Source of the DNA: Patescibacteria group bacterium
GTDB lineage: Bacteria > Patescibacteriota > Minisyncoccia > Phycocordibacterales > JACOZG01
Assembly: GCA_034658935.1 (NCBI GenBank)
Contig: JAYEGE010000010.1
Location: 3,903 to 67,902, forward strand
Length of the DNA stretch: 64,000 nucleotides
Direction: 5' to 3'
How positions within the stretch are numbered: position 1 is the first letter of the stretch; the number at the start of each line of letters is the position of its first letter. The translations under genes and the position numbers were made by a program. Of this stretch, positions 1 through 64,000 are shown piece after piece. The notes under the pieces were generated by a model. It ran no database searches. It was not told where the DNA came from and saw only the letters and a program-made list of their open reading frames with translations.

Positions 1-1
1 C

Positions 2-1474
2 GATCTTAACGACAGCAAAGAAGTGACAAGTACGGCCCAGCACGCTGATTACATTAAGAAGGTGAAGACGGCAGTTGTTGCAGGCACTGGAGCCAATTTT
101 AATTATGGAATTCAGACCGGCAATGGTGGCTTTGAAATGGCGAATAATGCTCAAGTGGACGGTAATGTCTACTCTAATGGCAATATCTTAGGTGGTACTG
201 TGACGGGGAGTGCTATCGCCGCCAATAGCATCCCCACGGTGACTGATCAGACCAATGACAGCCCTGCTAATCCACCGAGCGATATTATTTTCAGGAACGA
301 TGATGATACTGAAGACTTGGCTCAGAGTTTCACTGTCGCCGTCGAGGCTCCTATTCGCCAAGTGGAATTGTATATTAAAAAGGTAGGGGCGCCGGCCGAT
401 GCCGTCCTCCAAATAATGTCAGATGGCGCGGGGGAGCCCGGAGATGTTTTGGCCTCCGGCACGCTCTCGGCCGGGGCTGTCGGTTCGGTCTATGCTTGGA
501 TCCCAGTTGCTTTTGATGTTAACCCTTTGCTTACGGCGGGAACTACCTATTGGATAGTGGTTGATAACTCTAGAGATTCTTCCAGTGAATACTATGTGGT
601 TGGGGCCAACGATACCTATGTCGGTGGTGTAGCCAAGGTTGGTGAGTTGGGAGACAAATGGGACGATACCGTACCCGCCGATCTCGATGCCTATTTTAAA
701 ATTTATTTAGGCGGTTTGATGGCTGTCATAGATGACGTCAACGTGGGGAGTGCTGGCGGTGAGGCCTGGGCCCACACTGTTACTGACTCCAACGTGCTGG
801 GCGAGTTATATTGTCAGGTGGAGAGTGGGAATAATAAGGCTTGCGATACGTCTCGTGCTGATCCCACCCCGCAAGCAATGCCGATCTCTGATGCTAATAT
901 CGCTGAGTTTAAGGCCCAGGCAGAGTTGGGCGGTGTCTTCATTGGTGACTATGTCGCCTCTGGCACTACCATAGGCCCTCTTAGGATCACGGGCGATCTG
1001 ATCTTTAATAACAGTGACGACTTGATAATCTCCGGCACTATTTGGGCTGAAGGTAATTTAATTCTAACCTCTGGGGCTAATGGCAAACTGGTAACTCTGG
1101 ATGCTTCTTATGAAGAGAATGGTGGGGTTATCGTTCTAGATGGTTATGCCGATTTAGCCAATGGCGCTATATTTAATGGTACTGGTCAGGAGGGGAGCTA
1201 TATCATGCTGCTAACTACCAGCGATTGCGACCCTAGCAATGCTTGCGGGCATTATGCTATCGATGTGCCCAATAACGCCGGCACAATAATCCTCAATGCC
1301 CAATGGGGAACGCTGCATTTCAAGAACAATTCTGGCGCTAAGGAGGCTACGGCCTATAAGATTGTTATGGACAATGAGGCTACGGTTATTTACGAGAGTG
1401 GGTTAACTAATATTAATTTTACCTCTGGCCCTTCTGGCGGCTGGCAGATTAATAGTTGGCGGGAAGTTGAGTAG
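2..1474 (+). CDS. Gly/Asn/Thr-rich repetitive putative surface or secreted protein. It is truncated at the 5' end: the ORF is open to the window start.
   Basis: The reading frame is open from nt 2 with no upstream stop. Composition is low-complexity G/N/T/S-rich with repeated GxxNxxG-type segments typical of beta-helix surface proteins. No recognisable enzyme motifs. Confidence 0.45.
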   Translation, partial: DLNDSKEVTSTAQHADYIKKVKTAVVAGTGANFNYGIQTGNGGFEMANNAQVDGNVYSNGNILGGTVTGSAIAANSIPTVTDQTNDSPANPPSDIIFRNDDDTEDLAQSFTVAVEAPIRQVELYIKKVGAPADAVLQIMSDGAGEPGDVLASGTLSAGAVGSVYAWIPVAFDVNPLLTAGTTYWIVVDNSRDSSSEYYVVGANDTYVGGVAKVGELGDKWDDTVPADLDAYFKIYLGGLMAVIDDVNVGSAGGEAWAHTVTDSNVLGELYCQVESGNNKACDTSRADPTPQAMPISDANIAEFKAQAELGGVFIGDYVASGTTIGPLRITGDLIFNNSDDLIISGTIWAEGNLILTSGANGKLVTLDASYEENGGVIVLDGYADLANGAIFNGTGQEGSYIMLLTTSDCDPSNACGHYAIDVPNNAGTIILNAQWGTLHFKNNSGAKEATAYKIVMDNEATVIYESGLTNINFTSGPSGGWQINSWREVE

Positions 1475-1496
1475 GTTTTTGTGATACAATAAATCG

Positions 1497-2273
1497 GTGC
1501 GACGTAAACTAATAGTTGCTAATTGGAAGTCTAATCCGGAAAGCTGGCGAGAGGCCAAAGCGATTTTGGCGCCCCTGAAACGGACGATCAAGAACCTAAC
1601 TAAAGTAGAGGCTATAATTTGTCCTCCAGCTATCTTTTTACCAGACTCTTTCACTTTGATTTCTAAAACCCAGCGCTTATCTCTCGGCGCTCAGGATGCC
1701 TTTTGGGAACCAACGGGGCCTTATACCGGCCAAGTGTCGGCGGCCATGTTGCGGAAGGCAGGCGCCAAATACGTTATTTTAGGTCATTCTGAACGTCGAG
1801 CCTTGGGTGAAAACAATGGGCAAACTAATCTCAAAATCAAAGCTGCTCTGAAGGAGGGTTTGCGGGTGATTTTCTGTGTAGGAGAGAAAGAGCGAGATCA
1901 GCATGGCTTTTATTTAAAGACTCTAAAACAGCAACTAGAGGATGGCCTAAAGGGCATTCCCCGTAAATGGTTAGCCGACTTGGTAGTGGCCTATGAGCCA
2001 GTCTGGTCTGTCGGCGCCAAGGCGCGGCGGGTTGATACCCCGGCCGATTTCGTCGAACAGGCGATTTTTATTAAGAAAGTGGCGAGCGGATTTATTGGCA
2101 ATGAAGCGGCTCGCAAACTGCCAGTACTTTATGGTGGCTCAGTTTCCCCCAAGAATGCTAGCGGTTTCTTAAGTGTCGGTGAGGCCGACGGTCTCTTGGT
2201 CGGTCGCGCTTCCCTTTGCGCCGATAAGTTTTCTGATATTTTACGTCAGGCCAACGAGGCGAAGAGTCTATGA
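1497..2273 (+). CDS. tpiA: Triosephosphate isomerase
   Basis: N-terminal KLIVANWK and the AYEPVWSVG (AYEPxWAIG) TIM signature. The start codon is GTG. Its stop overlaps the pgk start (ATGA). Confidence 0.9.
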   Translation: MRRKLIVANWKSNPESWREAKAILAPLKRTIKNLTKVEAIICPPAIFLPDSFTLISKTQRLSLGAQDAFWEPTGPYTGQVSAAMLRKAGAKYVILGHSERRALGENNGQTNLKIKAALKEGLRVIFCVGEKERDQHGFYLKTLKQQLEDGLKGIPRKWLADLVVAYEPVWSVGAKARRVDTPADFVEQAIFIKKVASGFIGNEAARKLPVLYGGSVSPKNASGFLSVGEADGLLVGRASLCADKFSDILRQANEAKSL

Positions 2274-3415
2274 GCCCACTTATTTCTGTCAAACAATTAA
2301 GTAGCGAGGAACTCAAGGGTAAGCGAGTGCTTTTGCGCTCCAATCTTAATGTTCCTGTCAATGCAGGTGAGGTGGTGAATGCCTTCCGCCTGGAGAAGGC
2401 TCAGCCCACCATTGAGTGGCTGATTGAGCGGGGGGCCAAAGTATTACTCTTAGGACATTTGAGTCGCCAAGATGGTAGCTTGCGTCCAGTTGCTGAATAT
2501 TTTAATAGATCTTTTCCTACCAGCTTTATTGAATCGATCGATGACCTAGACACCTTCGCTGATAAGTCCGAAGCGGTGGTGGTTTTGGAAAATCTGCGTC
2601 ATCGACCTGGCGAGATAGCTAACGATCCAGAGTTCGCTAAGCGCTTAGTGTCTGTTGGCGATCTTTATGTTAATGATGACTTCACTGTTTCCCATCGTCG
2701 CCATACCTCAATTATTGGTTTACCAACTCTCCTGCCTAGTTATGCTGGTCTTGGTTTTGTAGACGAGGTTGAGCATCTTTCTGTTGCCCTGGAGCCAGAG
2801 AAGCCCTTTGTCCTTATCCTTGGTGGTGCTAAGTTCGATACTAAAGTGCCTCTGGTCAAAAAGTTTTTGCCACTTGCCGATAGGATTTTTATTGGCGGCG
2901 CTTTGGCCTCTAGTTGGTTGAAAGTAAGCGGTAAGGAGGTCGGCTCTTCCTTGGTTGATAATGATTTAGAGATACTCAAACCTTTTTTGTCGGCTGAGCA
3001 GATCATGGTTCCTGTCGATGTGATTATCAAGACGGCGAACGATGAAATAAAGATGGTTGGGGTTGACGAGGTGCCCGCTGATGCAAGTATTGTCGACATT
3101 GGGCCGAAGTCTTTGAGAGTTTTGGCCGCCGACTTGAGTGGAGCCAAAACTATTCTCTGGAACGGCCCTTTGGGTTATTTCGAAGAAGGTTTTTCAACCG
3201 CGACAGAAGAATTGGCTCACACTCTTTCAGATAGTCAGGCTAAAACAATAATTGGTGGCGGTGATACTGTTGCCGCGATCGAGGGACTTAAGCTAATGGA
3301 TAAATTTACCTTTGTCTCTACTGCTGGCGGTGCGATGCTTGATTTCCTGGCCGACGGCGCCCTGCCAGGCATCACCGCCCTGAAAGAGAGCCAACAAAAA
3401 TTCAATATCAAATAA
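2270..3415 (+). CDS. pgk: Phosphoglycerate kinase
   Basis: Contains RSNLNVP, ILGGAKFDTK (the GGAKV motif) and GGGDT. Length is 381 aa. It is translationally coupled to tpiA. Confidence 0.9.
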   Translation: MSPLISVKQLSSEELKGKRVLLRSNLNVPVNAGEVVNAFRLEKAQPTIEWLIERGAKVLLLGHLSRQDGSLRPVAEYFNRSFPTSFIESIDDLDTFADKSEAVVVLENLRHRPGEIANDPEFAKRLVSVGDLYVNDDFTVSHRRHTSIIGLPTLLPSYAGLGFVDEVEHLSVALEPEKPFVLILGGAKFDTKVPLVKKFLPLADRIFIGGALASSWLKVSGKEVGSSLVDNDLEILKPFLSAEQIMVPVDVIIKTANDEIKMVGVDEVPADASIVDIGPKSLRVLAADLSGAKTILWNGPLGYFEEGFSTATEELAHTLSDSQAKTIIGGGDTVAAIEGLKLMDKFTFVSTAGGAMLDFLADGALPGITALKESQQKFNIK

Positions 3416-3491
3416 TTACTCCTTTCAATTTTAAAGAATTTACGGTCGTAGGTTTTGTAAGACTCCAAGATCGGGTTCAAAATCAGGGCTG

Positions 3492-3881
3492 TTATTCTTG
3501 TAGCTCCTGTCGTAGTAGGCGGGCGTTTTGTTCGAAGTCCTCTTTTGCGCCCTTGGTGAAATCGGGGCCAGGGAAAACCCAAATATGGGCGTGGGAGATT
3601 TCGTCCCCAACTATTTTTGATAAGATCCAATTGGTGCCGAAGACCTCTCGTTGAGCTAGAGCTATTTTGTGAGCTACTCGAAAATACTCACTGCTATTGC
3701 CCGGGACATCGGCTTGGGTGGGCAGATCCCAGACCCAACGATAATGTTTCTTGGGAATAACTTGAACGTGGCCGGGGGATTGGGGGTGGGCGTCTAAGAA
3801 AGCCAAGAAATTATCGTCCTCGTAGACAATATTAGCGGGGATTTCTTTGTTGGCAATTTTGCAGAAGATACAATCACTCAT
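3492..3881 (-). CDS. HIT-family (histidine triad) nucleotide hydrolase
   Basis: Contains [12 protein letters not shown] and the histidine triad ISHAHIWVF (HxHxHxx). Confidence 0.8.
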
Positions 3882-3934
3882 GAGTCGATTTTAACATAAA
3901 AGAGCTCGCTCTGTGTTACCATTAAGCTCTATTT

Positions 3935-5725
3935 ATGGCTAAGAAATGGCGGCTTTTACCGCAAAAAGAGGGGGATCTACAGAGTCAGCTACTCGCTAAT
4001 CGCGGCCTATCTAAGGGTGAATGGGGTGATTGGCTGGAGCCGAACTATGAGCGAGATGTCCACGATCCCTTCTTAATGAAGGATATGGACAAGGCCATTA
4101 AACTGGTTCTTGAAAGTGTGGAGCGCGGCGATCGGATCGCCATCTTTGCTGACTATGATGCTGACGGAGTGCCGGGTGCGGTGATCCTGTCAGAATGGTT
4201 AAAGCGAGTTGGTCATACTAATTACGAAGTTTATATTCCTCATCGTCATGAAGAAGATTATGGGCTCTCTATCAAAGCGATAGAGGGATTGGCGGCCAAT
4301 GGCTGCAAGATTTTAATTACTATTGATTGTGGGATTACTAATGTTGCTGAAGTGGCGCGAGCTAAGGAGTTAGGAATGAAAGTTATTGTTACTGATCATC
4401 ATCTCTTATCGGATACGGTTCCATCCGCAGATGCAATTCTTAACCCCAAACAAGCGGACGACGAGTATCCGGAAAAAATGCTCTGCGGCGCCGGAGTCAT
4501 TTTCAAATTGGCGCAAGGACTACTAAAGGCCACAACGAGTGGGGCAGATTTTCGCGGCTTTACCCTAAAGGGCTCCCTGCCCGAAGTTGCTACATCGTCG
4601 CAGGCGGGCGACGCCGAGTCTCCGCCGCCCACCAAAGCAGATGACGCCAAGTCTGCACTCGCGTTTGGAAAATGGCTGCTCGACTTAGTGGCGATTGCTA
4701 CCGTTGGCGACATGGTGCCATTGCGTGGTGAGAATAGGGCCCTAGCTTATTTTGGTCTTAAGGTATTGCGCCGCACTCGTCGCCCTGGGCTCATTAGTCT
4801 CTACCGCCTATTGCGCCTGGACCCAACGCATCTTACTGAAGATGATATTGGTTTCTCGATTGCTCCGCGGATTAATTCGGCCAGTCGGATGACTCATGCC
4901 GAAGAGGCTTATGAGCTCTTGAGTACCGCTGACCCGGCTCGAGCGATGGTCCTGGCCGAGCATTTAGAAAAAAAGAATAAGGAACGGAAGCAATGGGTGG
5001 AGAAGATTCTACAAGACGAAGCGGTGCTGGAAATTGCCCAGCAGGACTCGCCGGTACTGGTGGCGGGGAGTGAGGATTGGAACTTGGGTGTGTTGGGTTT
5101 GGCCTGTGCTCGCTTGGCGGAAGAGCATTATCGTCCCGTCTTCCTTTGGGGTAAGAATGGTAGTGGGTTAATAAAGGGCTCTTGCCGTTCAGATGGCAAT
5201 ATTAATGTGGTTGAATTGATGAAGGGCGCCGCTGAGGGCTTATTTGCTAAGCAAGGTGGCCATGCGATGGCGGGTGGCTTCTCCGTCACGCCTGAGCGCT
5301 TGGGCGAGTTGTCTGATGAACTTAATAAGTCTTACGCCAAGTTAACTGCCGGCTCTGACGAGATTGAGGAAGCAGAATTGCCACTCGATTATGTTTTGCG
5401 GCTGGCTGATATTAATGAAGACACTAATGCTCTGGTCTCCGCCCTCGCTCCTTACGGGATGGGTTTTAATAAGCCGCTCTTCTTATTGTCGCAGGTTAAA
5501 TTGCTGGGGCGGCGCAGTTTCGGGGCCACTAATAATCACTTAGAGCTAACGGTGGGGGATGGTGAGTTTTCAGTTAAGGCGGTGGCCTTCTTCCAAGCGA
5601 ACACCTTCACTGATATTTTAAATAATCACTCGATGCTCGACTTGGCTGTCCACTTAGAAAAGAGTTATTTCCGTGGCCGCCCCGAACTCCGTCTCCGCCT
5701 CACCGACCTCCGCCCCTCAGGCTAG
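3935..5725 (+). CDS. recJ: Single-stranded-DNA-specific exonuclease RecJ (DHH/DHHA1 family)
   Basis: Contains IFADYDADGV (DHH motif I), VTDHH (DHH motif) and a C-terminal DHHA1-like region. Length is 596 aa. Confidence 0.85.
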   Translation: MAKKWRLLPQKEGDLQSQLLANRGLSKGEWGDWLEPNYERDVHDPFLMKDMDKAIKLVLESVERGDRIAIFADYDADGVPGAVILSEWLKRVGHTNYEVYIPHRHEEDYGLSIKAIEGLAANGCKILITIDCGITNVAEVARAKELGMKVIVTDHHLLSDTVPSADAILNPKQADDEYPEKMLCGAGVIFKLAQGLLKATTSGADFRGFTLKGSLPEVATSSQAGDAESPPPTKADDAKSALAFGKWLLDLVAIATVGDMVPLRGENRALAYFGLKVLRRTRRPGLISLYRLLRLDPTHLTEDDIGFSIAPRINSASRMTHAEEAYELLSTADPARAMVLAEHLEKKNKERKQWVEKILQDEAVLEIAQQDSPVLVAGSEDWNLGVLGLACARLAEEHYRPVFLWGKNGSGLIKGSCRSDGNINVVELMKGAAEGLFAKQGGHAMAGGFSVTPERLGELSDELNKSYAKLTAGSDEIEEAELPLDYVLRLADINEDTNALVSALAPYGMGFNKPLFLLSQVKLLGRRSFGATNNHLELTVGDGEFSVKAVAFFQANTFTDILNNHSMLDLAVHLEKSYFRGRPELRLRLTDLRPSG

Positions 5726-5771
5726 GCATAAAATGTTCGAAGTTGAATTTCCAACATTGAGCCGCAACTGT

Positions 5772-5802
5772 CAACTGTTCAGAGCTCGGCTCTGAACAGT
5801 TG
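5772..5802. repeat. Hairpin CAACTGTTCAGAGC-TCG-GCTCTGAACAGTTG. It is copy 1 of the TTCAGAGCTCGGCTCTGAA family.
   Basis: A perfect 14-bp inverted repeat around TCG lies just downstream of the recJ stop. A near-identical element occurs at 40333-40367. Confidence 0.8.
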
Positions 5803-5863
5803 GAATTTAGATCCGCTGCCACGGATCCACAAGTGACTAAAATCGTAGGCACCTACTCTGAAT

Positions 5864-5901
5864 GTGGACACCGAGTGTCTGGGAGTGCGACACTTGGTGT
5901 C
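5864..5901. repeat. Composite palindromic element of the GGACAC-N3-GTGTCC family. Loop is TGGGAGTGC (inverted orientation).
   Basis: The sequence GGACACCGAGTGTC-TGGGAGTGC-GACACTTGGTGTC is read directly. It is the reverse complement of the elements at 6926 and 47601. Confidence 0.8.
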
Positions 5902-6172
5902 TTGTCTTGATTGGACTATTGGGTTAAACGATTTGGATATGAGATGATTGGGCCGATGAATTTCGAGAATCCCAAAAAGTGGGTTATCTTGTGCGCCCCC
6001 ATCGCGGCTATCTCACCTATATTGTGTGATGGATCGAGATGTTACCCGGTTACCGACCCAGATACCGCCGTGGGCGGTTTTGTCTACGATCATTAGGCTG
6101 CCCCAGAACCGGCTGCGAATGTTTCTTCGACAATGTCTGACGTGCTGGTTGGCTTTTTGGGCGATTCCTAAA

Positions 6173-6207
6173 GACACAATTTGGACACGAAGTGTCCAAA
6201 TTGTGTC
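6173..6207. repeat. Perfect palindrome GACACAATTTGGACAC-GAA-GTGTCCAAATTGTGTC
   Basis: 16-bp arms with a 3-nt spacer. Core TTGGACAC-N3-GTGTCCAA. Confidence 0.85.
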
Positions 6208-6234
6208 CAAATTCTATATTTTCCCAGTGCGGCC

Positions 6235-6699
6235 TTATTCCAATTCCTTAAACTCGAACGCCTCGCTGTAATCTCCTCCCACCCCGCTAATGACACTCGC
6301 AAATTTGTTGCCAAATAGATCCTGGTAGACAAGGGTGATAGAATTACTCTCTTTCGCAAACAACTCCTCAATCAGATTTCTTGCGTATGGGAGTTTCTGT
6401 TTTATCTTATCTTTATCTATCTGGTTCAGGTCTGTTTGTTTGATAGAGCCAATACCGCCGACAGGTAGGTTTCCTACAACCATGCCTTCAGATGATAACA
6501 ACATCACGCCGTCTGGATTTCCTCGGATTATCACAATATTGAAAGCCGGTCCGTTTCCTACGTTTGTAAATTTAAACGGCTGTAAGTACTCCCCAAGGAA
6601 AGTTAACACCGACCTAGAGCCAATTTGATTCGCCTTTATTGCTTCCTTCGCAATATTCCTAGTGTGCCAAGTGTAAATTGCCAGCACAATTAGCGTCAA
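6235..6699 (-). CDS. Hypothetical protein with an N-terminal transmembrane helix. Start is TTG or CTG, not ATG.
   Basis: A 154-aa ORF with a hydrophobic N-terminus (LIVLAIYTW) followed by a soluble domain. No ATG start and no recognisable family. It lies inside the repeat-rich region between recJ and rnhA. Confidence 0.35.
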   Translation of the reverse strand: MTLIVLAIYTWHTRNIAKEAIKANQIGSRSVLTFLGEYLQPFKFTNVGNGPAFNIVIIRGNPDGVMLLSSEGMVVGNLPVGGIGSIKQTDLNQIDKDKIKQKLPYARNLIEELFAKESNSITLVYQDLFGNKFASVISGVGGDYSEAFEFKELE

Positions 6700-6862
6700 C
6701 GCCAGAGCAATGAACGTTCAAAACTCAATCGAGCAAAGGTTTCCTTTAAATTGGGTGCCCATATTTGTGTTTAGTTGACTTGTTTTCGTTTGAACTTTAC
6801 TCCCGCATGGCAACAATAATCCCATGCTCGACTAGAGTCAAGGTTCTTCTCAGGCCCGACCT

Positions 6863-6893
6863 CGAAATTTGGACACGCAGTGTCCAAATTCGT
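6863..6893. repeat. Palindrome CGAAATTTGGACAC-GCA-GTGTCCAAATTCG
   Basis: Same TTGGACAC-N3-GTGTCCAA core; arms match except for one missing T. Confidence 0.8.
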
Positions 6894-6925
6894 CGATCTC
6901 CGCCCCTCTGGCCAGGCATGACCGA

Positions 6926-6968
6926 CTTGGACACTTAGTGTCGCACTCCCAGACACTAAGTGTCCAAG
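6926..6968. repeat. Composite palindromic element CTTGGACACTTAGTGTC-GCACTCCCA-GACACTAAGTGTCCAAG
   Basis: Perfect 17-bp arms around a 9-nt loop. Each arm is itself a GACAC..GTGTC mini-palindrome. Confidence 0.85.
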
Positions 6969-6995
6969 TTGGAGGGAGTTTGGTATATTAGATAA

Positions 6996-7439
6996 ATGCA
7001 AAAGATTTTTTTAAACACTGATGGTGGGTCACGAGGAAATCCGGGGATAGCCGGCGCAGGGGCGGCGATTTCTAACGAGAGCGGCGAGGTGCTCCAGAGG
7101 GCCAGCAAGGCCCTAGGCACGATGACAAATAACGAGGCCGAGTACAGCGCTCTAATCTTGGGCTTAGAGACCGCCAAGAAGATGCTAGGTAAGGAGAAAG
7201 CCAAACAAGCGGAAGTGGTGGCCAGACTAGATAGCGAATTAGTCACTAAACAATTGAATGGCGAGTATCAAATCAAAGAGGAACGGCTCTTCCCACTCTT
7301 TATTAGAATTTGGAACATGCGCGTAGCCAACTTCGGGCAATTAAGCTTCACTTATGTTCCCCGAGAACAAAACAAAGTGGCAGATCAATTGGCCAACGAG
7401 GCAATGGATCAGCAAACAAAACAGGCTCCGCTAATGTAA
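6996..7439 (+). CDS. rnhA: Ribonuclease HI
   Basis: Contains NTDGGSRGNPGIAGAG (the TDGSxxGNPG motif) and a C-terminal DQLAN region. Length is 147 aa. Confidence 0.85.
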   Translation: MQKIFLNTDGGSRGNPGIAGAGAAISNESGEVLQRASKALGTMTNNEAEYSALILGLETAKKMLGKEKAKQAEVVARLDSELVTKQLNGEYQIKEERLFPLFIRIWNMRVANFGQLSFTYVPREQNKVADQLANEAMDQQTKQAPLM

Positions 7440-7458
7440 CCCATCTCTCCCCCTAAAA

Positions 7459-7481
7459 TGTTAAACACTCGGTGTTTAACA
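7459..7481. repeat. Palindrome TGTTAAACAC-TCG-GTGTTTAACA immediately upstream of the comEC start
   Basis: A perfect 10-bp inverted repeat with a 3-nt spacer. It is a sequence variant of the TTGGACAC-N3-GTGTCCAA architecture and a candidate operator. Confidence 0.6.
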
Positions 7482-7485
7482 CTAT

Positions 7486-8997
7486 GTGATTATGGCGTCT
7501 CGATATGTTCTTGGTATCGCGCTCGGTTTTTTCAGTGGGGTTATTTTGGCTACCTGGTGGGGTGGCATTGATTGGGCCCTAGCTGGTTTCCTGGTCTTGG
7601 TATCTCTGGTGTTACTCGCTACTCGTTACTTGGTCAGCGATAGGCCGCGGCTCTTTCTCTGTTTAGCATTGATATTAATTGGTGTAGCGCTCGGCGCAGG
7701 CCGTCTATGGTTAAATTTCGATGACACCTATCTGAAATTGGCCTCGCAGGCAGACCAGAAGGTGCAATTAGAGGGGGTAGTGGTGGAGGAACCGGACCAA
7801 CGAGATGATTATACTCGTTTGATTGTCCGCCTAAAGGACGAAGATTTTAAAATCTTAATCACTGCCCCACTCTACCCAACCTATCGTTATGGTGATGAGC
7901 TGGCGCTCACTGGTAAGCTGCGCCGCCCAGAGAATTTTACCGGTGACGCTGGGCGAGAATTCGATTACGTTAATTACTTGGCTAAGGATGATATTCGTTA
8001 TCAACTCTACCAACCAGGGGTAACTCTTCTGGCCCGCGACCAAGGTAATTGGTTGAAGGGCGGCTTACTTAAAATAAAGGGCGCTTTTCTGGGGCGAGTT
8101 AATTTAATCCTCCCTGAGCCGGAAAGCTCGCTCTTGGCTGGCCTACTCTTGGGCACTAAACAATCTCTTGGTAGTGAGTGGCTAGAGCGTTTCCAAATAG
8201 CTGGTGTTTCGCACATTATTGTCCTCTCTGGTTATAACGTTACAATCATTGCCGACAACCTTATTAAGTTCTTTGCTTTTATTCCCGCCTTACCCCGAGC
8301 GGCCGGTTGGTCGCTTGGTGGGTTATCCATAATTCTCTTTGCCATTATGACTGGCGCCGGGCCCACTGTGCTTCGCGCTTCTCTGATGGCGCTTATTGCT
8401 CTCTTTGGTCGAGCAACGGGGCGGGTTTACGATGCTAGTCTGGCTCTCCTCATTGCCGCTTTAATGATGGTGCTCATCAACCCCCAGATTCTGGTTTACG
8501 ATATCGGCTTCCAACTCTCTTTCTTGGCCACTCTCGGTTTAATTTATCTTTTGCCGGCTTTGGAACGTAGTTTTTCTTGGTTGGCCCCAAGAAAGGTTAT
8601 GAAAATTATGCGGACTTGGTGGGCCTTAGTCCGAGAGGGGATTCGTTCTATTGCTGTCTCTACTATTGCCGCTCAGATTGCTGTCCTGCCCTGGCTGCTC
8701 TATAAGATGGGAATCCTTTCTTTCGTTGCTTTGCCGGCCAATCTCCTCATCCTTGCTTCTATTCCCTTAACTATGTTCTTTGGTTTATTCGCTGGTTTAC
8801 TTGCTTTCATCTCCACCTGGTTGGCCTGGCCCTTTGCCCTCCTGGCCCACGCCTTTCTCTCCTACCAATTATTAGTCGTCCAATTCCTTTCTGACATTCC
8901 CCTCGCCGCCATCAACATCCCTCTCTTCCCTTGGTGGGCGGCTGTTTTGGCCTATGTCCTGCTTGGTTATTGGATCGCTAGACCGAAATTGCCCTAG
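7486..8997 (+). CDS. comEC: ComEC/Rec2 competence protein, N-terminal part (DUF4131 plus competence membrane domain)
   Basis: A multi-TM protein with GVSHIIVLSGYNV (ComEC competence-domain motif). It ends at a stop 20 nt before the separate MBL-domain ORF, which is in a different frame. Confidence 0.75.
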   Translation: MIMASRYVLGIALGFFSGVILATWWGGIDWALAGFLVLVSLVLLATRYLVSDRPRLFLCLALILIGVALGAGRLWLNFDDTYLKLASQADQKVQLEGVVVEEPDQRDDYTRLIVRLKDEDFKILITAPLYPTYRYGDELALTGKLRRPENFTGDAGREFDYVNYLAKDDIRYQLYQPGVTLLARDQGNWLKGGLLKIKGAFLGRVNLILPEPESSLLAGLLLGTKQSLGSEWLERFQIAGVSHIIVLSGYNVTIIADNLIKFFAFIPALPRAAGWSLGGLSIILFAIMTGAGPTVLRASLMALIALFGRATGRVYDASLALLIAALMMVLINPQILVYDIGFQLSFLATLGLIYLLPALERSFSWLAPRKVMKIMRTWWALVREGIRSIAVSTIAAQIAVLPWLLYKMGILSFVALPANLLILASIPLTMFFGLFAGLLAFISTWLAWPFALLAHAFLSYQLLVVQFLSDIPLAAINIPLFPWWAAVLAYVLLGYWIARPKLP

Positions 8998-9017
8998 GTT
9001 TTTGTTATCCTTAAATC

Positions 9018-9875
9018 ATGTCGCGATGCTGGAAGATTGCTTGGGTGGGGGTCGCAGTTTTATTGATCGGGAATATTTTGGTTTGGAGTGCTGTGGCGCG
9101 GGAAGAGCGTGGGGGAGTGCTGCAGGTAGCCTTCCTTGATGTTGGCCAAGGTGATGCTATTTATATTGAAGCACCCAATGGTAATCAAGTGTTGATAGAT
9201 GGCGGCCCCGGCAAAGCTGTCTTACGTCAATTGCCACAAGTGATGCCTTTCTACGATAAGTCTATCGACCTACTTATCGCCACCCATCCCGATGCCGACC
9301 ATATATCTGGTCTGGTATCGGTATTGGAGCGCTATCAGGTCGATTATTTCATGGAGCCCGGTGTGGAAAGCGAGACGGGAGTTTACCGAGCCTTGCAAGA
9401 AGCCGTTCAAGAAGAAGGATTAGAATCAGTTCTGGCTAGACGGGGGCTGAGAGTTAACTTAGATCCCGAGCGGAACGTCTACTTAGATATTCTATTTCCT
9501 GATCGCGATCCTAAAGGTTGGAAGAGCAATGATGCTTCTATCATTACTAAGCTGAGTTACGGCCGACACTCTTTCTTATTAACCGGGGACGCGCCTAAGA
9601 AGATGGAGCAATACGTGAGCGAGCTTAATGCCGCTGGCTTGGCGGCCACCGTACTCAAGGTCGGCCACCATGGTTCTCAGACTTCCTCTGATCAAGAATT
9701 CGTATCTGCTGTCAGTCCAGATTACGCGGTGATTTCTGTTAACGCAAATAATCGTTACGGCCACCCACATCAGGTAGTGCTCGATACCTTAGACCAACTT
9801 AAAATAAAAATTTTAGATACCACCGAGGGCAATATCCAATTTGAGACGGACGGAATTAATTTGGAACTTATTTGA
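9018..9875 (+). CDS. comEC: ComEC C-terminal metallo-beta-lactamase domain, encoded as a separate ORF with its own signal-anchor helix
   Basis: N-terminal TM helix, then DVGQGDAIYIE and HPDADHISGL (the MBL HxHxDH motif) and VGHHGS. It is homologous to the C-terminal domain of full-length ComEC. Confidence 0.75.
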   Translation: MSRCWKIAWVGVAVLLIGNILVWSAVAREERGGVLQVAFLDVGQGDAIYIEAPNGNQVLIDGGPGKAVLRQLPQVMPFYDKSIDLLIATHPDADHISGLVSVLERYQVDYFMEPGVESETGVYRALQEAVQEEGLESVLARRGLRVNLDPERNVYLDILFPDRDPKGWKSNDASIITKLSYGRHSFLLTGDAPKKMEQYVSELNAAGLAATVLKVGHHGSQTSSDQEFVSAVSPDYAVISVNANNRYGHPHQVVLDTLDQLKIKILDTTEGNIQFETDGINLELI

Positions 9876-10065
9876 TTGCTAAGTGCTTATTGGCCTTGAT
9901 GCACTTGGTACAGATACGAGCTCGGCCGCCTGCGGGTAGGGTGACCCATTGGAGATTAACCTGACGGCGGCGTTTGCCGGTCGGGTTGAATTTAGTGGCA
10001 CGGACGCGGTTGGAATATCCGCCTCCTACTTGGCTAGTTTTGGCGCAAGTCAGACAACTTTTCAT
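9868..10065 (-). CDS. rpmB: 50S ribosomal protein L28 (Zn-ribbon C+ form)
   Basis: Contains CLTCAKTSQVGGGYSNRVRATKFNPTGKRR...RICTKCIKA, matching L28 with two Cys pairs. The start was trimmed to the internal Met of the 77-aa ORF. Confidence 0.8.
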   Translation of the reverse strand: MKSCLTCAKTSQVGGGYSNRVRATKFNPTGKRRRQVNLQWVTLPAGGRARICTKCIKANKHLAIK

Positions 10066-10100
10066 GAGAGCTATGTTATCATGAGAATCAAGATCTGACA

Positions 10101-10700
10101 ATGGAGGTTATTTTTCTAGTTATCATTCTAATAATGTCGGTAGTGATCCATGAAGTCTCTCATGGTTATGTCGCCGACCTCTTGGGTGACCCGACGGCTC
10201 GCTATGCTGGTCGCCTAACTCTTAATCCGCTCAAGCATCTTGATTGGTTCGGCTCTGTTATCTTGCCAGCCTTGATGGCCCTGATGGGCGGCATCATCTT
10301 CGGCTGGGCCAAGCCTGTTCCTTATAATCCCTACAATTTAAAGGCCGGCCGTTGGGGCCCGGCCTATGTCGCTGCCGCTGGCCCAGCCTCTAATCTGGTA
10401 ATCCTCCTTTTGTTTAGCCTGGCCCTTAAGTTTTTCGGCGTAGCTTTGCCACCCGCCGCCGTGGCAATTATGGGGCTAATCGTCTTAATCAACCTGATGC
10501 TGGCCATCTTTAATCTAATCCCGGTACCCCCACTCGATGGCTCTAAGATCCTCTTCGCTCTCCTCCCTCCCCGCTGGCGCCACGTCGAGACCTGGCTCCT
10601 GCGCTATCAATGGGTCCTCATAATTCTCCTCTTGCTTGTTCTCTTAAACAGCGACGCCCTGGGCCGCATAATATTCTCTTTATTCAATTGGCTAGTCTAA
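10101..10700 (+). CDS. M50 family (site-2-protease-like) zinc metalloprotease
   Basis: HEVSHG (HExxH) in the first TM segment and the PPLDGSK (LDG) motif. The protein is polytopic. Confidence 0.75.
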   Translation: MEVIFLVIILIMSVVIHEVSHGYVADLLGDPTARYAGRLTLNPLKHLDWFGSVILPALMALMGGIIFGWAKPVPYNPYNLKAGRWGPAYVAAAGPASNLVILLLFSLALKFFGVALPPAAVAIMGLIVLINLMLAIFNLIPVPPLDGSKILFALLPPRWRHVETWLLRYQWVLIILLLLVLLNSDALGRIIFSLFNWLV

Positions 10701-10757
10701 AAGGGCTATATATTTGCATTTATGGACCAGCTGTATTAAAGTAGTGCTACTGTAAAT

Positions 10758-11168
10758 ATGCCGACGATCAATCAATTAGTTAGGAACGGGCGGAAGCAAA
10801 TCAAGCGCAAATCAAGCGCTATTGCTTTGGCGCGTGGCTATAACACCCTCAAGACTCGGCCGGTCTTCTACTCCTCACCTTTCAAGCGGGGAGTTTGTAT
10901 CCAAGTCAAGACCACCACTCCCAAGAAGCCTAACTCTGCGGTCCGAAAGATTGCTCGTGTCCGTCTAACTAATGGAATGGAAGTGACCGCTTATATCCCC
11001 GGTATGGGTCATAAATTACAAGAGCACTCCGTGGTAATGCTCCGTGGTGGCCGGGTTAAGGACTTGCCTGGTGTCCGCTACCATATTGTCCGTGGTCGCC
11101 TCGATGCTGAGGGAGTAGAGAACCGCAAGCAAAGTCGATCTAAGTATGGTGCCAAGAGGCCTAAATAA
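10758..11168 (+). CDS. rpsL: 30S ribosomal protein S12
   Basis: Starts [13 protein letters not shown]; contains PNSAVRK. Confidence 0.95.
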
Positions 11169-11170
11169 TA

Positions 11171-11695
11171 ATGCGTCGTAAAATTAAAATTAAGCATCGG
11201 CTTATGCCTGACGCGACCTACCAATCGCTCAAGGTTAGTAAGTTGATCAATTACTTAATGGAGAAGGGCCACAAGAATATCGCCCGCGACATTGTTTACG
11301 GAGCCTTTGAAGATATCAAGACTAAGACTAAGCGTGACCCGTTAGAAGTTTTTGAAGATGCTATCAATAATATTGGCCCTCTCATGGAGACCAAGTCACG
11401 ACGTGTTGGTGGTGCCAATTACCAGATCCCACATGAAGTATCACCAGAGCGTCGCTTAGCGCTAACTCTGCGTTGGTTGGTGGCCTTTGCCCGAGCTAAG
11501 AAAGGTAAGCCAATCCGTGGGTGCCTGGTAGACGAGATCTTGGCGGCAGCCAAGAACGAGGGTGAAGCAGTGAAGCGCCGCGAGAATGTCCATAAGATGG
11601 CGGAGTCTAATAGGGCCTTCGCCCACTTCGCTCGTCGGCACAAAACTTCAAGGTTGGTATTAACACCGGCCGCCGCTAGGTCCTCCATAAGATAA
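11171..11695 (+). CDS. rpsG: 30S ribosomal protein S7
   Basis: S7 signature; length 174 aa with a C-terminal extension. Confidence 0.93.
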
Positions 11696-11703
11696 CCACT
11701 ATT

Positions 11704-13845
11704 ATGGAGCGCGACTACCCCCTAGAAAAAGTTCGTAATTTTGGAATCATCGCCCATATTGATGCCGGCAAGACTACGGTTACCGAGCGGGTTCTTTTTT
11801 ATACTGGTATTTCTCATAAGATCGGTGAGGTCCATGAGGGCGACACCGTCATGGACTGGATGGAACAAGAGCGAGAGCGGGGAATCACTATCACCGCTGC
11901 TGCTACGACTTGTTTTTGGACTCCCAGTGATGTCGGAGGCGATGCCAGTAAGCGACATCGCTTCAATATTATTGACACCCCTGGCCATATCGACTTCACG
12001 ATTGAAGTTAAGCGCTCGCTCCGAGTGCTCGATGGCGCGGTGATAGTTTTCGACGGCGTTTCGGGTGTTGAACCTCAGTCTGAAACCAATTGGCGCTATG
12101 CTGATGAGGGTGGGGTGCCTCGTATGTGCTTTATCAACAAACTCGATCGGATGGGGGCGTCTTTCGAATTTTCTTATAGCACTATTCTCGATCGTTTAAC
12201 TAAGAAAGCGATACGCTGCCAATTACCTATTGGCTTAGAGGGCGATTTTGCTGGGGTAGTGGATCTCCTAACTAAAAAGGGTTATGTCTTCGAGGGTAAT
12301 ATGGGCAACGAGATCAAGGAGGTACCCGTGCCCGAAGATATGAAGGCTGACGTCGACAAGTATCACGGCGAACTCATCGAGAAGATTGTCGAGAATGATG
12401 AGCAATTAGTGAATGATTATCTCGAGGGTAAGGCCATCGATATCCCTGTTTTGAAAGCTATTCTTCGTAAGGCGGTGATTGCCAACGATATTGTGCCAGT
12501 GTTCTGTGGCTCGGCGCTTCAGAATAAAGGAGTGCAATTACTGCTAGATGCGGTGGTTGATTATTTGCCTTCCCCGCTAGATATCCCTCCGGCCAAGGGT
12601 ATTGATGAGAAGACTGATGAAGAGATTGAGGTGAAGACTGCTGATGAAGAGCCATTTGCCGCTCTCGCCTTCAAGATCCAGTCCGACCCTTTTGTTGGCC
12701 AGCTAATCTTCTTCCGAGTGTACTCGGGTACCTTGGAGACCGGTTCTTATATTTATAATCCACGAAGTAATTCTAAGGAGCGTATTGGTCGGATTGTCCG
12801 TCTGCACGCTAATGATAGAGAGGAAGTAAAGAAAGTCTTTGCCGGCGATATTGCCGCCACTGTTGGTCTGAAGGACGTTAAAACTTCAGATACTTTTTGT
12901 GACCCAGCCCGCCCAGTGATTCTAGACCAGATTGTGATTCCAGACCCAGTGGTTTCTATGCGAATAGAGCCCAAGACTAAGGTTGACCAAGAGAAATTAG
13001 GTTTAGCCCTGAAAAAACTTTCTGATGAGGACCCAACTTTTAGAGTCCAAACTGATCACGAGACAGGAGAAACTATTATCTCTGGTATGGGCGAGCTCCA
13101 TCTCGACGTTATCGCCGATAGGCTGAAGCGCGAGTTTAGTGTTGAGGCTAACGTCGGCCAACCGCAGGTTGCTTATCGCGAAACTATTACTGCCAATGCG
13201 GAAGCTGAGGGTAAGTACATCAAACAATCCGGTGGTCGTGGTCAATATGGCCATGTCCGTATCCGAATCAAGAAATTGGAGCCCATCGATCCAGAGGCGA
13301 AGGTGCCTAAAAATGTTAAGCGCGAGGCTAATTTTGAATTCATTAACTCGATTAAAGGTGGTGCTATTCCTCAGGAATATATCCCCGCAGTAGAGAAGGG
13401 CCTGCGTGAATCTATGGATCGCGGCGCTGTCGCTGGTTATCCGCTGGTTGATATCTCCGTCGAGCTCTATGACGGTTCTTACCACGATGTTGACTCCTCT
13501 GAGATGGCCTTCAAGATCGCCGGCTCTATGGCCCTGCAGGATGGGGTTAAGAAGTCCAAGCCAGTGCTCCTTGAGCCGGTAATGAGGGTGGAGGTTATTG
13601 TCCCCGAGAAATTCATGGGCGACATCACTGGCCAACTCAACTCTAAGCGTGGCCAGATTGAAGGGATGGAGGACCGAGCCAATCTCAAAGTTATCCGAGC
13701 CAATGTTCCGCTATCTGAAATGTTTGGATATGTCACCAGTCTGCGCTCACTCACCGAGGGCCGCGGTAATTTCACCATGGAATTTGAGCGTTACGAGATC
13801 ATCCCTCATAACGTCGCCGAGAAAATCATTGCTACCAGAAAATAG
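11704..13845 (+). CDS. fusA: Elongation factor G
   Basis: Contains [14 protein letters not shown] (G1), DTPGHIDF and the full five-domain length of 713 aa. Confidence 0.95.
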
Positions 13846-13865
13846 AGGCGTGGGTGGTATATATG

Positions 13866-13908
13866 AAAAGAATCCCCGATTCGCCATGGCGAATCGGGGA
13901 TTTGGTTT
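13866..13908. terminator. Bidirectional Rho-independent terminator (perfect 30-nt palindrome ATCCCCGATTCGCCATGGCGAATCGGGGAT)
   Basis: A 14-bp GC-rich stem flanked by T-runs on both strands. It lies between convergent fusA and the small ORF at 13921-14148. Confidence 0.8.
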
Positions 13909-13920
13909 ATGGGTCTTAGT

Positions 13921-14148
13921 TCAAGACGCTGACTCGAGCTCGCTTTCGAGGCAACCAAAGCCGTGATCCTCGCCCATGAATTCGATCACATACTCGGGTA
14001 CGTCGCTCGCCCACTCCTTCCTTGGTTTGCATCTCCGGATCTCGCATTTCTTCCCGTCGTTCTTGGTGATCCCAGAGCTACCTCGATTGGTGAAAACACA
14101 TATTTGGCCCACTTTGAGGCGGTGTTCCCGGGGCATCCTTCTGATCAT
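13921..14148 (-). CDS. Small Cys-containing hypothetical protein (75 aa)
   Basis: It has a strong Shine-Dalgarno (AAAGGAGAT, 6 nt before ATG), which is unusual in this window. It is convergent with fusA across the bidirectional terminator. No family recognised. Confidence 0.45.
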   Translation of the reverse strand: MIRRMPREHRLKVGQICVFTNRGSSGITKNDGKKCEIRRCKPRKEWASDVPEYVIEFMGEDHGFGCLESELESAS

Positions 14149-14305
14149 TTCGGTATCTCCTTTCTGGGTTGTATATTAGTCTTTATCTGACCCTTGTCAA
14201 CGGGCTGTAATTATCCCTTGGTCAATACGTTTATAGGGTATATGATGAATTGAGGGTAAGAACCCTATATTATCGTCATTTTTACCAGATTAATCGTTCA
14301 ATTAT

Positions 14306-15325
14306 ATGAATAAAGCTATTTATTGGTTATTTGTCCCGGCGCTTGCTCTTGCTATGGCAAGTACGGCCTCGGCTCAGACCGGCAATCAGGATATCGCAAA
14401 CTCGATTACTAGTATTCCTGGATCGGGGATAGTAAGTCCAGATTCCAACGGTAATTGCCCTAGTGCCTACCAAAAGTCTGGGGATGTTTGCATTAAGCCA
14501 TTACCCACTAATGCATCTAGTAATGGCGGCGGAGTTGTAGGTGACGGCTCGCCAGGGAATCAGTCTAGTCAGTCTGGCGGTAGTGCGGGGCACGGAAACA
14601 GTAGCCAGCCTCAAATGTTGCCTACGGTCATTGGTTCTGGCCAATTCACTGTTGCGCCAAACTCTGAGGGTAATTGCCCTGAGGGTTACAAGACTGGAGC
14701 GAATGGCAAGACCTGCTTGAAGCCATCTATAAGCGTTAGCGAGAGCAGCGATGTGAAGATTGTGATCGACTCTGGCCAGATCTCCATTGAAGATGCAGCC
14801 AAATTGCCCCCTAAACCTAGCAGTTCCAGTGGTGGTTCCGGTGGTGGAAAGAAAGCCACTTTCCAGACCCAAACTAGAACTAATGCCGGTATCCAAACTG
14901 TAGTCAGTGTTGGTATTAGCTCAGGTGGGTCTGGTAGTGGCGGTGCCAAGCAGGTGAATGTGGAGGTAGTTGATGGAGGGGTTGTTATTACTGAAGGCGA
15001 TCAGGTAGTTCCCACCGAAGTAAAAGTGGAGATCGCTGATGGCAAGATCAAGCTCGGTAAAGACAAGGGAGAGCTCAAGGTCTTACCTTCCGTGGCTTCT
15101 GAGAAGGCTGTTGCTGTCTTGGGCGAAAAATACGATAGAGTAGAGTTGAAAGAGGTTGGTAATAAGGAAACAGCCTATGTTTTTGAGAAGGATGTCGAGG
15201 AGAAGTTCCTCGGCCTCTTCAAGATTAAGGTTGTCTCGAAGGTCAATGTGAGGACGGAGTCTGGTGCTGATGACATCTCCACTCTCAAGGTCAAAAAGCC
15301 TTGGTGGAGCTTCCTGACTTTCTAA
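14306..15325 (+). CDS. Secreted Gly/Ser-rich protein with signal peptide and duplicated NGNCPxxYxxG...C(I/L)KP Cys motifs
   Basis: N-terminal MNKAIYWLFVPALALAMASTASA signal. Contains the repeats SNGNCPSAYQKSGDVCIKP and SEGNCPEGYKTGANGKTCLKP. Composition is low-complexity G/S-rich. Confidence 0.6.
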   Translation: MNKAIYWLFVPALALAMASTASAQTGNQDIANSITSIPGSGIVSPDSNGNCPSAYQKSGDVCIKPLPTNASSNGGGVVGDGSPGNQSSQSGGSAGHGNSSQPQMLPTVIGSGQFTVAPNSEGNCPEGYKTGANGKTCLKPSISVSESSDVKIVIDSGQISIEDAAKLPPKPSSSSGGSGGGKKATFQTQTRTNAGIQTVVSVGISSGGSGSGGAKQVNVEVVDGGVVITEGDQVVPTEVKVEIADGKIKLGKDKGELKVLPSVASEKAVAVLGEKYDRVELKEVGNKETAYVFEKDVEEKFLGLFKIKVVSKVNVRTESGADDISTLKVKKPWWSFLTF

Positions 15326-15347
15326 CCCCAATTCTGAATTTTCTTAA

Positions 15348-15381
15348 ACAATCATCCCCTCCGAGGGGGTGATTTTGTTTT
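15348..15381 (+). terminator. Rho-independent terminator (AATCATCCCCTCCGAGGGGGTGATT plus T-run)
   Basis: A GC-rich hairpin followed by TTTTGTTTTT, downstream of the 14306-15325 CDS. Confidence 0.7.
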
Positions 15382-15485
15382 TATCGCTTTATTTGACTCT
15401 GTTTTTCTTCTCTGCTAGTATGTTTCTATGCTTTTAGCGCTAGCTTTTTGAGCGAAATTAAAATTAATAACTAAAAATTAGTAAT

Positions 15486-16691
15486 ATGGCAGAGAACAAG
15501 TTTGAGCGTAATAAACCCCACTTGAATGTGGGCACCATCGGGCATGTCGACCACGGCAAGACTACTCTTACCGCTGGCATTCTCCATGTTTTGGATTTGA
15601 ATAAAGATAAGGACTACGGTTCACGAGTTGAGCCGGTAGACAATATCGATAACGCGCCTGAAGAAAAGGCACGTGGTATTACCATTGCTCTCCACCATTC
15701 AGAGTATTGGACCCCTACGCGCCATTACGCCCATATCGATGCTCCTGGCCACGCTGACTATATTAAGAACATGATTACCGGTGCCGCTCAGATGGACGGC
15801 GCTGTTATTGTGGTTGCTGCTACTGACGGTGTGATGCCCCAGACGCGCGAGCATATCCTCTTGGCCCGCCAGGTTGGTGTACCTAAGATCATTGTTTTCC
15901 TGAACAAGGTTGATATGGTTGATGATCCTGAATTAATCGATCTAGTCGAGGCTGAGGTACGTGAACTCCTCTCTAAGTACGAATATGATGGCGATAACGC
16001 ACCAGTTATCCGCGGTTCTGGTCTCAAGGCTCTTGATGCCAAGAGCGCCGATGATGAATGGGCCAAGGGTATCTTTGAGTTAGTGAATGCTCTTGATGAG
16101 CATATTCCTGATCCAGTTCGTGAGACCGATAAGCCTTTCCTCATGCCGATTGAAGATATCTTCACTATCGAAGGTCGTGGCACGGTGGTTACTGGCCGTA
16201 TCGAGCGTGGCCAAGTTAAGGTTGGTGAAGAAATAGAGATGATCGGTATTAACCCAACCACTAAAACTACTGTAACTGGTATCGAGATGTTCAATAAGCA
16301 GCTCGATGAGGGTATGGCTGGCGATAATGCTGGTATTCTATTGCGGGGTACCAAGAAGGAAGACGTGACTCGTGGTCAGGTGCTTGCTAAGCCTGGTTCC
16401 GTTACTCCTCACACTGAGTTTGAGTCTGAGGTCTATATCTTGAAGAAAGAAGAGGGTGGCCGTCATACTCCTTTCCTTACTGGTTATAAGCCTCAATTCT
16501 ACATTCGGACTACTGACGTGACTGGTGAGGTTACCTTAGCTGATACTTCTAAAATGGTAATGCCTGGAGACACCGTGACCTTCAAGGTTAAGTTGGTGGC
16601 CCCAGTTGCTCTAGAAGAGAAACAGCGTTTCGCTATCCGTGAAGGGGGCAAGACAGTTGGCGCTGGAGTGGTCACCAAGATTGTTGCTTAA
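15486..16691 (+). CDS. tuf: Elongation factor Tu
   Basis: Contains [20 protein letters not shown] and NKVD. Length 401 aa. Confidence 0.97.
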
Positions 16692-16720
16692 CCTCTGTAA
16701 TAAAGTCACAATCAAGGAAC

Positions 16721-17083
16721 ATGTCAGCCACAGCCACTAAAACTAAGAAAGCATCCAGTAAGGCCGATATGACTGATTTCCAGAAGATGAGGATTCGAGT
16801 CTCGGCCTATGAGTCGAAGATTCTAGACGCTAGTGTTAAGCAAATCGTCGATACTGCCATTCGTTACGAGGGCACTCTTCACGGGCCAGTACCTTTGCCA
16901 ACTGAAGTAAAGAAGTACACGGTCAATCGCAGCTCCTTTGTTCACAAAAATGCTCGGGAACAATTCGAGATGAGGACTCATAAGCGCTTGATCGACATTC
17001 TTAATCCTAGCGCTAAGATTATCGAGAGTCTAACTAACCTAACTCTACCGTCGGGGGTCAATATTGACGTCAAGCTAATGTAG
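16721..17083 (+). CDS. rpsJ: 30S ribosomal protein S10. The true start is probably an internal Met near 16769-16787.
   Basis: MRIRVSAYESKILD matches S10 QRIRIRLKAFDHRLID. The ORF has an N-terminal extension relative to the ~102-aa norm. Confidence 0.88.
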   Translation: MSATATKTKKASSKADMTDFQKMRIRVSAYESKILDASVKQIVDTAIRYEGTLHGPVPLPTEVKKYTVNRSSFVHKNAREQFEMRTHKRLIDILNPSAKIIESLTNLTLPSGVNIDVKLM

Positions 17084-17114
17084 CTGTTAGCTTCTGACTT
17101 ACAGCTTTCAGCTT

Positions 17115-17732
17115 ATGAAATTTATCTTGGGTAAAAAAGAGGGTATGACGCAAGTCTTCGACGGAGAAGGCCAGGTTTGGCCTGCGACCGTTTTCACTGT
17201 CAGCCCGGCGACTATTACTCAGCTGAAGACAGTCAAGAGGGATGGATACGATGCCCTGCAATTAGGCTTTGGTGAGCATCGCGTTAAGCATGTTGCCAAG
17301 TCGCAGCAGGGTCACTTCAAGAAGGTAGGAGATACCTTATTTCGTCACTTGCGCGAGGCGCAGGTGGACGAAGGCTCTGAAGCCAAGGTTGGTGATCAAT
17401 TTGGCGTAGGCGATATGTTCGCTGAGGGCGATATGGTGACCGTCTCTGGTGTTTCGAAGGGGAAAGGCTTCCAGGGGGTGGTAAAGCGCCATGGTTTTCA
17501 TGGTGGGCCACGATCTCATGGCCAGAAACATACTGAGCGGGCCCCAGGTTCCATAGGCGGGGGCATGGCTAGGGTGATCAGGGGTCGGCGTATGCCTGGT
17601 CGTATGGGTGCCGATAGGGTGACGGTTAAGAATCTCATAGTTCTTCAGATTGATAAGGATAATGATCGTCTATTGATCTCGGGAGCGGTCCCAGGGCGGA
17701 GAGGGACCATGGTAGAAATAGCGGGTAAATAA
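17115..17732 (+). CDS. rplC: 50S ribosomal protein L3
   Basis: L3 family sequence; position after rpsJ. Confidence 0.93.
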   Translation: MKFILGKKEGMTQVFDGEGQVWPATVFTVSPATITQLKTVKRDGYDALQLGFGEHRVKHVAKSQQGHFKKVGDTLFRHLREAQVDEGSEAKVGDQFGVGDMFAEGDMVTVSGVSKGKGFQGVVKRHGFHGGPRSHGQKHTERAPGSIGGGMARVIRGRRMPGRMGADRVTVKNLIVLQIDKDNDRLLISGAVPGRRGTMVEIAGK

Positions 17733-17733
17733 T

Positions 17734-18438
17734 ATGGAAACTACTGTCTATAACCAAGAGGGTAAAGAAACTGGCAAGGTCACACTACCTGAGCAGCTTT
17801 TTGGTCTACCTTGGAATTCAGATTTGGTCCACCAGGTTGTGGTAGGGATGCAGGCTAATCTCCGGACCAATACCGCCGTGGCCAAGGGCCGTGGAGTGGT
17901 TCGTGGCGGCGGCCGTAAGCCCTGGCGGCAGAAGGGGACGGGTCGGGCCAGGCATGGTTCTATTCGTTCTCCATTATGGCGTGGCGGCGGTGTCACCCAC
18001 GGCCCAACTGCCGAACGTGATTATCACCAGAAGATTAATCACAAGATGCGCAACAAAGCTCTATTGACTGTTTTGTCACAAAAACAACGTGACGGAGAGC
18101 TTGTCTTTGTTGACCGACTTGAGATCACCGCCCCTAAGACTGGTATGGCCCAACAAGCAGTTAATAAGCTTGGTCGGGCTACTGGTCACAAGAGTTTAAC
18201 TTATCGAAATGGTAAGCGAGTTCTTTTTCTGGTTCCCCAATCTGGCGAGGCTTTGACCAAAAGTTTTCACAATTTGCCTGGCGCGGCAATTGAGGAGGTT
18301 CGTAATTTGAATCCTCTTAATGCTTTGACTTATCAGTATCTGATCTTTGCTGACCCAGAATCTGGCTTACCGGTTCTAGAGAGCCGAGCAGGTTTAAATG
18401 AGATTAAGTCTGAGACTAAAGTTAAGGCCAAATCTTAA
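17734..18438 (+). CDS. rplD: 50S ribosomal protein L4
   Basis: L4 family; S10 operon order. Confidence 0.9.
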   Translation: METTVYNQEGKETGKVTLPEQLFGLPWNSDLVHQVVVGMQANLRTNTAVAKGRGVVRGGGRKPWRQKGTGRARHGSIRSPLWRGGGVTHGPTAERDYHQKINHKMRNKALLTVLSQKQRDGELVFVDRLEITAPKTGMAQQAVNKLGRATGHKSLTYRNGKRVLFLVPQSGEALTKSFHNLPGAAIEEVRNLNPLNALTYQYLIFADPESGLPVLESRAGLNEIKSETKVKAKS

Positions 18439-18440
18439 TC

Positions 18441-18740
18441 ATGTCTACCCTCGGCCATCAAACTCAATCGGTTCTCGATGTCTTGGTTAGTCCCTATATT
18501 ACCGAGAAAGCGTCCCGGGCTTCATCTGTGGCCTTCCCTGTCTATACCTTCAAGGTGGCCCCGCGGGCGACTAAGCCGATGGTGATCCAGGCGATTAAGG
18601 AGAAATATAAAGTGACTCCGATCAAGGTCAACATGATCAATTTGCATCCCAAGAAGAAGAGGATTCGTGGTCGGATTGGTTACACTTCGGCAGTCCGCAA
18701 GGCACTTGTTTATCTTAAGTCGGGAGATAAGATCGAGTAA
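18441..18740 (+). CDS. rplW: 50S ribosomal protein L23
   Basis: L23 family; operon order. Confidence 0.88.
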   Translation: MSTLGHQTQSVLDVLVSPYITEKASRASSVAFPVYTFKVAPRATKPMVIQAIKEKYKVTPIKVNMINLHPKKKRIRGRIGYTSAVRKALVYLKSGDKIE

Positions 18741-18749
18741 CAATTCAAT

Positions 18750-19592
18750 ATGAAAAAGTTCAAACCAACTTCCCCTGGTCGACGGCAAATGTCGGTTGTT
18801 TCCTATCGCGGAGTTTTAACTACTGATAAGCCACATAAGTCTCTGACCAAGGGCATCAAACGTCGGGCTGGTCGCAATAATGCTGGCCGGATCACTACTC
18901 GACATCAAGGAGGCGGACACAAGCGACGTTATCGTCAGATTGATTTTCTCTACAATAAGACTGATGTTCCCGCTAAAATTGAGACTATTGAGTACGATCC
19001 TAACCGCAGTGGTTTTATCGGCATAGCTCTCTATGCTGATGGCGAGCGGCGTTATGTGCTCTTGCCGGCCGGTCTCAAGGTCGGAGACAAGTTTATTGTT
19101 TCGACTGAGGCGGAATTGCGCCCCGGCAATCGTCTTCCTTTGAAAAAAATCCCAGTAGGTACCTTTGTCTATAATATTGAATTGCAGGCTCGTGGTGGCT
19201 CTAAGTTGGTTCGTTCGGCAGGTACCTTAGCGCAAGTTTTGTCTAATGACGCCGGTTATACCAATATTAAATTGCCTTCTACTGAGGTCCGAAAGGTCAA
19301 CGAGAATGCCTGGGCGACCATTGGCGCTGTCTCTAATTCAGAGTGGAAATTAACCAACCTCGGTAAGGCTGGTCGTTCTCGATGGCTCGGTATTCGTCCC
19401 ACAGTCCGAGGATCAGCGATGAATCCGGTAGACCATCGTCACGGTGGCGGTGAGGGGCGTCAGGGTATTGGCTTGCGCCGTGGGCCAGTCACGCCTTGGG
19501 GTAAGCAGGCGCTCGGCGTCAAAACCCGCCGACCTAAGAAGTATTCCAATGTATTCAGGGTTTCTCGTCGCAAAACCGGCAAAAAGCGCTAA
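18750..19592 (+). CDS. rplB: 50S ribosomal protein L2
   Basis: Contains GRNNAGRITTRHQGGGHKR and the C-terminal GGGEGR motif. Confidence 0.95.
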   Translation: MKKFKPTSPGRRQMSVVSYRGVLTTDKPHKSLTKGIKRRAGRNNAGRITTRHQGGGHKRRYRQIDFLYNKTDVPAKIETIEYDPNRSGFIGIALYADGERRYVLLPAGLKVGDKFIVSTEAELRPGNRLPLKKIPVGTFVYNIELQARGGSKLVRSAGTLAQVLSNDAGYTNIKLPSTEVRKVNENAWATIGAVSNSEWKLTNLGKAGRSRWLGIRPTVRGSAMNPVDHRHGGGEGRQGIGLRRGPVTPWGKQALGVKTRRPKKYSNVFRVSRRKTGKKR

Positions 19593-19718
19593 TTTGACCT
19601 GTTGTCCAGTTTTTGTTAGTCTAGACGCACGCTCAGCGGGCTCAGCGGATGGTCAGGCCGGCCCCGACGCTTCGGCTGGGGTCTGTATTTTTCTTCAGCT
19701 TTCTATCATTTTGTAATC

Positions 19719-20069
19719 ATGTCACGCTCTAGTCACAAAGGGCCCTATGTTGACCCCCGACTAATTAAGAAAATCGACGGCAAGAAGCCTGGCGATTTGG
19801 ATATGGTCAAAACTTGGTCGCGGAGTAGTACGATCAGCCCCGAAATGGTCGGATTTCGTTTTGGTGTCCACAATGGCAAGGACCATATTGAGGTCTTAGT
19901 AAATGAGGACATGGTCGGTCATAAATTAGGTGAGTTCTCTCCAACCCGTAAATTTTTCCGTCATGGCGGTAAGATGCAGAAGGAATTGGAGCAGAAGAAG
20001 AAAGAAGTTGAGATCGCCGCCGCCCAGTCTGCTAAAGCGGCAGCGTCTGATGCTGGTAAGAAGAAATAG
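19719..20069 (+). CDS. rpsS: 30S ribosomal protein S19 with a Lys/Glu/Ala-rich C-terminal extension
   Basis: Contains [17 protein letters not shown] and HNGKDHIEV. Confidence 0.9.
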
Positions 20070-20095
20070 TCTGACTACGCTCGCTACAAATAATT

Positions 20096-20446
20096 ATGAA
20101 AGCTGAATTAAAAAATTATCGTCAATCTCCCCGCAAGGTGCGCCTGGTAGCAGATTTAATCAAAGGCCAAACGGTGCCGGCGGCATTGGAGCAATTAGAT
20201 TTTCTCGCCAAGCGGGCGGCCGGGCCTATTTCTAAGTTACTCAAATCGGCAGTGGCTAATGCCAAGGAGGGAGATAAAGACCAAAAAGACAAGAAGAATA
20301 GCAAGAAGGATGTCTTGGTGGTTGGCAATATCCGAGTTGATCAGGGGGCAACCCTAAGGCGCTCCCGACCACGGGCGCGTGGATCGGCCTATCGTATTAA
20401 TAAGCGGACTAGTCATGTCCAGGTCACCCTGGAACGCAAGTTCTAA
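20096..20446 (+). CDS. rplV: 50S ribosomal protein L22
   Basis: L22 family; operon order. Confidence 0.9.
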   Translation: MKAELKNYRQSPRKVRLVADLIKGQTVPAALEQLDFLAKRAAGPISKLLKSAVANAKEGDKDQKDKKNSKKDVLVVGNIRVDQGATLRRSRPRARGSAYRINKRTSHVQVTLERKF

Positions 20447-20465
20447 TCTGAGTTTTTATTTTATT

Positions 20466-21140
20466 ATGTCTCACAGCGTCCACCCATATGCTCACCGCCT
20501 AGGAATAATCCGTGATTGGCAATCGCGCTGGTTTGCTCGTTCCGGTTCGGGCGAGTATCAAAAATGGCTCCGGGCAGATGTGCTGTTGCGGGAGTGGCTG
20601 TCTAAACGCCTCCGCGGTAATTTTGTTAAAGCGATAGAGATTGAGCGCGGTGCTACTCATATGCGTGTGATCGTCAAGACTTCTCGTCCGGGTATGGTTA
20701 TTGGCCGCAACGGGGAGAATAGCCAAAAATTACGCCAAGACATTGTCCATTTTTGGCAACAGCGGAAAATCGATCCACCCCAGGAGCTAAAATTAGACAT
20801 TGAAGAAGTTAAGAATCCAGAGTCGCATGCTCAGATTGCTGGCCAGATGATTGTTGAGGGGCTGGAGCGACGCTTCCCCTTTAAGCGAGCCGCCCGACAG
20901 GTAATAGAGAAGGTAATGGCCAATAAAAATGTTCAGGGAGTGAAAGTAACCCTCTCTGGCCGTCTGGGGGGGGCAGAGATGAGTCGCTCGGAGTCCTTCA
21001 AGAAGGGTAATTTACCTCTTCAAACTCTGCGTGCCGACCTAGACTTTGCCAAGGAGACCGCCTATTTGCCTTATGGTGTTATTGGCGTTAAGGTCTGGAT
21101 CTATCGGGGTGAGGTCTTCGGTAAAGAAACCAAAAGTTAA
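20466..21140 (+). CDS. rpsC: 30S ribosomal protein S3
   Basis: MSHSVHPYAHRLGIIRDWQSRWFA matches the S3 N-terminus. The start was trimmed to the internal Met of the 20379 ORF. Confidence 0.9.
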   Translation: MSHSVHPYAHRLGIIRDWQSRWFARSGSGEYQKWLRADVLLREWLSKRLRGNFVKAIEIERGATHMRVIVKTSRPGMVIGRNGENSQKLRQDIVHFWQQRKIDPPQELKLDIEEVKNPESHAQIAGQMIVEGLERRFPFKRAARQVIEKVMANKNVQGVKVTLSGRLGGAEMSRSESFKKGNLPLQTLRADLDFAKETAYLPYGVIGVKVWIYRGEVFGKETKS

Positions 21141-21227
21141 AATGTCAAAATTCAAATTACAAATGTCAAAAGTGGGACGAGCAAATTTTTTGAAATTTGA
21201 GCTTTGTAATTTGTAATTACCTTAATC
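21141..21227. repeat. Ribosomal-operon intergenic repeat, copy A (~87 nt; AATGTCAAA x2 ... AATTTTTTGAAATTTGNGCTTTGTAATTTG)
   Basis: Aligned by eye to the copies at 22868-22963 and 26141-26239. CAAATTACAAA can hairpin with TTTGTAATTTG. Confidence 0.8.
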
Positions 21228-21653
21228 ATGTTATTTCCCAAAAAAGTTAAATACCGCAAGTGGCAGACTCTACGCCACAACCCCAATAAGCCCAAGGTTG
21301 AAAGTCGGGGGCTACGCTTAGCTTTCGGCTCTTTTGGGATTAAGGCCGTTACCCCTGGTCGGATTCGGTCGAACCAAATCGAGGCTGCCCGTAAGGCAAT
21401 TGTTCGGGAGATTAGTAAGACCGGTAAATTATGGATCCGGATCTTCCCTGACAAGCCTTATACTAGCAAAGCGGCAGAGATTCCCATGGGCTCCGGTAAG
21501 GGTGACCCCCAGGGTTACGAAATGATCGTTTGGCCAGGCCGAATGATTTTCGAGCTTGATGGGGTAGAGGAGGCATTAGCTCGCGAAGCTCTGCGTAAAG
21601 GGGGAGCGAAATTGCCAGTTAAGACCAAACTTATTAGCCGAACGGAGGCTTAA
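21228..21653 (+). CDS. rplP: 50S ribosomal protein L16
   Basis: Starts MLFPKKVKYRKWQ. Confidence 0.93.
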   Translation: MLFPKKVKYRKWQTLRHNPNKPKVESRGLRLAFGSFGIKAVTPGRIRSNQIEAARKAIVREISKTGKLWIRIFPDKPYTSKAAEIPMGSGKGDPQGYEMIVWPGRMIFELDGVEEALAREALRKGGAKLPVKTKLISRTEA

Positions 21654-21662
21654 TCTAAGCTT

Positions 21663-21872
21663 ATGTCTGAAACAACTCAATGGAAAAATAAAAGCAGAGA
21701 GGAGTTGCTTAAGGCGTTGACCGAAAAGCGGGATGCTTGGAGGGCCATCCGTTTCGGCGCTACCGGCAGTAAGTCAGCTGACGTTAAGGCGGTGAAGAAT
21801 TTGCGCCGAGAGATCGCCAGCATCATGGCCCGTCTTGCTGACGAATCCGGGCAGGCCACTCAAGTAAGTTAA
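21663..21872 (+). CDS. rpmC: 50S ribosomal protein L29
   Basis: L29 family; operon order. Confidence 0.85.
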   Translation: MSETTQWKNKSREELLKALTEKRDAWRAIRFGATGSKSADVKAVKNLRREIASIMARLADESGQATQVS

Positions 21873-21882
21873 TTTATTTATT

Positions 21883-22155
21883 ATGGCAACCAAAACCAAC
21901 AACTCAACTTCTGATCCCAGACGCCAAGTTCTTCAAGGTGTGGTAGTTTCTGCCAAGATACCAAAGACAATAGTGGTGGAGGTCGAGCGTTATTTCAAAC
22001 ACGCCAAATACGACAAGTATATTCGCCGCTCTAAGCGTTATTTGGCCCATGATGAAGCTGATCACCAGGTTGGGGATCAGGTCTCTATCGGGGTATGTCG
22101 CCCGCTGTCTAAACGGAAGCATTTCATGGTTCTCCGCGATACCACCAAAAGCTAA
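21883..22155 (+). CDS. rpsQ: 30S ribosomal protein S17
   Basis: S17 OB-fold sequence with a C-terminal CRPLSKRK. Confidence 0.9.
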   Translation: MATKTNNSTSDPRRQVLQGVVVSAKIPKTIVVEVERYFKHAKYDKYIRRSKRYLAHDEADHQVGDQVSIGVCRPLSKRKHFMVLRDTTKS

Positions 22156-22163
22156 AAGTTATT

Positions 22164-22544
22164 ATGATTCAGCCTCAATCCATTGTTAAGATTGCTGACA
22201 ACACCGGCGCCAAGTTGGGGCGGGTATTTAAGGTGCTTGGCTCTTCTAAGAAACGTTATGCTGAAATTGGCGAGTTGGTTATCCTCTCGGTCCAGAGTGC
22301 CGAGCCACGCAAGTCAGTTAAAAAGAAAGAGATCTGCCGGGCTTTAGTGATTCGACAGAAGAAGCCCCTTCGTCGAGCTGATGGTTCGTATGTCCGTTTT
22401 GATGAGAATGCGGTGGTTATATTAGAGGCTTCAGGCAAGGACGCGAAAGAACCTAAGGGGGGTCGCATCTTCGGCCCTATCCCACGAGAGATCAGCGAAT
22501 TAGGGTATCAAAAGATTGTTTCTCTGGCACCAGAAGTCGTATGA
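22164..22544 (+). CDS. rplN: 50S ribosomal protein L14
   Basis: Starts MIQPQSIVKIADNTGAK. Confidence 0.95.
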   Translation: MIQPQSIVKIADNTGAKLGRVFKVLGSSKKRYAEIGELVILSVQSAEPRKSVKKKEICRALVIRQKKPLRRADGSYVRFDENAVVILEASGKDAKEPKGGRIFGPIPREISELGYQKIVSLAPEVV

Positions 22545-22867
22545 AAATCAAAAAAGGCGACAATGTAATAGTAATTGCTGGTAAGGACAAGGGCCGTCAG
22601 GGCAAAGTTCTTCGGGCTCTCCCGGCCAGGGCGGAGGGCGGTTTTCATCTGGATAAATTGATTGTAGAGGGGGTAAATATACAGAAGCAACGCCAACGAC
22701 CAAAGCGTAGCGGTCAAAAAGGTCAGACTATCCAGGCGCCGGCACCTTTAGCCGCCTCTAATGTTCTACTCCACTGCTCTGCTTGTAAGAGAGGGGTGAG
22801 AACTGGAAGTAAGATAACGGGCAAAAAGAAAACAAGGGTTTGTCGTCAATGCGGAAAAGGAATATAA
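22541..22867 (+). CDS. rplX: 50S ribosomal protein L24 with a C-terminal CxxC...CxxC zinc-ribbon tail
   Basis: MKIKKGDNVIVIAGKDKGRQGKV (KOW domain). The C-terminus is CSACKRGVRTGSKITGKKKTRVCRQCGK. Confidence 0.88.
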   Translation: MKIKKGDNVIVIAGKDKGRQGKVLRALPARAEGGFHLDKLIVEGVNIQKQRQRPKRSGQKGQTIQAPAPLAASNVLLHCSACKRGVRTGSKITGKKKTRVCRQCGKGI

Positions 22868-22963
22868 ACGATAATGTCAAAACTCAAATTACAAATAACA
22901 AAAAGAGGTCGGACGATCGAATTTTTTGAAATTTGGACTTTGTAATTTGAACTTTCAACTACC
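22868..22963. repeat. Ribosomal-operon intergenic repeat, copy B
   Basis: See copy A. It shares the 3' core AATTTTTTGAAATTTGGACTTTGTAATTTG. Confidence 0.8.
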
Positions 22964-23497
22964 ATGTCTATTACCAAAGAAAAATTAGATAAAAGTTTGT
23001 CGCAACTGAAGTCGGAACTTAATGAGACCAACTTGTTGGCTTTGCCTCGTCTGACTAAAATCGTAGTCAACACTGGTCTGGGCCGCAATAGGGATAAAAA
23101 GCATCTAGAATTAGTTACTGATAGGCTCGCAAAGATCACTGGACAAAAAGTATCTACTCGCGGAGCCAAGAAGTCAGTTGCTTCCTTTAAGGTTCGCGAA
23201 GGAGATATCATCGGGGCGGCCGTGACGTTGCGGGGCGGTCAGATGTGGGGTTTTCTCGACAAATTGCTCAATGTGGCTATTCCAAGGATTCGGGACTTTC
23301 GTGGTTTTGAGATCAAGAGCATTGATGATGTCGGCAATTTATCGATTGGTATTAAAGAGCATACGATTTTCCCAGAGACCGCTGATGAGGACTTGAAAGA
23401 TGTTTTTGGGATGACGATTACTCTGGCCACCACTGCCGGAGACAAGAAGGTTGCTCAGGCCTTTTTCCGGGCTATGGGTTTTCCTTTTAAGAAATAA
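22964..23497 (+). CDS. rplE: 50S ribosomal protein L5
   Basis: L5 family; operon order. Confidence 0.93.
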   Translation: MSITKEKLDKSLSQLKSELNETNLLALPRLTKIVVNTGLGRNRDKKHLELVTDRLAKITGQKVSTRGAKKSVASFKVREGDIIGAAVTLRGGQMWGFLDKLLNVAIPRIRDFRGFEIKSIDDVGNLSIGIKEHTIFPETADEDLKDVFGMTITLATTAGDKKVAQAFFRAMGFPFKK

Positions 23498-23587
23498 TTG
23501 GTTATCCACGTCCTCGTTTCCTTTTTTGAGCCCCGGAACTATAATGAGTAGGGGTTTTCTTTTATCATCAGCCTCCGAATAATTAAT

Positions 23588-25162
23588 GTGAAAAAGACTA
23601 TTTTAATAAGTTTAGTTGTTTTGTTGGCGGTAGCAGTATTGTTTGGCTCTATAAATGTGGTCACGGCCCAGGTTATTGGAGGTAAAATCGGTTTTTTAGA
23701 CCAAATAATGAGAAGTTTGGGCTGGGTAATTGGAGACCAAACTGCTCAGGTGGTTAAGAAGGATGACTCTGTACCCAGCTCTAGCGGTGTCGCGCCTGCC
23801 AGTGACGGTGGCGGGGTGGGGGTTACTGTCTCTATCCCTGTCAGCTCTGCATCTATTGGCGGCGGTATAGGCTCGGCTTCTGCGGTTACTTCCGTCTCTA
23901 GTAGCCCTGTCCCATCTGGGGGCAATACTGGCTCTGGTGGAGTCACGGCTAACTCCACCAGCGATGACAACGTTCTCACAAATAATACTGTTGAGGGGAC
24001 ACTCGATGGCAGTGACCATGATTTATCGTGGTATAACCCTAAGACCAAGACTTGGGAGTCTACCTCTAGCCAGAAAGGCGTATTCAAATTTGACGGCAGT
24101 ACGGTTGGCATAGGCTCTGCGCCCACTAGTGCCAGCCTTAGTGTTGCTGCCGCTGGTGGGTCTGTCGCGATTGATGGCCGAAATACCACTGGAACTGCCT
24201 TTATTGGACATAGCGAGGAGGGCGTTGGTATACGAGGGAGTAGTAACGGTTTTTTTAATATATCAGATCCGGCGTCTATCCCATCTGTCGGGGTTTTTGG
24301 TCGGGCAAATTCTGGTGTCGGCTTGTATGGTTTCAGTAATACGGGGGTCGCCGTGAGGGTGGCAGGGGGGGAATTTGGCTTGTACCAACAAGGGTTAAGC
24401 TCGAAGAATTTTTTTGAGGGTAAAGTTGGAATCGGCACTCGAAATCCAGCTACTGAGCTAGATGTTAACGGCAGAATTAGTGTGAGTTCGGATATTGGCA
24501 CTGCCCTATCTGTTCGAGGTCAGGTGGGTATATTTGATGGTACTCAGGGTGCTGGCAAGGTGCTCACCTCTAATTCCGCGGGTTTGGCTTCTTGGCAGAT
24601 GCCCGCTGAGGCTGGCAGTGAGTTCTGGGCCGGCATAGAGGGCGACAATATTTATAATATCAATAGCGGAAATGTCTCTATCGGGGCGGCATCTCGTTCT
24701 TCGGCCAAGCTTTTTGTTACTGCTCATACTAACAACCCAGCGGTCAGAGCGGAGAATAATGGCGGTGGTACCACTCTCCAAATATTAAACGGTGACGGGG
24801 GTGTGGGAATTCAGCAGGTGGGCGGAGACAGGAATTATTTTGAGGGCGATATCGGGATTGGCGTCCAAGATCCCGCTGAACGTCTAGATCTTGGTGGTGG
24901 GAATATCAAAATGGGCCACGAAATAGTGTCTGCTTGGGGTAGTACTACGGGTGGACGTGTTATCAACGTGTTTTGCCCAGAGGACAAGTTTGTGATTGGT
25001 GGGGGTTGTGAGATAACCGATGACAGTGGCTCTACAATATCAATTTCATCTCCCATTGATCTCGCTGAGTCTGCTTCAGGATCAGGTGGCTGGTCGTGTA
25101 AATGGAGCGGTGGTAGGGGAGAAGTTGGGGTCGCCAAAGCCATCTGCGCTAATATTAGGTAA
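23588..25162 (+). CDS. Secreted or membrane-anchored Gly/Ser-rich 524-aa protein inserted in the spc operon. The C-terminus is Cys-rich (CPEDKFVIGGGCEI...WSCKW...CANIR). Start is GTG.
   Basis: N-terminal signal/anchor MKKTILISLVVLLAVAVLF, then long G/S/T-rich low-complexity sequence. No catalytic motifs. Confidence 0.6.
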   Translation: MKKTILISLVVLLAVAVLFGSINVVTAQVIGGKIGFLDQIMRSLGWVIGDQTAQVVKKDDSVPSSSGVAPASDGGGVGVTVSIPVSSASIGGGIGSASAVTSVSSSPVPSGGNTGSGGVTANSTSDDNVLTNNTVEGTLDGSDHDLSWYNPKTKTWESTSSQKGVFKFDGSTVGIGSAPTSASLSVAAAGGSVAIDGRNTTGTAFIGHSEEGVGIRGSSNGFFNISDPASIPSVGVFGRANSGVGLYGFSNTGVAVRVAGGEFGLYQQGLSSKNFFEGKVGIGTRNPATELDVNGRISVSSDIGTALSVRGQVGIFDGTQGAGKVLTSNSAGLASWQMPAEAGSEFWAGIEGDNIYNINSGNVSIGAASRSSAKLFVTAHTNNPAVRAENNGGGTTLQILNGDGGVGIQQVGGDRNYFEGDIGIGVQDPAERLDLGGGNIKMGHEIVSAWGSTTGGRVINVFCPEDKFVIGGGCEITDDSGSTISISSPIDLAESASGSGGWSCKWSGGRGEVGVAKAICANIR

Positions 25163-25193
25163 CGTTAAGCTCTCCGAATAAACAAATAAACCC

Positions 25194-25227
25194 AAAACCA
25201 CCCCGCCTTTGGCGGGGTGGTTTTGGG
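25194..25227 (+). terminator. Rho-independent terminator (CCACCCCGCC-TTTG-GCGGGGTGG plus TTTTGGG)
   Basis: A GC hairpin and T-run ~30 nt after the 23588-25162 stop. Confidence 0.8.
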
Positions 25228-25245
25228 TGTCGCGCGTTGGGGGGA

Positions 25246-25254
25246 TGGTATAAT
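25246..25254 (+). promoter_or_regulatory. Candidate extended -10 promoter TGGTATAAT feeding a ~300-nt leader before rpsZ
   Basis: A perfect TGnTATAAT just downstream of the terminator. No clear -35. Confidence 0.4.
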
Positions 25255-25557
25255 TGAAATAATATGAATAGAGATTCAAAATTGGTCCTAGTTTTAATCG
25301 TATTGTAGGACGATTGCTGATCCCCATACGAAATATTGCTGCTATTACCAGGCCGTCTGTGTGTTTTCCTGGTGTGTAGGTGATATCGAAGCTTACGAGG
25401 CCTGTGACCAGGGCTTTACGAAGCGGTGTTCTCTCTGGTTTGACCTCCTCTCAGTCTTCTGCTAAACTATCAGCTAGCTCTAATTACGGGAGCTGGCTGA
25501 TTTTCCGCCTTATTGGTGGGTCGCTGAAAGGCGATTTCTTTGTCTATATTTGTAAAC

Positions 25558-25743
25558 ATGGCCAAAACCTCAGTAATTGCGCGCTCTCAGAAGCCGCCCA
25601 AATTTAGCACTCGGCTGGTCCGGCGTTGTTTTCGTTGTGGTCGCGGTAAGGCCTATATGCGTGATTTTGGTCTCTGTAGAATTTGCTTTAGGGAATTAGC
25701 CAACGAGGGCCGTATCCCCGGTGTTAAGAAATCATCCTGGTAG
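25558..25743 (+). CDS. rpsZ: 30S ribosomal protein S14 type Z (Zn-binding, 61 aa)
   Basis: [48 protein letters not shown]. The start was trimmed to the internal Met. Confidence 0.9.
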
Positions 25744-25747
25744 GTCT

Positions 25748-26140
25748 ATGTTAATGGATCCTCTAGCTGATATGTTGACAGTAATTAGGAACGCTTCACG
25801 CGCAGGCTTGCCTAGTGCCAGCTTCCCTTTTTCTAACTTTAAATCAGCGGTGGCCGACAAGCTGAAGCGGACTGGCTATCTCAGGTCGGTTACCAATAAA
25901 GGCAAGAAAGTAAAGAAGACGATAGAGGTTGAGTTACTTTATGGAAACGGAGGGCCTAAGATTAAGGAGCTCCGACGTCTGTCTAAGCCCTCATGTCGAG
26001 TCTATCGGCCGATTAAGGCTATCCATTCAGTGCGACAGGGTTATGGGTCTGCTTTCTACTCGACTTCTAGCGGGATACTCACTGATAAGGAGGCGAGGGA
26101 GGCTAAGATTGGCGGAGAGCTATTATTTAGAATTTGGTAA
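25748..26140 (+). CDS. rpsH: 30S ribosomal protein S8
   Basis: MLMDPLADMLTVIRNA matches the S8 N-terminus. The start was trimmed. Confidence 0.9.
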   Translation: MLMDPLADMLTVIRNASRAGLPSASFPFSNFKSAVADKLKRTGYLRSVTNKGKKVKKTIEVELLYGNGGPKIKELRRLSKPSCRVYRPIKAIHSVRQGYGSAFYSTSSGILTDKEAREAKIGGELLFRIW

Positions 26141-26239
26141 TCTTAGAAAATGTCAAAGTCCAAAAACCAAATGTCAAAGGAGGGTCAAATGATTAAATTT
26201 TTTGAAATTTGGGCTTTGTAATTTGGATTTATTGAATAT
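26141..26239. repeat. Ribosomal-operon intergenic repeat, copy C
   Basis: See copy A. Contains AATGTCAAAG x2 and AATTTTTTGAAATTTGGGCTTTGTAATTTG. Confidence 0.8.
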
Positions 26240-26782
26240 ATGTCACGAATTGGCAAACAAGCAATCATGATTCCCGATAAGGTGGAATGTTACCAAGAAG
26301 GCGAATCTATTACGGTAAAAGGGCCCCTGGGGACAGTGGCCAAGACTTTTCGTGATGACGTCAATATTTTGATTGCGGCTAATAATGTTACCCTGACCCC
26401 CAAGCGGATGACCGCTGGTGGGCGAGCTCTTTGGGGCACTTATGCTTCTCATATTCGGAATATGATCCAAGGTGTCACCGCTGGTTATGAGAAGAAATTA
26501 ATTATCGAGGGAGTGGGTTTCAAGGTGGCTATGGCGGGGACGAAGCTAACCTTCAATCTAGGCTGGTCTCATTCGCGAGACCTTGAAATTCCCAAGGATC
26601 TCAAAGTCAATGTTGAGAAAAACTCAATTACCGTTAGCGGAGTGAATAAGGAATCGGTCGGCCAATTTGCGGCCAAGATTAGAGCTCTGAAGAAGCCTGA
26701 GCCGTATCAGGGCAAAGGTATCCGTTATTCAGATGAGGTTGTGCGTCGCAAGGCTGGCAAGAAAGCCACTGTTGCTGCTTAA
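26240..26782 (+). CDS. rplF: 50S ribosomal protein L6
   Basis: Starts [15 protein letters not shown]. Confidence 0.93.
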
Positions 26783-26786
26783 GATT

Positions 26787-27143
26787 ATGAATAAACAAAC
26801 CAAAATCGATAATAGGCAACGTCGTCACCGTCGAGTACGGGCGAAAGTGACAGGTACGGCCCAGCGGCCTCGCTTGTCTGTCTTCCGATCGAGTAAATAT
26901 ATTTATGCCCAGATTGTTGATGATGGTGCTGGTCGGACCTTGGTCGCCGCTAATGATCTTAAGTCGGCCACTAGGCAGTCGCTAGCCAAGACTGATAGCG
27001 CCAAGGCGGTCGGTCAAGTTGTAGCCGAGCTGGCTTTAGCTAAGAAGATCAAACAAGTATCGTTTGACCGCGGGGGTTACCTTTATACTGGTCGAGTTAG
27101 GGCTTTGGCCGAAGCGGCTCGGGCTGGCGGCCTGCAATTTTAA
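26787..27143 (+). CDS. rplR: 50S ribosomal protein L18
   Basis: Contains [33 protein letters not shown]. The start was trimmed to the internal Met. Confidence 0.9.
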
Positions 27144-27149
27144 ATAATC

Positions 27150-27701
27150 ATGCCTACTCCGAGTAATCACTCTAATAACGCAAGGGGAAATGGTCCTGCC
27201 GGTGCTAACCGGCCTGGGGGCGGTCGCCGTACAATGCGCCCGCGACGAGGTCCTCGGCCCGAGCGTCCTAAGCCTGAGTATGACCAGGAAGTGCTCGATG
27301 TTCGCCGAGTGGCTCGAGTGATGCGTGGTGGTAAGCGTTTCCGCTTTCTAATTATTATGGCAATCGGCAATCGTCGCGGTAAAGTTGGTGTGGGTACGGG
27401 TAAGGGGGCCGATATCTCCTTGGCGATGGAGAAGGCGGCGCGTGATGCCAAGAAGCACCTCGTTGAATTAAAGCTCACCAAGGGCATGTCTTTGCCTCAC
27501 GAGCTTAGTGCTAAACATTGCAGCTCTCGAGTTATAATGCGACCAGCTCGTGGACGTGGTTTAGCTGCTGGCTCAGCGGTGCGAACGGTATTGACTCTGG
27601 CGGGCGTGCAGGATGTTAGTGCCAAGATTCAATCGAAAAGTAAGAATAAGCTTAATAATGCCCGCGCCGCCATGGCCGCCCTATCTCAGGTCCGAGTCTA
27701 G
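27150..27701 (+). CDS. rpsE: 30S ribosomal protein S5 with an Arg/Gly/Pro-rich N-terminal extension
   Basis: VLDVRRVARVMRGGKRFRF core; the dsRBD-like S5 domain. Confidence 0.9.
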   Translation: MPTPSNHSNNARGNGPAGANRPGGGRRTMRPRRGPRPERPKPEYDQEVLDVRRVARVMRGGKRFRFLIIMAIGNRRGKVGVGTGKGADISLAMEKAARDAKKHLVELKLTKGMSLPHELSAKHCSSRVIMRPARGRGLAAGSAVRTVLTLAGVQDVSAKIQSKSKNKLNNARAAMAALSQVRV

Positions 27702-27704
27702 CTT

Positions 27705-28136
27705 ATGCAACTTCATAATTTAAAACGACGTACCCCTCTCAAGAAAGCTCGCCGTGTTGCTCGTGGTGGTAAGCGTGGTAAGACTGCTGGTCGGGGGACT
27801 AAGGGACAGAAGTCTCGAGCCGGACACCATATTCGTCCAGAGGCGAGGGATAGGATCAAGAAATTACCTAAACAACGTGGTTACCGATTCAATTCCTTTC
27901 AAGTCAAACCAGCGGTGCTTAATTTGGAAGATCTAGAAAGGGCCTTTAAGGCTGGTGAGCAGGTGAGCCCACAGAATCTGCTCGAGCGTGGCCTGGTTAC
28001 TAAACGTGGGGGCCGCTTACCTGCCGTCAAATTGCTCGGCAATGGCGCTCTGAAAAAGTCACTCAAGGTCGCGGGCTGCCAATATTCCACCACTGCCAAG
28101 GAGAAGATTGAGGCGGCTGGCGGCAGTCTGGAATAA
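27705..28136 (+). CDS. rplO: 50S ribosomal protein L15 (follows rpsE directly, with no L30 gene)
   Basis: Starts MQLHNLKRRTPLKKARRVARGG...GRGTKGQKSR. Confidence 0.9.
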   Translation: MQLHNLKRRTPLKKARRVARGGKRGKTAGRGTKGQKSRAGHHIRPEARDRIKKLPKQRGYRFNSFQVKPAVLNLEDLERAFKAGEQVSPQNLLERGLVTKRGGRLPAVKLLGNGALKKSLKVAGCQYSTTAKEKIEAAGGSLE

Positions 28137-28143
28137 TTAAGTC

Positions 28144-29418
28144 ATGATTGCTAATTTCTTCAGTAAAATAAGGATCATCATTACAGACCCTAGTCTGCGT
28201 CGTCGGGTCTTGTTTGTTTTGATTATTTTAGCCCTATTTCGCCTCGGGTCCTCGGTGCCTATCCCTGGGGTAGATGAGGCGGCTTTGGCCAGGTTCTTTA
28301 GTGGTAATCAATTCTTTGGCTTGCTTAACGTTTTCTCGGGTGGCGGCTTGGCCAATCTGTCTATTTTAATGCTTGGCGTCGGTCCTTATATTACCGCTTC
28401 GATTGTGATGCAGCTTCTGACCATTATGTTCCCGTCTTTGAAGCGTATTTACCATGAGGAAGGTGAAGCTGGCCGTCGTAAATTTATTCAATACTCTCGA
28501 CTCCTGACGATCCCCCTGGCGATTATTCAGGGTTTCGGTCTGTTGGCCTTGTTGGAGAATCAAGGGGTGATTGTTCATTTGACTATGCTGGCCCGCCTAT
28601 TCAATGTCGTGACTGTTGTGGCCGGTTCGGTTCTTTTGATGTGGTTGGGTGAATTGGTTAGTGAGTATGGTATAGGCAATGGCGTCTCGATGATCATTAT
28701 GGCCGGCATTTTAGCGAGTATGCCTGCCGCCGCTGGCTCTATATTGGTCAATTTCGATGCTGGGCAATTACCGATCTATATAGCTTCCTTGGTGGCAATC
28801 GTGGCCATTGTCGCTGGGGTGGTGGTGATAACGGAGGCGGAAAGACCGGTGCCGGTAACCTATGCCAAACGGGTGCGAGGCAATAAGATCTATGGTGGCA
28901 TGTCTACTTACTTACCAATCAGGCTTAATCAAGCCGGCGTGATGCCTATCATCTTCGCCCTCTCTATTCTCCTTTTCCCCCAGATGATTGCCACCCTCTT
29001 AACGCGTTTTGATAATGCCATCATTACTGGTGTCTCTGATTTTGTTCTAGCTGTTTTAAATAATAGTTGGCTTTATGCCGCGATCTACTTTGTGCTGGTC
29101 TTTGCTTTCACCTTCTTCTACTCAGCGATTACCTTTGACCCAGAGTCGATGTCGGAAAATTTGCAGAAGAGTGGCGCCTTCATTCCCGGGATTCGCCCCG
29201 GTCGGACCACTGCTGCTTATATCGCTAAGATTCTCTACCGCTTAACCTTTATCGGGGCCCTTTTCCTTGGTGTAGTGGCGATGCTCCCACTTATTATGCA
29301 GGCGATTACCGGCATTGCCGCTTTGGCCATTGGTGGTACCGCTCTCCTGATTGTTGTCTCGGTTATTCTCGAGTTTGACAAGCAAATCGAAGGCCAACTT
29401 TCGATGCGCGAGTACTAA
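28144..29418 (+). CDS. secY: Preprotein translocase SecY
   Basis: 10-TM protein, 424 aa; position after rplO. Confidence 0.95.
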   Translation: MIANFFSKIRIIITDPSLRRRVLFVLIILALFRLGSSVPIPGVDEAALARFFSGNQFFGLLNVFSGGGLANLSILMLGVGPYITASIVMQLLTIMFPSLKRIYHEEGEAGRRKFIQYSRLLTIPLAIIQGFGLLALLENQGVIVHLTMLARLFNVVTVVAGSVLLMWLGELVSEYGIGNGVSMIIMAGILASMPAAAGSILVNFDAGQLPIYIASLVAIVAIVAGVVVITEAERPVPVTYAKRVRGNKIYGGMSTYLPIRLNQAGVMPIIFALSILLFPQMIATLLTRFDNAIITGVSDFVLAVLNNSWLYAAIYFVLVFAFTFFYSAITFDPESMSENLQKSGAFIPGIRPGRTTAAYIAKILYRLTFIGALFLGVVAMLPLIMQAITGIAALAIGGTALLIVVSVILEFDKQIEGQLSMREY

Positions 29419-29420
29419 GG

Positions 29421-29446
29421 TTGGACACTAAATGTCTTGGTGTTAG
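29421..29446. repeat. Degenerate copy of the TTGGACAC element (TTGGACACTAAATGTCTTGGTGTTAG)
   Basis: Read directly. Its right half overlaps the candidate extended -10. Confidence 0.5.
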
Positions 29447-29449
29447 AAT
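29441..29449 (+). promoter_or_regulatory. Candidate extended -10 (TGTTAGAAT) placed for a leaderless transcript of the 29456 ORF
   Basis: TGnTAGAAT ends 7 nt before the ATG at 29456. Confidence 0.35.
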
Positions 29450-29455
29450 GGGCCC

Positions 29456-29659
29456 ATGTCTAACATGGAATTTAATCCTGACGATAAGGATTTTTATAGT
29501 GATCTGCGTCAGCGAGCTGCTGCTCCTCGAGGTGGTCTAATGGGTTGGTTTATGAGGGTGCTGGGGACCGATAGCGAAAGCAAGGCCAATGGGGTGATGC
29601 TGGCAGTGGCCGTTTTGTTTTTCCTGGCTTCCATTATTATTTTTTGGCGTTTCCTGTAA
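29456..29659 (+). CDS. Small hypothetical protein with a C-terminal transmembrane helix
   Basis: A 67-aa ORF between secY and adk. The C-terminus is MLAVAVLFFLASIIIFW. Possibly leaderless. Confidence 0.35.
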   Translation: MSNMEFNPDDKDFYSDLRQRAAAPRGGLMGWFMRVLGTDSESKANGVMLAVAVLFFLASIIIFWRFL

Positions 29660-29665
29660 TCAATC

Positions 29666-30259
29666 ATGACTGATCTAAAGGCCTGTGTTTTCATCGGTCG
29701 CCCTGGTAGTGGTAAGGGTACCCAATCTCAAAGTTTGATTGAGAAATTAAAAGTAACAAAACCTGTTCGGCCAATTATTTATGTAGAGACTGGGAGCCTT
29801 TTCCGTGAGTTTATGAAAGGCGATTCTTATACCCAGCGATTAGTCAGGGAAGCTCTAGAGAAAGGGGAGAGGTTGCAGGATTTCTTGGCGATCTGGAATT
29901 GGACCAATAAGTTAATAAAGGAGATGACTGGGCAAGAGCATATAATCTTTGATGGGGCGCCTCGATCCTTACTTGAGGCACAGATAGTTAGCACTATGGC
30001 GAAGCAATACTCTCTTCCTGAACCGACTATTGTTTATATCAACGTTAGCCGTGAATGGGCCAAGGCTCGACTTTTGGCTCGCGGTCGGGTCGATGACCAT
30101 GATGAGGGAATCAATAACCGGCTTGGTTGGTTTGACCGCGATGTCGCTCCGGCGGTGACCTATTTCCGAGAGCAAAGCGACTTCCGCTTTCTCGATATTA
30201 ATGGCGAGCAACCAATTGAACGAGTTAGTGCCGATATCTGGAGTGGACTGGGATTATGA
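29666..30259 (+). CDS. adk: Adenylate kinase
   Basis: Contains GRPGSGKGTQ (P-loop) and lid-region Arg residues. Confidence 0.9.
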   Translation: MTDLKACVFIGRPGSGKGTQSQSLIEKLKVTKPVRPIIYVETGSLFREFMKGDSYTQRLVREALEKGERLQDFLAIWNWTNKLIKEMTGQEHIIFDGAPRSLLEAQIVSTMAKQYSLPEPTIVYINVSREWAKARLLARGRVDDHDEGINNRLGWFDRDVAPAVTYFREQSDFRFLDINGEQPIERVSADIWSGLGL

Positions 30260-31020
30260 TTAGCCTGAAGACTCCTAAACAAATAAATATCCTGCGAGAG
30301 GGTGGCCGTCGTCTGGCGACAATTTTGCAAACCGTGGGCGAGCGGGTTAAACCTGGGGTAACTCCACTTGAACTTGACGCTATGGCCCGTGACTTAATCA
30401 AGCAAGGTGGAGATGAGCCCTCCTTCCTAAATTATCGACCGGCTGGAGCGTCTGGGCCATACCCGGCCGCTTTATGTGTATCGGTCAACGAATCTATTGT
30501 CCATGGCATTCCTGATAAGCGGTCCCTGCAGGAGGGGGATATTGTTGGCATTGACCTCGGGCTTAAGCATAAGGGTCTCTATACTGATATGGCAATGACT
30601 GTGTCGGTGGGGGAGCTTAAACCAGAGCTCAAGCGACTCCTCGCTCATACCAAGGAGGGGTTGAGGGCGGGTATTGCTCAAAGCAAAGTGGGCAATCATT
30701 TGGGTGATATCGGGGCAGCCATTGAGGCCGTTGCCGAGAAACATGGCTATGGCGTGGTCCGAGAGCTAGCTGGCCACGGGGTGGGCCTAAAGGTCCATGA
30801 GGAGCCAGAGGTGCCCAATTATGGCCAAGTTGGGACGGGTCTTAAGCTCAAGGCTGGTATAGTTATTGCTATTGAGCCGATGTTCAATCTTGGGGCGGCC
30901 GATGTGGTTTTTCACGACGATGGCTATACGGTTACCACCAAGGATAAATTACCTTCGGCTCATTTCGAACACACAGTGTTGGTGACTGAGAGTGGTGGTG
31001 AGGTGCTGACTCGCTCCTGA
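30256..31020 (+). CDS. map: Methionine aminopeptidase type I
   Basis: Pita-bread fold metal ligands (D..D..H..E..E); 254 aa; follows adk. Confidence 0.93.
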   Translation: MISLKTPKQINILREGGRRLATILQTVGERVKPGVTPLELDAMARDLIKQGGDEPSFLNYRPAGASGPYPAALCVSVNESIVHGIPDKRSLQEGDIVGIDLGLKHKGLYTDMAMTVSVGELKPELKRLLAHTKEGLRAGIAQSKVGNHLGDIGAAIEAVAEKHGYGVVRELAGHGVGLKVHEEPEVPNYGQVGTGLKLKAGIVIAIEPMFNLGAADVVFHDDGYTVTTKDKLPSAHFEHTVLVTESGGEVLTRS

Positions 31021-31188
31021 TCTGTTAAACTATTAGTAACCCCATGTCTAATTTTGAAACAATGCCGGGTGGCGACACCAAACTCAGCCCTGAGCAAGCT
31101 CTGGCCGCTCTCGATGAGCAGACTCGCTTGATTGTGGCCGAGGAGGCTAGTCATCCTCTCCACGAAACACTAGAGATTTTGCAGCAGC

Positions 31189-31509
31189 TTGATTCTCCCC
31201 AATAATCTTATGTTTGATAAACAAGAATTAACTGAGTTGGTGATTACCAATCTCGGCCAACGGGAATTGACCACAGTCGAGCAGGGGGGACTTGTCCAGC
31301 GCTTAGTGAGCAATAGCTCGCGCCGGATTAATTTGGCGGTTTTGAATAAATTATCGGAGGCAGAACATAAGGAATTATTGCAATTGGCAGAAGAGGGCAA
31401 TCGAGAAAAGGTGAGGACTTTTTTACAAGGCAAAATATCTAACCTCAATCAATTAATAAAGCAAACTGTCATTGGTACTGTTGAGGAGTTTAAAGGTTTA
31501 ACGCGCTAA
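31189..31509 (+). CDS. Hypothetical protein (106 aa) upstream of the HerA-like ATPase
   Basis: An ORF only; no recognisable motifs. The start may be the internal MFDKQEL. Confidence 0.35.
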   Translation: MILPNNLMFDKQELTELVITNLGQRELTTVEQGGLVQRLVSNSSRRINLAVLNKLSEAEHKELLQLAEEGNREKVRTFLQGKISNLNQLIKQTVIGTVEEFKGLTR

Positions 31510-31523
31510 GTTATAATTAATTA

Positions 31524-34301
31524 ATGGAACAAATCGGCTTCGGTGAGGGTCCGAAGTTTAAGACTCCCACTGAGGAGCTAGCTTTTTTGCGTCAGCAAGT
31601 GGCTGAGAAGGAAAAGTCGCTGGCTGAGTCGGCGCCGGAAGGCCAGCGGCAAGAAATTGCTCCAGAGCAGATGGTGGCGGAGCAAGTCAGTGCTTACCGG
31701 GAATTTAAGCCGCACGAGGTGTTGACGCCTGGACATGAGCTCAAGCCCCATCAGGTAGAGGAGATCGTGCTAGAGCTCTCGCCTGAGCTCCATGATGATC
31801 AGATGTCCGAGTTATTGACTGTGCTACAAGAGAAGGGGGTGCGTAATGCTTTGACTGTAGTCGAGCAAATGAAGAATCCTCACCTGGAGGATGATTTCCA
31901 TCGTTTTCTAATTGCCTATTTGCGCTCGGGTCAAACCGTGAGCGGCTTGAAGGAGAAGGCCCCTCTGCAACAGGCTCTCCGGCTGGTTCTCTATGAGATC
32001 GCTCTTCCTGAGCCAGGAGACAAGGACGAGGGTCGACCATTGAGGGAATTACTCTCAGCGATGGAACAATTTTATGCTGGGATATTGGCCCCCATGGACC
32101 AGACCAAGCCAGGCGAGCCAAATTATCTCACTTTGGAGATTGCTAACCCTAATCAGAGCGGGGAGTTTATCTTCTACGCCGGAGTACCGGAGGGTCTGCG
32201 GACAGTTTTCGAGAAACAAGTTGTAGCCATATTTCCTCATGCCACCTTGCGTGAGGCGAAGAATGACTATAACGTCTTTAATGTTAGCGGCATCTCAGTT
32301 GGGGCCGAGGCGACACTTTCCGAGAATTTCATTTACCCACTTAAGACTTATGACCAATTTGATCTTGACCCTCTGAATATTATCCTCAATAGCTTCTCTA
32401 AAATTGACCGCGAAGGTGAGGGGGCGGCGATCCAGTTTCTTATCGGCCCGGGGGATAAGCGTAAGGAGAAAGATTATCGCCGGGCCTTGACCGAAATAGA
32501 ACAAGGGAAGTCTGTGACTGAGGCAATGTCTGGCCACGATATCGCCGGCGCTGTTATTAAGGGTCTCGATGTCATCTTGGGCGGTAGTAAACCTAAGGAA
32601 CCAGAACAGCCAGAGGTTCCCAAGCAGATTGATCAAGTCGCCGCCGAGCATGTTAGGCAAAAAATAGCTGCCCCATTAACCAATTGTCAGATCAGGGTAA
32701 TTGCCTCCTCCCCCAACCGCTCTGGGGCGGAAGCCATTCTCCAAGATCTAGAGGCGGCTTTTGCTCAATTCCAGAGTGCTCAAGGGAATAACTTGTGTTT
32801 TCAACCAAAAGATAAGAAGGCCCTGAAGCGCCTACTCCACGACTTTACTTTTCGGCTCTATCATCCTCGCCGCGCCCTGGCTCTTAATATCCGCGAGTTA
32901 ACTACGGTGATGCATTGGCCGGCGACAGCGATCGGGGCGGCGACGCAATTAAAGCAGGCCAAGGCCAGCACAGCGGCGGCGCCTCTCGATCTACCTAAGG
33001 AGGGGGTCCTATTGGGGCTTAATAAGCATCAGCAATTAGACACTGAGGTGAGGGTCTTGCCAGAAGATAGATTGCGCCATTTCTACACCATCGGCCAGAC
33101 AGGCACAGGTAAGTCGGCTCTCTTGAAGAATATGATTATTCAAGATATCCAAAATGGTGATGGAGTTTGCATGATAGATCCACATGGCCAAGATATTCAG
33201 GATGTATTAGCGGCTATCCCCAAGGAGCGTCAAGAAGACTTAATCTATTTTGACCCTGGCTACACCACTAGGCCGATGGCGCTCAATATGCTGGAGTATG
33301 ACCCTCGCTTCCCCGAGCAGAAGACCTTTGTTGTTAATGAGTTGCTCAGTATCTTCAATAAACTTTTCGATATGAAGGTGGCTGGCGGGCCAATGTTCGA
33401 ACAATATTTCCGCAATGCAGTATTGCTGGCAATCGAGCATCCAGATAGTGGCGGTACTTTGCTGGATGTCTCGCGTGTGTTGGCAGACAAGAAGTCCCGA
33501 GAATCCAAATTGGCTAATTGTAAAAATCCGGTTGTGGTTCAATTTTGGCGTGAGGTGGCTGAGAAGGCGGGTGGAGAATCAGCCCTGGCCAATATCGTGC
33601 CCTATGTCACCAGTAAGTTTGACGTTTTCCTTGCTAACGATATTATGCGCCCTATTATTGCCCAGGCGCGCTCCTCTTTTGATTTCCGCGAGGTGATGGA
33701 CGGGCGCAAGATTCTCCTGGTTAACCTAGCTAAAGGACGTTTAGGTGATTTAAATGCCAATTTGATTGGCTTGATCTTGGTCGGCAAGATCCTAATGGCC
33801 GCCCTTTCACGAGCCGATGCCCCGAGCGCCTCCTTAAATCCCTTTTATCTCTATATTGATGAGTTCCAAAATGTGACTACCGATTCGATCGCCACTATTC
33901 TTTCAGAGGCCAGGAAATATAAATTAGGTCTGCATATTGCCCACCAATTCATCGCCCAATTAACCGATCCTATTCGTGATGCCGTCTTTGGTAACGTTGG
34001 TTCCTTGGCTGTCTTCCGGGTGGGGAGTGACGACGCCGAGTACCTAGAGAAACAATTGGCCCCAGTCTTTAAGGCTCAAGACCTTATTAACCTGGATAAT
34101 TTCCATGCCTACTTGCGATTATTGGCTCATGGTCGGCCACTTAAACCTTTCGATATCGAAACCATCAAGCCGGCTATTCCAGACATGGAGAGTTTAGATA
34201 AATTGAAGAAGCTCTCTTATTCAAAATTCGGCCGCCCTCAGGCAGAGATCGAGGCAGAGATCAGTGCTCGGTATCAGGGCGTGACGGGGCCTGGCGCTTA
34301 G
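31524..34301 (+). CDS. HerA/FtsK/VirD4-like P-loop ATPase (DUF87/AAA_10-type) with an uncharacterised ~480-aa N-terminal region
   Basis: Walker A HFYTIGQTGTGKSALL, DPHGQD, Walker B LYIDEFQNV, and ARKYKLGLHIAHQ (the RKxGhxhhhhhQ motif shared by HerA and VirD4/TraG). Length 925 aa. Confidence 0.7.
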   Translation: MEQIGFGEGPKFKTPTEELAFLRQQVAEKEKSLAESAPEGQRQEIAPEQMVAEQVSAYREFKPHEVLTPGHELKPHQVEEIVLELSPELHDDQMSELLTVLQEKGVRNALTVVEQMKNPHLEDDFHRFLIAYLRSGQTVSGLKEKAPLQQALRLVLYEIALPEPGDKDEGRPLRELLSAMEQFYAGILAPMDQTKPGEPNYLTLEIANPNQSGEFIFYAGVPEGLRTVFEKQVVAIFPHATLREAKNDYNVFNVSGISVGAEATLSENFIYPLKTYDQFDLDPLNIILNSFSKIDREGEGAAIQFLIGPGDKRKEKDYRRALTEIEQGKSVTEAMSGHDIAGAVIKGLDVILGGSKPKEPEQPEVPKQIDQVAAEHVRQKIAAPLTNCQIRVIASSPNRSGAEAILQDLEAAFAQFQSAQGNNLCFQPKDKKALKRLLHDFTFRLYHPRRALALNIRELTTVMHWPATAIGAATQLKQAKASTAAAPLDLPKEGVLLGLNKHQQLDTEVRVLPEDRLRHFYTIGQTGTGKSALLKNMIIQDIQNGDGVCMIDPHGQDIQDVLAAIPKERQEDLIYFDPGYTTRPMALNMLEYDPRFPEQKTFVVNELLSIFNKLFDMKVAGGPMFEQYFRNAVLLAIEHPDSGGTLLDVSRVLADKKSRESKLANCKNPVVVQFWREVAEKAGGESALANIVPYVTSKFDVFLANDIMRPIIAQARSSFDFREVMDGRKILLVNLAKGRLGDLNANLIGLILVGKILMAALSRADAPSASLNPFYLYIDEFQNVTTDSIATILSEARKYKLGLHIAHQFIAQLTDPIRDAVFGNVGSLAVFRVGSDDAEYLEKQLAPVFKAQDLINLDNFHAYLRLLAHGRPLKPFDIETIKPAIPDMESLDKLKKLSYSKFGRPQAEIEAEISARYQGVTGPGA

Positions 34302-34334
34302 GCGTGGCCATGCTATACTGCCCACATCAAATTT

Positions 34335-34940
34335 ATGGCCAAACTGCAAACAGAAAAAACTTTAGTTTTAATTAAGCCCGACGGGGTGCAACGCTCGCTT
34401 ATTGGTGAGATTGTGAAGCGTCTTGAGCAAGTGGGACTGAAGATGACTGGCTTGAAGATGGTGGTGCCGACTCAAGCAATGATAGAGAAACATTACACTC
34501 TCGACAAGAGTTGGCGGAAGGTGACGGGGGAGAAGACCATCAAGTCTTATCTCGCTAATGGTAAAAAACCACCTTCTGACGATCCCTATAAAATAACGGC
34601 CATTATCTTGGCGAATTTAAAGAAGTACATGTCTAGTGGGCCCATCGTGGCGATGGTTTGGCAGGGGGGGCACGCTGTACCTATTGTGCGGAAGATAGTA
34701 GGTGGCACAGAGCCATTAACTTCAGACGTTGGTACTATCCGCGGTGATTATGTGCTCGACTCCTATGTTATCTCTGACATGGATGGCCGTTCGGTCCGTA
34801 ATCTCGTCCATGCTTCCGGTTCAGTTAAAGAAGCTAATCGCGAGGTCAAGCATTGGTTCAAAAACTCAGAACTTATTAAGTATCGCCTAGTCCAGGAGCA
34901 AATCCTCTACGACGTAAACTTAGACGGCATTTTAGAGTAG
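34335..34940 (+). CDS. ndk: Nucleoside diphosphate kinase (long form, 201 aa, with insertions)
   Basis: Contains LVLIKPDGVQRSLIGEIVKRLE and NLVHASGS (the NxxHGSD active-site His region). Confidence 0.75.
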   Translation: MAKLQTEKTLVLIKPDGVQRSLIGEIVKRLEQVGLKMTGLKMVVPTQAMIEKHYTLDKSWRKVTGEKTIKSYLANGKKPPSDDPYKITAIILANLKKYMSSGPIVAMVWQGGHAVPIVRKIVGGTEPLTSDVGTIRGDYVLDSYVISDMDGRSVRNLVHASGSVKEANREVKHWFKNSELIKYRLVQEQILYDVNLDGILE

Positions 34941-35214
34941 GTAATGCCTCCTATTTGTTCTTAACTTGTGGATTAAATGTGGGAACGGGGGCTAGGTGGC
35001 GTGAGGAGATTTGGCCGAAGACTTGTTGATGGGTGGGGAAGTGCTATACTCGGAGGTGAGGTTATTTGGAATATTATCTAGATCAAAATAATATGTTTGG
35101 GATCCTAAGATAGTTTGGGCCTTGGTTCAGATTTGCGGGAACCCACCTAGAGTAACTTCTAGGACAATATCCAAGTAGCCTCTCACAAGTGCTCGCCCCT
35201 GTGGTGAGCCTTTC

Positions 35215-35223
35215 TGGTATAAT
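35215..35223 (+). promoter_or_regulatory. Candidate extended -10 TGGTATAAT, 10 nt upstream of the ATG at 35234 (near-leaderless)
   Basis: A perfect TGnTATAAT. Confidence 0.4.
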
Positions 35224-35233
35224 AAGTAGACCA

Positions 35234-36619
35234 ATGACGGGCAAAACAAAATTATCTATTACTTTCCACGGTGGCGTCGGGTCGGTGACCGGCGCCAATT
35301 TCTTACTTGCCGATGACGGCCCTCAAGAGAAGAAAATTCTCATTGATTGCGGTTTTTTTCAGGGTTCTCGAGTTGCCGAGAAGAAGAATCGTGAGCCCTT
35401 TCCTTATGACCCCAAAGAAATTGATACCCTCATCATCACCCATGCCCATCTTGACCATATTGGCCGTATTCCTAAGCTGGTCCACGACGGCTTTCGTGGT
35501 CCTATTTATTCAACTCCGCCGACCAGGGATATAACGGAGCTGAGTCTGACTGATAGTCTGGGGGTTTTAACCAAGGAGGCCAAGGGCTCAAAGGAGCCTA
35601 TAATTTACAATAAAGTAGATGTCGAGCGGTCCATGAAGCAATGGAAGACCGTCGATTATCATCAAGAATTTGAGTTAGGCGATTGGCAGGTAAGTTTATT
35701 GGACGCCGGGCATATTCTTGGTTCGGCAATGATTAGGTTTGTTCATCAACCGAGCGGAAAAGTTTTTGTTTTCACTGGTGACCTGGGCAACTCACCTTCG
35801 CTTCTCTTGCGAGACACTGAGGTGGTTGCCGATGCTGATTACTTGGTAATGGAGAGTGTCTACGGCGATCGCAATCACGAGAATCATGAAGTAGCTTTGG
35901 CCAAGTTGGAAGATGTGATTGAAGATACCGTTAATGCTCAAGGTACCTTGATGGTACCCGCTTTCTCGATCGAGCGTACTCAGGAGCTTCTACACGAGAT
36001 TGAAAAGATGGTTGAAGGCTCGCGTATTCCTGTTGTACCTGTGTTCTTAGATTCACCTTTGGCCATCAAGGTGACTGATATCTACAGCCGTTATTTAGAT
36101 TACCTAAATAAGGAGGTTAATGAATTGATCAACAAGGGTAATGCTATTTTCCGCTTTCCTCAATTGCACCGGACATTAAAGACCTCAGAATCTAAGGCTA
36201 TTGCTGGGATAGAGGGCCCCAAGATTATTATTGCCGGCTCGGGGATGAGTAATGGTGGGCGGATCATTCACCACGAGAAGCGCTTTTTGGCTGACCCCAA
36301 GAGTGCCCTACTATTAGTTGGTTACCAGGCGGCTGGTAGTTTGGGTCGCCAACTAGAGGATGGGGCTAAATGGGTGAAGATCCTTGGCGAGGATGTCCCG
36401 GTCAGGGCTCGAACAGTTGTCATCTCTGGGTACTCGGCCCATAAGGGCTCGGATGATTTGTTTGGTTTTGTATCTCACTCTGCCGATAAGGTGAAAAAAG
36501 TCTTCGTTACTATGGGCGAGCCACATTCCTCGCTTTTCTTGGTGCAACGTTTGCGTGATTATCTAGGTATAGATGCTACCATGCCAGAGCCGGGACAGCA
36601 GTTTGAAGTTGAAGTATAA
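35234..36619 (+). CDS. MBL-fold beta-CASP RNA-metabolising hydrolase (RNase J/CPSF-like)
   Basis: Contains HAHLDHIG (HxHxDH) and ILIDCG, plus downstream beta-CASP motifs (the MESVYGDR... region and the H near the C-terminus). Start set at the Met following the promoter-like element. Confidence 0.72.
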   Translation: MTGKTKLSITFHGGVGSVTGANFLLADDGPQEKKILIDCGFFQGSRVAEKKNREPFPYDPKEIDTLIITHAHLDHIGRIPKLVHDGFRGPIYSTPPTRDITELSLTDSLGVLTKEAKGSKEPIIYNKVDVERSMKQWKTVDYHQEFELGDWQVSLLDAGHILGSAMIRFVHQPSGKVFVFTGDLGNSPSLLLRDTEVVADADYLVMESVYGDRNHENHEVALAKLEDVIEDTVNAQGTLMVPAFSIERTQELLHEIEKMVEGSRIPVVPVFLDSPLAIKVTDIYSRYLDYLNKEVNELINKGNAIFRFPQLHRTLKTSESKAIAGIEGPKIIIAGSGMSNGGRIIHHEKRFLADPKSALLLVGYQAAGSLGRQLEDGAKWVKILGEDVPVRARTVVISGYSAHKGSDDLFGFVSHSADKVKKVFVTMGEPHSSLFLVQRLRDYLGIDATMPEPGQQFEVEV

Positions 36620-36626
36620 TAACCCA

Positions 36627-37265
36627 ATGGAAATTAGACACCCCCATAGTCGTTTTAAGATTTGTGTCTCGGGCGCGGCGGAGACTGGGCATTGTGGCCC
36701 GAATGCTTTGGAGCTGGCGCGCGAATTAGGCAAGGAGATTGTCGAGCAGGGTGCGGTGCTAGTAACTGGTGCTACGACCGGCTTTCCTCTCTGGGCGGCT
36801 CGTGGCGCCAAGGAGGCCGGTGGTCTCTCCTTTGGTCTTTCGCCGGCGGCCACTGAACGCGAGCATGTTGAAGTATATAAATTACCACTCGATTATTTAG
36901 ACATTATCATCTATACCGGCTTTGGTTATTCGGGGCGTAATCTCTTATTAACGCGCTCTTCTGATGCAGTACTAGTGGGCTGTGGGCGAGTGGGGACGAT
37001 TAATGAATTTACCGTTGCCTTTGAGGATGGCAAGCCGGTGGGCATTTTAGAGAGCGCTGATTGGGAGACAGACGAGGTGATCCGCGACATCATGGATAAG
37101 GGCCACCGCCATCGCAATAATATTATTTTTGATACTGACCCAGCTAGCTTGGTAAAAAAAGTTAACGAGCTGATAGAGATCGGGAAGGTGAAGGAACATC
37201 AACATTATGCAAATCCGGGCATCCCCATGGGGGATTACCCGGATAGCGATGCTAGAGTACTCTAA
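36627..37265 (+). CDS. LOG/TIGR00725-family Rossmann-fold protein (lysine-decarboxylase-like)
   Basis: ICVSGAAETG...VLVTGATTG and LVGCGRVGTINEF (the PGGxGTxxE-like motif). The start was trimmed to the internal Met just after the upstream stop. Confidence 0.55.
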   Translation: MEIRHPHSRFKICVSGAAETGHCGPNALELARELGKEIVEQGAVLVTGATTGFPLWAARGAKEAGGLSFGLSPAATEREHVEVYKLPLDYLDIIIYTGFGYSGRNLLLTRSSDAVLVGCGRVGTINEFTVAFEDGKPVGILESADWETDEVIRDIMDKGHRHRNNIIFDTDPASLVKKVNELIEIGKVKEHQHYANPGIPMGDYPDSDARVL

Positions 37266-37613
37266 TTAAGCCTGGACCTGTTTGACTAGGCGCTCGAAAG
37301 CGGCTGGTTCTTCTTTAGCTAGGGTGGCGAGAGACTTGCGATCTAACTCGATCTTTTTCTTGGCCAAGAGATCTATGAAGCGACTATAAGAGAGGCCGAG
37401 AGGGCGGACGGCCGCACCAATTTTAATATTCCATAGGCGGCGGTAATCGTTCTTCTTGTCGCGGCGACCGGCGAAGGCGTCAGCTCCTGCCTTAAGCATG
37501 GCTGTCCTAGCTTCGCGCTCCTTCTTAGAGCGGGCATTCCTATAACCCTTCGTCGCTTTTAGGACGGTGCGACGTTTCTTGGCGGCATGGACCCCTCCTT
37601 TGACTCTAGGCAT
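37266..37613 (-). CDS. rplT: 50S ribosomal protein L20
   Basis: Starts MPRVKGGVHAAKKRR; contains KGYRNARSK. Confidence 0.95.
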   Translation of the reverse strand: MPRVKGGVHAAKKRRTVLKATKGYRNARSKKEREARTAMLKAGADAFAGRRDKKNDYRRLWNIKIGAAVRPLGLSYSRFIDLLAKKKIELDRKSLATLAKEEPAAFERLVKQVQA

Positions 37614-37614
37614 A

Positions 37615-37809
37615 TTATTTCTTTACTAGATTAGGTAAATAGCGACCGATATCCTTATTCTTCATTTCAAAGGTAGTGGTTTGTCGCTTGGCTAATTGCT
37701 TAGGCCTACTGGCCTTGGCATTAAAATGATTCTGGCCAGTCTTGCGGGCCATTAATTTGCCGGTCTTGGTGACCCGCAATCTTTTTGAATATGATTTGTT
37801 AGTTTTCAT
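37615..37809 (-). CDS. rpmI: 50S ribosomal protein L35
   Basis: MKTNKSYSKRLRVTKTGKLMARK. Confidence 0.9.
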   Translation of the reverse strand: MKTNKSYSKRLRVTKTGKLMARKTGQNHFNAKASRPKQLAKRQTTTFEMKNKDIGRYLPNLVKK

Positions 37810-38353
37810 GGCTTTGTTGTTTCTCTCGTTCGATTACCACAGTTAGGCCCTTGGGACTCTTCTTGGCTGGATCGGCGATCTTGTATGGCTCAGAAATGAA
37901 CTTATACAGACGCTCTAATCTGGTCTCCAAAAAGCCTCTGTCTAGGTACTTGGAACGGCCGGGGAGGAAGAGGTTAATCTTAACCCGATGGCCTTCTCGC
38001 AAGAATTCTGAGGCCTTACCGGCTTTGATCTCTAGGTCGTGGTCGCCGGTGCCAATTTTAACCTGGATGCTCTTGGTCTCGGTGGTCGGCGCTTTCACTT
38101 GCTTGCGCTTCTTGTTCTCGAGGTACTGATACTTACCGAAATCCATTATTTTGGCCACCGGTGGTTGAGCGCCAGGGGAAATCTCAATCAAGTCTAACCC
38201 GGCCTCATCGGCAGCCTTTAATGCTTCTGAAAGTGACAAAACACCTAGATTGGCGCCACCGACACCAATCACTCTTAACTCGGAGGCCCGAATCTGATGA
38301 TTGATTCTCGTCGTCGGGACTACCGGCTTTCGTTTGATTCTCTTCTTAACGAT
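37799..38353 (-). CDS. infC: Translation initiation factor IF-3. The non-AUG start is probably ATC or ATT.
   Basis: GLDLIEISPGAQPPVAKIMDFGKYQY core. Upstream in-frame TTRINHQIRASELRVIG matches the IF3 N-terminus. No ATG lies between that and the preceding in-frame stop at 38357-38359. Confidence 0.85.
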   Translation of the reverse strand: MVKKRIKRKPVVPTTRINHQIRASELRVIGVGGANLGVLSLSEALKAADEAGLDLIEISPGAQPPVAKIMDFGKYQYLENKKRKQVKAPTTETKSIQVKIGTGDHDLEIKAGKASEFLREGHRVKINLFLPGRSKYLDRGFLETRLERLYKFISEPYKIADPAKKSPKGLTVVIEREKQQSHEN

Positions 38354-38387
38354 AGCCTATCATAGCCGATTGACGGCCAGGAGTCAA

Positions 38388-38418
38388 GCCCCATTTGGAC
38401 ACGTCGTGTCCAAATGGG
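38388..38418. repeat. Perfect palindrome CCCCATTTGGACAC-GTC-GTGTCCAAATGGGG
   Basis: 14-bp arms; same TTGGACAC-N3-GTGTCCAA core. It sits between divergent infC and the SDR gene. Confidence 0.85.
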
Positions 38419-38455
38419 GGCGCCGTGCCCGAGCTGGTTATGTTAAAATAGAGGT

Positions 38456-39145
38456 ATGAAAACAGCATTTATAACGGGGGCGAGCCGGGGACTGGGGTGC
38501 GGGTTTGTCGAGCATCTACTCGAGGCTGGCTACCAGGTGTTCGCCAGCGTTCTCAGATTCTCAGACAAATTACCTCAGCAGGATAACCTCACTTGGATTA
38601 CTTGCGATGTGTCAGATGATTCTTCGATTCAGAGTGCCTTTGACGAAGTCTCAAAGCTAACAGATCACTTAGACCTGGTTGTTAGTAACGCGGGCATCAG
38701 CAGGCGCACTTTTGAGGATCAAGGGCTTGTTTCCGAATTGACCTCTTTGAATAGAGACTCCCTATTGAAGATGTTTAATGTGAATAGTCTGGGGCCGATC
38801 ATGGTGACCAAGTGCTTCTTGCCCCTATTGAGCGGAGAGGAAGCTTGGGTGATCAATGTGTCTAGTATTAGGGCCTATTTTAATGATGCCAATACTCACG
38901 GTAATTATGGTTATCGAGCAAGTAAGGTGGCTCTGAACATGTTCACTCGATGTTCCTTATTCGATCTGCCGGAAAATATTAGAACCTTCGCTGTTCACCC
39001 GGGGTCAGTCGAGAGCGAGATGAACCCAGACGGGAGCCAGACGCCGAAAGAACAGGCGGAGAAAATTATTTCTATTACTCAGAATTGGGACGATGACCTG
39101 AATGGTAAGTTCCTGAATTATGATGGGACGGAGTTTGAGCAATAG
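38456..39145 (+). CDS. Short-chain dehydrogenase/reductase (SDR)
   Basis: TGASRGLG (TGxxxGxG), NAG, and YGYRASKVA (YxxxK). Confidence 0.85.
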   Translation: MKTAFITGASRGLGCGFVEHLLEAGYQVFASVLRFSDKLPQQDNLTWITCDVSDDSSIQSAFDEVSKLTDHLDLVVSNAGISRRTFEDQGLVSELTSLNRDSLLKMFNVNSLGPIMVTKCFLPLLSGEEAWVINVSSIRAYFNDANTHGNYGYRASKVALNMFTRCSLFDLPENIRTFAVHPGSVESEMNPDGSQTPKEQAEKIISITQNWDDDLNGKFLNYDGTEFEQ

Positions 39146-39174
39146 TTTTATCAACGCTAATTTTCAAATCTACT

Positions 39175-39714
39175 ATGATCCTAGGAGCCTCTGAATTACT
39201 TCGATTAGTTAAGGAGAAGAAGTTGGTAGAAAATCTCTCTGAGCGGGAGCTTACTAACCCTGAGGGGGCGGGGTTTGATTTTCGTATCGGCACCCTCTAT
39301 AAGGTTGATGGCGGGGGGTTCTTGGGCACTGAGAAGAGGGAGACGCCAGCGATGGAGGAGATTGCCACTTACGTGTCAGAGGAGGATCGCTCTGTTAAGT
39401 TAGAGCCGAATATATATTACGTTATGCAGACCATGGAGCGGATCAATACGCCGAACGATATGGCTGTGCTGGTGTGCCCACGCTCAACTCTCTACCGCTC
39501 TGGTATCACGCTCTTCACTGGTAATGTTTGTCCGGGATATAACGGCGAGCTTAGTTTTGGCATTATGAATGTTCGTAGTGAACTCTTCGTCCTCGAGATG
39601 GGTGCCCGTGTTTGCCACGCCATGTTCTACCAAGTTGTTGGCGAGACGAATCTCTATCGTGGCCAATGGCAAGACGGTAGGGCGACAACTGATGGGAGGG
39701 AGACGCAGGTTTAA
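39175..39714 (+). CDS. dCTP deaminase/dUTPase-superfamily protein
   Basis: Size and a Gly-rich beta-barrel signature (GFDFRIG...GNVCPGYNGELSFGIMNV) resemble Dcd/Dut. The assignment is tentative. Confidence 0.45.
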   Translation: MILGASELLRLVKEKKLVENLSERELTNPEGAGFDFRIGTLYKVDGGGFLGTEKRETPAMEEIATYVSEEDRSVKLEPNIYYVMQTMERINTPNDMAVLVCPRSTLYRSGITLFTGNVCPGYNGELSFGIMNVRSELFVLEMGARVCHAMFYQVVGETNLYRGQWQDGRATTDGRETQV

Positions 39715-39749
39715 ATCGATGAAATACGAAATAAGAAAAGCGAGGGTGG

Positions 39750-40193
39750 ATGATCTGGAGGCGGCGGCGTCTTAATTCGAAGCTCAGCGCTAAAGAGAGG
39801 CAAGATTTTAACGACACTATAGATGAGACACTCCTGACATCTCCTGGTGGGAGACAGTATTTCGCAAGTATTATAGACGACAATAATTACGTGGTTCTTG
39901 TTGCCGAAGATAGAGATAAGATTATCGGCTATGGCGCGGGGCACACTAGAGCCACAGAGGATTACAGGAAGAAGGATGTTATTTTGGGACAGGTTGAAAC
40001 TATGTGGGCTGATGATAAATATCGGGGGGAGGGAATAGGCAAAGAGATTGTTGAGAAGATTGAGGCGGCCCTAAGGGGAAAGGGTGTAAATAGAATCGAA
40101 GTCGTCGCTTCTGCCGGCAACATTAAAGCCATTGATTTCTATAAGCGAGAGGGTTACGAGGAGTACGATTTAGTCCTAGAGAAGAATTTATAG
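39750..40193 (+). CDS. GNAT family N-acetyltransferase
   Basis: RGEGIGKEIVEKIE (acetyl-CoA-binding motif A Q/RxxGxG/A) with a C-terminal Tyr. Confidence 0.8.
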   Translation: MIWRRRRLNSKLSAKERQDFNDTIDETLLTSPGGRQYFASIIDDNNYVVLVAEDRDKIIGYGAGHTRATEDYRKKDVILGQVETMWADDKYRGEGIGKEIVEKIEAALRGKGVNRIEVVASAGNIKAIDFYKREGYEEYDLVLEKNL

Positions 40194-40332
40194 GGTTTGT
40201 TGTTATGATTCCCAATAAATCAAATAATTGGTGGCAGGGGGGGGCGATAGTCGCAATGATCGCCGGGTCTCTTTTGGTGCCCAAGAAATAAGCCTATATT
40301 TTTTCCCAAAGGAGTTCGAAGAGGGAGCGGAG

Positions 40333-40367
40333 GCAAACTATTCAGAGCTCGGCTCTGAATAGTTTGC
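40333..40367. repeat. Hairpin GCAAACTATTCAGAGC-TCG-GCTCTGAATAGTTTGC. It is copy 2 of the TTCAGAGCTCGGCTCTGAA family.
   Basis: Perfect 16-bp arms. The central 19 nt are identical to the element at 5772-5802. Confidence 0.8.
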
Positions 40368-40375
40368 GAGAAAAG

Positions 40376-40407
40376 AAAAACCCCGGCAGTTCGTTGCCGG
40401 GGTTTTG
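40376..40407. terminator. Bidirectional Rho-independent terminator (CCCCGGCA-GTTCG-TTGCCGGGG flanked by A-run and T-run)
   Basis: Lies between the convergent GNAT gene and the 40431-40643 ORF. Confidence 0.75.
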
Positions 40408-40430
40408 GGGAGTTGTCGTTGCTGGGGGAT

Positions 40431-40643
40431 CTACTGGTAGAAACTCAAGAAATCCCTGACCAGCTCATCGTTGCTCCAGACTCGGGTGCCCGAGGGGACG
40501 ATCTTGTGCAGGTCTCGCTGGAGGCCTGCGCTGAGGTCGCTGATTGCCATTGGGCGACCGGCCCTGAAGGCGTTCTTTTCCGCTGTAATTCGTTGTAGTA
40601 GTTCTGCCATTACCGACCTGCTTTCTTGGTGCACATACACCAT
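40431..40643 (-). CDS. Hypothetical small protein (70 aa)
   Basis: An ORF ending just before the bidirectional terminator, downstream of the pepE-like gene. No motifs. Confidence 0.3.
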   Translation of the reverse strand: MVYVHQESRSVMAELLQRITAEKNAFRAGRPMAISDLSAGLQRDLHKIVPSGTRVWSNDELVRDFLSFYQ

Positions 40644-40723
40644 CAGATTTCACGTACCAGATACCAAAAAACAAACGCAACTTACATCCTAGCATAGTAT
40701 GGTTTATTTGTCAATAGGGTGGG

Positions 40724-41356
40724 TTAGTCGTTGGAGATTACTTCCTCGCCTGATCCTACGAAAGTGTATTTGCTATCTTCCACGAGAATGCCTTGGCCGT
40801 CTTTTAAGATTCTCACTGGGTATGTAGACTTTTGAATTTCGTTTTTGATCAAATCTTTATTTGCGTCGATGTAATGTGCCGTAATTAAAAAGGGGACTAG
40901 GTTTAATGCCGTGAAATCCGTTAATCCGTATCTATCTTTATCTTGTGATTTCCAGGTGGCCGGGTCGATTGTCGGGCAGGCTATATAGGTCCCGGCGCTT
41001 GTCCCAACATAGATCATGCCTTGATCGATCAATTTGATTAATAGGTTGTCTGCCCCGTTTTCCTTTAGAGCCTTCAATAAATAGAAGGCGTTTCCTCCCT
41101 CGACGTGCATGACATTCTTTGTTGCGAGTAGTTTCTCCAAGTCCTCAGCGCTCTTGCCTTCGATGTCTATTTCCTCATAGTTGATCCCGGCGTCTTCCAT
41201 AGCTTGCTTATGTTGATCTAGATATTCCAAGCTGGTCGCGCCCTTCGATGCCGTGGTTATATAGGCCACCTTCATCTGATCTAGGGGGATACCCAAGAGC
41301 CCATAGCCCTTGGCGAATAAAAATCCACCATTTGATGCCAGTAGAAGCTTTCTCAT
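40724..41356 (-). CDS. Peptidase S51 (dipeptidase E/cyanophycinase-like)
   Basis: VAYITTAS and GTSAG (nucleophile Ser); length 210 aa. Confidence 0.72.
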   Translation of the reverse strand: MRKLLLASNGGFLFAKGYGLLGIPLDQMKVAYITTASKGATSLEYLDQHKQAMEDAGINYEEIDIEGKSAEDLEKLLATKNVMHVEGGNAFYLLKALKENGADNLLIKLIDQGMIYVGTSAGTYIACPTIDPATWKSQDKDRYGLTDFTALNLVPFLITAHYIDANKDLIKNEIQKSTYPVRILKDGQGILVEDSKYTFVGSGEEVISND

Positions 41357-41386
41357 GGCCAGTAGTATAGCAGAGTTGGTTTGGAC

Positions 41387-41833
41387 CTAGGGCTGCGCCT
41401 GGTCTAAGAATATTTCTATGCCAGGCAGTTCGTCTTCGACGGTGGCGAGGTTTTTTATCTCGCTGGCCGGAATCCAACTAACTTTTTCTATGGAGAGCTC
41501 TTTCTCTTTTCTTTGTTTGGTAATTGGCGTTCCGGAAATGTATTTACATAGAAACATCACTGTATTGATTTGAATATTGTCGTCGCCCTTTTTATATTCC
41601 CAATTCCAGACATAGAGAGGGCGTAGGGGATCACAGGCGACCCCAGTCTCCTCCTGGACTTCTCTCACTAGCGACTCTTTGGGAGTTTCTCCCGCATCTA
41701 TCTTCCCACCCGGCAGGGCCCATTTACCGTTTAGTTTGCTGGGCTGGAAGTGAGCCTCGGCGTATTTAAGCATCAAGACTTCACCCCGGTCGTTGACCAC
41801 CAACCCCTTCTGCGCAAAGAATTGCTTGTCCAT
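41387..41833 (-). CDS. NUDIX hydrolase
   Basis: Nudix box GGKIDAGETPKESLVREVQEETGV. Confidence 0.88.
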   Translation of the reverse strand: MDKQFFAQKGLVVNDRGEVLMLKYAEAHFQPSKLNGKWALPGGKIDAGETPKESLVREVQEETGVACDPLRPLYVWNWEYKKGDDNIQINTVMFLCKYISGTPITKQRKEKELSIEKVSWIPASEIKNLATVEDELPGIEIFLDQAQP

Positions 41834-41889
41834 ATGAGGAGAGTATAGCAGAGTGGGGGTGGGGTGGGGTTATCGTAAGGTGGGGCTTC

Positions 41890-42579
41890 CTAGTTGTTGC
41901 GCCCGCCCCCAAGTATTTTTGCTACGAGCGCTTCGTAAATAGTGACATCACTGCTTTTCATTATCGCCTTAGAACTAAAGATATCGGAGGCGTTTTTCAG
42001 GAAATCTTTTTGAATTTCTGGATGTTCTTTGCTTTCGATAATGTGCTGGTAAGATTGAGCCAATGTTTTTCGGTTGGCGTAGTCAATTCTAAGATTACCC
42101 AAGTGGGAATGTTGTTTAAGCGCGTATACAAAGACAGTTAAGAAAACGATGTTAAGTAGATAAAGTCCGGGTTCTTTGTACCAGATAACATCAAAATCGT
42201 AGATAGTTGGTCCAAAAAATGACACCAGGATTGATGCAGAGAGTAGGATGGTGGTGCCTATACCTATTTTAAACCAAAAGCTCTGTTGGCCCTTATAATC
42301 TTTTTCTTGTTCTGCATAGGCCGAAGCAAATCTACTCAACTCCATGACTCTTAATTGCTCCTCAGTTTTGGAAATCCTTTTTTCTAGGACGTCTACTTCT
42401 GACACGAGTTTGGTGTTTTCGTCTTTTAGCCCCGCAGTTTTTTTATCCGCAGCGGTTTTTTGCTTTAGATTTTCGTCGCTGAGATTAGTAAATTGTTCTT
42501 CTAGGACGGTGATTGCCTTGTCTTTCTGGAGGCCTCTCTTTTGTTCTTCGTGATAGTCACGCTTGTAGGATCTTGTCAT
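41890..42579 (-). CDS. Hypothetical membrane protein (N-terminal coiled coil, two TM helices)
   Basis: A charged heptad-like N-terminal 110 aa, then two hydrophobic helices. No family recognised. Confidence 0.45.
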   Translation of the reverse strand: MTRSYKRDYHEEQKRGLQKDKAITVLEEQFTNLSDENLKQKTAADKKTAGLKDENTKLVSEVDVLEKRISKTEEQLRVMELSRFASAYAEQEKDYKGQQSFWFKIGIGTTILLSASILVSFFGPTIYDFDVIWYKEPGLYLLNIVFLTVFVYALKQHSHLGNLRIDYANRKTLAQSYQHIIESKEHPEIQKDFLKNASDIFSSKAIMKSSDVTIYEALVAKILGGGRNN

Positions 42580-42580
42580 G

Positions 42581-42880
42581 TTATTTTTTGTGCTGTTTGT
42601 TAAACCTCGGGGCTTCTTTGCCGATAATCCGTTTTTCTATTTGTAGGGCTTGGGGCTTGTTCTCTACCTGAGCAACCTTGAACTTAGTCCCGCCGGGGAT
42701 GTGATCTTTCTTGAACTGTAGATGGTTTGTGAGGCGCTGTTGCACGTTCCCCCTACCTGCCACTCCGGTATACAGGTTTTCCCCGGCATTGTTAGTAAGC
42801 TCGTATACGATCGTTTTGTTTTTGGGCACTTTTGCGACGTTGGTTTTGTCGAACTTTTGTGGGCGGTTAAATTTGATCAT
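42581..42880 (-). CDS. Small GIY-YIG (URI-domain, YhbQ/COG2827-like) nuclease-domain protein
   Basis: IVYELTNNAGENLYTGVAGRGNVQQRLTNH matches the GIY-x10-YIG-x8-R-x2-H pattern, plus a downstream conserved Glu region. Confidence 0.5.
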   Translation of the reverse strand: MIKFNRPQKFDKTNVAKVPKNKTIVYELTNNAGENLYTGVAGRGNVQQRLTNHLQFKKDHIPGGTKFKVAQVENKPQALQIEKRIIGKEAPRFNKQHKK

Positions 42881-42961
42881 AGTGTGGATAAGTTATTTAC
42901 ATTACTAATATTGTTTGCTAACATTCAAAATATAGCATATAGAAAATAAATAGCAAACTTA

Positions 42962-43618
42962 ATGCTTACTAAGAAACAAAAAAGCGTTTTTGACTACATT
43001 AAGCGGTATGCGGAGAAGAATGAATATGCTCCCTCCCTCGAAGAGATCCAGGGGCATTTTAAGCTCGCCTCTGTCTCAACGGCCTTCTATTACATCAATA
43101 GGTTGGTGGAGGGCGGGTACCTAAAGCGAGAGGCCCATCAGGCTAGGTCGATAAGTGTCCAGCCAGATGAGGTGATTAAGTCAGCCCTTCCAAAACAGAT
43201 AAAATCCTTTTCTGTTCCAGTGCTTGGTTCGGCCAATGCTGGCGAGGCAGTCTTACGTGCAGAAGAAAATATTGAAGGGCATCTCAGGGTCTCTCGTCGT
43301 ATATTAAGTGGGAAAGACGGAGTCTTCGCTCTGCGTGTTAAGGGTGATTCAATGAACAGGGCAAAAATAGATGGTAAAAATCTTGAAGATGACGATTTCG
43401 TGCTCATTGATTCGGAGTATAAAAGTCCCAGAGATGGTGACTATGTCTTGTCTGTTATAGAAGGCCATGCCAATCTCAAGAAATTTAAGCGAGACGGTAA
43501 AACTGGTCAAGTTACGCTTATTTCTGAGTCGACGAATACCAAACACAAACCGATTTTTATTTCTGGCGACGATGATTTTATGATAAATGGTAAAATAATA
43601 AGTGTGGTGAAGAAATGA
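42962..43618 (+). CDS. lexA: LexA-like repressor (winged-HTH plus S24 peptidase domain)
   Basis: N-terminal LTKKQKSVFDYIKRY...SLEEI (LexA DNA-binding domain), VKGDSMN (Ser nucleophile) and NLKKFKR (Lys). Its stop overlaps the MTase start (ATGA). Confidence 0.8.
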   Translation: MLTKKQKSVFDYIKRYAEKNEYAPSLEEIQGHFKLASVSTAFYYINRLVEGGYLKREAHQARSISVQPDEVIKSALPKQIKSFSVPVLGSANAGEAVLRAEENIEGHLRVSRRILSGKDGVFALRVKGDSMNRAKIDGKNLEDDDFVLIDSEYKSPRDGDYVLSVIEGHANLKKFKRDGKTGQVTLISESTNTKHKPIFISGDDDFMINGKIISVVKK

Positions 43619-44769
43619 CTTTTATGAAGAAGAATATAACCCACAAACTCGCCGAATTATTTTCAGGTCCTGGCGGTTTATCGCTAGGTATTGTTTCTGC
43701 TGAAGCGGAAGATTTGGGGGGCAGGAAATATAGTGTAAGCTCGCTTTGGGCAAATGATATAGATGAGGATTCCTGCAATACTTATGCGAAAAATATACAT
43801 AATGGCGATAGAACCAACGTTTTATGCTCCCCAGTTGAAAAAATTGATTTTAAAAAGGTGCCAAAATTTGATGCACTCGCTTTTGGATTTCCGTGTAATG
43901 ATTTTAGTATAGTGGGAGAGCAGAAGGGTTTCGGTGGTAAGTATGGACCTTTATACACCTACGGTGTAAAAGCAATAAAGGAACACAACCCCAAATGGTT
44001 CATTGCTGAAAACGTCAGTGGCCTGCAAAGCGCAAACAATGGTGATGCTTTTGGGAAAATACTCGACGATTTAGAAAATGCGGGGAATGGATACGTACTT
44101 ACACCCCATCTATATAAATTTGAGGAGTACGGTGTTCCTCAGACGAGGCATAGAATTGTCATAGTCGGCATAAGAAAAGACCTCGGTCTTGAATTTAAGG
44201 TACCGACTCCCACTACTTTAGATGGATACGTTACGGCTAAGTCGGCCATTGAAGAACCGCCAATCTCAGAGTCTGCTCAAAACCACGAGCTTACAAAGCA
44301 GGCAAAGATTGTTGTAGAAAGGCTGAAACATATCCCTCCAGGCGAAAATGCCTGGTATGATGGTTTACCTGAACACCTAAGGCTCAACGTAAAATCTGCA
44401 CGTATGAGTCAAATTTATAAACGACTACATCCCAAGAAACCGTCATACACGATAACGGGAAGTGGCGGTGGGGGAACACATGGGTATCATTGGACAGAGA
44501 ATCGTGCCCTTACAAATAGGGAGAGGGCTCGCATTCAGACCTTTCCTGACAGTTTTATATTTGATGGCTCTAAGGAGAGTGTGCGAAAACAAATAGGCAT
44601 GGCCGTACCGGTCAGGGGGGCGAAGATTATCGCGGAGGCCGTGCTTAAAACTTTTGCGGGCGTTACTTATGAATGGATTCCACCCAGAATAACAAATGGT
44701 AACGGTCGTGATAAAAGTAATACTAAACAGACACCACTGTTTAATAAAACTGACCTACAGCCTGTTTAA
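43615..44769 (+). CDS. DNA (cytosine-5)-methyltransferase
   Basis: Motif I LFSGPGGLSLG, motif IV FGFPCNDFSIVG (PC dipeptide), motif VI ENV, and a C-terminal TRD. Confidence 0.9.
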   Translation: MTFMKKNITHKLAELFSGPGGLSLGIVSAEAEDLGGRKYSVSSLWANDIDEDSCNTYAKNIHNGDRTNVLCSPVEKIDFKKVPKFDALAFGFPCNDFSIVGEQKGFGGKYGPLYTYGVKAIKEHNPKWFIAENVSGLQSANNGDAFGKILDDLENAGNGYVLTPHLYKFEEYGVPQTRHRIVIVGIRKDLGLEFKVPTPTTLDGYVTAKSAIEEPPISESAQNHELTKQAKIVVERLKHIPPGENAWYDGLPEHLRLNVKSARMSQIYKRLHPKKPSYTITGSGGGGTHGYHWTENRALTNRERARIQTFPDSFIFDGSKESVRKQIGMAVPVRGAKIIAEAVLKTFAGVTYEWIPPRITNGNGRDKSNTKQTPLFNKTDLQPV

Positions 44770-45591
44770 AAGTTCCCGCCAACTTTTTTTATCTCGGTGA
44801 AGTCGGCCCGATTTGATGACGTATCTGTGGCCGTCGAAAGTTTGACCTGGGATAGAGGTTACTTTCTCAAGTTCATCCTTGTAACAATATCCTGCTATTT
44901 CGCACGGGATATTACCTAGATCAGGAATATCATTCTTGTATTTGTCATAGTGCGGTTGACCTGAGACAAGTTTGGTTATCTCGGACTTTGAGACTCGCAA
45001 TAAATGGTCGTCTTCTAGGGCTGGTCGACAGTATATATAAACGTCAGAGCTTCTTTCGGGTATCTCGACCTCGTTCCCGCCCAGTACGAGGTACGCACTT
45101 TTGGGCTTGGATGATTTAATGCCTACTCCTATTGAGGGTTCTACCCATTTGCTCCTTTTTAGCACTTTTGTTATATCTTGCGGAACAATGTTGGGGTGTA
45201 TATCAAAATCTAGCTCTACGCTGACGTTAAATTTCTGTTTAAAAAATTTTTGAACAGCAATCTCGCCCAACTGTCCCTTTACCCAATTTGTAACTTTTTG
45301 ACCAAATTCCCTGATTCTACTGGTGCCCCAATCAGAAGTTACATATCCTCTAAAATGTTGTGCTAACACAAAGTCCATACATCTGGCGTAGTCATCCCTA
45401 TCGAGGGCGATAGTCCTTTGGTCGTAATCTTTTCTCCATTCTTCCAGATCGGTTTTATTAAACGTAAATCTACCTCTTCCCGCTCTGGGTAGTGGAGTTA
45501 TCTCGTCCGCATTTTTGAAGTAATTCTCAAAAGTTTTCTCGTCTAGTTCGAGAAATTTCACGGCTTCTTTTTTAGTCAAGATATCTGGCAT
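44755..45591 (-). CDS. Putative restriction endonuclease with an N-terminal excisionase-type HTH (HTH_17-like)
   Basis: It is convergent with and overlaps the 3' end of the C5-MTase gene. The N-terminus LTKKEAVKFLELDEKTF...RFTFNKTDLEEWRK resembles the phage Xis/MerR-type HTH. The C-terminal domain is unassigned. Confidence 0.45.
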   Translation of the reverse strand: MPDILTKKEAVKFLELDEKTFENYFKNADEITPLPRAGRGRFTFNKTDLEEWRKDYDQRTIALDRDDYARCMDFVLAQHFRGYVTSDWGTSRIREFGQKVTNWVKGQLGEIAVQKFFKQKFNVSVELDFDIHPNIVPQDITKVLKRSKWVEPSIGVGIKSSKPKSAYLVLGGNEVEIPERSSDVYIYCRPALEDDHLLRVSKSEITKLVSGQPHYDKYKNDIPDLGNIPCEIAGYCYKDELEKVTSIPGQTFDGHRYVIKSGRLHRDKKSWRELLNRL

Positions 45592-45825
45592 AACAATACA
45601 TTTGTAATTTTCACTATGCCCGATTCCCGTCGATTTTTCAAGCTACTCTCTCGTGACGGCACAGCCTGGTCTCGCATTTGGGCGGACGCTTCGCTATCTC
45701 ACTCGCTACGCCCCGGCATATGCGGCTCCGCTCTTTCAAAACCCACGGTTTTGAATAATTTCCTCCACGGGGAACTCCCGTTCCCCGACCCCCTCCCTGG
45801 TTCGATTCCGCCCATCTCACTGCTT

Positions 45826-45863
45826 TTTTCTTTGAAAAAACAAAACACCCCAGCAGGGGTGTT
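45826..45863 (-). terminator. Rho-independent terminator downstream of tmRNA (ACACCCC-UGCU-GGGGUGU plus U-run on the minus strand)
   Basis: A GC hairpin followed by TTTTGTTTTTT on the minus strand. A second hairpin CCCCTCGAT..ATCGAGGGG lies at 45896-45925. Confidence 0.7.
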
Positions 45864-45926
45864 TTGCGCTGAAGCTACGGAGTGCCGCGCACCGCGAAGC
45901 CCCTCGATAGTAATCGAGGGGCGAAG

Positions 45927-46349
45927 TGGTGGAGATGGGCGGAATCGAACCGCCGTTCAAATAGTTGTTGTAAGAGAATCTACGTGTGTAGCTAGTTTTT
46001 TGTTTTAAGCTCAGTACCTATAAAGCCAGCAAAACAATACTGAGCCGGACCTCTAAGTTTTCGGATCCTTAGCGAGATAGACTAAGGGACCTAGCTCGCG
46101 AGAATTACACTCTAGTCCGCGGCACGAGCGCCTGACGGGTAGAATGCCTACTTAAGCCTACAACACTAAAAGTGTCGGCCGGCGCTGAAAGCGCTTAGGC
46201 TAAAGCGAAAGCAGGGGTGAAGTATGGCGAAGCCACACCTCGGTCAGATGAATTGGCATTTATCTGGTTTGCCAACAGGTTTACGAGTCTTTTGGCCTCC
46301 TCGACACGCACACTTAAAACAGGACTACCTGTCTAAGCCGATCATCCCC
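45927..46349 (-). ncRNA. ssrA: tmRNA (SsrA)
   Basis: On the minus strand the 5' end is GGGGAUGAUCGGCUUAGACAGG, a shape comparable to E. coli GGGGCUGAUUCUGGAUUCGACGGG. A PK1-like CGAGGAGGCC...CUCGUAAA is present. The candidate tag ORF is ...GCU UUC GCU UUA GCC UAA (…PAFALA*). The 3' end is GGCGGUUCGAUUCCGCCCAUCUCCACCA, which is T-arm, acceptor and CCA. It lies immediately downstream of smpB. Confidence 0.75.
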
Positions 46350-46350
46350 A

Positions 46351-46794
46351 TTATTGGTTTTTCAAGGTTCGCTGGATCTCGATATCCGTCTCGCGTTTCT
46401 TGATGATACTGCGCTTGTCGCGTTTCTTCTTACCTCGGGCTATAGCTAGCTCTAGCTTCAAGCGTCGTCCTTTATTATACACAGCAAGCGGGATAATTGT
46501 CAACCCCTTCTTATCCTCAACTCCCCCTAATTGTTCCAATTCCTTTTTCGTTAGTAGTAGCCGGAGATTGCGGTCTCCCTCATGCCCCTCAGGTATGTTT
46601 TTGGCTTGGTAGGGATGGATACTCGCGCCAACTAAATAGGCTTCACCCCCACGGACAAGGACTCGAGACCCAGTCAAATTAGCTTCACCGGCGCGGAGGG
46701 ATTTCACTTCATGGCCATAGAGTTCTAGGCCCGCTTCAAAGCGCTCAAGAATTTCGTAATCAAAACTAGCCTTTTTGTTGCTTACCAGGGCCAT
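46351..46794 (-). CDS. smpB: SsrA-binding protein SmpB
   Basis: Contains FDYEILERFEAGLELYGHEVKSLR and a C-terminal basic tail. Confidence 0.95.
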   Translation of the reverse strand: MALVSNKKASFDYEILERFEAGLELYGHEVKSLRAGEANLTGSRVLVRGGEAYLVGASIHPYQAKNIPEGHEGDRNLRLLLTKKELEQLGGVEDKKGLTIIPLAVYNKGRRLKLELAIARGKKKRDKRSIIKKRETDIEIQRTLKNQ

Positions 46795-46898
46795 GGCCCC
46801 ATTTTAGCACCCCCGTCTCCGTTGTCGATCGTTGGGCGAGGCAGGAGTCTTGACCTGGGGGCCTTAATATAGAAGTATGGGGTTAGAAGTTCGGCGTT

Positions 46899-47504
46899 GT
46901 GCTGAATAAAAGTACCTTGTTGGGGGCTATCAATACAGGAGATGCGTTGATGAGCGGTAAGACGATGATTCAGATTTTGGTGTTTGTCGTGTTGGCCGCG
47001 GTGGTGGTATCGGCGAGATTGGTGGGGCATTTGCCCAATTTTACGCCCATCATTGCTGTGTCGCTTTTCGCGGGCTTCTTCTTCGCTCAGCGTTGGCTGG
47101 CGATCGTTCTGATCGTGGCGGCGATGGGGATTAGCGACTTGTTCCTCGGTTTTTACCAACCGGCGATCATGTTGGTGGTGTATGCGAGTTTGCTCTTGCC
47201 GATCGCGGCACGTAGTATTCTGCGGAAGGGGCTAACCGTGCCTCGTATCGGATTGACCGCGGTGGGCTGCTCGTTTACCTTCTTTCTGGCGACAAACCTA
47301 GCCGTGTGGCTGTTCTCCGGGATGTATGTCCTGACGATCACTGGTCTGGTGGAGTGCTACGTTGCGGCCCTGCCATTCTACAAGTACCAGCTAATGGGTG
47401 ATGCGTTTTGGACGACATCTCTGTTTGGCTGCTACGCCCTCTCCGGCCTTGAAAGAAGGCCCGGCGAGGCCCCATCGTCCTTTGGGTTAGCGTTGGAAGG
47501 TTGA
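46899..47504 (+). CDS. Hypothetical polytopic membrane protein (about 5 TM; possibly a small-molecule or ECF-type substrate-binding component)
   Basis: A hydrophobic 201-aa ORF. No catalytic motifs. Confidence 0.45.
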   Translation: MLNKSTLLGAINTGDALMSGKTMIQILVFVVLAAVVVSARLVGHLPNFTPIIAVSLFAGFFFAQRWLAIVLIVAAMGISDLFLGFYQPAIMLVVYASLLLPIAARSILRKGLTVPRIGLTAVGCSFTFFLATNLAVWLFSGMYVLTITGLVECYVAALPFYKYQLMGDAFWTTSLFGCYALSGLERRPGEAPSSFGLALEG

Positions 47505-47566
47505 TGACGTAGGTTAGGCCCAGACACTCCGTGATAGGCCCGCCATGTAGGCGGGCAGGCAAGCAA

Positions 47567-47584
47567 GATCCGCCGCGGCGGATG
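47567..47584. repeat. Palindrome GATCCGCCGCGGCGGATG (copy 1; a second copy is at 50863-50880)
   Basis: An identical 16-nt core ATCCGCCGCGGCGGAT at both loci. An adjacent hairpin GCCCGCC-ATGTA-GGCGGGC is at 47539-47557. Confidence 0.75.
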
Positions 47585-47600
47585 TTTAAATCCAAATATC

Positions 47601-47649
47601 AAACTTGGACACTCGGTGTCGCACACCCAGACACCAAGTGTCCAAGTTT
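47601..47649. repeat. Composite palindromic element AAACTTGGACACTCGGTGTC-GCACACCCA-GACACCAAGTGTCCAAGTTT
   Basis: 17-20-bp arms with one mismatch. Same family as 6926-6968, and directly followed by a terminator hairpin. Confidence 0.85.
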
Positions 47650-47682
47650 GGTCGGCCCCCCCAGGAGGGGGCTTTTTTCTTA
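47650..47682 (+). terminator. Rho-independent terminator (GGCCCCCCC-AGGA-GGGGGGC plus TTTTTTC)
   Basis: A GC stem and T-run read directly. Confidence 0.7.
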
Positions 47683-47685
47683 CGA

Positions 47686-48048
47686 TTACTCTTGAGGGAC
47701 GTCGGGGGTAGACGTAGCGTTAGAGCTAGTGGCCACTCTTGTTGCCAGTTCTTCGTTTGTTTTAATATCGGCGGCTGGAGTTTCTACGTTAGCTAATAGA
47801 TTTTCTCGTTCGACAACCAGGCGTTGCTCGGCTTGAGCCACTAGGCGTAGCTGCCTGGAGCCATAGGTAAAGAGTCCCACTAGCACTAGTACTGCTCCTA
47901 GTCCAGCAAGCAAGAGAAGTATAGTCATCCCTGACCGCGATGTAGTCATACTATTACCCATTAGGGTACTCCGAGTCTCTTGGGGGGTCAAGGCAGATAT
48001 CGACAGCTCCAAAACGTGGCCCAAATTATGACACGCGTCCACTCGCAC
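47686..48048 (-). CDS. Hypothetical single-pass membrane protein
   Basis: An ORF with an ILLLLAGLGAVLVLVGLF TM segment. Weak support. Confidence 0.3.
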   Translation of the reverse strand: MRVDACHNLGHVLELSISALTPQETRSTLMGNSMTTSRSGMTILLLLAGLGAVLVLVGLFTYGSRQLRLVAQAEQRLVVERENLLANVETPAADIKTNEELATRVATSSNATSTPDVPQE

Positions 48049-48155
48049 TTCTCCACAGCATATTTTCTCTCTAACCGGCGTGCATCGCTATACTTTCCAT
48101 TGGTGCTGGTCTTTGTATGTAGGGTAGGATAGACAACAAGAGGAGAAGTCGAGTC

Positions 48156-48542
48156 ATGAACAATCACGGATTGGGAGTTCTTCGGTCTTTTTTGAGAGAT
48201 ACCAAGACAAATCTGGAGCGACTGCAGCTGGCTGCTAGTAATGGAAGTCGTAAGCGTGTCAGAGCTTGTCTGAGTATCGCCGCTTGTGTACCAGAACGGG
48301 TTAACCTCCATTGGTACAGGGAACCTGGGGAAAATGACAAGTGGGAGCGAGAGTTGCCAGATGAGCAGGCCCAGATTCTGGGCGGCCTATTGGGAGACAT
48401 GGATACTCAGTGCTGCTCTTTGGCTCAGGGGCAGTTCCCCCTAGGTGAAATCAGGAGGATTGCTGGGGGTTGGATCTCTCAGGTGGATCTTCTCGCACGG
48501 GCCCTTCCTACCACGGAAGCGGCCGCTATGGTTGGTCGCTAG
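48156..48542 (+). CDS. Hypothetical protein (128 aa)
   Basis: An ORF only, upstream of ftsH. Confidence 0.25.
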   Translation: MNNHGLGVLRSFLRDTKTNLERLQLAASNGSRKRVRACLSIAACVPERVNLHWYREPGENDKWERELPDEQAQILGGLLGDMDTQCCSLAQGQFPLGEIRRIAGGWISQVDLLARALPTTEAAAMVGR

Positions 48543-48677
48543 TCCGAATCGGTGTTGCTGTATCGCCCCATCCGCTCTTGCGGGTGGGGCCTTTTGTCTG
48601 ATGGCCATCGGACAATTCGCCGAAGAGGCGTGGTCATTCCCAAAATAACCATTGCCTGCTATAATCAGCCGACTAAG

Positions 48678-50603
48678 ATGAGTACTAAGAAGAGGCGAAG
48701 ACCAAGGGCTCGGCGCTTGCGTGGCGGTCCGTTAGGGCAACTCAGCACCCAATTATTGGGGGTGATTTTGATTTTGATCACTGTGGTGGCGCTTTATTCT
48801 CTTATCGCTGACCAGGGGGAAGAGATGGAGGAGGTGACCTTTTCAGAAGTGGCTCGCCAAGTGTTAGCTGGTGACGTGGCGCAGATCGCCGTCGAGGGCG
48901 ATGAATTAGAAATTGAACTACGGGGTGGCGAGACTCAATTGTCCCAGAAAGAAACAGAATCTTCCTTATCTGAAGCCCTGGCCGCTTACGGCGTTACCGC
49001 TGAGCAATTGGCTATCGTAGATATTGAGATTAAGGGGCCTGGCGGTTTCTCCTTCTGGTTGGTTAACTTGCTCCCAATTATCTTGCCGATTTTCTTTGTC
49101 CTCTTTCTCTTTTGGTTGATTTCTAAACAAATGAAAGGGGCGAGTATGCAGGCCCTCTCCTTCGGCCAATCGAAGGCCAGGATTATTGATCCTAACGATA
49201 CCAAGCAGAGGATTACTTTTAAGGATGTAGCTGGGGTCAAGGAGGCCAAGGAGGAATTATTAGAGATCGTTGATTTCTTAAAGAACCCTAAGAAGTTTTT
49301 AGACATTGGCGCTCGTATTCCCAAGGGAGTGATCTTAATGGGTGCGCCGGGGACAGGTAAGACTCTGTTGGCCCGCGCAGTGGCGGGGGAGGCGCAGGTG
49401 CCCTTTCTCTATCTCTCTGGCTCTGACTTCGTAGAGATGTTTGTTGGTGTCGGTGCCTCGAGAGTACGGGATCTTTTCAACATGGCCAAGAAAATGGCTC
49501 CCTCGATTATCTTTGTCGATGAAATCGATGCTATTGGTCGGCATCGTGGCTCGGGTATGGGCGGCGGCAATGATGAACGGGAGCAGACTCTCAACCAGAT
49601 TCTGGTTGAGATGGATGGCTTTGAGCCGAATCAGAAATTGATTGTAATGGCGGCGACCAATAGGCCAGATGTGTTAGACCCGGCTCTCTTGCGCCCCGGT
49701 CGCTTTGATCGTCGCGTACTCTTAGACAATCCAGATATCAAAGATCGGGAAGAGATCTTGAAAATTTATGCTCGTAAGAAGCCCTTGGGAGAGGATGTTA
49801 ATTTGCAAACTATTGCCCAGCGGACACCTGGCTTCTCTGGCGCGGACTTGGCTAACTTAATGAACGAGGCGGCCATTTTAGCAGCTCGGGAAGACAGAAA
49901 GGAGATCTCTCAATACGATGTTATCCGCAGTGTCGAGAAGGTGATGCTTGGCCCTGAGCGTAAGAGCCATATCCTATCGGAGCGAGAGAAGAAGGTCACC
50001 GCCTACCACGAGATGGGGCATGCCCTAGTCGCTTCTATTCTCGAACATTCTGATCCGGTTCATAAGGTTTCCATTATTTCACGCGGACATGCGGCTGGTT
50101 ATACCCTCAAGCTTCCTTCCGAAGATAAGAAACTTCAAACTAGGCAGGAGTTCCTAGATGATATCGCTGTTTCTTTGGGTGGTTATGCCACTGAGCAAAT
50201 CATTTTTGGCGATATTACTACTGGTGCCTCCAGCGACATATCTGTGGCCACTGATTTGGCTCGCAATATGGTGACTAAGTATGGGATGAGCGACAAGTTG
50301 GGGCCGGTGGCCCTGGGCGCTAGTGAGCGAGCCTTCACCGCTTGGGGCGGTTTGAGCGAACGTCAAGTTTCAGAGTCGGTAGCTTCGGCTGTGGATGCGG
50401 AGGTGTCGCGGATTATGAACGAATCTTTAACTCGGGCTCGAGAAATTTTGACTACCCATCGCGCGGCCTTAGATAACCTAAGTGAGACCTTGATCAAAAA
50501 CGAAACAATAGACCGAGAGGAATTTGAGAAATTATTGACTGCGAATGGTATCCAGCTTAAAGAGAAGGATTGCTTGGCTGCAGATAAGGCGCTGGAGGCT
50601 TAA
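48678..50603 (+). CDS. ftsH: ATP-dependent zinc metalloprotease FtsH
   Basis: Two N-terminal TM helices, AAA Walker A GAPGTGKT, Walker [13 protein letters not shown], and HEMGHA (HExxH). The start was trimmed to MSTKKRRR. Confidence 0.95.
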
Positions 50604-50645
50604 CTTGGCACCAGCAGGCCTCTGAGCTAGGATTAGAGGAGGAGA

Positions 50646-50718
50646 GTGCCCATAGCTCAATGGTTAGAGCGCCAAGCTTATATCTTGGTGGTTCCAGGTT
50701 CGAGTCCTGGTGGGCACA
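50646..50718 (+). tRNA. tRNA-Ile with anticodon UAU (AUA-decoding). No CCA is encoded.
   Basis: Hand-folded cloverleaf. Acceptor GTGCCCA/TGGGCAC, D-arm GCTC-AATGGTTA-GAGC, anticodon stem CCAAG/CTTGG with loop CTTATAT (U33, A37), T-arm CCAGG-TTCGAGT-CCTGG, discriminator A. Confidence 0.7.
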
Positions 50719-50862
50719 TAAAATAAAGGAGACTCATGCGGATGCATGAGATGACTATTATTTTATAGTGCCCACCAGGACTCGAAAGACGGAGCCGGTA
50801 TACAAGACGAGTGAAGCGAGTGCTTGTCGGCGAGTCGGGGTCGAGAGTACTTAGATTTTTGC

Positions 50863-50880
50863 GAATCCGCCGCGGCGGAT
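50863..50880. repeat. Palindrome GAATCCGCCGCGGCGGATGA (copy 2), embedded in a longer TTTTTGC...GCAAAAA inverted repeat
   Basis: Read directly; the same 16-nt core as 47567-47584. Confidence 0.75.
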
Positions 50881-50932
50881 GAAGCAAAAAGCTTAGTAAC
50901 TCGTGACCGAGTTCTGCATAAAAAGAGCGCCC

Positions 50933-51241
50933 CTAGGTTGGGGCGCTGACTGTTTCTGGATCTCCATCTACGACCGGCTCGGTAGTCTCTGCTTTTTCCC
51001 TGGCCGCTACGGCCTTCTCCTCGAGAACTTTCCGGATCTTGTCGGCCTGTACGCGTCCACAGGAACAATGTCCGGTTCCTGGAGTCGCACAGCTGCCGGC
51101 GTGTCCTTCTGGGATTTCTCGCAACTTACACAAAGCTGTACCCAGGAGCAAAAGATTCTGGTCGTCGATCTCCATGTGGCCGATGATATCCACCGCCGCT
51201 TCTAGTATTCTTAAAGCTTGCTGTTGGGCGTCCATGCGCAC
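50933..51241 (-). CDS. Hypothetical Cys/His-containing small protein (102 aa)
   Basis: An ORF divergent from glyA. Contains CATPGTGHCSCG. No confident family. An overlapping ORF on the plus strand makes the call uncertain. Confidence 0.3.
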   Translation of the reverse strand: MRMDAQQQALRILEAAVDIIGHMEIDDQNLLLLGTALCKLREIPEGHAGSCATPGTGHCSCGRVQADKIRKVLEEKAVAAREKAETTEPVVDGDPETVSAPT

Positions 51242-51327
51242 CTCCCTTTCTAATCGACTAGATTAACAACGGCCACCTGGTCTGTCAACAGCTTTTTACT
51301 CCGAGATGCGTCTGTTACACTGTCATC

Positions 51328-52545
51328 ATGCGTGATCAGGAGATAAACAAATTAATCAAGACAGAGGCTAAGCGCCAGAAGCGGGTCATTAATCTTATCG
51401 CCTCAGAGAATTATGTTTCTAAGGATGTGCTGGCGGCTTTGGGGAGCGGGTTAGTTAATAAATACGCCGAAGGTTATCCGGGGGCTCGTTATTATGGTGG
51501 CAATCAAGTGGTTGATGAAGTGGAGACTTTGGTCAAGAAGCGGTCCCTGAAACTTTTTGGGCTATCAGGCACAAGATGGGCGATGAATGTCCAAGCACTC
51601 TCTGGCTCACCAGCCAACCTGGCCGCCTACACCGCTTTGGTTCCATTGGGCGGTAAGATCATGGCGATGAAGCTAGACCACGGCGGCCATCTTACTCATG
51701 GCCATAAGGTTTCTTTGACTGGTAAGGTCTGGGATTTCGTCCACTACGGAGTGGGCGAGGGGAGTGAGCGACTAGACTATGAGATGCTTATGGAGATGGC
51801 CAAGAAGGAGAAGCCCCGGCTCATCGTTGCTGGCTTCACTGCTTACTCTAGGAAGATTGATTTTAAAAAATTTCGCGAGATTGCCGATGCTGTTGGAGCC
51901 TACTTGATGGTTGATATGTCACATTTCGCTGGTCTTGTTGCCGGCAGAGCTTACCCGCCACCATTTAAATATGCTGATGTGGTAACGACGACGACCCATA
52001 AGACCTTGCGTGGGCCTAGGGCGGCCCTAATCTTTTCTCGGAAGGTCTCGATCAAGCATCTTAAGCGGGCTCCTGGTCTGCACGAGCTAATAGACAAGGC
52101 GGTTTTCCCGGGTCTCCAGGGCGGCCCTCATCTTAATCAGATTGCCGCTGTGGGCGTGGCGCTCAAGGAGGCGATGGCCCCAGAATTTAAAAAATACGCT
52201 GAACAAGTGGTGAAGAATGCCAAGGTATTGGCCGGCGAGCTTGCTCGCTTAGGCTGGCGGGTGGTCTCTGGGGGCACAGACAGTCATCTATTATTACTTG
52301 ATGTTTGGAACGGGGGTGATCCCTCGACAAGCTTGGGACAACCGCTCACTGGCCATGAAGCCAGCGAGCGGTTGGAGGAGGCGGGGATCATCGTGAATAA
52401 GAATACCATCCCTTTTGACACCAGGTCGCCGCGAGATCCTTCCGGCATTCGCCTAGGCACTGCTGCTGAAACAACGCGAGGGAAGAAGGAGGCTGATATG
52501 GTAAAGATCGCCCATAAGATCGACAAGGTCCTGCGCTCAATATAG
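51328..52545 (+). CDS. glyA: Serine hydroxymethyltransferase
   Basis: LIASENYVS, YAEGYPGARYYGG, and TTTTHKTLRGPR (PLP-Lys motif). Confidence 0.95.
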   Translation: MRDQEINKLIKTEAKRQKRVINLIASENYVSKDVLAALGSGLVNKYAEGYPGARYYGGNQVVDEVETLVKKRSLKLFGLSGTRWAMNVQALSGSPANLAAYTALVPLGGKIMAMKLDHGGHLTHGHKVSLTGKVWDFVHYGVGEGSERLDYEMLMEMAKKEKPRLIVAGFTAYSRKIDFKKFREIADAVGAYLMVDMSHFAGLVAGRAYPPPFKYADVVTTTTHKTLRGPRAALIFSRKVSIKHLKRAPGLHELIDKAVFPGLQGGPHLNQIAAVGVALKEAMAPEFKKYAEQVVKNAKVLAGELARLGWRVVSGGTDSHLLLLDVWNGGDPSTSLGQPLTGHEASERLEEAGIIVNKNTIPFDTRSPRDPSGIRLGTAAETTRGKKEADMVKIAHKIDKVLRSI

Positions 52546-52595
52546 ATATCTGTTAAAATAAAGGCAATAGCAGTTTTATTAATAGTCATAAATTT

Positions 52596-53174
52596 ATGAG
52601 TAAGAAAACTTGGTGGGTAATTGGGATAATCGTTGTGATCCTGATCATATGGTGGGTGGCTTCTGCTCCTCAGCCGGTAGACACTCCAGAAGGTGCTATT
52701 AGTGGTCAAGAGGCTTTAAGTTTTAGGACTAGTTTGAGGAGCGTCTTAATTAGGCTTGTTCCCTCTCTTGGGAGGAGGATTAAAACTGAGGCTGAGAAGA
52801 TTGATGATTGCGTGGATGACTGCAATGACGATCTTGGGGACTGTCTTGATCGTGCGAAGAATAAATATAAGAAATGTACCAACGGTGGTGGTCCCGGGGA
52901 TGAGCTGTATGACAATCTCCACGACTGTATTGAGGATGTGAACGATCAATATGAGGATAGTGTGAAGCAGTGCGATGAGACTTTTCAACGGAATGGGGAT
53001 CAAGACGCCTATGATGAATGTATGGAGTGGGCCGATTCTTTCCATGAGGGCCAGACCCAAGAATGTCGAGACAGATATGATAATACCGACACTAATAGGT
53101 GCATAGACGACTACAATGAAGCCAGGTCGCTGTGCGCTGCTGCCTATAACGCATGTAGGGCCACTTGCTACTAG
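52596..53174 (+). CDS. Membrane-anchored extracytoplasmic Cys- and Asp-rich protein
   Basis: N-terminal anchor WWVIGIIVVILIIWWVA, then an acidic domain with about 14 Cys (CVDDCNDDLGDCLD...CRATCY). Confidence 0.55.
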   Translation: MSKKTWWVIGIIVVILIIWWVASAPQPVDTPEGAISGQEALSFRTSLRSVLIRLVPSLGRRIKTEAEKIDDCVDDCNDDLGDCLDRAKNKYKKCTNGGGPGDELYDNLHDCIEDVNDQYEDSVKQCDETFQRNGDQDAYDECMEWADSFHEGQTQECRDRYDNTDTNRCIDDYNEARSLCAAAYNACRATCY

Positions 53175-53229
53175 AAGAATAGGGATCTGAATGTCCCCAA
53201 ATCCCTCGCCAGTTGGCGGGGGATTTTGA

Positions 53230-54012
53230 TTGCTCGGCTGTGGATTAGGGGGTGGGGTGGAGATCGGATATAATGGGCAGGTGATTAAGAAAAAGCGAGC
53301 GGTCAAAAAAGGTAAATTGATTGTCGTCGACGGGGCCGACGGTTCTGGTAAGGCCACCCAATCAGCACTCTTGGCACGAGCCTTGCGCAAGCGGGGCGCC
53401 AAGGTTAAAGCAATCGATTTTCCACAATACCAACAGAATTTCTTTGGTGGTTTGATTGGTCGCTACCTAGCTGGAGAGTTTGGCGATTTCATCCAGCATG
53501 ATCCCTACCTGGCATCGGTTCTCTACGCTGCCGACCGCTTCGAGACTAGCAAGAAGATCCGTCGTTGGCTTGAAGATGGCTATATTGTTGTTGCCGACCG
53601 CTATGCCAGTGCCAACCAGATCCACCAGGGGAGCAAAATAACTGATCTCAAGAAGCGCAAGCTCTTCCTGGACTGGCTCGATGAGATGGAATTCGATGTT
53701 TTCGCTATCCCGCGCCCCGACCTGGTGGTTTATCTGGAAGTACCGTCTAGAGTCTCAGCTCGTTTATTGAAATACAAGCGCTCGTCTAATAAAAAGAAAT
53801 ACTTGAGTAAGACCGGCGCCGGCCGGGACGTAGCCGAGTCTAATCTCGAACATCAGCAAGCTTCTCGTCACAGCGCGATGGAGTTGGTGCGGCAACGTAA
53901 CGATTGGCGACAAATCAATTGCGCCCCCGACGGTACCATCATGCCACGTGAAGCTATTCATGAATGGGTCATCGCCGCGGTAGTGCCAGTCCTCAAATTA
54001 AAGAGTCTCTAA
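53230..54012 (+). CDS. tmk: Thymidylate kinase
   Basis: P-loop VVDGADGSGKATQ, the DRY motif (DRYASAN) and a lid region. Confidence 0.85.
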   Translation: MLGCGLGGGVEIGYNGQVIKKKRAVKKGKLIVVDGADGSGKATQSALLARALRKRGAKVKAIDFPQYQQNFFGGLIGRYLAGEFGDFIQHDPYLASVLYAADRFETSKKIRRWLEDGYIVVADRYASANQIHQGSKITDLKKRKLFLDWLDEMEFDVFAIPRPDLVVYLEVPSRVSARLLKYKRSSNKKKYLSKTGAGRDVAESNLEHQQASRHSAMELVRQRNDWRQINCAPDGTIMPREAIHEWVIAAVVPVLKLKSL

Positions 54013-54038
54013 GTTCCTGCTGTCCCGTATATTAGGGT

Positions 54039-55814
54039 GTGGGGGACTATGTTAGAATGGCCATAATGATAGCTGAGGAATTGAAGGATTTAATTAAGCG
54101 GGCGCTGGAGGCGCTAGGCTTAGAGATGCCCAATGAAATACATCTTGAACATCCAGATGAACTGGTTCGGGGTGATTATGCCACTAACATGGCGATGGTT
54201 TTGGCCAAGCGAGTTGGCAAGTCCCCGCACGAATTAGCGGAGATCATAATTGCTAAATTAGAGGAATCAAAGCCGGAGACGGTCGAGAAGGTTGAAATTG
54301 CGGGCCCCGGTTTTATTAATTTTCATTTGTCGCTCAAGTTTTTGACTAACGAAGTAGAGCGGGTGCTAAAGATGGGGGATGATTATGGCCGCAATCAAAG
54401 TCGCCAGGGGCAGAAGATAATAATCGAGTTTACCGACCCCAACCCCTTTAAGGAATTCCATATTGGCCACTTGATGAGTAATGCTATTGGCGAGTCGATT
54501 TCGCGCCTCATCGCCGCCACTGGCGCTGAGCTCAAGCGGGCCTGCTACCAAGGTGATGTGGGGATGCATGTGGCCAAGACATTGCTCTCCCTAATGGAGT
54601 TGCCTGATGATGCGCTACCCGTCCAGGCGCCGCTGCAAGAGAAGGCGGCTTTCCTGGGCGACGCTTATGCTAAAGGATCGAATTTATATGAATCAGGAGA
54701 AGGGGAGAAGCAGAAAGCGGGGGATTTAAATAAGAAGATCTACGATCGCACAGACCCTAAGGTCAATAAGCTTTATGATTGGGGGAGAGAAGTAAGCTTA
54801 GAATATTTCGAAACTATTTACGGGAAACTCGGCACTAAGTTCGACCATTATTTCTTCGAGAGTGAAGCAGGGCCGTATGGCAAAGGGGTGGTAGAGGAGT
54901 GGTTAGAGAAGGGGGTTTTCGAAAAAAGCGATGGGGCGGTGGTGTATAAGGGAGACGAGGAAGAGGGCCTACATACTCGCGTTTTTATTAACTCTCAAGA
55001 CCTGCCTACTTACGAGGCCAAGGAATTGGGGCTGGCTAAAATCAAATACGATAAATATCCTTACGAGCATTCGCTGGTTATCACCGGCAACGAGATCAAT
55101 GATTATTTCCGAGTCTTATTGGCGGTGATGGGAGAGGTTTTCCCCAACTTGGCGGCCAAGACCACACATTTAGGTCACGGGATGCTTCGCTTGCCTTCTG
55201 GCAAGATGTCTTCGCGAACGGGTGATGTTATTACGGCGGAGTCATTGCTGACAGAAGTGCGATCTAAGATTGCACCTAAGATCGTCGATAGGGGATTAAC
55301 TGAAGAGGAGAAAGGAATTATCGCCGAACAGGTGGCAGTGGGGGCAATTAAGTATTCGATCTTACACCAGGCTGTTGGCGGCGACATCATTTTCGACCTA
55401 GAAAATTCGGTCTCCTTCGAAGGTGACTCTGGTCCCTATATTCAATACACCTATGCCCGGGCTAGATCTGTTCTGAGTAAAGCAAAAGGGCTTGATCCTA
55501 ACTTGGACATTGAATATCCAAGTAATGCTGGGCCACTTGGATATTCAATGTCCAAGTCCTCCGAATGCCATGTTGAGCGTCTGTTATACCGTTTCCATGA
55601 AATAGTGGCTCAAGCAGCTACCGATTACGCGCCGCATCAGCTCTGTACCTACTTGCACCAACTTGCTTCCGCCTTCAATACCTATTATGGCGAGACAAAA
55701 ATTATTGATGAAGATTCTGATTCAAGTTACCGCCTTGCCCTCACTGCCGCTACCGCTCAAGTTCTTAAGTCTGGCCTCCATCTCTTGGGTATTGCCGCGC
55801 CAGAAAAGATGTAG
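54039..55814 (+). CDS. argS: Arginine--tRNA ligase
   Basis: N-terminal Arg_tRNA_synt_N-like region, FTDPNPFKEFHIGHLMSNAIGES (HIGH), and a C-terminal DALR anticodon-binding region. Length 591 aa. Confidence 0.9.
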   Translation: MGDYVRMAIMIAEELKDLIKRALEALGLEMPNEIHLEHPDELVRGDYATNMAMVLAKRVGKSPHELAEIIIAKLEESKPETVEKVEIAGPGFINFHLSLKFLTNEVERVLKMGDDYGRNQSRQGQKIIIEFTDPNPFKEFHIGHLMSNAIGESISRLIAATGAELKRACYQGDVGMHVAKTLLSLMELPDDALPVQAPLQEKAAFLGDAYAKGSNLYESGEGEKQKAGDLNKKIYDRTDPKVNKLYDWGREVSLEYFETIYGKLGTKFDHYFFESEAGPYGKGVVEEWLEKGVFEKSDGAVVYKGDEEEGLHTRVFINSQDLPTYEAKELGLAKIKYDKYPYEHSLVITGNEINDYFRVLLAVMGEVFPNLAAKTTHLGHGMLRLPSGKMSSRTGDVITAESLLTEVRSKIAPKIVDRGLTEEEKGIIAEQVAVGAIKYSILHQAVGGDIIFDLENSVSFEGDSGPYIQYTYARARSVLSKAKGLDPNLDIEYPSNAGPLGYSMSKSSECHVERLLYRFHEIVAQAATDYAPHQLCTYLHQLASAFNTYYGETKIIDEDSDSSYRLALTAATAQVLKSGLHLLGIAAPEKM

Positions 55815-55843
55815 AAGTAATTATTAATGGCTATTTAAAAAAC

Positions 55844-56692
55844 ATGTCCATTTTTACTCAAATTAAAGATAGTGTATACGAGCCTAGCTTTTATCGAAGC
55901 TTGGGCAAACAGCCGCTCTCGTACTCCTTCAAGTATTTCTTTAAGTTCGTTCTACTTTTGAGTCTGGCTTTCACTATTGTGCTGACTATTAATTGGGCGC
56001 CGAGGGTTAAGGAGGCCTTAAATGAGATCGGCCCCGCTGTAGCCAGTTTTTACCCAGCTGAGTTGGTGGTGACTATTGAAGATGGCATAGCGATAACCAA
56101 TGTGCCCGAGCCGTTTTTCTTTGATATTCCCGCGGGGGACTTTGAGGAGGGGGTGGGTCGCCATGTCGACGAGAGACTTGAGCATCTTCTGGTGATCGAC
56201 ACCACGGAGTCTTTCAGTGTGGAGAAGTTTGGAGAATACCGAACCTTAGCTTGGCTGACTAGGGACGCCTTGGTTGTTATGGATGATCAGGGTATCCAGC
56301 TCATCCCTTTAGCTGAGATTCCAAACATAATCATTGATCGTGCGTTGATCGATGGACTCACTACTTCGTTACAGGATTTCCTCTCCGCCTTTCCGTTCCT
56401 TCTTCTGCCGATCGGCATATTTATTGCCAGCTTCGTCTTTTCGGCTTCCAAGCTTATTTACTTATTGATCGCCGCCTTACTCATTTGGCTATTAACAAAA
56501 ATTATGGGTCAGAGTGCTGGCTATGCTAAGTCCTACCAGATTGGCCTTCATGCCGTGACCTTGGGCATGATATTGCTCCCAGTTCTGCATTACTTGTTCC
56601 CTGGCGTTAGCTTCTCTTTCGACTTCACGATTCTCATGTTGATCATTGTTTGGGCCAACCTGAAAGTTGCTGAGGTGCCGAAACAAGCGTAG
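55844..56692 (+). CDS. Hypothetical polytopic membrane protein
   Basis: Several hydrophobic helices; no motifs. Confidence 0.45.
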   Translation: MSIFTQIKDSVYEPSFYRSLGKQPLSYSFKYFFKFVLLLSLAFTIVLTINWAPRVKEALNEIGPAVASFYPAELVVTIEDGIAITNVPEPFFFDIPAGDFEEGVGRHVDERLEHLLVIDTTESFSVEKFGEYRTLAWLTRDALVVMDDQGIQLIPLAEIPNIIIDRALIDGLTTSLQDFLSAFPFLLLPIGIFIASFVFSASKLIYLLIAALLIWLLTKIMGQSAGYAKSYQIGLHAVTLGMILLPVLHYLFPGVSFSFDFTILMLIIVWANLKVAEVPKQA

Positions 56693-56769
56693 CGGCTCTC
56701 TCTTTGGAAATAGTCTTAGGTCTGGGGGCGGTTTTCGCCTGTCTGGTTTAATGGTAAAATGGCTAAACT

Positions 56770-59700
56770 ATGGCGAAAAATGATGAAGCGGGCCGAAGCA
56801 AGTCTGAGCATGCTCAAAGAGAGGAAGAGATCCTCAAGTTTTGGCAAGAAAATGGAATTTTTGAGAAAGCTCTGGCCAAAGACTCTCCTCAGGGCGAGTT
56901 TGTTTTCTACGAGGGTCCGCCGACGGCCAATGGTCGCCCCGGGATCCATCACCTAGAGGCTCGCGCCTTCAAGGATTTAATCCCGCGTTATAAGACGATG
57001 CAGGGTTATCATGTTGCGCGTAAGGCGGGCTGGGATACCCATGGCTTGCCAGTGGAACTTGAGGTGGAAAAAGAACTCGGACTCAAATCGAAGAAGGAAA
57101 TTGAGGAGTATGGCCTAACCGCCTTCAATCAGAAATGTCGTGAGAGCGTTGGGAAGTATATGAGTGAGTGGCGCGACTTTACCGATCGGGTTGGCTTCTG
57201 GGCGGATCTCGACAACGCTTACGCTACTTACCAGGCTCCTTATATGGAGTCGCTTTGGCATATTATGAAACAAGTCGAGGAGCAGGGTCTCTTTGATAAA
57301 GATTATCGGGTGGTGCCTTGGTGTCCACGTTGTGGCACTGGTCTCTCCTCGCATGAGTTGGCGCAGGGATATAGGGACGTCAAAGACCTGTCGGTCTTTG
57401 CAAAGTTCAAAGTTCAAAGTCCAAATTTCAAAGAGGATACATATTTGTTGGCGTGGACGACTACTCCATGGACGCTACCGGGTAATGTGGCGCTAGTGGT
57501 AAGGGAAGATATAGAGTATGTGGCTGTTCACTATGATCCAGATCCCAAAATGGGCCTTTCTATTACAGAAGGTAAAAATGGCCGTCAGACAAAACGAGTA
57601 GAAATTCATTCGGGGACCTACATCTTAGCGAAAGATATCTTTTTCAAAAATATAAATTCTAATGCTGGGTTACCAGAAGTCAGAGAATTGCTTAATCTAG
57701 ACGGTGATTTATTGTTGCAAGATTTAAAGCAGTATGCGCGTGATCAAGATGGTTTTTTCGAAAAACACAAAGACAGGATCCAAGTTTTTAAGGGCAAAGA
57801 CTTAGCCGGACTTGAATATGAACCACTTTACCCGTTCATGCGGGAGGCTAAGCCGGAGAATATCGAGAATGCTTACAAGGTCTATGCAGTGGGGTCGGGT
57901 TCTGACTTCGTAAACACTGAAGATGGTACTGGTGTTGTCCATACGGCGGTAATGTATGGGCAAGAAGACTTTGAAGTTGGTAGCAAAATCAATTTACCTA
58001 AATACCACACCGTTGATGAGACGGGCCACTTCATAAAGGGCGCCGGTTTCCTCGAGGGCAAATTTGTTCGGGATGAAGAGACAGCAATAGATATCATTAA
58101 GGATCTCGCCGGCCGGGAACTCTTATTTGCCAAAGAGAAATATACCCACTCTTATCCTCATTGTTGGCGCTGTAAGACCGCTCTTATTTATTATGCTCGC
58201 GATTCCTATTATATCCGGATGTCAAAACTGCGAGATAAATTGATTGAAGAAAACAATAATATCCATTGGGAGCCGGAGCATATTCGAGATGGTCGCTTTG
58301 GTGAATGGCTACGAGAACTCAAAGATTGGGCCATCTCTCGCGAGCGTTATTGGGGTACGCCCCTACCTCTTTGGGTTGCTGAGGATGAGAGTCAGTTGAT
58401 GATCGGCTCGGTGAAAGAACTCAAGCAATATACTAAAACGTCGGGTAATAAATATTGGTTGATGCGCCACGGTGAGGCTGAGAATAATACCGGGAGAGTC
58501 TTGAGTTCCTTGCCGGATAACCCTCATCACCTAACCGAGAAGGGGAAGGGGCAGATTGCCGATGCTATTCCTCGGCTTAAGGAGGTTGGAGTCGACCTAA
58601 TTATTAGTTCCGATTTCGTGCGTACGCGGGAGACGGCGGAACTTGTCGCCAAGGGGCTCGGTCTTAACTCTGATCAGATCGTCTATGACGAGCGTTTGCG
58701 GGAAGTTAATCATGGCGACTTTAATGGGCGGCCAGTCGAGGATTATTATAGCTATTATAAAGATACGCCCGAACGTTTCTCTAAAAAATTGCCAAATGGA
58801 GAAGACTTTAATGATGTAAAGAGGAGGATGGGGGAGGCATTGTACGATATTGAAACAAAATATCGCGACAAGAAGGTCCTAATAATTAGCCATGAGAGCC
58901 CCTCTTGGCTCTTGATTGCTGCTAGTACTGGTGCTGACCTCGCCCAAACTATTGCGATGCATGATCATGAGGGCGAGACGCGCGGGGTCAATTTCATCAA
59001 TAACGCCGAGGTGCGACCGCTCAATTTTGTGCCATTGCCACATAACGCTGATTACGAACTCGACTTGCATCGCCCGCATATCGACGAGGTGGTGTTAAAG
59101 AAAGACGGCCAGGAATATAAGCGAGTGTCGGAAGTAATGGATGTGTGGTTTGACTCTGGCTCAATGCCCTTCGCGCAGCATCATTATTTGAGTGGCCAGG
59201 GCGATCTTCCTTACCCGGCGGACTTTATTTCTGAGGCGATAGACCAGACTCGGGGTTGGTTTTACACTCTACTTGCTGTCGGTGTGTTAATGGGGCGAGG
59301 GGCGCCCTACAAGAATGTTATTTGTCTCGGCCATCTCTTAGACGAGAAGGGGCAGAAGATGTCTAAGTCGATAGGGAACGTGGTTGATCCTTGGTTGATG
59401 ATGGATAAGTACGGCGCCGATGTACTCCGCTTCTGGATGTACTCAATAAGCCAACCAGGTGAACCGAAGAATTTTGATGAGAAGACGGTGCAGGAGGTGG
59501 TGAATAAGGTGGTGAATATGCTGTTGAATGTGACGAAGTTTTATCAACAGTCTGGAGGGGAGGAGTTCGCAGATCGCGTACCGTTGTGGGATATGGAATC
59601 CTGGGAGAGTGGCGAGTTGCGCTATGAAGACAAAAGGCCAATGGGGGGCGAGTATAACGATCTGGACCATTGGATTATAGAGAAATTGCATTTACTGGTT

Positions 59701-60447
59701 CGCGATGTGACGATTAATTTAGACAAATATCGTGTGCTGGAACCGGCCAGGGCAATTAGAGATTTTATCGCCGATCTATCTCAATGGTATATAAAAAATT
59801 CCAGAGATGAGTTTAAGGTTCGAGACTTCGAAAAGAAACAGCAAGTTTTGGCAACGACCAGATATGTTTTAGTCGAACTGTCTAAACTTATGGCCCCCTT
59901 TATGCCATTTCTTGCGGAATACGTGTTCCAACAAGTTGGCGATTGTGATGGTGGGAAAAGAAGTGTCCACCAAGAAGATTGGCCGCAAATTTCAAATGCA
60001 TGTGACCTAGAGGTTATTGATGAAATGAAATGTGTACGTAGTCTAATTTCTCGAGTTTTAGAACGTCGGGCTTCTGCTGGTATAAGGATTCGGCAGCCCC
60101 TACCTTCACTGAAAATCAAGGGCGATGGGTTGGCTGGGTTGAACGACAAACCTGGGTTGAAGGATCTGATAGGGCGTGCGGTGAATGTTAAAAAAATCAT
60201 TGTTGACAGCACCATCCAATCAGAAATAGAACTCGATACCAATATTACCCCTGAGCTTCAGGAAGAAGGGGATTTGCGAGATCTCATTCGTGAATTACAG
60301 GAGCAGAGGAAGAAAGGGGGGCTTAAACCTGGCGAGCCAGCTGAATTGAGTGTGTCGATTGATAGGAAAGAATTTGTTACCAAACACGAAACGGCATTGA
60401 AAGAAGCTGTCTCTGCTACTGGTTTTAATTTTACCTCGCGGTTTTAA
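56770..60447 (+). CDS. ileS: Isoleucine--tRNA ligase carrying an inserted histidine-phosphatase (PGAM-like) domain
   Basis: IleRS-specific motifs: GPPTANG...IHH, GWDTHGLPVE, PHCWRCKTALIYY, WAISRERYWGTPLP, DVWFDSGSMP and KMSKSIGN. Length is 1225 aa, against about 940-1050 typical. The insert is LMRHGEAENN...RTRETA...LIISHESPSWLL. Confidence 0.9.
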   Translation: MAKNDEAGRSKSEHAQREEEILKFWQENGIFEKALAKDSPQGEFVFYEGPPTANGRPGIHHLEARAFKDLIPRYKTMQGYHVARKAGWDTHGLPVELEVEKELGLKSKKEIEEYGLTAFNQKCRESVGKYMSEWRDFTDRVGFWADLDNAYATYQAPYMESLWHIMKQVEEQGLFDKDYRVVPWCPRCGTGLSSHELAQGYRDVKDLSVFAKFKVQSPNFKEDTYLLAWTTTPWTLPGNVALVVREDIEYVAVHYDPDPKMGLSITEGKNGRQTKRVEIHSGTYILAKDIFFKNINSNAGLPEVRELLNLDGDLLLQDLKQYARDQDGFFEKHKDRIQVFKGKDLAGLEYEPLYPFMREAKPENIENAYKVYAVGSGSDFVNTEDGTGVVHTAVMYGQEDFEVGSKINLPKYHTVDETGHFIKGAGFLEGKFVRDEETAIDIIKDLAGRELLFAKEKYTHSYPHCWRCKTALIYYARDSYYIRMSKLRDKLIEENNNIHWEPEHIRDGRFGEWLRELKDWAISRERYWGTPLPLWVAEDESQLMIGSVKELKQYTKTSGNKYWLMRHGEAENNTGRVLSSLPDNPHHLTEKGKGQIADAIPRLKEVGVDLIISSDFVRTRETAELVAKGLGLNSDQIVYDERLREVNHGDFNGRPVEDYYSYYKDTPERFSKKLPNGEDFNDVKRRMGEALYDIETKYRDKKVLIISHESPSWLLIAASTGADLAQTIAMHDHEGETRGVNFINNAEVRPLNFVPLPHNADYELDLHRPHIDEVVLKKDGQEYKRVSEVMDVWFDSGSMPFAQHHYLSGQGDLPYPADFISEAIDQTRGWFYTLLAVGVLMGRGAPYKNVICLGHLLDEKGQKMSKSIGNVVDPWLMMDKYGADVLRFWMYSISQPGEPKNFDEKTVQEVVNKVVNMLLNVTKFYQQSGGEEFADRVPLWDMESWESGELRYEDKRPMGGEYNDLDHWIIEKLHLLVRDVTINLDKYRVLEPARAIRDFIADLSQWYIKNSRDEFKVRDFEKKQQVLATTRYVLVELSKLMAPFMPFLAEYVFQQVGDCDGGKRSVHQEDWPQISNACDLEVIDEMKCVRSLISRVLERRASAGIRIRQPLPSLKIKGDGLAGLNDKPGLKDLIGRAVNVKKIIVDSTIQSEIELDTNITPELQEEGDLRDLIRELQEQRKKGGLKPGEPAELSVSIDRKEFVTKHETALKEAVSATGFNFTSRF

Positions 60448-60460
60448 GTTTTGCGCTCCC

Positions 60461-61006
60461 ATGTCGCACCATCTCCACCATACTCAAGGGATTCTGATCC
60501 ACAGTCGCTCTTATGGTGAGGCCAATAGACTTCTCTATCTGCTTACTCCCGATCTCGGCCTGGTCTTAGTGGCTGCTCAGGGTGTTCGGCAATCTTACTC
60601 CAAGCTTCGAGGGCAATTAAGTAATTACTCTCAGCTCCGCCTATCTTTAGTGCGGGGTCGCGGAGTTTGGCGCCTAACGGCCGCCGAATCCCTAAACGGT
60701 TTTCAAGTTAGCGCCCTACCATTGGAGGCAAGGCGAGTTTGGTTACGTCTTTGCGCCTTGCTCGTTCGCCTGGTCCATGGCGAGGAGGGGCATCCCGAGC
60801 TCTTCGCTTGTTTTATTAATTGGGCTGAACAATTACCGTCTCTGGAGGCTGATGCCTTAGCTCGCCGCAGTCTCTTGTGGCATCTGGAGTTACTGTATCT
60901 TCTCGGTTATATTCCCAAAGAGCAACTTGATTATGCTCGATTGAACGAAGACGAGCCACGCTTGGTGGCACTCATTAACCAGGCCCTAGAGGGGAGTCAT
61001 CTCTAG
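60461..61006 (+). CDS. recO: RecO-like DNA repair protein (short form without a zinc finger)
   Basis: GILIHSRSYGEANRLLYLLT (OB-fold N-terminus typical of RecO), a helical C-terminus, and position next to an aaRS gene as in many genomes. Moderate confidence only. Confidence 0.5.
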   Translation: MSHHLHHTQGILIHSRSYGEANRLLYLLTPDLGLVLVAAQGVRQSYSKLRGQLSNYSQLRLSLVRGRGVWRLTAAESLNGFQVSALPLEARRVWLRLCALLVRLVHGEEGHPELFACFINWAEQLPSLEADALARRSLLWHLELLYLLGYIPKEQLDYARLNEDEPRLVALINQALEGSHL

Positions 61007-61040
61007 GTGCCTATGTTATACTGCTAAGCGACTTAAGATA

Positions 61041-62990
61041 ATGCCGGAACCAGAATCCAACCAAACACCTCAGCCGCTTGAGCGCCCTGACAGACTGGAA
61101 GATCTTCAGCAACGATTATATAAGCGCGATGCTGAGTCGCCTAAATTGCGCCGAACGCGTTTGTCTGAAGCTGGTCCTGGAGATCGGCAGGGTTGGCCAG
61201 ACTCAGAACCTGAGGAATCTACTCGCTCTAAAACTAAAATGCTTAAAATAATCTTTTGGGTTGCCGTTCTACTCTTCGTAATTAGTGCCGCCGCTGCTGC
61301 GTGGGTTTTTCTCCAAGATTCTAATACTGTCTCTAGTGGTAATGTTGATTTGGAAGTTGTCGGGCCTTTAACTATCCAAGCTGGGGAGATCTCTAATTTC
61401 CAGGTTGAAATTGCCAATCGCAATAATTCGCCGCTGGAGTTCGTTGATTTAATCGTTAATTATCCGTCAGGAACTCTGGCCGCCGATGAGACTGGGCGGG
61501 AATTGGGGCGAGAGCGAGAAACTTTAGGCACTATTCCTGCCGGCGAAACCGTTCGCCGTGAGCTGAGGGCGTCACTCTTTGGCGAACGTAACGGTATTTT
61601 GCCGGTTGGTGTTGGTATTGAATACAGGTTGGTTGGTTCTAACGCCATCTTTGACAAGCGAGTTACTTATGAGGTGACGGTCGGCGCCTCGCCGCTGTCG
61701 CTGACAATGGAGGCGCCTGAGGAGGTTAACACTAACCAAGAGATGGCTCTTGATGTGGAAGTCATTTCTAATTCTGAGACAGCCCTCATCGATACCTTGG
61801 TGACCCTTGAATACCCGCCCGGCTTTAGATTAACTCAAGCTGAGCCGGCTTCACTTAATCAGCATAATGTTTGGCGCTTGCCGAAGCTCGAGGCTGGTGA
61901 GACTTGGTCTCTGTATCTGATCGGGACTCTGGAGGGGCAAGATGACGAGTCCAAAACTTTCCGAGCTCGAGCTGGCATGCCCTCAGCTAATAATTCGGAG
62001 GTGGTTGGCGCACTCTATGGTACCGATGTTGCTAGTGTGGCTATTCGTCGGCCTTACGTTAGCTTGGCGGCGTCTATTAATGGCGATCCGGCGTCCGAGT
62101 ATATCGGATCGAGTAGACAGTCTTTGGGACTAGCTATTGAGTGGTTTAATAATTTGCCGGTAGCGGTAACTGATGGTGAGATTATCGTCGAGCTCGACGG
62201 CGAGACACTCGAGCGCTCAAGTGTCTCACCTGGGCTTGGCTTCTACCAATCAAGCGGTAATCGTGTTCTTTGGAATAAGAATAGCACTCCGGTCTTGAGC
62301 GAAATCGCTCCTGGCGAGAGGGGCGGAGTTAGCTTAGATTTCAATTCTGTTTCCCTGACAGCAGATGATAATTACCAATTCGATAATCCAGAAATTAATC
62401 TTCTAATTAAATTCCGTGGTCGTCGAGCTACTGAGTCAGAGATAGGCGATCAGATTGAGACCGAGGTGCGTCGCCTGGTCAAGTTAAATACCGTTCTGCA
62501 ATCAGCCGCCAAGGTGCTGTATAATAGTGGTCCATTCACTAACTCTGGCCCTTTGCCGCCCAAGATTGGCCAAGAGACCACTTACACAGTGGTTTGGACG
62601 GCAGTTAATTCCACTAATGATCTGGCGGGGGCAAAGATGGAGGCGGTTCTACCACCTTACGTTCGTTGGTTGGGAGAGGTCTCGCCAGGGACTGAGGATG
62701 TCGATTTTCTAGCAAACGCCTCCGGCGGCGGCGCCATTACTTGGGAATTAGGTGAAATCAAGGCGGGCACTGGTTATAATCTGGCGGCTCGCGAGGTGGC
62801 CTTCAGGATTGCTCTTGATCCCAGCCTTAATCATGTGGGCTCGGCGCCCAATCTCCTGTCACGTCCTAGTATAACCGCCAGGGATGTCTTCACTGGGCGG
62901 ACGATTAATGATAGGGTTAGTCGCGATCTCGATACTAATCTAAACAAAGACCCTCAATTTAGTTTTGGGCAAGACAAGGTTGTTCAATAA
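61041..62990 (+). CDS. Membrane-anchored large extracytoplasmic protein with repeated beta-sandwich (CARDB/DUF11-like) modules
   Basis: About 70 aa of charged N-terminus, a TM helix IIFWVAVLLFVISAAAAAWVF, then repeated about 100-aa segments (LEVVGPLTIQAGE..., LTMEAPEEVNTNQE..., VEIANRNNSPLEF...). Confidence 0.5.
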   Translation: MPEPESNQTPQPLERPDRLEDLQQRLYKRDAESPKLRRTRLSEAGPGDRQGWPDSEPEESTRSKTKMLKIIFWVAVLLFVISAAAAAWVFLQDSNTVSSGNVDLEVVGPLTIQAGEISNFQVEIANRNNSPLEFVDLIVNYPSGTLAADETGRELGRERETLGTIPAGETVRRELRASLFGERNGILPVGVGIEYRLVGSNAIFDKRVTYEVTVGASPLSLTMEAPEEVNTNQEMALDVEVISNSETALIDTLVTLEYPPGFRLTQAEPASLNQHNVWRLPKLEAGETWSLYLIGTLEGQDDESKTFRARAGMPSANNSEVVGALYGTDVASVAIRRPYVSLAASINGDPASEYIGSSRQSLGLAIEWFNNLPVAVTDGEIIVELDGETLERSSVSPGLGFYQSSGNRVLWNKNSTPVLSEIAPGERGGVSLDFNSVSLTADDNYQFDNPEINLLIKFRGRRATESEIGDQIETEVRRLVKLNTVLQSAAKVLYNSGPFTNSGPLPPKIGQETTYTVVWTAVNSTNDLAGAKMEAVLPPYVRWLGEVSPGTEDVDFLANASGGGAITWELGEIKAGTGYNLAAREVAFRIALDPSLNHVGSAPNLLSRPSITARDVFTGRTINDRVSRDLDTNLNKDPQFSFGQDKVVQ

Positions 62991-62991
62991 C

Positions 62992-64000
62992 ATGAGCCGA
63001 GACAAACCGCCAGAATTAATGGAAAAGATTGTTTCCCTCGCCAAGAGGAGGGGATTTGTTTTTCCGTCGTCTGAGATCTATGGTGGCTTTGCTGGAGTTT
63101 ACGATTTTGGTCCCTTTGGCGTAGAGCTCGAGAATAATCTTAAAACCCAATGGTGGCAGAAAATGGTCTACGACCGAGATGAAATCGTCGGGCTAGACTC
63201 AAGCATTTTCATGAGCCCGAAGATTTGGGAGGCCAGCGGGCATACGAGCGGGTTCTCGGATCCGTTAGTCGAGTGTAAGGAATGTAATACGCGGCATCGG
63301 GCAGACAAGATGCTTGAAGAGATGGGGGTAGCGGCTGATGAGAAGATGGACGAGGAAGAGATCAATAAAATATTTGATGAGCATAAAAGTAAATTAAAAT
63401 GTCCCTCTTGTGGCAAGCAAGATTTCACTCCGGTACGCAAATTTAATTTGTTGGTAAAAAGTAATTTGGGAGATTTTACAAATGATAATTCTGACCCTGC
63501 CTATTTGCGGGGGGAGACTTGCCAGGGGATATACGTTAATTACAAGAACGTTTTAGACTCGATGCATCCCAAAATTCCTTTCGGCATTGCCCAAATTGGC
63601 AAGGCCTTCCGCAACGAGATATCTCCCCGGCAATTTATTTTCCGCGGCCGAGAGTTTGAGCAAATGGAGATGCAGTATTTTGTGAAGCCTGACGAAGAAA
63701 TGGAAGAGTATGAGAAATTGAGAAAGTATCGCTTTGATGCCGTATTAGACCTAGGCCTCAAAGAGGAAAACGTCAGATGGAAGAAGCACGATAATCTGGT
63801 CTTCTATGCCAAGGAGGCCTACGATATTGAGTATAAATTCCCTTGGGGCTTTGATGAACTGGAAGGCGTCCATGCTCGTGGTGATTATGATTTAGCCCAA
63901 CATGCCAAAGGTTGTGGTAAGCCCCTGGATTATCTTGATCAGGAAACGGGTGAGAAATTTGTTCCTCATATTATCGAATCTTCTGGCGGGGTGGGGAGAT
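62992..64000 (+). CDS. glyQS: Glycine--tRNA ligase (alpha2 dimeric type), 3'-truncated by the window end
   Basis: MSRDKPPELMEKIVSLAKRRGFVFPSSEIYGG...YDFGPFG class II motif 1 region. The frame is open to nt 64000. Confidence 0.9.
   Translation, partial: MSRDKPPELMEKIVSLAKRRGFVFPSSEIYGGFAGVYDFGPFGVELENNLKTQWWQKMVYDRDEIVGLDSSIFMSPKIWEASGHTSGFSDPLVECKECNTRHRADKMLEEMGVAADEKMDEEEINKIFDEHKSKLKCPSCGKQDFTPVRKFNLLVKSNLGDFTNDNSDPAYLRGETCQGIYVNYKNVLDSMHPKIPFGIAQIGKAFRNEISPRQFIFRGREFEQMEMQYFVKPDEEMEEYEKLRKYRFDAVLDLGLKEENVRWKKHDNLVFYAKEAYDIEYKFPWGFDELEGVHARGDYDLAQHAKGCGKPLDYLDQETGEKFVPHIIESSGGVGR

Follow-up and report, generated by a model that had tools for sequence, protein, structure and literature searches.

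Few enzymes have been studied as closely as the aminoacyl-tRNA synthetases, and the translation apparatus of CPR bacteria is already known as unusual. To our knowledge, the CP1 editing domain is the only catalytic module found nested in the core of a class Ia synthetase. What, then, is a histidine phosphatase doing inside the isoleucyl-tRNA synthetase (IleRS) of an ultra-small, uncultivated Patescibacteria group bacterium, is it truly part of that protein, and could it serve aminoacylation? The window, meaning the whole stretch of DNA analysed, is 64,000 nt long (assembly GCA_034658935.1, contig JAYEGE010000010.1, positions 3,903 to 67,902 of the forward strand), and nucleotide coordinates given here are positions within it.

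The ileS gene encodes a complete type-2 IleRS, with the following features.

56770..60447, + strand: ileS, type-2 isoleucyl-tRNA synthetase, one uninterrupted ORF of 1225 aa
56941..56952, + strand: GIHH, the GXHH variant of the class I HIGH motif (aa 58-61), kept in the clade
57529..57783, + strand: lineage-specific extra segment of about 85 aa in the CP1/editing region (aa 254-338), separate from the phosphatase
58327..58368, + strand: WAISRERYWGTPLP, IleRS motif 5' of the insert (aa 520-533), placed by motif search in the ORF, alignment and reading of the DNA
59140..59169, + strand: DVWFDSGSMP, opening the second half of the Rossmann fold (aa 791-800), placed by motif search and alignment
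59356..59370, + strand: KMSKS loop motif (aa 863-867), placed by motif search and conserved in relatives
59665..60102, + strand: anticodon-binding domain (aa 966-1111), followed by the type-2 C-terminal domain (DUF5915), both from Pfam

The protein scores 830.4 bits against the ileS equivalog TIGR00392 (cut-off 621.4), and Pfam finds tRNA-synt_1, Anticodon_1 and DUF5915. All IleRS parts align to the solved type-2 enzymes, Priestia megaterium IleRS2 (8c8u-8c9d) and T. thermophilus IleRS (1ile), with phmmer E-values of 3e-211 and 3e-210. The AF2 model of the full protein (pLDDT 87.9, pTM 0.83) has as its best Foldseek matches PmIleRS2 (8c9d/8c8w) and 1ile, with TM scores normalised to the target of 0.79-0.91; the type-1 enzymes 8c9e and 1ffy rank behind 8c8w, 8c9d and 1ile in both sequence and fold. 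The architecture is likewise that of type 2, with a CP1 editing domain bearing the editing motifs, a helical anticodon-binding domain, and a type-2 C-terminus that lacks the type-1 zinc-binding domain. Both class I signatures, GIHH and KMSKS, are conserved among relatives. The preliminary description had called the HIGH motif (PGIHH, aa 57-61) atypical; GIHH is the published GXHH variant, a swap described for IleRS2 alone and linked to mupirocin hyper-resistance (PMC10485003). The protein scores 719 against MupB and 672 against MupA (cut-off 1900 each), so its resemblance to the acquired mupirocin-resistance enzymes is only that of a type-2 IleRS. The extra segment at aa 254-338 aligns to neither 8c8w nor 1ile, is modelled at pLDDT 44-58, and has enough aligned residues in just two of 113 relatives.

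The motifs WAISRERYWGTPLP and DVWFDSGSMP lie 257 aa apart, in agreement with the roughly 250 aa that had been noted between them. The insert itself is shorter. Residues 555-757 face two residues of P. megaterium IleRS2 (8c8w, 477 to 480), and residues 554-763 face about nine of T. thermophilus IleRS (1ile, 478 to 488); since the solved type-2 enzymes have only 2-9 residues at this site, the true insert is about 203 aa (nt 58432-59040). Its flanks match tRNA-synt_1 in Pfam with E=2e-118. Within the connective-peptide region, between WxISRxRxWG and DVWFDSG, a small zinc-knuckle element, often of the Cys4 type, carries the insert at its tip, just before the Rossmann fold resumes with its second half. 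The earlier view of an insertion within the catalytic core was right in making it intragenic in IleRS, but the site is better given as the zinc-knuckle tip of the connective-peptide region. The insert and its catalytic residues are located as follows.

58432..59040, + strand: branch-1 histidine phosphatase domain nested in IleRS (aa 555-757), with a short linker at either end
58465..58473, + strand: R566-H567-G568 (DNA cgc cac ggt), the RHG motif, with H567 the predicted phospho-accepting nucleophile
58621..58623, + strand: R618, the second phosphate-binding arginine (RTRETA, aa 618-623), in 114 of 114 aligned relatives
58702..58704, + strand: E645, the predicted proton donor (LREVNHG), E in 113 of 114 relatives and D in one
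58891..58893, + strand: H708, the second catalytic histidine (IISHE), in 114 of 114 relatives

The insert matches the Pfam family His_Phos_1 (PF00300) with E=3.1e-35 and 122.1 bits against a cut-off of 21.7, over aa 563-731 and profile positions 2-170 of 194; profile score, catalytic core and alpha/beta fold all place it in branch 1 of the histidine phosphatases. LMRHGEAENN (aa 564-573, nt 58459-58488) and the second-histidine motif LIISHESPSWLL (aa 704-715) are both in frame within the single ORF, which bears out the proposal that a complete branch-1 phosphatase had been inserted in frame. In the alignment of 114 relatives (A1), R566, H567, N573, R618, E678 and H708 are invariant and the G of RHG is kept in 111; E645 lines up with the LREIHLG stretch in PhoE (1ebb). 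Mean identity is 44% for the insert and 61% for the remainder of the protein, so the catalytic residues have been selectively kept while the domain around them diverged. The insert has the phosphatase fold throughout, and the short, conserved linkers that join it to the synthetase are modelled by AF2 at pLDDT above 90. It is an independently folding 203-aa branch-1 histidine phosphatase with the full residue set of the phospho-histidine mechanism: R566, H567, R618, E645 and H708.

Two other identities for the added segment were considered. A self-splicing insert or intein is rejected, since no Hint or homing-endonuclease family was found by Pfam at E<=0.01 and the phosphatase fold covers the whole insert; that scan of the entire protein returned only synthetase families, His_Phos_1 and DUF5915. 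The curated exception family ileS_w_GNAT (NF040702) is also an IleRS with an additional enzyme domain, but the added domain differs: our protein scores 307.5 bits against a cut-off of 1999, and the Pfam scan holds no acetyltransferase family.

Could the nested form be an artefact, with an assembly chimera or a frameshift joining a phosphatase gene to ileS? We regard this as practically excluded. The ORF is continuous, and GC stays at 0.48-0.50 across the insert with no composition break. The identical 1225-aa protein is found in NCBI (MEA1929868.1, on a 112-kb MAG contig) and on a Logan contig from a separate, independent assembly of SRR26901924, and the same junctions recur in hundreds of diverged relatives. 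PF00300 was present in all 120 homologues among the matches listed, at about 50% identity. Among GTDB species representatives there are at least 581 confirmed matches, and the best 80 of these all span the entire insert. Judged from these sequences, a phosphatase nested in IleRS is the rule across the whole clade and not a rarity. A second copy of the phosphatase was found neither in the flanks of any of the 80 nested genome loci examined nor elsewhere in the 64-kb window.

Related Patescibacteria indicate where the domain came from. Our sample of 80 metagenome loci consisted of 51 with a stand-alone phosphatase upstream of ileS, three nested, 16 with no ileS downstream and 10 too short to classify. 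In the 51 (of 70 classifiable loci), a phosphatase of the same family is a separate gene that precedes an insert-free ileS by at most 400 nt, and in seven of them there are two tandem copies. The spacing from phosphatase stop to ileS start is often -4 or -8 nt, with overlaps of 4-8 nt frequent. Locus L093, for example, reads argS, a 195-aa phosphatase (42% identical), an insert-free ileS of 955 aa, and recO. At the loci examined, the nested and the stand-alone form never occur together; in the clade treated here the partner, about 195 aa long as a separate gene, has relocated into ileS. The preliminary description had held that this was neither a gene fusion nor a neighbour; that stands for this genome but does not extend to relatives, which have a gene of the same family directly upstream of ileS. 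Of the block tmk-argS-(hisPhos)-ileS-recO, the window has argS and recO on either side of ileS.

54039..55814, + strand: argS, upstream member of the block, from its ORF and synteny
60461..61006, + strand: recO, downstream member of the block, from RecO_N and synteny

In the 80 genome loci, argS precedes ileS in about three-quarters and recO follows it in most, and the same block is seen in the metagenome loci. It also holds the unrelated genes tmk and recO, and in compact genomes adjacency or overlap alone is weak evidence of coupling. At the 16 loci without ileS, the stand-alone phosphatase adjoins no aminoacyl-tRNA synthetase gene; neighbours there include a serpin, a radical-SAM protein, an HI0933-like flavoprotein, BipA, pyruvate:ferredoxin oxidoreductase and a helicase, with no shared theme. 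Two distant stand-alone homologues (P0020 and P0021, about 35% identical) are archaeal genes beside PCNA, TFIIS and an RNA polymerase subunit, and are uninformative.

The association is not confined to this IleRS. Among the 119 nearest ValRS relatives examined, 70 carry one to three phosphatase copies, and the named ones among these are Gracilibacteria or Peregrinibacteria. Most ValRS copies (73 of 83) occupy the site homologous to that of the IleRS insert, and the catalytic R/H/R/H are retained in 80, 81, 80 and 73 of the 83, respectively. At one locus the C-terminus of ArgRS is fused to His_Phos (P0276/L082), and in one protein on a short contig (P0012) the phosphatase is fused to Sua5/TsaC (Sua5/YrdC). 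Two IleRS of the HYGH type (P0265 and P0275) have two or three phosphatase copies in other loops, with an insertion in the anticodon-binding domain of P0275. The catalytic residues are conserved in the stand-alone, ArgRS-fused and ValRS-nested copies as well. A neighbour-joining tree of the phosphatase domains, crude and without support values and used here for this statement only, places nested, stand-alone, ArgRS-fused and Sua5-fused phosphatases in one family. A second nesting event, at loci L142, L154 and L164, is tentatively suggested.

The nearest structures of the insert are all small-molecule phosphatases: PspA (4ij5), PhoE (1h2e/1ebb), glucosyl-3-phosphoglycerate phosphatase GpgP (6s2q), a riboflavin-pathway phosphatase (9mmh) and CobC (6e4b). 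These share its catalytic residues and similar length, cap region included, but the insert is only 22-28% identical to them, falls under every curated NCBIfam equivalog cut-off, and belongs to a family found inside a synthetase or in an operon with one. Relatives are annotated at source as COG0406/K15634 gpmB, PhoE or alpha-ribazole phosphatase. A cofactor-dependent phosphoglycerate mutase is rejected (NF038349 dPGM_arch, 81.4 against a cut-off of 225; NF002901 GpmB, 62.6 against 261), as are CobC (TIGR03162, 77.4 against 162.9), PspA (NF045917, 58 against 350) and SixA (TIGR00249, 32.1 against 74.5). PADLOC defence models gave zero matches for the insert, the stand-alone relative P0226 and the full protein, and a role as an anti-phage defence component was set aside on that ground.

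There are partial precedents for such an arrangement. The connective-peptide region of IleRS, ValRS and LeuRS, which splits the Rossmann fold, likewise has a second catalytic domain nested in it, the CP1 editing domain (PMC11685878). CP1 and the phosphatase differ in that their folds are unrelated, CP1 hydrolyses the ester of mis-charged tRNA whereas the insert is of the type that transfers phosphoryl groups through a phospho-histidine, and CP1 is universal whereas the nested phosphatase is limited to certain lineages. Compared with the solved type-2 enzymes, the present protein differs not only in the phosphatase but in the loss of the zinc-knuckle cysteines and in the CP1 segment of about 85 aa, which is modelled with low confidence. 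Branch-1 histidine phosphatases are also joined to a nucleic-acid enzyme in RNase H/acid phosphatase (NF005567, Rv2228c type), to a nucleotide-metabolism enzyme in the MutT1 Nudix-phosphatase (9cxx, 3fjy), and to the tRNA-gene transcription machinery in TFIIIC tau55 (2yn0, 6yj6).

What might the phosphatase do? Our preferred explanation, offered tentatively, is that it is an active PhoE/PspA/CobC-like phosphomonoesterase that is a conserved partner of class Ia synthetases and whose function is coupled to aminoacylation. The nested module would be an autonomous second active site, kept by nesting in a 1:1 ratio to the synthetase and fixed in place on it; its function would be coupled to the adenylate-forming reaction, and it would probably not be a site of amino-acid proofreading. 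The common denominator of the four partners, IleRS, ValRS, ArgRS and Sua5/TsaC, is the reaction ATP -> aminoacyl-AMP + PPi. As a leading guess, the phosphatase may strip a terminal phosphate from a small diffusible by-product or inhibitor of it, with PPi or a nucleotide-type compound as candidate substrates. We know of no report of PPi as a substrate of PhoE-like enzymes, and a literature search on pyrophosphatase in CPR genomes found nothing usable. The varying copy number (1-4) and position (several loops, the C-terminus) fit a diffusible substrate, and fit plain hitch-hiking as well.

That the domain is instead a catalytically dead structural or tRNA-binding appendage we think very improbable. 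The four zinc-knuckle cysteines flanking the insert are lost in 20 of the 55 scorable relatives, this protein included, so the domain may also stabilise the zinc-knuckle element; a purely structural role, however, does not sit well with catalytic residues that are invariant in 114 relatives despite drift of the domain to 44% identity, and that are retained in stand-alone, ArgRS-fused and ValRS-nested copies too. A more serious competitor, in our view somewhat unlikely, is a hitch-hiking housekeeping enzyme with no mechanistic link to aminoacylation: a phosphatase of the gpmB/PhoE type, a phosphoserine phosphatase or a phosphoglycerate mutase that lay in a conserved block near ileS and argS in a streamlined genome and became fused or nested neutrally, the gain being co-expression only. 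The block does mix unrelated functions, adjacency makes a C-terminal ArgRS fusion trivial through loss of a stop codon, 16 of the 70 classifiable stand-alone loci lie elsewhere in the genome, copy number and position vary, and both the gpmB, PhoE and alpha-ribazole phosphatase annotations and the nearest structures are those of metabolic phosphatases. Yet three different class Ia synthetases and Sua5 all show the association, in different phosphatase sub-lineages and different bacterial classes; the homologous loop was reused in IleRS and ValRS; neutral insertion into the interior of an essential enzyme is far less likely than end-to-end fusion; and the domain falls under every curated equivalog cut-off that would name it a known enzyme (dPGM_arch, GpmB, CobC, PspA, SixA).

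The phosphatase could also act on the macromolecular substrates of the synthetase itself, as a third catalytic site for repair or as an antidote, which we judge unlikely. It might remove a 2'/3'-phosphate or pyrophosphate from the CCA ends of damaged or toxin-modified tRNA before charging, or reverse an inhibitory phosphorylation of the synthetase by a toxin kinase, with a logic analogous to that of the CP1 editing domain. The homologous insertion site in IleRS and ValRS would suit this, as would the short, conserved and confidently modelled linkers, which suggest a fixed placement beside the catalytic cleft, and the connective-peptide region already houses an editing domain directed at the tRNA end (PMC11685878). 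Against it, the ArgRS C-terminal fusion lies at the anticodon-binding end, Sua5 does not handle the tRNA 3' end, and insertions in the anticodon-binding domain (P0275) and tandem arrays of two to four copies misfit one precise geometry; moreover, general repair of tRNA ends would be needed for all tRNAs, not just those for Ile, Val and Arg, the structures closest to the domain belong to small-molecule enzymes, and PADLOC gave no matches. Its boldest form, which we consider improbable, is a third, substrate-channelled active site of CPR class Ia synthetases that would inspect the tRNA 3' end or the synthetase and clear a blocking phosphate or pyrophosphate that nucleases or toxins had left behind; such a built-in tRNA-repair or antitoxin module would have been gained independently by IleRS (Paceibacteria/Minisyncoccia) and ValRS (Gracilibacteria/Peregrinibacteria) in a homologous loop.

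We found no publication describing a phosphatase domain nested in IleRS, in keeping with the preliminary description, which was aware of no such IleRS; its other suggested checks, on relatives and on a chimeric join or frameshift, likewise came out in favour of the nested domain. Also new here are the stand-alone partner upstream of ileS, the ArgRS and Sua5/TsaC fusions, and the ValRS copies. In practical terms, the zinc-knuckle loop offers a permissive place to engineer domain insertions into class Ia synthetases, and metabolic reconstructions of CPR bacteria may score a "phosphoglycerate mutase/gpmB" off a domain internal to a synthetase. To look for a link between phosphatase and aminoacylation, there is now a specific protein that can be expressed, with H567A as its single-residue control. 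For the biology of the group, the essential IleRS of a large uncultivated clade has a second, unrelated catalytic domain in its connective-peptide region, with active-site residues under selection, and the ValRS of other CPR classes carries the phosphatase independently. Operon pairing together with fusions is a textbook "Rosetta stone" signal, and it points to an unrecognised link of phosphatase activity with aminoacylation.

The isoleucyl-tRNA synthetase gene of the window is a single unbroken ORF, in which the motifs quoted in the preliminary description were all found, in frame and where they had been placed, when protein and DNA were read. Its relevant parts, compared with the type-2 IleRS (IleRS2) structure of Priestia megaterium (8c8w) and the IleRS structure of Thermus thermophilus (1ile), are:

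56770-60447, forward strand: ileS, 1225 aa (ORF call)
56941-56952: GIHH, the HIGH motif (aa 58-61), conserved across the clade with a nested phosphatase
57529-57783: second extra segment of ~85 aa (aa 254-338) in the CP1/editing region, with no counterpart in 8c8w or 1ile
58432-59040, forward strand: nested phosphatase insert of ~203 aa (aa 555-757), from alignment to 8c8w and 1ile
58369-58431 and 59041-59139, forward strand: flanks of the insert, with the four knuckle cysteines absent

Pfam places tRNA-synt_1 on the protein in two pieces (E=2e-118), together with Anticodon_1 and DUF5915, and TIGR00392, the NCBIfam equivalog for ileS, scores 830 bits (cut-off 621). Each testable defining feature of IleRS2 is present, and the synthetase is a member of that type. 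An AlphaFold2 model of aa 15-1214, given 114 aligned sequences as input, has pLDDT 87.9 and pTM 0.83, and its synthetase portion superposes on IleRS2 structures with TM-scores, normalised to the target, of 0.79-0.91. The HIGH motif had been called atypical; GIHH is indeed there, but is already explained as the known GXHH variant, which confers mupirocin hyper-resistance in IleRS2 (PMC10485003). The second extra segment is modelled at pLDDT 44-58 and has enough aligned residues in only 2 of 113 relatives; it is lineage-specific and possibly disordered.

In a three-block alignment to solved type-2 IleRS, residues 555-757 face two residues of 8c8w, and the insert faces about nine of 1ile, so that it is a clean domain set into a short loop; across it the GC content stays the same. 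Its assignment as a histidine phosphatase was borne out by a Pfam His_Phos_1 match at aa 563-731 (E=3.1e-35), and its independent folding by models of the insert alone (pLDDT 93.8) and of the insert with both junctions in the full protein (96-97). The closest solved relative by sequence is PhoE (E=4e-12), and every one of the nearest structures is a small-molecule phosphatase. The insert scores below every NCBIfam equivalog cut-off (dPGM_arch, 81 against 225; CobC, 77/163; GpmB, 63/261; PspA, 58/350; SixA, 32/74.5), and is a distinct subfamily of branch-1 histidine phosphatases, outside the characterised families of the superfamily.

The insertion loop lies between WxISRxRxWG and DVWFDSG. Judged from sequence order rather than coordinates, it would be the last connective-peptide (CP) element ahead of the second half of the Rossmann fold (CP core/CP1/CP2/CP3 nomenclature after PMC11685878). 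The earlier placement in the catalytic core is therefore only loosely right, the site being a surface loop of the CP region, which is also home to the editing domain. CxxC and CxC pairs flank the insert in many relatives, forming a small zinc knuckle with the phosphatase at its tip. Among 55 scorable nested relatives, 33 keep the 2+2 cysteines and 20, the window's protein among them, have lost all four; structural support once given by the metal site may now come from the phosphatase domain.

A chimeric assembly can be dismissed: the identical protein is recorded at NCBI as MEA1929868.1, on a 112-kb contig of a Patescibacteria MAG, and occurs on an independently assembled Logan contig. The insert is common to relatives, with PF00300 in 120 of 120 listed homologues (about 50% identical), which belong to Vogel-, Taylor- and Zambryskibacteria, Paceibacterota and Parcubacteria. 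Scanning GTDB species representatives gave at least 581 confirmed matches, the best 80 of which all span the whole insert and its flanks. Most of these 80 best loci have recO downstream, and about three quarters have argS upstream, in the block tmk-argS-ileS[phosphatase]-recO-(649-aa protein); none holds a second phosphatase copy in its flanks, nor was a further copy found elsewhere in the 64-kb window. Many GTDB records with nested Paceibacteria-type IleRS and this synteny (L001, L004, L008, L009 and many more) are titled "uncultured Candidatus Saccharibacteria bacterium", a title that is probably imprecise. Other features of the window are:

61041-62990, forward strand: 649-aa protein; hydrophobic segment at the N-terminus, Pfam giving only a faint hint (CLIPPER)
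50646-50718, forward strand: tRNA-Ile, anticodon TAT (UAU) (ARAGORN; Rfam tRNA, 73.7 bits)
45927-46349, reverse strand: tmRNA, tag peptide ANSSDRGVASPYFTPAFALA (Rfam RF00023, 140 bits)

The 649-aa protein follows recO at the majority of the 80 genome loci and at many metagenome loci, and is a conserved member of the block. In most bacteria AUA is read by a lysidine-modified CAU tRNA, which makes the UAU tRNA-Ile unusual; this tRNA may bear on how the nested IleRS recognises anticodons.

The nested domain is predicted to be an active phosphomonoesterase in which H567 would serve as the nucleophile, with the phosphoryl group bound by R566, R618 and H708 and the proton supplied by E645. Such a nucleophile, phosphoryl-holding residues and proton donor make up the established mechanism of the superfamily. 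Across 114 aligned nested IleRS, R566, H567, N573, R618, E678 and H708 are invariant and residue 645 is E in 113 and D in one, while mean identity to the query is 44% for the insert and 61% for the remaining protein. Since the catalytic residues are invariant in an insert that averages so low an identity, a dead structural appendage is very unlikely, and the alignment points to catalytic machinery under selection.

An exhaustive search with the insert returned, besides nested IleRS, stand-alone proteins about 190-200 aa long, which align with it end to end at 37-47% identity. One locus (L093) has the order argS - hisPhos (195 aa) - ileS (955 aa, insert-free) - recO, and on a different contig the last 4 nt of argS are shared with the stand-alone gene. 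A metagenome scan with the stand-alone family gave 80 loci, which were classified by the ileS downstream. A stand-alone copy lies at most 400 nt upstream of an ileS with an empty insertion point at 51 of them (one copy at 44, two tandem copies at 7); the remainder are nested (3), lack a downstream ileS (16) or are too short for classification (10). Stop/start distances between phosphatase gene and ileS are often -4 or -8 nt, and the adjoining IleRS include both HYGH (12) and GIHH (7) types. Nested and stand-alone forms exclude each other at the loci examined, and these arrangements are most simply read as an ancient operon partner having moved into ileS in the nested clade. Tandem stand-alone pairs precede insert-free ileS at L114, L143, L144, L155, L159, L161 and L165. 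At L142, L154 and L164 the IleRS is nested and its phosphatase domains fall inside the stand-alone clade of a crude neighbour-joining tree without support values; here the phosphatase may have entered the same site a second time, independently.

Phosphatase domains of this kind also recur in other adenylate-forming enzymes with a tRNA-related role:

L082, 10001-12070: ArgRS with C-terminal His_Phos_1 (P0276), directly upstream of recO in window-like synteny
L081, 977-2140: Sua5/YrdC (TsaC) with C-terminal His_Phos_1 (P0012)
L083/L084, 10001-14260: HYGH-type IleRS with multiple phosphatase domains

Longer Sua5 proteins carry the SUA5 domain at the place of the phosphatase of P0012. The HYGH-type IleRS P0265 and P0275 have two or three His_Phos_1 domains in other loops, past DCWFESGSMP and within the anticodon-binding domain. 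P0275 belongs to a six-member cluster on contigs of up to 1.06 Mb; given this length and genes for pyruvate:ferredoxin oxidoreductase, DAHP synthase, PurA and SLH-domain proteins, the L083/L084 organism is probably not a typical CPR bacterium. A ValRS, P0167, has four phosphatase copies, and 70 of its 119 nearest relatives have 1-3; this set (P0167 and P0310-P0427) ranges from 965 to 1626 aa and, wherever a source names them, the carriers are called Gracilibacteria or Peregrinibacteria. Of 83 ValRS copies, 73 occupy the homologue of the window's insertion loop, between WCISRQxWWGH and DTWFSS, and 8 lie ahead of WCISRQ; the catalytic R, H, R and H persist in 80, 81, 80 and 73 copies. The tandem stand-alone genes mirror the tandem nested copies of ValRS. 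The crude neighbour-joining tree groups nested, stand-alone, ArgRS-fused and Sua5-fused copies into one family and sets the ValRS and HYGH-type IleRS copies further out, which implies several independent captures.

Such repeated attachment of a similar domain to IleRS, ValRS, ArgRS and Sua5, the translational coupling of the partner gene to ileS and the reuse of a homologous loop in two paralogous synthetases lead us to favour a phosphatase function coupled to the synthetase reaction, which we consider probable, over coincidence, which seems doubtful. It is likewise rather unlikely that an unrelated metabolic phosphatase or mutase is hitch-hiking in ileS.

Within the coupled reading, our preferred though tentative substrate is small and diffusible, since the domain occurs in varying numbers (1-4 copies) and places (several loops, C-terminus) and all of its closest structures are enzymes acting on small molecules. 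The four partners share the chemistry ATP -> acyl-AMP + PPi, which points to PPi or a nucleotide-type by-product or inhibitor. The fixed, homologous insertion place and the short linkers, predicted to be rigid in the model, would suit a positioned site whose target is the 3' end of the tRNA or a phosphorylated synthetase; we regard this as quite improbable.

Analogues exist in concept, namely the CP1 editing domain, likewise a nested catalytic domain, and IleRS with a GNAT domain (NCBIfam NF040702), and histidine phosphatase domains occur elsewhere fused to RNase H, fused to MutT1 Nudix enzymes and within TFIIIC tau55. A full-text literature search of limited coverage found no paper describing a histidine phosphatase in any aminoacyl-tRNA synthetase; nested-IleRS sequences are public and annotated generically, for example as "class I tRNA ligase family protein". 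The original observation is thus confirmed and its interpretation supported with refinements. A synthetase with an added catalytic domain is a known kind of architecture, of which the phosphatase version is new; in IleRS it is clade-wide, it is also found in ValRS, its evolutionary origin is clear and it is directly testable.
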